Source of the DNA: an uncultured virus (IMG/VR IMGVR_UViG_3300028184_000121)
Lineage: Duplodnaviria > Heunggongvirae > Uroviricota > Caudoviricetes
Virus record (IMG/VR): IMGVR_UViG_3300028184_000121
Coordinates: 53,337-73,336 of that record
Strand: one strand, 5' to 3'
DNA length: 20,000 bases
Under the pieces are notes generated by a model. The model was not told where the DNA came from. It ran no database searches and saw only the letters and a list, made by a program, of their open reading frames with translations. Both the position numbers and the translations under genes were made by a program. This document shows, piece by piece, positions 1-20,000 of this stretch (the first letter of the stretch is position 1; each line of letters starts with the position of its first letter).

Positions 1-1304
1 GATACTGTAACTGTATCTCCGTAATGTAAATTCATCTTACTAAATCTCTCATAAGATGATAGTGTACTATGATTGTGGATTGTACCATTTAGTTCAATCG
101 GATCATAGAAAAGGATCGGTGTTAATAATCCTGTACGACCTACGGTTACTTCGAATCCTTTAACAGTCGTCTGCACTTCATCGGGTGGATACTTGTAAGC
201 TACCTGATATTTATTAATTGCATTCTTTCTTCCAAACTCATCACGAATCTCATCATTGATTACATCGATAACGATACCATCAATTGCGAATCCTAAGTCT
301 GGACGCTTTACTCGAATGTCTGCTATGAAGTCATGAATCTTAGCCATCGCTTCTTTTACCGATGTTACTTCTAACTCAATAAATGATAGTGCTAAGTTCT
401 GTGCAAACATTTTGTTTATTACCGCATAGGATACTTCCTCATCGGTATCTGTTACGGCATACAATGGAACTGGTGTTAAGTACTTTGCATACTTGGCTCC
501 ATTACTAGCTGATACAATACTAACTGCCGCGCTTCGACAGTTTGCATAACTCTTTCCTCGTTCTTCCATGTATAAATCACGGTTTGCTTTTGTTACAATT
601 AACTCTGTCTTCAATCCGAAGTTTAACCCCATTTCATTTAAGGCATTCGGATATCTTACATTTGTAAATAAGTGTGTTAGGTCTGTTCCATTACCATCAT
701 CACCACGAGTGATTGCTGATACAACTTTACCTGTTACACTATCTATTTCTAAGATGACAGATACGCCATCATACTTTAATGATAATCTGATACGAAGAGG
801 TCCACGGCTTCTAGCCATCCAACTTCTAATGAAGGATTCAACATCTTTCGTACCTTCTTTCCTTTGTGTGTTATCTGCTGTATAGATAAAATGAGCCTTG
901 TCTAATGTACCACGTAATAGTGGAAACTCATGTGTCGTATCTTTCGTACGTCTACCAACAAATAATGTAGCCTCAATTGGCTCAGCGCGATAAGACTTAA
1001 ATTTATCTAATGTTATGTCATATATCTTATCGCTTACAAACTCCTTTCCATTTTCGTATATGATTTTTAATGCCTTGATAATGTCTTCAACACTATCAAG
1101 CATTTCATCTATTTTCTTTTCTTTACCTTCTTTAACGAAGCGTTCCATATATAATTCAACGCCCGCTTTCTTCAGCGTATTCTTCGCTTGACGTAGCTTT
1201 CCTTTCTTTGCAAGCTTCAATGCTTTTGCAAATAATTCTTCAGGAGCTACTGTTAGTTCATCTGGCTTAATTCGTTTGACTCTCGCTACTCTAATTTCAG
1301 TCAT
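1..1304 (-). CDS. ligA: NAD-dependent DNA ligase (5' part; 3' end runs off the window)
   Basis: Manual translation from ATG 1304 (SD AGGAGGA at 1311-1317); frame is consistent at both ends. Motifs: domain Ia-like IYENGKEFVSDKIYD, adenylation motif SLKYDGVS, TRGDDGNGTDLT, ANCRSAA, IDGIVI, VAYKYP, OB-fold VTVGRTGLLTP...GDTVTV. Confidence 0.95.
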   Translation of the reverse strand, partial: MTEIRVARVKRIKPDELTVAPEELFAKALKLAKKGKLRQAKNTLKKAGVELYMERFVKEGKEKKIDEMLDSVEDIIKALKIIYENGKEFVSDKIYDITLDKFKSYRAEPIEATLFVGRRTKDTTHEFPLLRGTLDKAHFIYTADNTQRKEGTKDVESFIRSWMARSRGPLRIRLSLKYDGVSVILEIDSVTGKVVSAITRGDDGNGTDLTHLFTNVRYPNALNEMGLNFGLKTELIVTKANRDLYMEERGKSYANCRSAAVSIVSASNGAKYAKYLTPVPLYAVTDTDEEVSYAVINKMFAQNLALSFIELEVTSVKEAMAKIHDFIADIRVKRPDLGFAIDGIVIDVINDEIRDEFGRKNAINKYQVAYKYPPDEVQTTVKGFEVTVGRTGLLTPILFYDPIELNGTIHNHSTLSSYERFSKMNLHYGDTVTV

Positions 1305-1364
1305 TGTTATTCCTCCTCTATGTAGCTTTATACATTAGTAGCTTTTGGATTCATTATCCAATCT

Positions 1365-1380
1365 CACCTATATAATGTAT
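1365..1380 (-). promoter_or_regulatory. Putative early (virion-RNAP-type) promoter ATACATTATATAGGTG
   Basis: Copy of the motif found 7 times, each at the head of a minus-strand transcription unit. Confidence 0.6.
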
Positions 1381-1424
1381 AATCAAATTAAATGTTGAAT
1401 TTATTGTTATTGTATAAAAATGAC

Positions 1425-1455
1425 AAAAAATAAAGATAGGGATTTCTCCCTATCT
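1425..1455 (-). terminator. Intrinsic terminator
   Basis: Stem AGATAGGGA/TCCCTATCT with GAAA loop, then a U-tract on the minus strand, just after the stop at 1460. Confidence 0.85.
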
Positions 1456-1459
1456 CGTA

Positions 1460-1936
1460 CTATTGTAGACGGATGTTTACGTCTAAGTATTGCCCTGGTC
1501 CCATTTTAATAGGTTCCAATTCGATTGCAGTATACTTGTTTTCTACAATACAAGTTACTCCATTATGATATGAATGACGTTCTTTATTAAGTAACCCGAT
1601 ATCCGCCATCACATTCAATATTCTATAATAGTAATTTCTAGTTGTATCAGATGATGCTTTTGCACGTTTTAATGGATTCACATCAGCTAGTTCGCGAGAA
1701 GTAGCATACCCTTTACGTACCATATCTAATACTGTTTTATAATTATTTGGTAGATAGTTTTCATTACGAGTTAAACGAACTAAGTTTATCTTACTCGTTA
1801 ACCCACCTTTAATTAATAAACCTGCTTTACGTTTACGTACTGATACTGTTTTGATAGCATCTACTTTTTGTACGGAAACTTTCTTTGTAGTCTTTCTAGT
1901 TGTTGCTTTAGCCTCTTTATTTGTTTTAGTAGCCAT
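1460..1936 (-). CDS. Basic protein with probable C-terminal winged helix-turn-helix (DNA-binding)
   Basis: ATG 1936 with SD GGAGAGGGG. Lys/Thr-rich N-tail. Pattern VLDMVRKGYATSRELAD...YYYRILNVMADIGLLNKERH...ENKYT is typical of wHTH (helix-helix-recognition helix-GL[LI]-wing). Confidence 0.6.
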   Translation of the reverse strand: MATKTNKEAKATTRKTTKKVSVQKVDAIKTVSVRKRKAGLLIKGGLTSKINLVRLTRNENYLPNNYKTVLDMVRKGYATSRELADVNPLKRAKASSDTTRNYYYRILNVMADIGLLNKERHSYHNGVTCIVENKYTAIELEPIKMGPGQYLDVNIRLQ

Positions 1937-2023
1937 TGTTAATGGTCCCCTCTCCACTTTTTATATCTGAGTATATTAATTATAAGTTCTAATTTTTTAA
2001 GAGAAAAGTGTTACTTCTTTATA

Positions 2024-3067
2024 TTAAATAACATTTGGTACTACTACATATAATGTAGGATACCCTGCAACATAACCATCATTAATAGTCATAGAGTCCA
2101 TATCAAAATCAAGTAAATGTGGTATCACAAGACTATTAACTCGGATAAATTGTTTTGCTGTTTCTTCTAAGTTTGTACGCATAATCTCAAATGTTTCACG
2201 AGAGTATGTCGCCGGAGCTGCTAATGTTAATTTAAGGAAATAGCTAGTCGGCTCTGCAATATGACTTCTCGTTTCAAGATATTTGTACACGCCCCCATCA
2301 CCAGGTTTAATTTTTGATATAAGCGCTCCTTGTACGACAGCTTTTGTTATAACTTTATCTGACACTTTAACCTGAGATGCAAAGTCTGCGGACAATGGTG
2401 TCCATAGCATACGAGCATCAGGTAAAACCGCAGCTGGGCTATCAGACTGTACCCATATTTCAAAATCATGGAAACCTTTTAATTTTGTTACTTTATTGGC
2501 TCTCATTAGAGCTTCTTCTTTTTCTACTTCTACACGTTTTAATGCATTGCGTAATACTAATTTTGCATTAAGTACTCCTGCATGATCCGGCATTCCGTTA
2601 ACTGGAACCAAACCAAATTCATACCAAGAGACAACACCTACCGCTGCAAATTCATCTTGACTGAATAGTTCGATTAAATGCTTATCATTCAGTTTATCGA
2701 ATTCACTAAACGTCATAAGTGTTGGATGCATTGCATGTAGTAATATATCTTTACCGTTTTTATCTTCAACAAATTCACGGTATATGCCATCTTTAGTATC
2801 ATTATTACGTCGAACGTTATATTCACCTCGGACAACTGCACTTACATGAATGTCTTCAGGAATCTTATATGTATCCTGTACTTCTTTACATTGCTCATCT
2901 GTTACACCCATTGTACGATAAGATGCCGCAGGCAATGATAATCCTTTTTTAAATGATCCACTTGTAGCCTTTACAGGTAAATCATATTCTGTAAATTTTA
3001 ATGCCATATCATCTACCTGTAGTAGATGTGGTCTAATATGCTTTACAGATACATTCTTTCTAACCAT
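2024..3067 (-). CDS. Hypothetical phage protein, 347 aa
   Basis: Long ORF with SD GAGGAGG. No recognised family. Ends in LYVVVP, reminiscent of the array motif. Confidence 0.8.
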   Translation of the reverse strand: MVRKNVSVKHIRPHLLQVDDMALKFTEYDLPVKATSGSFKKGLSLPAASYRTMGVTDEQCKEVQDTYKIPEDIHVSAVVRGEYNVRRNNDTKDGIYREFVEDKNGKDILLHAMHPTLMTFSEFDKLNDKHLIELFSQDEFAAVGVVSWYEFGLVPVNGMPDHAGVLNAKLVLRNALKRVEVEKEEALMRANKVTKLKGFHDFEIWVQSDSPAAVLPDARMLWTPLSADFASQVKVSDKVITKAVVQGALISKIKPGDGGVYKYLETRSHIAEPTSYFLKLTLAAPATYSRETFEIMRTNLEETAKQFIRVNSLVIPHLLDFDMDSMTINDGYVAGYPTLYVVVPNVI

Positions 3068-3146
3068 TATAGTTCCTCCTCAGGAAATGTATTTTCTTTC
3101 TATAATAATTAGTTGTCATTATTTTTATTTATTACCAAATATATGT

Positions 3147-3176
3147 AAAAAAGAAGAGTAGACCAATGGTCTACTC
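3147..3176 (-). terminator. Intrinsic terminator overlapping the RNAP subunit stop codon
   Basis: Stem GAGTAGACC/GGTCTACTC followed by TTCTTTTTT on the minus strand. Confidence 0.85.
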
Positions 3177-5231
3177 CTCATCTTCATCTTCAAATACAAC
3201 CCCGTTTAATTGAGTTTCATCAGCTACTTCTTCCCCGTCTTCAATCTCGAATTCTAATCCGATACCAATAGACTTTAAGTACACTGTTGCAATCTCTGCT
3301 GCACGGTTCTTTGCATTATCTGACATTTCAATATTCTCTAAATCTAATACATTGTTTTCATATAACTGACCTGTATCACGACGACCGATTACAGACGTAC
3401 TATATAGCATAGACATATACGCTAATAGGTCTGGTCGTTGTGTCATCAGTAAGTTAGAATACTCCATTTCCCCTACACGTACTGGTGTCTTTTGATAAAT
3501 AGAACGATGATGTTTATTTGCAATAGACTTAGATGGTAGGTCTTTACTGTTTGAGTATCCGGTACTACGAGTTGAGAACTTACCTTTCGGTGTATGTTTC
3601 AACTTCAGAATATATTTGCTTCCTACAACAACTTTGTTTAGCATTTTGATCTTGCGACCAAATTTGTTTACATAGCAAGTATATGGTTCGAATCCATACT
3701 TGTCATAAATAAACTCAAACTTATCAAGTGTCATATTATCATACATCGGTGGTTGATGTATCATGATACCATTCTTATCAATATCTTCAAAGAAGGCAAG
3801 CTTCTCATCCTCAGCTAATGGTGAATAATAGTTAATTAATGCATTAGCCTGAGTTGTATTAATATCATTAATGATATCGAATAAGAAGTTTTCTTTATCA
3901 GTTAATGATGCCATTTCTGCTAATCGTTCTCTTACTCGGTGTCCAATAAAATTTAACTCCACTTCATATAACTGACCTGGATTTAAACGGTTAACAACAC
4001 CTAGAACGTTGAATATGGCATCTACACGAAGACCTGTTTCTGTGAAAGGCATTTCATCATCAGGAACAATCTGACTGATAACCCCTTTGTCACCGAAGCG
4101 TCCTGTAAGTTTTTGTCCGATTGTAACACCAGATTCTTTCTCAACAACGAACTCAATAACCATGTTACTGAATGTTGAGTTATTGCTATCTTTCCAACTA
4201 CAAGTTGGGTCTAAGATATCTTTCGAACGCTTGTACATAAAGTCTAGGTCTTCTGTATATTGACCAGTCTTCATAATCTCTCCAAGCGTTTGTACGACTT
4301 CTCTATGATAACGTAATTCATTATCGTAGTATTTCATAATTTGTTTATTGTACTTTGCTTTTGGAATTTCGTCATATGGTTTATTACAATAGATATTAAT
4401 ATCAACTACTTTTCCTTGTGCATAGAACGTTGTATCATTTCTAAAGTTAGGCTTCTGCATATTTTCATACTTTAAATCATATAGAGATTGAGAGTATGTA
4501 ATTCGACGCTTACAAGCCAAGATTGTATCTTTATTAATCATCTCTCCAATATCAGGGAATGCTCGATATCCATCTTCCCCTCCATACATATTGATGAGAA
4601 GGTCATTATCATTTAGTGAGATGCGAACGTTCTCTACTTCGATAGACTTTAATCCATCTCGAAGAGATTCTGATATAACAATCGCATCCTCTATCGTTCG
4701 GTTATCAATACCATACATACAGTTTACATTGATACCATAACGATAGTTCATATTTTCATCAAATGAAGTACTGCTAAATAATACTTCACCTGCTTCAATT
4801 GTATCATCTATTTCCTTTGAGTCTAATTTCTGAGTATTATATTTATACCCGTAAGACTCTGTTAAGCGTTCATTACTTCTCTTTTCAATAACATCGAACT
4901 TTTGTGTTTCTGTATTGAATACGAGTAATGTATATAAGTGGTCAGGATTATCTTCAAACTTCTGAATTTTTCCTACCACGACTAATTGTGCTTCCGCTCG
5001 ATAATAAGCAGAACTAAATTCTCCAACTATATTCTCATAGTTGGTATACATCTTCGGAATCTCTGGATTCAGTAGAACTACGTTCTGATCTAACTGACTA
5101 CTTACCATGATTGCACGAGATGAGTTTGTACGATTCGCCATCGTCAATACATTCTTTCCTAGAATGTCATCTTTTCCTTCATACTTTCGATCTAACTCTA
5201 GCATCTGCTCTTTAATGTTTTTAATTGACAT
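3171..5231 (-). CDS. rpoB: Phage multisubunit RNA polymerase, beta subunit C-terminal part (probably non-virion RNAP, AR9 gp089-like)
   Basis: Beta motifs: SSRAIMVSSQLDQ (cf. RALMGANMQRQ), TIEDAIVISES, GQKLTGRFGDKGVISQIVPDDEMP, DAIFNVLGVVNRLNPGQLYE, YILKLKH..KFSTRSTG, RVGEME. At 686 aa it covers only the C-terminal half of beta, as in the split RNAPs of phiKZ/AR9. The non-virion assignment is from recalled similarity. Confidence 0.93.
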   Translation of the reverse strand: MSIKNIKEQMLELDRKYEGKDDILGKNVLTMANRTNSSRAIMVSSQLDQNVVLLNPEIPKMYTNYENIVGEFSSAYYRAEAQLVVVGKIQKFEDNPDHLYTLLVFNTETQKFDVIEKRSNERLTESYGYKYNTQKLDSKEIDDTIEAGEVLFSSTSFDENMNYRYGINVNCMYGIDNRTIEDAIVISESLRDGLKSIEVENVRISLNDNDLLINMYGGEDGYRAFPDIGEMINKDTILACKRRITYSQSLYDLKYENMQKPNFRNDTTFYAQGKVVDINIYCNKPYDEIPKAKYNKQIMKYYDNELRYHREVVQTLGEIMKTGQYTEDLDFMYKRSKDILDPTCSWKDSNNSTFSNMVIEFVVEKESGVTIGQKLTGRFGDKGVISQIVPDDEMPFTETGLRVDAIFNVLGVVNRLNPGQLYEVELNFIGHRVRERLAEMASLTDKENFLFDIINDINTTQANALINYYSPLAEDEKLAFFEDIDKNGIMIHQPPMYDNMTLDKFEFIYDKYGFEPYTCYVNKFGRKIKMLNKVVVGSKYILKLKHTPKGKFSTRSTGYSNSKDLPSKSIANKHHRSIYQKTPVRVGEMEYSNLLMTQRPDLLAYMSMLYSTSVIGRRDTGQLYENNVLDLENIEMSDNAKNRAAEIATVYLKSIGIGLEFEIEDGEEVADETQLNGVVFEDEDEE

Positions 5232-5278
5232 TTTAAAATCACACTCCCTATAGTTATGATGTTATAGTTTACATCATT

Positions 5279-5294
5279 CGCTACTATAATGTAT
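5279..5294 (-). promoter_or_regulatory. Putative early promoter ATACATTATAGTAGCG
   Basis: Recurrent motif, located between the upstream terminator and the RNAP subunit RBS. Confidence 0.6.
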
Positions 5295-5327
5295 ATTTAT
5301 AGAAGGAGTGAATATTTACTATGAACC

Positions 5328-5361
5328 CAAAAAAAAATAAGGGTAAGCTTTTGCTTACCCT
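5328..5361 (-). terminator. Intrinsic terminator
   Basis: Stem AGGGTAAGC/GCTTACCCT followed by a long U-tract on the minus strand. Confidence 0.9.
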
Positions 5362-5372
5362 CCCCCTAATCA

Positions 5373-5879
5373 TTAAACGATGTCAAATAACTTCGTAATG
5401 ATTTCTATCTCTTTATCCATTTTATATGGTTGACCCTCTGGTAAGTAGATTGCAACTTCTTTATGCATCTTATCAAAGTTAGGGTCTTTACTTGTAATCT
5501 CAATTACTGCTACTTCATCAACTGAGAAGTTTGGTAATTGTAATTTACTTTCAGCTTGACTATAGAAAGTAGCTTCCTTCTCAATCTTCTTACCTACTTC
5601 TACATTACCTACGATTACACGGCAATATTGTTTTACGTAAGTTGGTACTGTGTTACCTGCTTTAGATTTAGTAATATCTTTATCAAAACATTTTTCAGCA
5701 AATTTCTTTGAAGTTTCATATACGTTAATTCTGTATTGTTCCATCACATCCATATTACTCACTACAGCTTCAATCTGAGATTTAGTTAATGCACCTCGCG
5801 TACGCTTGATAATCGTTCCGATTAAAATCGCCTTTCGTTCCGCCATATTAAGTGTTTTATAATTTTTTAATTCCGACAT
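5373..5879 (-). CDS. Paralog-array member (LHIYIP family), 168 aa
   Basis: SD AGGAGG. Motifs LTKSQIEAV, INVYE, CRVIVGNVEVG, EVAIYLP. Confidence 0.8.
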   Translation of the reverse strand: MSELKNYKTLNMAERKAILIGTIIKRTRGALTKSQIEAVVSNMDVMEQYRINVYETSKKFAEKCFDKDITKSKAGNTVPTYVKQYCRVIVGNVEVGKKIEKEATFYSQAESKLQLPNFSVDEVAVIEITSKDPNFDKMHKEVAIYLPEGQPYKMDKEIEIITKLFDIV

Positions 5880-5901
5880 TGTTAAAATTCCTCCTAATTA
5901 G

Positions 5902-6426
5902 TTATGTTAAACAAACGTGTAATTCATAATGTAAACTTATTGGTTGTTCTTCTCTCGTTACTTCCCTAACGATCATAGTTGCAAATAAGTTACGTGTACC
6001 AAAATCTTCTATGTTTCCAATTTCAAATGTTTTACCCTCGACGATATTTACACCTTCGATGATTTCTGTATCATAATTATAACCATATCCATATGCTTGG
6101 AATGATGCTTTTGCTTTTGCTTTTGTTATTTTAATATCTCCGATTATCACTACAGGCATAGCCACATGACGGATTGTTACTTCTTTTCCATCCTCCATCA
6201 TTGTATATGTGAAGTCTCTTCCTGTACATGCATTTGATAGGAACTTGCGATATGCAGGACCTCTTTCTGCGGCATCAGCATAAATGTGTACTGCATCAAT
6301 ATGATGTGTTGTGAAAACACCTATGAATGCTGATCTATCTCCGTCTCCTAATTCTAATCTACTAATCCCAAAAGGTCTTGGTCCAAATATTGATAAGAAT
6401 GCTTCTTCATGTTTTAATGTAGTCAT
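5902..6426 (-). CDS. Paralog-array member, 174 aa
   Basis: SD AAGGGGG. Motifs VHIYAD, FLSNACT, VVIIGDI, ELHVCL. Confidence 0.8.
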   Translation of the reverse strand: MTTLKHEEAFLSIFGPRPFGISRLELGDGDRSAFIGVFTTHHIDAVHIYADAAERGPAYRKFLSNACTGRDFTYTMMEDGKEVTIRHVAMPVVIIGDIKITKAKAKASFQAYGYGYNYDTEIIEGVNIVEGKTFEIGNIEDFGTRNLFATMIVREVTREEQPISLHYELHVCLT

Positions 6427-6439
6427 TATTATTTCCCCC

Positions 6440-6994
6440 TTATTTTATCCCTCTGTAGTTGTAACACAATTCCATAACGGTATCTGGTATATAGACATGT
6501 AACCTGGACTTAATATCCGAATCAGTTACTTCTTCATTTTCCAGAGTCTGATAGGAATGTGTGACTCGAATGATTAAAATATTCTCATGGAGATTTTTAG
6601 GGTCATAGTCTTTTGACTCACCTCTGACATCGATATCAACATCCACACATCGACCACTATTGAATGGATCGAATATAACCGCCGCATTTACATGTGTGTC
6701 TGGAATCTTGATGTCTTTTGGAATGAGTAACCATTCCGGTGTTACCTTTTGCTTTATTTCTAATGTCCCACCATCAAGCTTGTATATGCCATCTCTTTTT
6801 GTGGTAGCGTGCATAGTGAATACAGGATACTCCTTGTATCCCATGTATACCGCTACATCATCTATAATATTACTGAACTGCAATTGATGCCGTAGAACTG
6901 CAATTACATTCTCAGCTGGTTGAAATCCTCTAATTCCCAAAATCACATTACTGTCTAATGATTGTAAAGCCACCTCTTTAGTTAGAATAGTCAT
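6440..6994 (-). CDS. Paralog-array member, 184 aa
   Basis: SD AAAGAGG. Motifs VAVYMG, FTMHAT, RLHVYIP. Confidence 0.8.
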   Translation of the reverse strand: MTILTKEVALQSLDSNVILGIRGFQPAENVIAVLRHQLQFSNIIDDVAVYMGYKEYPVFTMHATTKRDGIYKLDGGTLEIKQKVTPEWLLIPKDIKIPDTHVNAAVIFDPFNSGRCVDVDIDVRGESKDYDPKNLHENILIIRVTHSYQTLENEEVTDSDIKSRLHVYIPDTVMELCYNYRGIK

Positions 6995-7064
6995 TTTTAA
7001 TAACCTCTTTCTATTATATTATCGGATGGAGTTTTATCTCCATCCGGTGTTACCATTGATAAAC

Positions 7065-7565
7065 CTATATACGATTATTAGGAATATAAATGTGTAATTC
7101 TTTGAGGTCATGTTCTTGCCCATCGTCATTCGTTCCATAACGATTTACCTGAACAATTTGTAACTTGCTTTCATTTAAAGTTCCTTGTACATGAGGTCGT
7201 TCGACTTCTCCTATACGTGGATGCTCCATAAGACAATCATAGGCTACATCCGCAAACTCTAATGAACCGCATGTAGCTTCTCCGTATAATACATAATTTG
7301 CTGTAGCATACGTAATTTTAGTATCTGGTTCAGTCACTGATACATATTTTACTAACATACGAGTTAAAGCATTATCTATAAACTTTTGTGTTTTAGAATA
7401 CGCTTCATTTCGATCCGAGTATATATGAACTAAGTCAAATTTTTCTTTGTGTAATGTTGCGAGTAGAACGTGTAATTCATTATGCATTAACATAAAGTCT
7501 TTTAAACCTAATACGTTCGGTGAGAATAGTGAGTGTAATGTTTCATCATGTGATAGTGTTTTCAT
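7065..7565 (-). CDS. Paralog-array member (start revised to MKTLSH...)
   Basis: ATG 7565 with SD GAGGAGA. Motifs VHIYSD, FIDNAL, YVLYGE, ELHIYIPNNRI. Confidence 0.8.
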   Translation of the reverse strand: MKTLSHDETLHSLFSPNVLGLKDFMLMHNELHVLLATLHKEKFDLVHIYSDRNEAYSKTQKFIDNALTRMLVKYVSVTEPDTKITYATANYVLYGEATCGSLEFADVAYDCLMEHPRIGEVERPHVQGTLNESKLQIVQVNRYGTNDDGQEHDLKELHIYIPNNRI

Positions 7566-7611
7566 TGTAATATCTCTCCTCAAATAAATTAGTAGGATAA
7601 AGCTTTTAGCT

Positions 7612-8082
7612 TTATCCCTGTTCTGCTTGCAGAATGCGATTCTCTGGAATGTGTATATACATAATACTTCCATCGCCTCTATATTTCATTTTGTCAGCAT
7701 GTATAACTCCAACTAAATCTTCTGCTAGGGTCATAGTAAACTGATTAGAATCAACGAAGCATTCGCTTCGTTTTTCACTATTGGGTTGATACTTTGGATA
7801 GACTGAGTCTTCCACTTTTCCTACTGACACGTTACCTGATAAGACTTTAATACGACGCATTTCCATTCGGTCAGACGTTTGTTTAAAGTTACTGTCATAG
7901 CACGCTAGTTTCTTGAATGGCGATAACTCTCCATTCCCAAAGAAGAAGCGAACTCCTGTGATATCATCATTCTTCTTTAAGTGTGAAACTAATACTTTCT
8001 TTTCTGAATCTTTCATTAATCCGCCATGCGGGATCATAGATTCATTGTACTTCATAAGTTCTTCTCTTACGTATAATTCCAT
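7612..8082 (-). CDS. Paralog-array member, 156 aa
   Basis: SD AAGGAG. Motifs VRFFFG, FKKLAC, IKVLSGNVSVG, MYIHIPENRI. Confidence 0.8.
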   Translation of the reverse strand: MELYVREELMKYNESMIPHGGLMKDSEKKVLVSHLKKNDDITGVRFFFGNGELSPFKKLACYDSNFKQTSDRMEMRRIKVLSGNVSVGKVEDSVYPKYQPNSEKRSECFVDSNQFTMTLAEDLVGVIHADKMKYRGDGSIMYIHIPENRILQAEQG

Positions 8083-8097
8083 TTCTTAGCTCCTTAT

Positions 8098-8152
8098 CTC
8101 CATACCTTATAAGTATGGGGGAGGGTTGTTATGGACAACCCTAAAACCTTTA
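8098..8152 (-). repeat. Double-hairpin leader element, copy A
   Basis: AAGGTT-TT-AGGGTTG[TCCATAA]CAACCCT, then hairpin CCATAC..GTATGG, then the SD. Confidence 0.8.
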
Positions 8153-8164
8153 TTAATGGCTTAC

Positions 8165-8203
8165 TCACTAATATAATGTATGACTGAATACACATTTGTT
8201 ACG
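8165..8203 (-). promoter_or_regulatory. Bipartite early promoter CGTAACAA-N14-ATACATTATATTAGTGA
   Basis: Same two elements and spacing as at 11539-11577 and 14020-14058. Confidence 0.7.
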
Positions 8204-8207
8204 TTTT

Positions 8208-8747
8208 TTATTCTACTGGAATTGTAGGGTTAATATTAGGCTGATATACATGTAGTTCATTATACACTTCATCATGCTCTTTTCCTGTAGTTAACTCTTT
8301 TACGCAACGAGTAATTGTTCTAATAAAGATATGAGGCTTCTCAATATCAAAGTTCTCAAATTCTTTATCTGTATCAGCAATGAGAGTCTGACGTGTTTTA
8401 CCAAAAATAGTCTCTACTGTCTGGCGAATATGCTTATCACCAAATTCAATATCACTATCAATAGCCTTTACAAAGATACTTGACATCTCCATACACTCAT
8501 CATTTTTACCGTAATACTTTTCATTATATAATACGTCAGTGATAGACATTTCTTGAGAGTTAATATCATCTTTATGATGATATACAAAACGAAGAAACTT
8601 ATCAGATGATAAGTTCTTCAGTAATGTAGCTGTAATATTTCTATCCATTTCCGATATGATATTATTCTCTACCATGTGATCATATCGTGCTTGCATTGTT
8701 TTTATTAATTGACCAATATGTTCTAGTCCGTCTCCAAATATATGCAT
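8208..8747 (-). CDS. Paralog-array member (start revised to MHIFG...)
   Basis: ATG 8747 with SD GAGGAGA. Motifs IISEMDRNI, LRFVYH, ELHVYQP. Confidence 0.78.
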   Translation of the reverse strand: MHIFGDGLEHIGQLIKTMQARYDHMVENNIISEMDRNITATLLKNLSSDKFLRFVYHHKDDINSQEMSITDVLYNEKYYGKNDECMEMSSIFVKAIDSDIEFGDKHIRQTVETIFGKTRQTLIADTDKEFENFDIEKPHIFIRTITRCVKELTTGKEHDEVYNELHVYQPNINPTIPVE

Positions 8748-8748
8748 A

Positions 8749-9354
8749 CTAGTTCTCCTCACTTTCTGTAAATTCTTCAAATAAGGTACCTGGCATTAGA
8801 ATATGTAATGAGTATTCAGGTTTCGTACTTGTAGCAGAGCGTTCTGCAAATATACGATGAGATTCATAATCTTTTACTAGTGCAATAATAATCTCTTTTT
8901 TACCCGGGAACTTAGTAAGTTTTTCGGATGTAGTTGTCATGATTTCCAATTGTCCAGTATGTGTCATTTTCTGTGACGTATGGATACATTTATTACCTTT
9001 AAGAATAGCGTCAGCACCCTTAACGATATCCACTCGTCGAGTGGTAGTTTTATTACCAATAATTTCAGAGATATTTGGAACTTCTCCCACAGGGTATTGC
9101 ATATTCGTAGGAACTGTTTCATCCATATCAATACACTTAAATGCGAAGTCTAAGAAGTCCTTCGAGAATAATGAGCAATCCCCACCATCGTATAAGTGTA
9201 CTAATTTAAGTCCATATGTATCATCTTGTAGTAATGTTTTAATTGCATCTGTATGATCTTGTGAGAAGTGTAATGATGAATTCTTAGGAAGGAATTTATC
9301 CAGCCCGTCCTTCTCGATATGTTGTAATGTAAGTTCTTTTGATAGTGTAATCAT
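8749..9354 (-). CDS. Paralog-array member, 201 aa
   Basis: TAATG overlap with the upstream gene. Motifs VHLYDG, FLDFAF, VDIVKG, SLHILMP. Confidence 0.78.
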   Translation of the reverse strand: MITLSKELTLQHIEKDGLDKFLPKNSSLHFSQDHTDAIKTLLQDDTYGLKLVHLYDGGDCSLFSKDFLDFAFKCIDMDETVPTNMQYPVGEVPNISEIIGNKTTTRRVDIVKGADAILKGNKCIHTSQKMTHTGQLEIMTTTSEKLTKFPGKKEIIIALVKDYESHRIFAERSATSTKPEYSLHILMPGTLFEEFTESEEN

Positions 9355-9929
9355 TATTTATTCTCTCCCTTTTCTGTAGTTGGTACATATACCATAATAT
9401 GTCGGTAAACACCCATAACGTCAGCAGGTTTATACCATTGCATTTCATTATTTGGGCGTGTAGCTATTTCTACTTCTACTTCGCATATAATAACATTATT
9501 TATAAACATTGGAATTGCTACACCATCTTCATCACAAGCGGTACATGATTCCATAATTTCAGTTTGCATAACACCATTACGATTCATATATGCAAAGTTT
9601 TTAATTTTTCTTGTTTTAGGTTGATAAGTTCCAAATAATACTGTAACTTTATGAGTATCAAATGAATCGAATGGTTTTACACCAATTCGAGATATGTGCT
9701 TGTTTGTAGCCTCATCGATAAATGTAAACATATCATTCTGACCTTCGAAGATTGCAATACTATCGATAACCTTTTCACCTTGTGCGAGTCTATCTAAGAT
9801 AATATCATGATGCTCATGTAGTAATGAGCCATCTCTACATAATTTTGTAATTTTATTAAGTCCTTTATCTATATTCTCTAAGCGAATATTTTCATATACT
9901 TTCTCAGCCTTATGTAAGTCTGTCGTCAT
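9354..9929 (-). CDS. Paralog-array member, 191 aa
   Basis: SD GAGGAGG. Motifs IAIFEG, FIDEAT, VTVLFG, HIMVYVP. Confidence 0.8.
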   Translation of the reverse strand: MTTDLHKAEKVYENIRLENIDKGLNKITKLCRDGSLLHEHHDIILDRLAQGEKVIDSIAIFEGQNDMFTFIDEATNKHISRIGVKPFDSFDTHKVTVLFGTYQPKTRKIKNFAYMNRNGVMQTEIMESCTACDEDGVAIPMFINNVIICEVEVEIATRPNNEMQWYKPADVMGVYRHIMVYVPTTEKGENK

Positions 9930-9952
9930 TTCTATTTCCTCCTCTAAGGTTT

Positions 9953-9967
9953 CTCAATATAATGTAG
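9953..9967 (-). promoter_or_regulatory. Putative early promoter CTACATTATATTGAG
   Basis: Variant of the recurrent motif, between the endolysin terminator and the next RBS. Confidence 0.55.
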
Positions 9968-9987
9968 GATGATTTCTAAAAAATGAC

Positions 9988-10017
9988 AAAAAAGAAGAGT
10001 AGACCGAAGTCTACTCT
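9988..10017 (-). terminator. Intrinsic terminator of the endolysin gene (cUUCGg tetraloop)
   Basis: AGAGTAGAC-TTCG-GTCTACTCT followed by TCTTTTTT. Confidence 0.9.
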
Positions 10018-10022
10018 CTTTC

Positions 10023-11069
10023 TTAGTATTTATCACGAACTGTGATATATGCACCATGAACCCATTCGTCATCATTGATGCAGTACCAATCACCTTGACG
10101 TGTCCAAACGCGTACTTGTGCACCGCTTGTAAGTTGTTTCTTAATAGAGAAGTTTGTTCCTGGACCTGTACGTACATTTAATACAGATGCTGTTACTACA
10201 GCTCCACCAGAAATAAAGTCTCCACCTACGTCAGAACGAACCCATCCAGAACCTAAGTTCCACCAAATGTAACCGTCTTCACCTTTGACATAACCGTAGT
10301 ATAAATACTCAAGTTTATCAAGTGTTTTAACGATTCTTGAATTTGTAGATGGCTGTTCACGTAAACGTACACCAGTGCCAGTTACTTTTACACGACCAAT
10401 TGGAAGACCTGCGTTTTTATCAACAAGACTACCACTGTCAGGTGCAATGCTTGGAGGTGGTGTTGGAACACTCGCTCCAGTATACCATTCAAGTGTTTTA
10501 TCACCTAATAGCATATTTACATCAGAACGTGTTTGGATACCTGGAATGTTACCGTACTCAGTATATTGCCAAATATCTACACGCATTTTTGGTTTAGGAC
10601 CATCTGGGTTAGGAGATTTGTTAGCTCCGTAACGTGGTACCCAAACGAAGTCAGCATCCACTTTATCCATACGGAATTCATCCCATACGTGATGACCAGT
10701 GTATAAGCCAACTTTCCATCCTGCTTTACGTAACTCATCAACGTAAGCTTGTGTAGCAGGAAGCATTAAATCAGGGCGTCCTTTGATTGTCAATTCTTCT
10801 ACATCGACAACTAAGAACTTCGCATCTTTATCCGCACGTTTCATGAAGTCACGTGCTTCCACACGAGCATCTTCGACGCTTACGAATAAAGCATATGCAT
10901 AGTGACCGAAAGGAATACCGTATTGTTTACAGCCTTCAACGAAAGACTTATACTTTCTATCAACCGTGTTAGAACCGTATTGGACACGAATGATTGCTAA
11001 GTCTAAGTATTTACTAGCTAAAGACCAATCTACAGTATTATGATGGGAAATATCAACGATGAAACCCAT
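10023..11069 (-). CDS. Endolysin: GH25 muramidase (PlyB-like) plus two SH3b-type cell-wall-binding domains
   Basis: IVDISHHN, IIRVQYGS, IPFGHYAY, catalytic VVDVEE, VGLYTGHH, WVPRYG, DIWQYT. Pro-rich linker, then VRLREQPSTNS...GWV and LNVRTGPGTNFSI...EWV. SD AAGGAG. Confidence 0.95.
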   Translation of the reverse strand: MGFIVDISHHNTVDWSLASKYLDLAIIRVQYGSNTVDRKYKSFVEGCKQYGIPFGHYAYALFVSVEDARVEARDFMKRADKDAKFLVVDVEELTIKGRPDLMLPATQAYVDELRKAGWKVGLYTGHHVWDEFRMDKVDADFVWVPRYGANKSPNPDGPKPKMRVDIWQYTEYGNIPGIQTRSDVNMLLGDKTLEWYTGASVPTPPPSIAPDSGSLVDKNAGLPIGRVKVTGTGVRLREQPSTNSRIVKTLDKLEYLYYGYVKGEDGYIWWNLGSGWVRSDVGGDFISGGAVVTASVLNVRTGPGTNFSIKKQLTSGAQVRVWTRQGDWYCINDDEWVHGAYITVRDKY

Positions 11070-11097
11070 ATATATCCACTCCTTTTAAGTAAGATAT

Positions 11098-11127
11098 GAG
11101 ACAAGTTTGTTGTCTCAATATATTGTT
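11098..11127 (-). promoter_or_regulatory. AR9-type late promoter AACA-N6-TG with a 5'-terminal mRNA hairpin
   Basis: Minus strand reads AACA(11127-11124)-ATATAT-TG, matching the AR9 nvRNAP consensus AACA-6N-T(A/G) as I recall it. The predicted +1 G at 11116 starts hairpin GAGACAA-CAAAC-TTGTCTC. Confidence 0.65.
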
Positions 11128-11163
11128 AAGAGTGAAGATGGGTGGGGAGTTCATAATGGAGAC

Positions 11164-11198
11164 AAAAAAAAGGAATAACCTAGAATTAGGCTACTCCT
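11164..11198 (-). terminator. Intrinsic terminator
   Basis: AGGAGTAGCCTA/TAGGTTATTCCT (G-U pairs form only on the minus strand) plus U-tract. Confidence 0.85.
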
Positions 11199-11497
11199 AA
11201 TCCACTCTTCATGATACGCATCTGCGGTATGAATATGTGGATTGTCCTATCTTTAAATACTTTGGTGATATCTAATGGATGGACGACATGTACTTCAACG
11301 GCGGCTTTAAAGGCTGCACCATCTTTGAAACCAGTATAGAAGATAACGTTCTCAACATCGTCAGTTAAAGTAACTTCGTCAAATAATTCTTCTACTTCAA
11401 ATTTAGTTAAGATACCAGTTCTAATGATTGTACCGTTAACATAAGCTTCGTTCTCCTGCATAAATCTTGAAAATTCTGAGTCAGTAAATTTTTTCAT
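11186..11497 (-). CDS. Short paralog-array member, 103 aa
   Basis: SD AAGGGG. Motifs GILTKFEVEEL, VIFYTG, AAFKAA, TIHIFIPQMRI. Has its own promoter and terminator. Confidence 0.8.
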   Translation of the reverse strand: MKKFTDSEFSRFMQENEAYVNGTIIRTGILTKFEVEELFDEVTLTDDVENVIFYTGFKDGAAFKAAVEVHVVHPLDITKVFKDRTIHIFIPQMRIMKSGLGVA

Positions 11498-11538
11498 AAT
11501 AATAAATCCCCTTTATAATTAGTATAGTTTTGATGTAT

Positions 11539-11577
11539 TCACTAATATAATATGTAACTGAAAAGGGGGTTATTACG
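11539..11577 (-). promoter_or_regulatory. Bipartite early promoter CGTAATAA-N14-ACATATTATATTAGTGA
   Basis: Recurrent motif pair with identical spacing. Confidence 0.7.
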
Positions 11578-11615
11578 GAACATAGATTTACGGTCAGGAG
11601 CATAGTAAAACAGAC

Positions 11616-11648
11616 AAAAAAATAAAAGGTAGGAATGAACCTACCTTT
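11616..11648 (-). terminator. Intrinsic terminator
   Basis: Stem AAAGGTAGG/CCTACCTTT plus U-tract. Confidence 0.85.
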
Positions 11649-11655
11649 CATTATA

Positions 11656-12156
11656 TTACTCAGATAAACGACTCTGAGGAATATATACTCGCAATGCTCT
11701 GAAACTCGGGATAGAATGAGGAGTGACAATGCCTCCAAAACCACGTGTCGCTCCACGACCGACATGGGAGCATACCGTAGCAGTAAGATGATCTGCATTA
11801 AATGCTGGTAATTGATTGGTCGATAATGGTTTACGATTGTATTCGACATATCTTCCAACTTCCACATCGTTTAATACAGGTTCAATTTTAACTGTATCAG
11901 TTCGACTTGTAGTCTTATGTTCTCGAACAATTTCTTTCTCAGTACATCCTTGTAAACGGAATGCTTCGTTATGACGTCCTCCGAAATACACTTCAACAAT
12001 ATCGATTTCTTTGTCTTTAAATACATCTAATAAAACATCAAACTCGTTAGAAGTGATATAGCCTAAGGTAAAGAAGTGATTCACATACTCTTCACCCATT
12101 TCTTGAATATCGATAGGTTGTACTGTTAGTACTTTTTCTGTAGTTAATTTAATCAT
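11656..12156 (-). CDS. Paralog-array member, 166 aa
   Basis: SD GAGGAG. Motifs YITSNEFDVL, VEVYFGG, FRLQGCT, DVEVG, LRVYIPQSRL. Close paralog of 12238-12759. Confidence 0.85.
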   Translation of the reverse strand: MIKLTTEKVLTVQPIDIQEMGEEYVNHFFTLGYITSNEFDVLLDVFKDKEIDIVEVYFGGRHNEAFRLQGCTEKEIVREHKTTSRTDTVKIEPVLNDVEVGRYVEYNRKPLSTNQLPAFNADHLTATVCSHVGRGATRGFGGIVTPHSIPSFRALRVYIPQSRLSE

Positions 12157-12161
12157 TGCCG

Positions 12162-12226
12162 TCTCCTCTTAGCTATCCAATTTTTCATTAGATAGTGAGG
12201 GCTGTTATGGACAGCCCTCGAACCTT
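12162..12226 (-). repeat. Double-hairpin leader element, copy B
   Basis: AAGGTTC-GAGGGCTG[TCCATAA]CAGCCCTC-A-CTATCTAAT[GAAAA]ATTGGATAG-CTAAGAGGAGA. 60/65 nt identical to copy C. Confidence 0.85.
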
Positions 12227-12237
12227 ATTATATAATA

Positions 12238-12759
12238 TTACTTTACTTCATGACCTGGACGTACACGTTCTTGTGGAATGTATACACGCAATACAATTTC
12301 ATGTGAATGTGAAGCTCTATTACGAGGTCCAACTTCAAATCGACGAACTGTTTTACGACTTGTATGATGACAAACTGTAGCATTGATATTGTCAAAGTTA
12401 ATCATTGGTCGTGAATGCACAACAGTGTTACGATTTACTTCAACATAGTTTCCTAAACTAACTGCACCAAATTCTGCAACTGGGAAGATATTCACTACAC
12501 GAGATTCTTCTTCACCAGGTTTCTTCATGCGAATTTCTTTTTGTGTGCAACCGTTAAATAGGAACTCTTCAACATGTCGTGCACCAAAGTATACTTCAAC
12601 TTTGTTAATAGTATGTGCACGATATACATTCATTAAAGCTTCTAATTCATTAGATGTAACGTAATCTAAAGTAAAGAAGTGATTTACCCACTCATTACCT
12701 TTTTCTAAAATCTCTTTTTCTGTTACTTCTAATACGTCTGCTGTAGTCATTTCGATCAT
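12238..12759 (-). CDS. Paralog-array member, 173 aa
   Basis: SD GAGGAG. Motifs YVTSNELEAL, VEVYFGA, FLFNGCT, GAVSLG, LRVYIPQERV. Confidence 0.85.
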   Translation of the reverse strand: MIEMTTADVLEVTEKEILEKGNEWVNHFFTLDYVTSNELEALMNVYRAHTINKVEVYFGARHVEEFLFNGCTQKEIRMKKPGEEESRVVNIFPVAEFGAVSLGNYVEVNRNTVVHSRPMINFDNINATVCHHTSRKTVRRFEVGPRNRASHSHEIVLRVYIPQERVRPGHEVK

Positions 12760-12764
12760 TGTTT

Positions 12765-12829
12765 TCTCCTCTTAGCTATCTAATTTTTCATTAGATAGTA
12801 AGGGTTGTTATGGACAACCCTCAAACCTT
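12765..12829 (-). repeat. Double-hairpin leader element, copy C
   Basis: AAGGTTT-GAGGGTTG[TCCATAA]CAACCCTT-A-CTATCTAAT[GAAAA]ATTAGATAG-CTAAGAGGAGA. Confidence 0.85.
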
Positions 12830-12841
12830 TATATGTTTTTA

Positions 12842-13351
12842 TTATTTATTTTCTTGTAAACGTTCTTGCGGAATATAGATATTTAATGTTGTTACAGGTA
12901 ATGCAATTGCAGCACGTTGCTGTCCAAACGTTTCATGTAATCGTTCGATAGTAATTGTTGCTGTTACATCTGTAGCTTTGAATCCAGCTTGAACCATATT
13001 GGAATTCTCTAAGTTAGCGCCAGTACGGTCAATAGATTCAGTCCCTTTAGTCACAGTACCAAATTGAACAGTTACTTCAACTGTTTTATTTCGTTTTGCA
13101 AATGTTTGATGTGTAGTATGGAATTTAGCTGTGCATGCATCATAAGCAAAGAACTCACCTTGCACTGTTCCAAAGTACACTCGTACATGTGTAAATTTAT
13201 TTTGTGGATTAGTGTAAATACCATGTAGCATATTTGCTTCAGTTTTATTTAATAATCCTTGATTTAAAAATGCTTGTTTATACTCTTCCCCTGAAGTTTG
13301 TACCACTTCATCGGTTACTCTTAAAATTGAATTCGTATCGATTTTTAACAT
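12842..13351 (-). CDS. Paralog-array member (start revised to MLKID...)
   Basis: ATG 13351 with SD GAGGAGG. Motifs GLLNKTEANML, VRVYFGT, FAYDACT, FGTVTKG, LNIYIPQERL. Confidence 0.85.
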   Translation of the reverse strand: MLKIDTNSILRVTDEVVQTSGEEYKQAFLNQGLLNKTEANMLHGIYTNPQNKFTHVRVYFGTVQGEFFAYDACTAKFHTTHQTFAKRNKTVEVTVQFGTVTKGTESIDRTGANLENSNMVQAGFKATDVTATITIERLHETFGQQRAAIALPVTTLNIYIPQERLQENK

Positions 13352-13364
13352 AAGTTTCTCCTCC

Positions 13365-13416
13365 TCATACAATCTTTAATTGTATGAATGATATTTGTCT
13401 GGTATATCGGACCATA
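13365..13416 (-). repeat. Double-hairpin leader element, diverged copy E
   Basis: ATGGTCC-GATAT[ACCAGACAA]ATATC-AT-TCATACAAT[TAAAG]ATTGTATGA-GGAGGAG. Same architecture, different stem sequences. Confidence 0.55.
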
Positions 13417-13477
13417 GTTTTTATATCTATATTGTAAGCTAGGAGGGAGGGTATGGGGACCCTTCTCCTAGGTGTTA

Positions 13478-13942
13478 CTAACCTAAATACACATGAAGTG
13501 ATTTAATAACAACAATTTTTGTAACTCTCTGATCCTTTCGAATCTTATGGTTGTATGTTACAGTTGCTGCAAATTGATTTTGTTTGCAACGACCTGATAC
13601 CTGGGATAATAATCCTACACTAAAAGGATCATCGTAGTCATCATTTGCACCGATAATAATATCCGATGTCAATACTTTTACTCGTTGAATCCATACATAT
13701 CCCATATCTTGACGATAAACTGTCGTACATGCACCGCCACAGAAACGGTTGTAATCGTCAATATATTTATCGTATACATGTAATTCTGAAATGTCACCTT
13801 TCGCTAACTCGACTTTAAGAACTTCAAAGTTCTTTTTAGAAAGCTTTCCTGCGGAAATGTGTTCTTTTAACAATACCATCATTTCAGAAGTGAGTTCTTC
13901 CGATGGCTTGTTTTGAGAAGGTGATACTTTAATCGATTTCAT
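13478..13942 (-). CDS. Paralog-array member (start revised to MKSIK...)
   Basis: ATG 13942 with SD AAGGGGA. Motifs KLSKKNFEVL, LHVYD, FCGGACT, VKVLTSDIIIG, SLHVYLG. Confidence 0.8.
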   Translation of the reverse strand: MKSIKVSPSQNKPSEELTSEMMVLLKEHISAGKLSKKNFEVLKVELAKGDISELHVYDKYIDDYNRFCGGACTTVYRQDMGYVWIQRVKVLTSDIIIGANDDYDDPFSVGLLSQVSGRCKQNQFAATVTYNHKIRKDQRVTKIVVIKSLHVYLG

Positions 13943-13956
13943 AGTTCCCCTTTTCT

Positions 13957-14007
13957 TACTCAAGTTTTAATTGAGTAGGTAATGTTTCATGGATAACATT
14001 CAACCTT
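13957..14007 (-). repeat. Double-hairpin leader element, copy D
   Basis: AAGGTTG-AATGTT[ATCCATGA]AACATT-ACC-TACTCAA[TTAAAAC]TTGAGTA-AGAAAAGGGGA. Confidence 0.75.
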
Positions 14008-14019
14008 TTTTTATGGTGC

Positions 14020-14058
14020 TCACTATTATAATATATAGTCAATTATATCTTTATTACG
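14020..14058 (-). promoter_or_regulatory. Bipartite early promoter CGTAATAA-N14-ATATATTATAATAGTGA
   Basis: Recurrent motif pair with identical spacing, immediately downstream of a terminator. Confidence 0.7.
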
Positions 14059-14095
14059 AAAAAAAAGAAAAGTAGAATCCTTAACGGATTCTACT
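14059..14095 (-). terminator. Intrinsic terminator overlapping a stop codon
   Basis: Stem AGTAGAATCC/GGATTCTACT plus TTTCTTTTTTTT. Confidence 0.88.
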
Positions 14096-14620
14096 CTCTG
14101 GAATGTAAATATGAAGATACACTTTACTATCTTCTTTATAGTGATAAGACGGATGTTCTTTGACTGTCTTATCCATTTCATATGTTTCTATTACATGTAA
14201 CTTGTTTACATCGAATACAGATTTGCAATTATCTGAAGTGGACGTGTCACGCATTTGTCCAGTCTGAGTACGATGAGTTGTTTGTTTTCGTTTAAAACCA
14301 ACTGACATGTCGGTCAGTACTGGTCGTACTACTTTTGCAGACGTTACCGTTTTTTTCACTTCAGGTACGTCCTTATATACGAATTGATTTTCATTATATG
14401 TAGCACTATGTTCGAAACGATAAATATCAGCGTTTCCAATATAAAAAATAACAGTCGCTTCATTTAATTCTTCACATGAAGCACCGTTAACGATGGTAGA
14501 TAATTCTTCTGATGTTAGTATTTCTAATTTTGGATTATGTAACGCCTTCTTAATTTCTTTTATATTATTTGTTAAGATGCGTTGTAGTACATATCGTTTC
14601 ATCTCTATTGTTTCAGTCAT
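14081..14620 (-). CDS. Paralog-array member, 179 aa
   Basis: SD GAGGGAG. Motifs ILTSEELSTI, VIFYIG, FEHSAT, VLTDMSVG, LHIYIPESRI. Confidence 0.85.
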   Translation of the reverse strand: MTETIEMKRYVLQRILTNNIKEIKKALHNPKLEILTSEELSTIVNGASCEELNEATVIFYIGNADIYRFEHSATYNENQFVYKDVPEVKKTVTSAKVVRPVLTDMSVGFKRKQTTHRTQTGQMRDTSTSDNCKSVFDVNKLHVIETYEMDKTVKEHPSYHYKEDSKVYLHIYIPESRIR

Positions 14621-14682
14621 GAATATCTCCCTCTCCGGTTTCTCTCTATTATATGGATGTACAGATATTCATAAATGATTAC

Positions 14683-14710
14683 AAAAAAAGAATAGGGATT
14701 CCCTATTCTT
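14683..14710 (-). terminator. Intrinsic terminator overlapping a stop codon
   Basis: Stem AAGAATAGGG/CCCTATTCTT plus U-tract. Confidence 0.85.
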
Positions 14711-15218
14711 CTCCAATCACATACGCTTGAGGAACATAGATACTTAGTACAGTACCTAGGTCATCCGTATGTGTTCTATCTCCATCTTCCGTTTTATTTA
14801 CTTTATTATTCTTAATAACTGTAACCAATTGGTCAGCCATTTCACATGATACATATTTATGATAGTTCTCTGTATCGATGCCACCTGATAGCTTCTTAAT
14901 AATCGTAGATGTTTCTCGGTGTACCCCTGTTGTAATAAGACCGATCAATACATTACAAGTTGTGCTATGTGTTGCTATTTTGATATTCTCACCTTCATGA
15001 ATAGTAGACATCATTGTTTTTGTATAGCAAGCTGTATTCTTAAAATCATCTAAATCCTTTTCTCCAAAGTAAAATGTAATTTCTTTAATCGTTTTATCTT
15101 TCTCTAACTCTTGCGTTGCTACTGAATCAATTGTTGCTAAAGCTGTAGGCTCAACCAACTCCTGCATTCCTCCAAAGAACAATTCCTTCATTTTCTCCGT
15201 TACAAAGAATCCTTTCAT
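14703..15218 (-). CDS. Paralog-array member (probable start MKGFF..., ATGA overlap)
   Basis: Motifs ITFYFGE, FKNTAC, CNVLIGLITTG, LSIYVPQ. Confidence 0.8.
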   Translation of the reverse strand: MKGFFVTEKMKELFFGGMQELVEPTALATIDSVATQELEKDKTIKEITFYFGEKDLDDFKNTACYTKTMMSTIHEGENIKIATHSTTCNVLIGLITTGVHRETSTIIKKLSGGIDTENYHKYVSCEMADQLVTVIKNNKVNKTEDGDRTHTDDLGTVLSIYVPQAYVIGEE

Positions 15219-15856
15219 CTTAGCCATCCCTCTTCCGTTAATTTTTTTACATTTATATCTGTTAGTTTATAATCGCCTTTAAATACATTATGATCAACGT
15301 TACCGAATCTAGTTTCCCCGTCTTGGATTTCCATTACATCCATGCCATCATTCGTAAGAGTCTGTAAAGAGAATGTACAATACGGATATGATTTAGAAAT
15401 CTCTTCTAGCTTCTTTCTTGTACTTTCTAATTTATCATAATCTTTATCAATATAAATACTATATTGATGCATGTTATCATTAAAGATAATACGCTCACCT
15501 TCCAATACTCGTATGCCAGCTCGCAATTGACCTGCTATCAATATTGGGTCAAATTTATTATATTTGTCATATTGTTTAGAGTCTTCCTTTTTCAATGCTT
15601 CTATGATATCATCAGCTCTCGCCATGACCATATCGATATCATATGATTCAAACTGTTCATAATGGTCCATTACATACTGTGCCATGATTGATAGTTTATC
15701 CCAAATGTATTTAGAGTTAATACTATCCACAATTCTATTATGGAATTGAACCAATAATGTATTATCTAAAGAGAGCGAATGTATATCCGCTCTCAATCCT
15801 TTATCTTCTTCTACGATGCCTTCTATTAATATTCTAAGTTCAACTATCTTCTTCAT
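15215..15856 (-). CDS. Hypothetical protein, apparently not a member of the array family
   Basis: About 213 aa ORF with ATGA overlaps at both ends. Lacks the C-terminal motif. Confidence 0.75.
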   Translation of the reverse strand: MKKIVELRILIEGIVEEDKGLRADIHSLSLDNTLLVQFHNRIVDSINSKYIWDKLSIMAQYVMDHYEQFESYDIDMVMARADDIIEALKKEDSKQYDKYNKFDPILIAGQLRAGIRVLEGERIIFNDNMHQYSIYIDKDYDKLESTRKKLEEISKSYPYCTFSLQTLTNDGMDVMEIQDGETRFGNVDHNVFKGDYKLTDINVKKLTEEGWLR

Positions 15857-16497
15857 TCCCATTCACCATCCAGTGTTAATTCTGATGCCATCACGTTCGG
15901 AACATAGATGTGAACAAAGTTTGCAGTAAATTCTTTATCCTTCACACCATCAGGCTCCATGATAGAAGAAGAATGACGATAGTGAGACAATGTTACCATA
16001 AAGAATGTATTATCCCATACTGGTGATACATAATGGAATGAATCTGGGATAAGATTACGAGTCGGTCCATTTGCAAAATGCTCCTCAACATTTACTGCCA
16101 TCATCATACCTAGTTTCGGCTTAGGTAGATGGCTAGGCACATCACCATCATCTATAATAACTGTTTTTAACATTTCATAATCAGTGTCAGCGATATCCAT
16201 CCCAGGTCTTCTACTAGATAGGTGAATATCATCCATACCATAAGTCTCAAAATCATTATGCTCATCTGTACCATAATATAGGTAGAATCCATCAATGGTT
16301 TTTCCTAATGATTGGATTTGAGCATGAATTTTACCCGCCAACATATCATACTTTCCTTCAAAGAAGTATGTGCGTTTACGCGGTAATACTTGAAGCAATG
16401 CGTTTTTAATCGTAAAGACCGTTAGGTCAGTACGCTTCGGTTTGTTCATTCTTTCACACTTTCGATACGGTTTGAAGATTGTGTCTAAACTTGTCAT
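15853..16497 (-). CDS. Diverged paralog-array member, 214 aa
   Basis: SD GGAGG. Motifs FYLYYGTDEHNDF, TVIIDDGDV, FVHIYVP. Confidence 0.75.
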   Translation of the reverse strand: MTSLDTIFKPYRKCERMNKPKRTDLTVFTIKNALLQVLPRKRTYFFEGKYDMLAGKIHAQIQSLGKTIDGFYLYYGTDEHNDFETYGMDDIHLSSRRPGMDIADTDYEMLKTVIIDDGDVPSHLPKPKLGMMMAVNVEEHFANGPTRNLIPDSFHYVSPVWDNTFFMVTLSHYRHSSSIMEPDGVKDKEFTANFVHIYVPNVMASELTLDGEWE

Positions 16498-16551
16498 TTT
16501 ATAATTCCTCCAAGTAAATTATTGATAAAGCTTTTTACTTTATCTTGTATT

Positions 16552-16589
16552 CATATAAATAATGTATGTTTTAGAATACCGTTATTCCG
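16552..16589 (-). promoter_or_regulatory. Bipartite early promoter variant CGGAATAA-N14-ATACATTATT
   Basis: One mismatch in each element with the same 14-nt spacing. The upstream element overlaps the stop codon at 16582. Confidence 0.55.
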
Positions 16590-17058
16590 TTTCTGGTCCA
16601 GGGATATAAATATGGAAAGCTATACTTGTCATAACCTTTGGTATATTACGCTTTCCACTCTTACGTATCTCTGTAAAGGTAGACTTTGTAACGATTGGCT
16701 TACTATAATCTCCGTAACATATTTCCTCCATCTCATCTCGACTACATGCACGGATACCAATACCAAACGTTCCTAGAAGAACATGAATGCGCTTCATGTC
16801 GCATATATACTCGTTGTCATGCTTTACAACTTCTTTGTAAGCATACCCTGACATCTCTTCGAATGTAGGAATACCATGCTTTCCAATATGTATACCAACA
16901 TGAACACATTTTGTCCAGTTGTCATCTAAAGCATTGATAATCTTATTAATCTTCTTTTTAGACAATCCTAGATTACCTAATTCTAAATAATGATATAATG
17001 GCTCGATACCCGCTGGGGTATCGAACACTTCGTATGGTATAAACTGACTTACTCGCAT
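16582..17058 (-). CDS. Paralog-array member, 158 aa
   Basis: SD AAGGGGAG. Motifs LSKKKINKI, VGIHIG, IHVLLGTFGIG, FHIYIP. Confidence 0.8.
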   Translation of the reverse strand: MRVSQFIPYEVFDTPAGIEPLYHYLELGNLGLSKKKINKIINALDDNWTKCVHVGIHIGKHGIPTFEEMSGYAYKEVVKHDNEYICDMKRIHVLLGTFGIGIRACSRDEMEEICYGDYSKPIVTKSTFTEIRKSGKRNIPKVMTSIAFHIYIPGPETE

Positions 17059-17074
17059 AATAAAACTCTCCCTT

Positions 17075-17617
17075 TCACTTCATTTTAGGTGGTACGTATA
17101 TGTATAAGAAATACATCGGACGTCGATGCTCAACCGGTTTCAATTTTCCGACAGGATATGGAAGACTAAACTCTATTGTATTAACATTTGAAAATGCTCG
17201 TGTAATAAATGCAATAGGACCTCTATCATTCTCTGGAATATTCCCATTATAGAAACAATCTACACTACCACCATAAATACACCAAGTATCCACTCTATCC
17301 GATAAATTTGTTGAACGTGGACCTGGAATACCCGATTCTAACATGAACTTTCTATCCATTAATATCGGTACAATATTAATACTATTACTAATTGTCAATG
17401 GATATAAACGCTCAGCAATATAGTGCGCGTCATACATTGGTAAAAATGCTTCACATCTTCCATGTAATGTATATGCCCATTGATTTATAATAGCTGTGGT
17501 CTGTTCCGATCTACGGGAAGTTATATCTGGTAGATAATGCATTAGAGGTAAGAATGCCTCTTTCTGAAATTTGTTAAATTGTTGAATGTGATCATCGTAT
17601 ACGAACATATGACTCAA
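17075..17617 (-). CDS. Diverged paralog-array member (TTG 17617 or ATG 17608 start)
   Basis: Motifs WCIYGG and LYIYVP. Shares an N-terminal Q[KR]EAF...[AW]AY.LH segment with 17614-18240. Confidence 0.7.
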   Translation of the reverse strand: MSHMFVYDDHIQQFNKFQKEAFLPLMHYLPDITSRRSEQTTAIINQWAYTLHGRCEAFLPMYDAHYIAERLYPLTISNSINIVPILMDRKFMLESGIPGPRSTNLSDRVDTWCIYGGSVDCFYNGNIPENDRGPIAFITRAFSNVNTIEFSLPYPVGKLKPVEHRRPMYFLYIYVPPKMK

Positions 17618-18240
17618 ATCCCTTCCCCTTGGAATAGCTCATATCTATCTCTACATCCTTCAAAGATATGTATTGTGTACTCATGACGGAGACAGTTACG
17701 TCTCGGCTGATAAGCCATATGGTCATACATAAGATATTCTTTCCTGCTGTCCACATAATAATTCTCCTTCTCTCTCTCATATATTAATTCATTTATCTCT
17801 ATTTTTTCTAATACCACAATTAGTTTAGGCTCTTTATCAGGCATTTCCTGACAAGAGGAATTGTAAAAGTGTTGTGTAGGTAATCCTTTTAAAACTATGT
17901 TTTCAGTTCTCTTTTCTAACCCAGTTCTATTATTCATAACACTACTAGGTTGACAAGCTTTTAAAAATTCATATTTATTATCAGTATATATTTCAAATCC
18001 CCAATCATGTATTGGTATTTCTAATTGTATATTAAACCAAACCTCTGCAACTTCACATGCTGCTTCCCAGCTTAGTCTACCCTTACTATGGTTATGTAGA
18101 TAATATGCTAAAGAAGTAACATTGCTTGCACGTGTTTTACCTGTAGTAAACATGCTAGGTTTGTGATACCAGCAGAGGTGTAATAACTGATCAAAAGCTT
18201 CTCGTTGAGAATAGTTTAATGTATTTGGGTCTAATTTCAT
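17614..18240 (-). CDS. Diverged paralog-array member (start revised to MKLDP...)
   Basis: ATG 18240 with SD AAGGGAG. Motifs FEIYTD, FLKAC, IVLKG, TIHIFEG. Confidence 0.7.
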   Translation of the reverse strand: MKLDPNTLNYSQREAFDQLLHLCWYHKPSMFTTGKTRASNVTSLAYYLHNHSKGRLSWEAACEVAEVWFNIQLEIPIHDWGFEIYTDNKYEFLKACQPSSVMNNRTGLEKRTENIVLKGLPTQHFYNSSCQEMPDKEPKLIVVLEKIEINELIYEREKENYYVDSRKEYLMYDHMAYQPRRNCLRHEYTIHIFEGCRDRYELFQGEGI

Positions 18241-18261
18241 AGCCAACTCTCCCTTTGACTT

Positions 18262-18293
18262 AATAAAAGACAATAAGGGAATATCCCTTATTG
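18262..18293 (-). terminator. Probable intrinsic terminator
   Basis: Stem CAATAAGGGA/TCCCTTATTG followed by TCTTTTATT. Confidence 0.65.
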
Positions 18294-18593
18294 CTTAAAT
18301 AGTTCCATGCGTTTATCATAATCTCTCATAATAAAGTTATGATAATCATTTGGTTGCATTGGAAATGATTTTATTATTTCATTTATAGACATTTTCTTTA
18401 TCTCATCTGTCAACATTTGATGACGTACTAAAGTAAATATTGATCTATATTGATTTTGTACTTGCTTATAAACTGTAGGTCTGATTAAACCTCCATGTTT
18501 ATCCTGTAACTTTATCATAGCTGAAATCGCAGAACGCTCCATCTTGTGCTTCCATATAAATTTTGCTATCTTTAGTTTTGTATGATAAAACAT
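18288..18593 (-). CDS. Hypothetical basic protein, 101 aa
   Basis: ORF with SD-like GAAGGTG. Fills the gap between two terminators. Confidence 0.65.
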   Translation of the reverse strand: MFYHTKLKIAKFIWKHKMERSAISAMIKLQDKHGGLIRPTVYKQVQNQYRSIFTLVRHQMLTDEIKKMSINEIIKSFPMQPNDYHNFIMRDYDKRMELFKQ

Positions 18594-18617
18594 AGAGACA
18601 CCTTCTTTCTTTTTAGT

Positions 18618-18652
18618 AAAAAATAAAAGCTGGTGACAATTAAGTCACCCAC
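18618..18652 (-). terminator. Intrinsic terminator after recA
   Basis: Stem GGTGAC/GTCACC plus TTTTATTTTT. Confidence 0.7.
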
Positions 18653-18657
18653 AGGTA

Positions 18658-19944
18658 TTATGCAGCGAACTCACTTGGATCGTTGTACGCTGATACGATA
18701 TTCGCCATTACATCATCCACTGACATGTCTGTAGAAGAACCTAAATCATGTTTCGGAATATATGTATTGAATACCTCTAAGCTTAAATCTCTCATTGCTT
18801 CTCTCATGATTGGTTCTTCGTAGAACTTCTTCAGGAAGCCTTTCTGTTGGAACTTCATATGTTCTAAGCCATCGAAGTAATACCAACCAGAACCACGTAT
18901 TGCTCCCGCCTCTTTCAGAGTCACGAAGTTTGTAAGCATCCGGTCGAATCCATAATCTTGGTTGTAGACCATCTTAACTTCTTGACCTGCACGGTTTGTA
19001 CGTGATTTAACTAGCTGTACTTTACTGTAGAATCCGTTAATACCGAACTCTTTCTCATCAGTTAACTTCGTGCTTGTAGTGAACTTGATGATGTTATTTG
19101 ATAAGTATAATGCCATGTGACCACCTGGTAATGTTTCATCTTGTTTCAGGTAGTTGATTTGTGCTGCTTTAGGCATATTAGAAATATTTACGTTTTGGTT
19201 GATGTGGTTAACCACAAATAAGATTACGTTTGCTTTTGCTAAGTCAGGCGCAATCGTACGGAAGATACGAGCATTTGTTTTTGCTTGAGAAGTTGTACTC
19301 ATTTGTCCTGCTAACTTCTCTTCTTCCGTTAAGTCCTTCGGCATTAATAATGGAAGTGAATCCAAAATAATTACTGAAGGGATAATTTTATAAATCGGTT
19401 TACCGTATGAATTAAATAATCCTGTAAAGTATGTAAACTCTTCAGGCATTTTCGCTGCCGCTTCCATCTTCTGATTACAGTGGATTTTAACACGCTCATA
19501 GAAGCTCTCTGCTGTAATCCCTTGTTGTCGTAAGATGTAACGATGCTGAACCATAGCTGGTGTCCAACCAGATACGTTCTGAATACGTGATTTAGAAGAA
19601 CCACGTTCTAAGTCTTCATGTATAATTACGGAGTTAGGATATGGTGCTACAATCGAAGTAGCTGCTTGTACAGCGAACGTTGTTTTAGCTGTACCTGCTT
19701 TACCGATACACATTACAATTGTACCGTCACCAATCCCTAAACATTGGTTCTGATAAGAACCGCCATCTACTATGTTGTCAATCGTGTTGTACATACCATT
19801 CTTAAAATCTAATGGTAAGAATGTTGTAGGATACCCAATAGCTACATCTACTTCAGATGACATACTAGGGTCTTTTGATTTACGAGTTTCTGCTCGAAAC
19901 ATGTCTGCTAGTTTACTTTGACCAGCTGTGTTATATAATTGCAT
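18658..19944 (-). CDS. recA: RecA/UvsX-like recombinase (start revised to MQLYN...)
   Basis: PTTFLPLD, Walker A GKAGTAKTT, HEDLERG, Walker B VIILDSLP, QAKTNARIFR, ILFVVNHI, LPGGHMALY, VKSRT, GAIRGSGWYY. SD AGGAGG. Confidence 0.9.
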   Translation of the reverse strand: MQLYNTAGQSKLADMFRAETRKSKDPSMSSEVDVAIGYPTTFLPLDFKNGMYNTIDNIVDGGSYQNQCLGIGDGTIVMCIGKAGTAKTTFAVQAATSIVAPYPNSVIIHEDLERGSSKSRIQNVSGWTPAMVQHRYILRQQGITAESFYERVKIHCNQKMEAAAKMPEEFTYFTGLFNSYGKPIYKIIPSVIILDSLPLLMPKDLTEEEKLAGQMSTTSQAKTNARIFRTIAPDLAKANVILFVVNHINQNVNISNMPKAAQINYLKQDETLPGGHMALYLSNNIIKFTTSTKLTDEKEFGINGFYSKVQLVKSRTNRAGQEVKMVYNQDYGFDRMLTNFVTLKEAGAIRGSGWYYFDGLEHMKFQQKGFLKKFYEEPIMREAMRDLSLEVFNTYIPKHDLGSSTDMSVDDVMANIVSAYNDPSEFAA

Positions 19945-19960
19945 ATCCTCTTTTCCTCCT

Positions 19961-20000
19961 AAGAAAAAATAATATAAAGCTAGACACATGAGTGCCTAGC
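19961..20000 (-). terminator. Probable terminator of the gene beyond the right edge
   Basis: GCTAGGCAC-TCAT-GTGTCTAGC followed by a U-rich tract on the minus strand. Confidence 0.6.

Follow-up and report, generated by a model that had tools for sequence, protein, structure and literature searches.

A window of 20,000 nt from an uncultured AR9/PBS1-like giant (jumbo) phage, with Bacillus as its probable host, contains a repeated two-hairpin element in front of the genes of one paralogous array. Judged from the sequence, this element is a genuine cis-acting RNA structure on the mRNA strand. We consider it, at a probability of roughly 0.4, to be a portable per-gene leader acting post-transcriptionally, which would block 5'-3' decay and present an open Shine-Dalgarno (SD) sequence, yielding protected, ribosome-loaded messages. 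The distance between hairpin 2 and the SD and the apparent exchange of leader halves between paralogs are new here. The endolysin matches are to Bacillus phages in 111 of 119 records. In AR9 only two small genes lie between UvsX and the polymerase gene, whereas in the present phage the array occupies this place. The leader was not found in AR9 or in the five other jumbo-phage records searched, and in the AR9 record the leader model nowhere exceeds 18.1 bits.

Copies of the element and their genomic context

The five copies listed in a preliminary description were seen directly in the sequence at their places on the minus (mRNA) strand (Table 1), with the stem variants quoted there (GGGUUG/CAACCC etc.), and all four genes of the 13942->11656 operon are indeed preceded by one (c1 to c4). 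Five is the number for the window, but not for the whole genome, which holds seven (c1 to c7): two extra copies are located outside the window (G000:577 and 1218). Together with two allelic variants in related contigs (c1alt, c3alt) this makes nine variants. A structural descriptor gave seven matches in G001, a near-identical record of 223 kb, and none in each of 30 dinucleotide shuffles; it was drawn up from these same copies, hence the observed count is not independent and it is the shuffles that argue against chance.

From 5' to 3' the element, about 50 nt in size, reads GGU, about three pyrimidine-rich nt, stem 1 (5–10 bp), 0–3 nt and stem 2 (7–11 bp), followed by the SD; an A-rich unpaired run of 13–25 nt lies in front of it. 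The conservation of GGU was confirmed. Of the loop CCA, which had been described as conserved too, only the CC is invariant, located in the 5' half of the stem 1 loop in every copy. Because one copy reads CCG, the invariant letters are GGU, CC and the last loop A (six positions).

Table 1. Coordinates of promoters, leader copies, genes and further hairpins in the window
Feature	Position	Strand	Score	Details
Early (virion RNA polymerase) promoter, c1	14021..14035	-	PWM 26.8	TATATTAT-N6-G(+1); inferred start 14021, 16 nt before GG of c1
Copy c1	13957..14005	-	CM 67.1 bits	First G of GGU 14005; GGU; stem of 6 bp, CC in its loop; ACC; stem of 7 bp; SD core GGGG at 13950-13947 after a further 6 nt; start codon 13942
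Array gene behind c1	13478..13942	-		154 aa
Separate hairpin after c1 gene	13439..13471	-	z -2.4 and -3.2	No U-tract; 25 nt before c2
Copy c2	13364..13413	-	CM 52 bits	First G of GGU 13413; short class: UGGU, 5-bp stem, ACCA loop; no promoter
Array gene behind c2	12842..13351	-		169 aa
Copy c3	12776..12827	-	CM 88.7 bits	First G of GGU 12827; long class; 6 nt to SD GGAG (12769-12766); no promoter
Array gene behind c3	12238..12759	-		173 aa, P0001
Copy c4	12173..12224	-	CM 85.8 bits	First G of GGU 12224; long class; 6 nt to SD GGAG (12166-12163); no promoter by PWM
Array gene behind c4	11656..12156	-		166 aa
Intrinsic terminator	11621..11652	-		End of c1-c4 operon
Early promoter, c5	8166..8180	-	PWM 27.2	TACATTAT-N6-G(+1); inferred start 8166, 18 nt before GG of c5
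Copy c5	8100..8148	-	CM 68.7 bits	First G of GGU 8148; long class; 6 nt to SD GGAG (8093-8090)
Array gene behind c5	7612..8082	-		156 aa

The early promoter consensus of AR9 is AAATATATATTAT-(6N)-G (PMC5312081). AR9-type sites, TATATTAT-(6N)-G, are located ahead of c1 and c5 in the window and of c6 and c7 in G001, and the start signal TA(C/T)ATTAT-N6-G of AR9/PBS1 (PMC5312081) precedes c1alt as well. In these five of the nine variants the element begins 16–18 nt after the inferred transcription start. The internal copies c2, c3 and c4 have no promoter (PWM below 0 versus a training minimum of 23.5). Since three of the seven genomic copies are promoterless, the unit to which the element belongs is the cistron, not the promoter. 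Only 4 of 32 early-promoter-like sites bear the element. That the copies are not terminators, as had been stated, is borne out: none combines a GC-rich stem with a U-tract or scores as such on the mRNA strand, whereas the operon's own terminators do, and hairpin 2 of c1 scores on the antisense strand only. The separate hairpin ahead of c2 is retained in the L034 allele and may protect the 3' end of the upstream cistron once the message has been processed.

The element is restricted to one paralog group, whose seven genes have no known function; the six closest family members by HMM all carry it, although this HMM was built from relatives of the c2-c4 genes and is hence biased. For P0001 no Pfam or PHROG family was found, and its confident structure model corresponds to no known fold (best Z 4.0). 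The array proteins have mixed charge and a pI of 5.1–9.2. c3 and c5 share 96% identity in their first modules, compared with 63% in their second hairpins and 17% in their proteins; for c6 and c7 the figures are 86%, as against 22% for the proteins. In L034 the promoter of c1 is followed by a different gene allele and a different leader variant (c1alt), and the c4 leader-plus-gene unit is missing from L033 and L034. On these comparisons, leader halves appear to have been exchanged between paralogs. Four RNA runs, available as contigs only, gave flat depth and neither joints or circles at the elements nor end clusters.

Fold of the leader and its distance to the SD

That the stems change while pairing is kept had been stated in the preliminary description, and both stems were found to covary in two analyses. 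Double changes occur in 15 of 21 pairs, and none of 500 shuffles reached the observed score (nine variants; the shuffle ignores kinship). When the pairing was slid as a control, the paired fraction dropped from 82% to 38–42%, and the second covariation analysis gave a similar result. Furthermore, there are 14 G·U pairs on the mRNA strand, ten of them inside stems, where the other strand would have A·C. Covariation and G·U pairs on this strand thus identify an RNA element. Folding z-scores range from -0.66 (c1) to -5.43 (c3), with -4.2 for c4; c1, c1alt and c5 are individually weak by this measure. In the MFE fold of c1 the 5' GGU pairs alternatively with the ACC 3' of stem 1. Because the copies share ancestry and exchange sequence, the nine variants correspond to about three independent classes.

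The end of hairpin 2 is exactly 6 nt from the SD core in eight of nine variants, while the linker letters and the spacing from SD to start codon vary; among other pre-SD hairpins in G001 none of 24 has this distance. The exception is c2, in which stem 2 abuts the SD and the SD is mostly paired (predicted 0.13 unpaired). In the MFE folds long pairings mostly spare the SD core. The 16S rRNA of B. subtilis has the tail CCUCCUUUCU (PMC5732282). On this basis the anti-SD helix would reach 5 nt beyond GGAG on its 5' side, with the stem ending 1 nt further out.

Two possible partners had been suggested for the loop CC, namely the 5' GG, giving a pseudoknot, and the SD. The first is plausible as a candidate helix, with about even chances, and fits the classical geometry. 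Its two G-C pairs, however, do not vary and are thus without compensatory change in nine of nine variants in a manual parse. The flanking pairs are U-A in two variants and non-standard in seven, and in c3alt and c6 the flank is altered without a pair being gained. In the alignments the helix is 60–61% paired, MAFFT having displaced c1 by one column. The sole supporting change is UGGU/ACCA, giving 4 bp, and it stems from two related short-stem variants. As for pairing with the SD, for c3 and c4, both with long stems, the duplex of loop UCC with SD GGA (-3.4 kcal/mol) is indeed stronger than that with the 5' GG (-1.4 kcal/mol), but in c2 the order is reversed (loop-SD -1.8, 5' duplex -3.4), and c1alt shares the same ACC loop. 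The proposed switch is weak: it comprises just 2–3 bp, and in the short-stem variants it is lost.

Relation to known RNA classes

The RNA had been noted as unrecognised, and no Rfam family matched it. A search of the window with Rfam 15 at E<=5 gave three weak matches, none on any copy; in the whole of G001 only a group I intron passed the gathering threshold, and in scans of small regions the best overlaps were freshwater-2 (22.8 bits, 49.9 needed) and RAGATH-34 (18.3 bits, 60.7 needed). Known self-cleaving ribozymes were rejected, there being no Rfam match and no catalytic core of these classes recognised by eye. The rpsF (S6:S18) leader resembles the element in its conserved cytosine pair and two helices beside the SD; there, the CC forms a bulge that separates H1 from H2, and the SD is masked by H1 (PMC3895269). 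Identity with it was rejected as well, since the present element has its CC in a terminal loop, the SD lies outside both stems, the genes are phage orphans and Rfam gives no match.

The kinds nearest to the element are the PeSLs of T4-type phages and the 5' stabilisers of Bacillus. A PeSL (promoter-early stem-loop) cassette is likewise a repeated non-coding module of stem-loop and SD before orphan genes in a variable region, with signs of inter-copy exchange and of gain or loss of leader plus gene (Arbiol et al. 2010, PMC2839356). The combination of promoter, stem-loop and SD is found at c1, c5, c6 and c7, but not at c2, c3 and c4. In PeSLs the stems lie across or ahead of a sigma70 promoter and work as terminators (PMC2839356), whereas the present stems occur in twos, lie within the transcribed leader next to invariant loop and 5' letters and, by sequence, lack the U-tract of a terminator or attenuator. 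Mosaic leaders and allele swaps are present, and no joints appear in the four contig sets. A pair of neighbouring stems close behind early promoters is also known from putL and putR of phage HK022; put RNA, however, measures about 70 nt, has bulged stems and binds the zinc domain of host RNA polymerase (PMC9378689), while the present element of smaller size is tied to the SD and found ahead of internal genes too.

[quoted passage not shown] These need a hairpin at the terminus, a strong SD or ribosome stalling; the present element differs by a conserved two-stem fold set back from the transcript start, sevenfold repetition and a possible tertiary contact. Bacterial RNase J1 is halted in vitro by a flaviviral xrRNA, and flaviviral PK1, where two base pairs join 5' bases to the fold, is reminiscent of the GG/CC helix (PMC5760640, PMC8374639). 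But xrRNAs build a ring of 15–16 nt around the 5' end, closed by pseudoknots, whereas here neither a ring nor a three-way junction is evident, only a 2–4-bp candidate helix with invariant core pairs. Literature searches listed no phage element of the xrRNA type among their matches, and in the main text of a 2021 xrRNA review (among PMC5760640, PMC8374639) the word 'phage' is absent.

Possible function of the leader

In the stabilising leader that we favour, the 5' GG would pair back to the loop CC, and the resulting small H-type pseudoknot would cap stem 1, beneath which stem 2 would stack. The SD would be single-stranded and the fold just outside the SD/anti-SD helix, such that the 30S subunit could load directly against it. 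Fold and bound ribosome together may then stand in the way of RNase J1, the 5'-3' exonuclease of the host. Attack would come from the dephosphorylated primary 5' end at c1, c5, c6 and c7, and from an endonuclease cut in the A-rich linker ahead of the internal genes at c2, c3 and c4. The outcome would be long-lived, well-translated messages for a subset of early genes, and the repeats may double as homologous sites at which paralogs exchange leader halves and leader-plus-gene units. The hairpin without U-tract ahead of c2 fits a putative processing site flanked by two protecting structures, for which B. subtilis gapA offers an analogy. AR9 early transcripts are poorly enriched by TEX, for which possible dephosphorylation was suggested (PMC5312081). 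A bolder version, in which a compact pseudoknot with its U-rich 5' strand in major-groove triples with stem 1 would halt RNase J1 unaided, appears unlikely; it would make the element a phage xrRNA counterpart at the edge of the ribosome footprint, trimming a polycistronic early transcript into stable, translation-ready single-gene messages as host mRNA falls.

Several points speak against a stabiliser. The element is confined to one paralog group, as expected for a regulon operator or plain co-duplication, and to few of the early-promoter-like sites; a generic stabiliser needs no invariant loop letters; the structure lies inside the transcript instead of at its 5' end; the GG/CC helix is weak as a duplex in the long class and no xrRNA-type ring is evident; and c2 departs in spacing and SD accessibility.

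The main rival, though doubtful, is a translational operator: a phage or host protein would bind GGU, CC or the pseudoknot beside the SD, sterically block or trap the 30S subunit and co-regulate the seven paralogs, e.g. for late shut-off. T4 gp32 with its pseudoknot operator, the gp43 operator and ribosomal-protein leaders are models for this. Invariant unpaired letters within a variable scaffold, the constant SD distance and the single gene family would all be explained, and for steric repression, being close to the start site can be enough (PMC3895269). However, no candidate binder emerged: for 150 of the 172 small proteins that G001 encodes outside the window, no RNA-binding Pfam family was returned. 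The array proteins offer neither a known fold nor a uniform charge; a stem 1 of varying length moreover shifts GGU relative to CC, unless the two pair directly. Unlikely, too, is that the element is mainly a PeSL-like recombination cassette, spread by duplication and gene conversion, with hairpins as generic insulators and GGU and CC invariant through descent alone. The discordant leader and protein identities, the changed or missing units in L033 and L034 and the shuffling driven by PeSLs in T4-type phages (PMC2839356) agree with it, but the compensatory and G·U changes imply selection on the RNA fold, three copies are promoterless and none is a terminator, unlike in PeSLs, and the four contig sets contain no joints or circles.

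We regard as quite unlikely a switch or riboswitch in which the loop CC has two alternative partners, the 5' GG in the on state and the SD in the off state, and in which a ligand, temperature or 5'-end trimming decides between them. The loop-SD energies of c3 and c4 favour it, the constant 6-nt linker could be a strand reaching back to the loop, and small H-type aptamers such as preQ1-I hide just a few SD bases. Against it stand, besides c2 and c1alt, the mostly free SD core and the lack of an Rfam riboswitch match, the geometry of the loop: the CC is on the wrong side for a downstream partner and, at loop positions 2–3, leaves 0–1 nt for the loop that such a partner needs. An anti-SD expression platform was looked for and none found, and the loop could form at most 3 bp with the SD (2 bp in the short class), which does not match the SD sequestration by a pseudoknot helix in translational riboswitches of the preQ1-I, preQ1-II and SAM-II type. 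A put-like nascent-RNA antiterminator or antipause element binding the phage virion RNA polymerase is very unlikely: the two stems, shortly after the start in five of nine variants, recall HK022 putL (PMC9378689), but spacing is locked to the SD, copies recur ahead of every internal gene, the c1-c4 operon closes with an ordinary terminator, and size and bulges differ. Extremely improbable is a small self-cleaving ribozyme cutting the polycistron into single-gene messages. One copy per gene and a compact fold with few invariant bases would suit it; yet no Rfam ribozyme matched at any threshold tried, the invariant positions are merely six, the inter-stem junction comprises 0–3 variable nt, and comparison by eye with the consensus cores of pistol, twister, HDV and hammerhead revealed none of these motifs.

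The nine variants with their ready-made compensatory changes are a small natural series, which makes the question directly testable in B. subtilis. Should the leader stabilise, it would provide a 50-nt stabiliser usable for Bacillus expression, and if it blocked RNase J1 unaided, xrRNA-type resistance would be extended to phages. An operator would define a regulon and point to an unknown regulator; a mere cassette would be a jumbo-phage parallel to PeSL shuffling. The element touches the question by what means jumbo phages like AR9 maintain the output of selected early messages as host mRNA declines.

Copies and secondary structure of the leader element

The preliminary description had placed five copies of a two-hairpin leader ahead of the Shine-Dalgarno (SD) sequence of array genes, and all five are present as described: c1 to c4 in one operon, with c1 first, and c5 separately at about 8.1 kb. 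Two extra copies (c6 and c7) lie at positions 577 and 1218 of the 73 kb virus record G000, of which the window is part, each ahead of an array-family gene, and the related contigs L033 and L034 contribute the allelic variants c3alt and c1alt, respectively. A descriptor composed of GGU, a stem with a CC loop, a second stem, SD and start codon found 7 matches in G001 vs none in each of 30 shuffles. G001, examined as 12 stretches, is a near-identical record of 223 kb which is 90% complete and encodes a polymerase subunit identical to that of G000. With a covariance model built from nine variants the seven genomic copies score 52–89 bits; since they match the model by construction, the informative part is the gap to the next match at 16.7 bits.

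Read from 5' to 3', the anatomy shows an A-rich unpaired run of 13–25 nt, followed by the invariant G-G-U and about three pyrimidine-rich bases. Stem 1 has 5–10 bp and a loop with an invariant CC in its 5' half and an invariant last A; after a gap of 0–3 nt comes stem 2 (7–11 bp, A-rich loop), then a linker and the SD. Copies of the long-stem class have AGGU and the loop UCCR; c2 and c1alt, both short-stem variants, have UGGU and the loop ACCA. The claim that the stems change while pairing is kept holds: in the nine-sequence alignment, whose variants form roughly three sequence classes, double changes affect 15 of the 21 pairs. None of 500 shuffles of this alignment, which ignore relatedness, reached any of five covariation measures. 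When the partners were slid against each other, the paired fraction fell from 82% to 38–42%, and a second analysis was similar. Independently of the covariation test, 14 G·U pairs occur in the stems, 10 at internal positions, and these can form on the mRNA strand only. The element is an RNA structure on the mRNA strand. As had been proposed, no copy scores as a terminator, and no copy matches an Rfam family.

In 8 of the 9 variants exactly 6 nt separate the end of stem 2 from the SD core, with varying linker letters; the distance from SD to start varies from 4 to 8 nt. A survey of pre-SD hairpins at 195 genes of G001 yielded 31 hairpins, 7 of which are the element; among the other 24, all at most 16 nt from the SD, none stands at 6 nt. 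Because the 16S tail of B. subtilis ends CCUCCUUUCU (PMC5732282), stem 2 would end one base past the reach of the anti-SD. Shared descent could also cause the constant spacing. A separate hairpin lies 3' of the c1 gene (window 13439–13471); it lacks a U-tract, has a buried AGGAG and a C-rich loop, is also present in the L034 allele and loosely resembles a decayed copy of the element.

Genomic setting and transcription

Among the genes of the window is one for a split RNA polymerase beta subunit with 39–40% identity to the non-virion enzyme of the Bacillus phages AR9 and PBS1; others encode a UvsX-like recombinase and an endolysin of the GH25-SH3 type. Since 111 of the 119 phage records matching the endolysin are Bacillus phages, Bacillus is the likely host. 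AR9 has two small genes at the place where this phage carries the orphan-gene array (Table). Many array proteins share the motif (I/V)Y(I/V)P at the C-terminus. Searches for a protein function gave no Pfam or PHROG family, no viral Foldseek match at E<=0.001, no Atlas match and no VIA structural match at Z>=5; a weak likeness to ssRNA-phage coat sheets (Z about 3) was disregarded. An AlphaFold model of an array protein is confident (pLDDT 87) and had no fold match, the best Z being 4.0.

Table. Location of the array, its operon and further family members
Feature	Position	Strand	Remark
Orphan-gene array, ~25 divergent genes, 150–215 aa	window 5373–18273	minus	inserted between UvsX and polymerase gene
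Operon holding c2, c3 and c4 internally	window 14021 to terminator 11652–11621	minus	
Further array-family members	L027:7595–8726 and L025:8187–8696 (stretches)		

Early promoters of the AR9 type, TA(C/T)ATTAT-N6-G (PMC5312081), are in use in this phage. A weight matrix gave 32 early-promoter sites scoring at least 12 in G001. Four of them precede the element, with the GG 16–18 nt downstream of the inferred start; the leaders at the remaining sites are mostly short and unstructured. The same matrix detects no early-promoter site for c2, c3 or c4. Since these three copies are promoterless and lie inside the operon, the element would act per cistron and post-transcriptionally.

Other leaders and promoters were seen as well. 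A 168-nt multi-hairpin leader follows an early promoter ahead of an array-family gene (L025:8019–8187, G001 108019–108187); its last hairpin is like stem 2 and its 3' part folds at z -3.6. A lone hairpin of similar kind precedes the SD at G001 56079. A structured leader of 190 nt (about -48 kcal/mol) follows an early-promoter-like site at G001 185335 (minus strand, stretch L029) and has no Rfam match at the gathering threshold. A group I intron (98 bits) adjoins an HNH/NUMOD4 endonuclease gene at L030:15016–15208 of G001. By eye, late promoters of the AR9 type, AACA-N6-TA, can be made out at G000 8879–9806 and at other late genes, ahead of the endolysin and of several genes that are likely structural. 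As a DNA-level reading of the element this promoter was rejected; it fits, again by eye, only c6. A near-perfect sigma-A-type promoter, antisense and with 11 of 12 matches (window 12208–12236, plus strand), overlaps c4, is directed into the c3 gene and is absent at the other copies. A reading of the loop as the -35 of such a promoter was rejected; it fits only c4, and 39 sites vs 47 in shuffles represent no excess.

Among the runs containing window 9000–15000, 21 of 24 are soil metatranscriptomes, and some of these runs contain phage contigs of >100 kb with even depth. Four RNA runs were examined as contigs, whose depth is flat and from which neither ends nor expression can be read; they gave no joints. 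In one, X23, the contig ends at 14002, adjoining c1, a single case that we do not count as evidence. The presence of the phage in these runs may stem from phage DNA sequenced along with the RNA. The DNA of AR9-like phages contains uracil, a possible route into such libraries.

Possible function and alternative readings

In the best-supported reading, to which we assign a probability of about 0.42, the leader would stabilise the mRNA and load ribosomes; we infer every functional step of it. In Bacilli, downstream mRNA is protected by a 5' hairpin, by a ribosome-binding site or by protein binding (PMC3997798), AR9 early transcripts are possibly dephosphorylated (PMC5312081), and folded RNA is able to stop RNase J1 (PMC5760640). 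That the element itself would form such a block to RNase J1 free of protein is unlikely. A protein-bound translational operator accounts for the invariant letters and for the restriction to one gene family as well as the stabilising leader does, but a search found no candidate binder, and we consider it possible, if rather doubtful. Exchange between copies bears on a further reading, in which the leader is a shuffled cassette only. Between c3 and c5 identity reaches 96% in the first module, against 63% in the second hairpin and 17% in the protein; the c4 unit is absent from L033 and L034, and L034 has a different leader and gene allele downstream of the c1 promoter. There, L034:1–700 is an inverted second c1 locus with the same promoter, another leader and a gene of 34% identity; the contig has the look of a head-to-head assembly of two strains, and the inversion is either real or strain variation that the assembler has joined. 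Such swaps resemble the PeSL shuffling of T4-type phages, where, however, the stems are described as promoter-linked terminators, unlike the element (PMC2839356). A cassette without further role is decidedly unlikely.

A pseudoknot between the 5' GG and the loop CC had also been suggested. The proposed letters are indeed invariant, G and C in a genome of 35% GC although the adjoining stems vary, and the helix grows to 4 bp in the short class, where stem 1 is weakest. The CC also stands where we would expect the partner of an upstream strand in an H-type fold, which we take to need about 3 nt crossing stem 1 and 3–5 nt crossing the short helix. Against it, the core GG/CC pairs never vary, flank changes in c3alt and c6 add no pair, the 4-bp form is probably a single event, and the long-class duplex, at only -1.4 kcal/mol, is weaker than pairing of the loop with the SD (-3.4). 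We regard the case for the pseudoknot as evenly balanced. A switch acting through the pairing of loop and SD is quite improbable. A put-like antiterminator (compare PMC9378689) is very improbable and a ribozyme extremely so. Mimicry of a T-loop or tRNA elbow was rejected, as it fits only c6, and so were CsrA sites, which would sit on the wrong strand.

Range of the element

In AR9, vB_BpuM-BpSp, LPJP1, vB_StaM_SA1 and the records G005, G006 and G002, a set that takes in two more distant IMG/VR jumbo records, the covariance model found nothing above 22.3 bits. Eight of 20 borderline matches were inspected, and all eight are without the motif. Pattern scans of viral and genome contigs returned this phage or chance alone among the matches listed. 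Over the 137 loci taken from the matches listed, the best match of the covariance model, L008, reached 30.7 bits; it was rejected as a distant copy, being itself pattern-selected and reading as coding on the opposite strand. Searches of the openly accessible literature on phage pseudoknot stabilisers, phage xrRNA and jumbo-phage operators found no description of the element. Divergent family members exist in other phages as proteins (P0010–P0015). Among the records searched at the DNA level, the known range of the element thus seems to be one lineage. The motif appears to be undescribed; as a kind, repeated structured leaders of early phage genes are already known.
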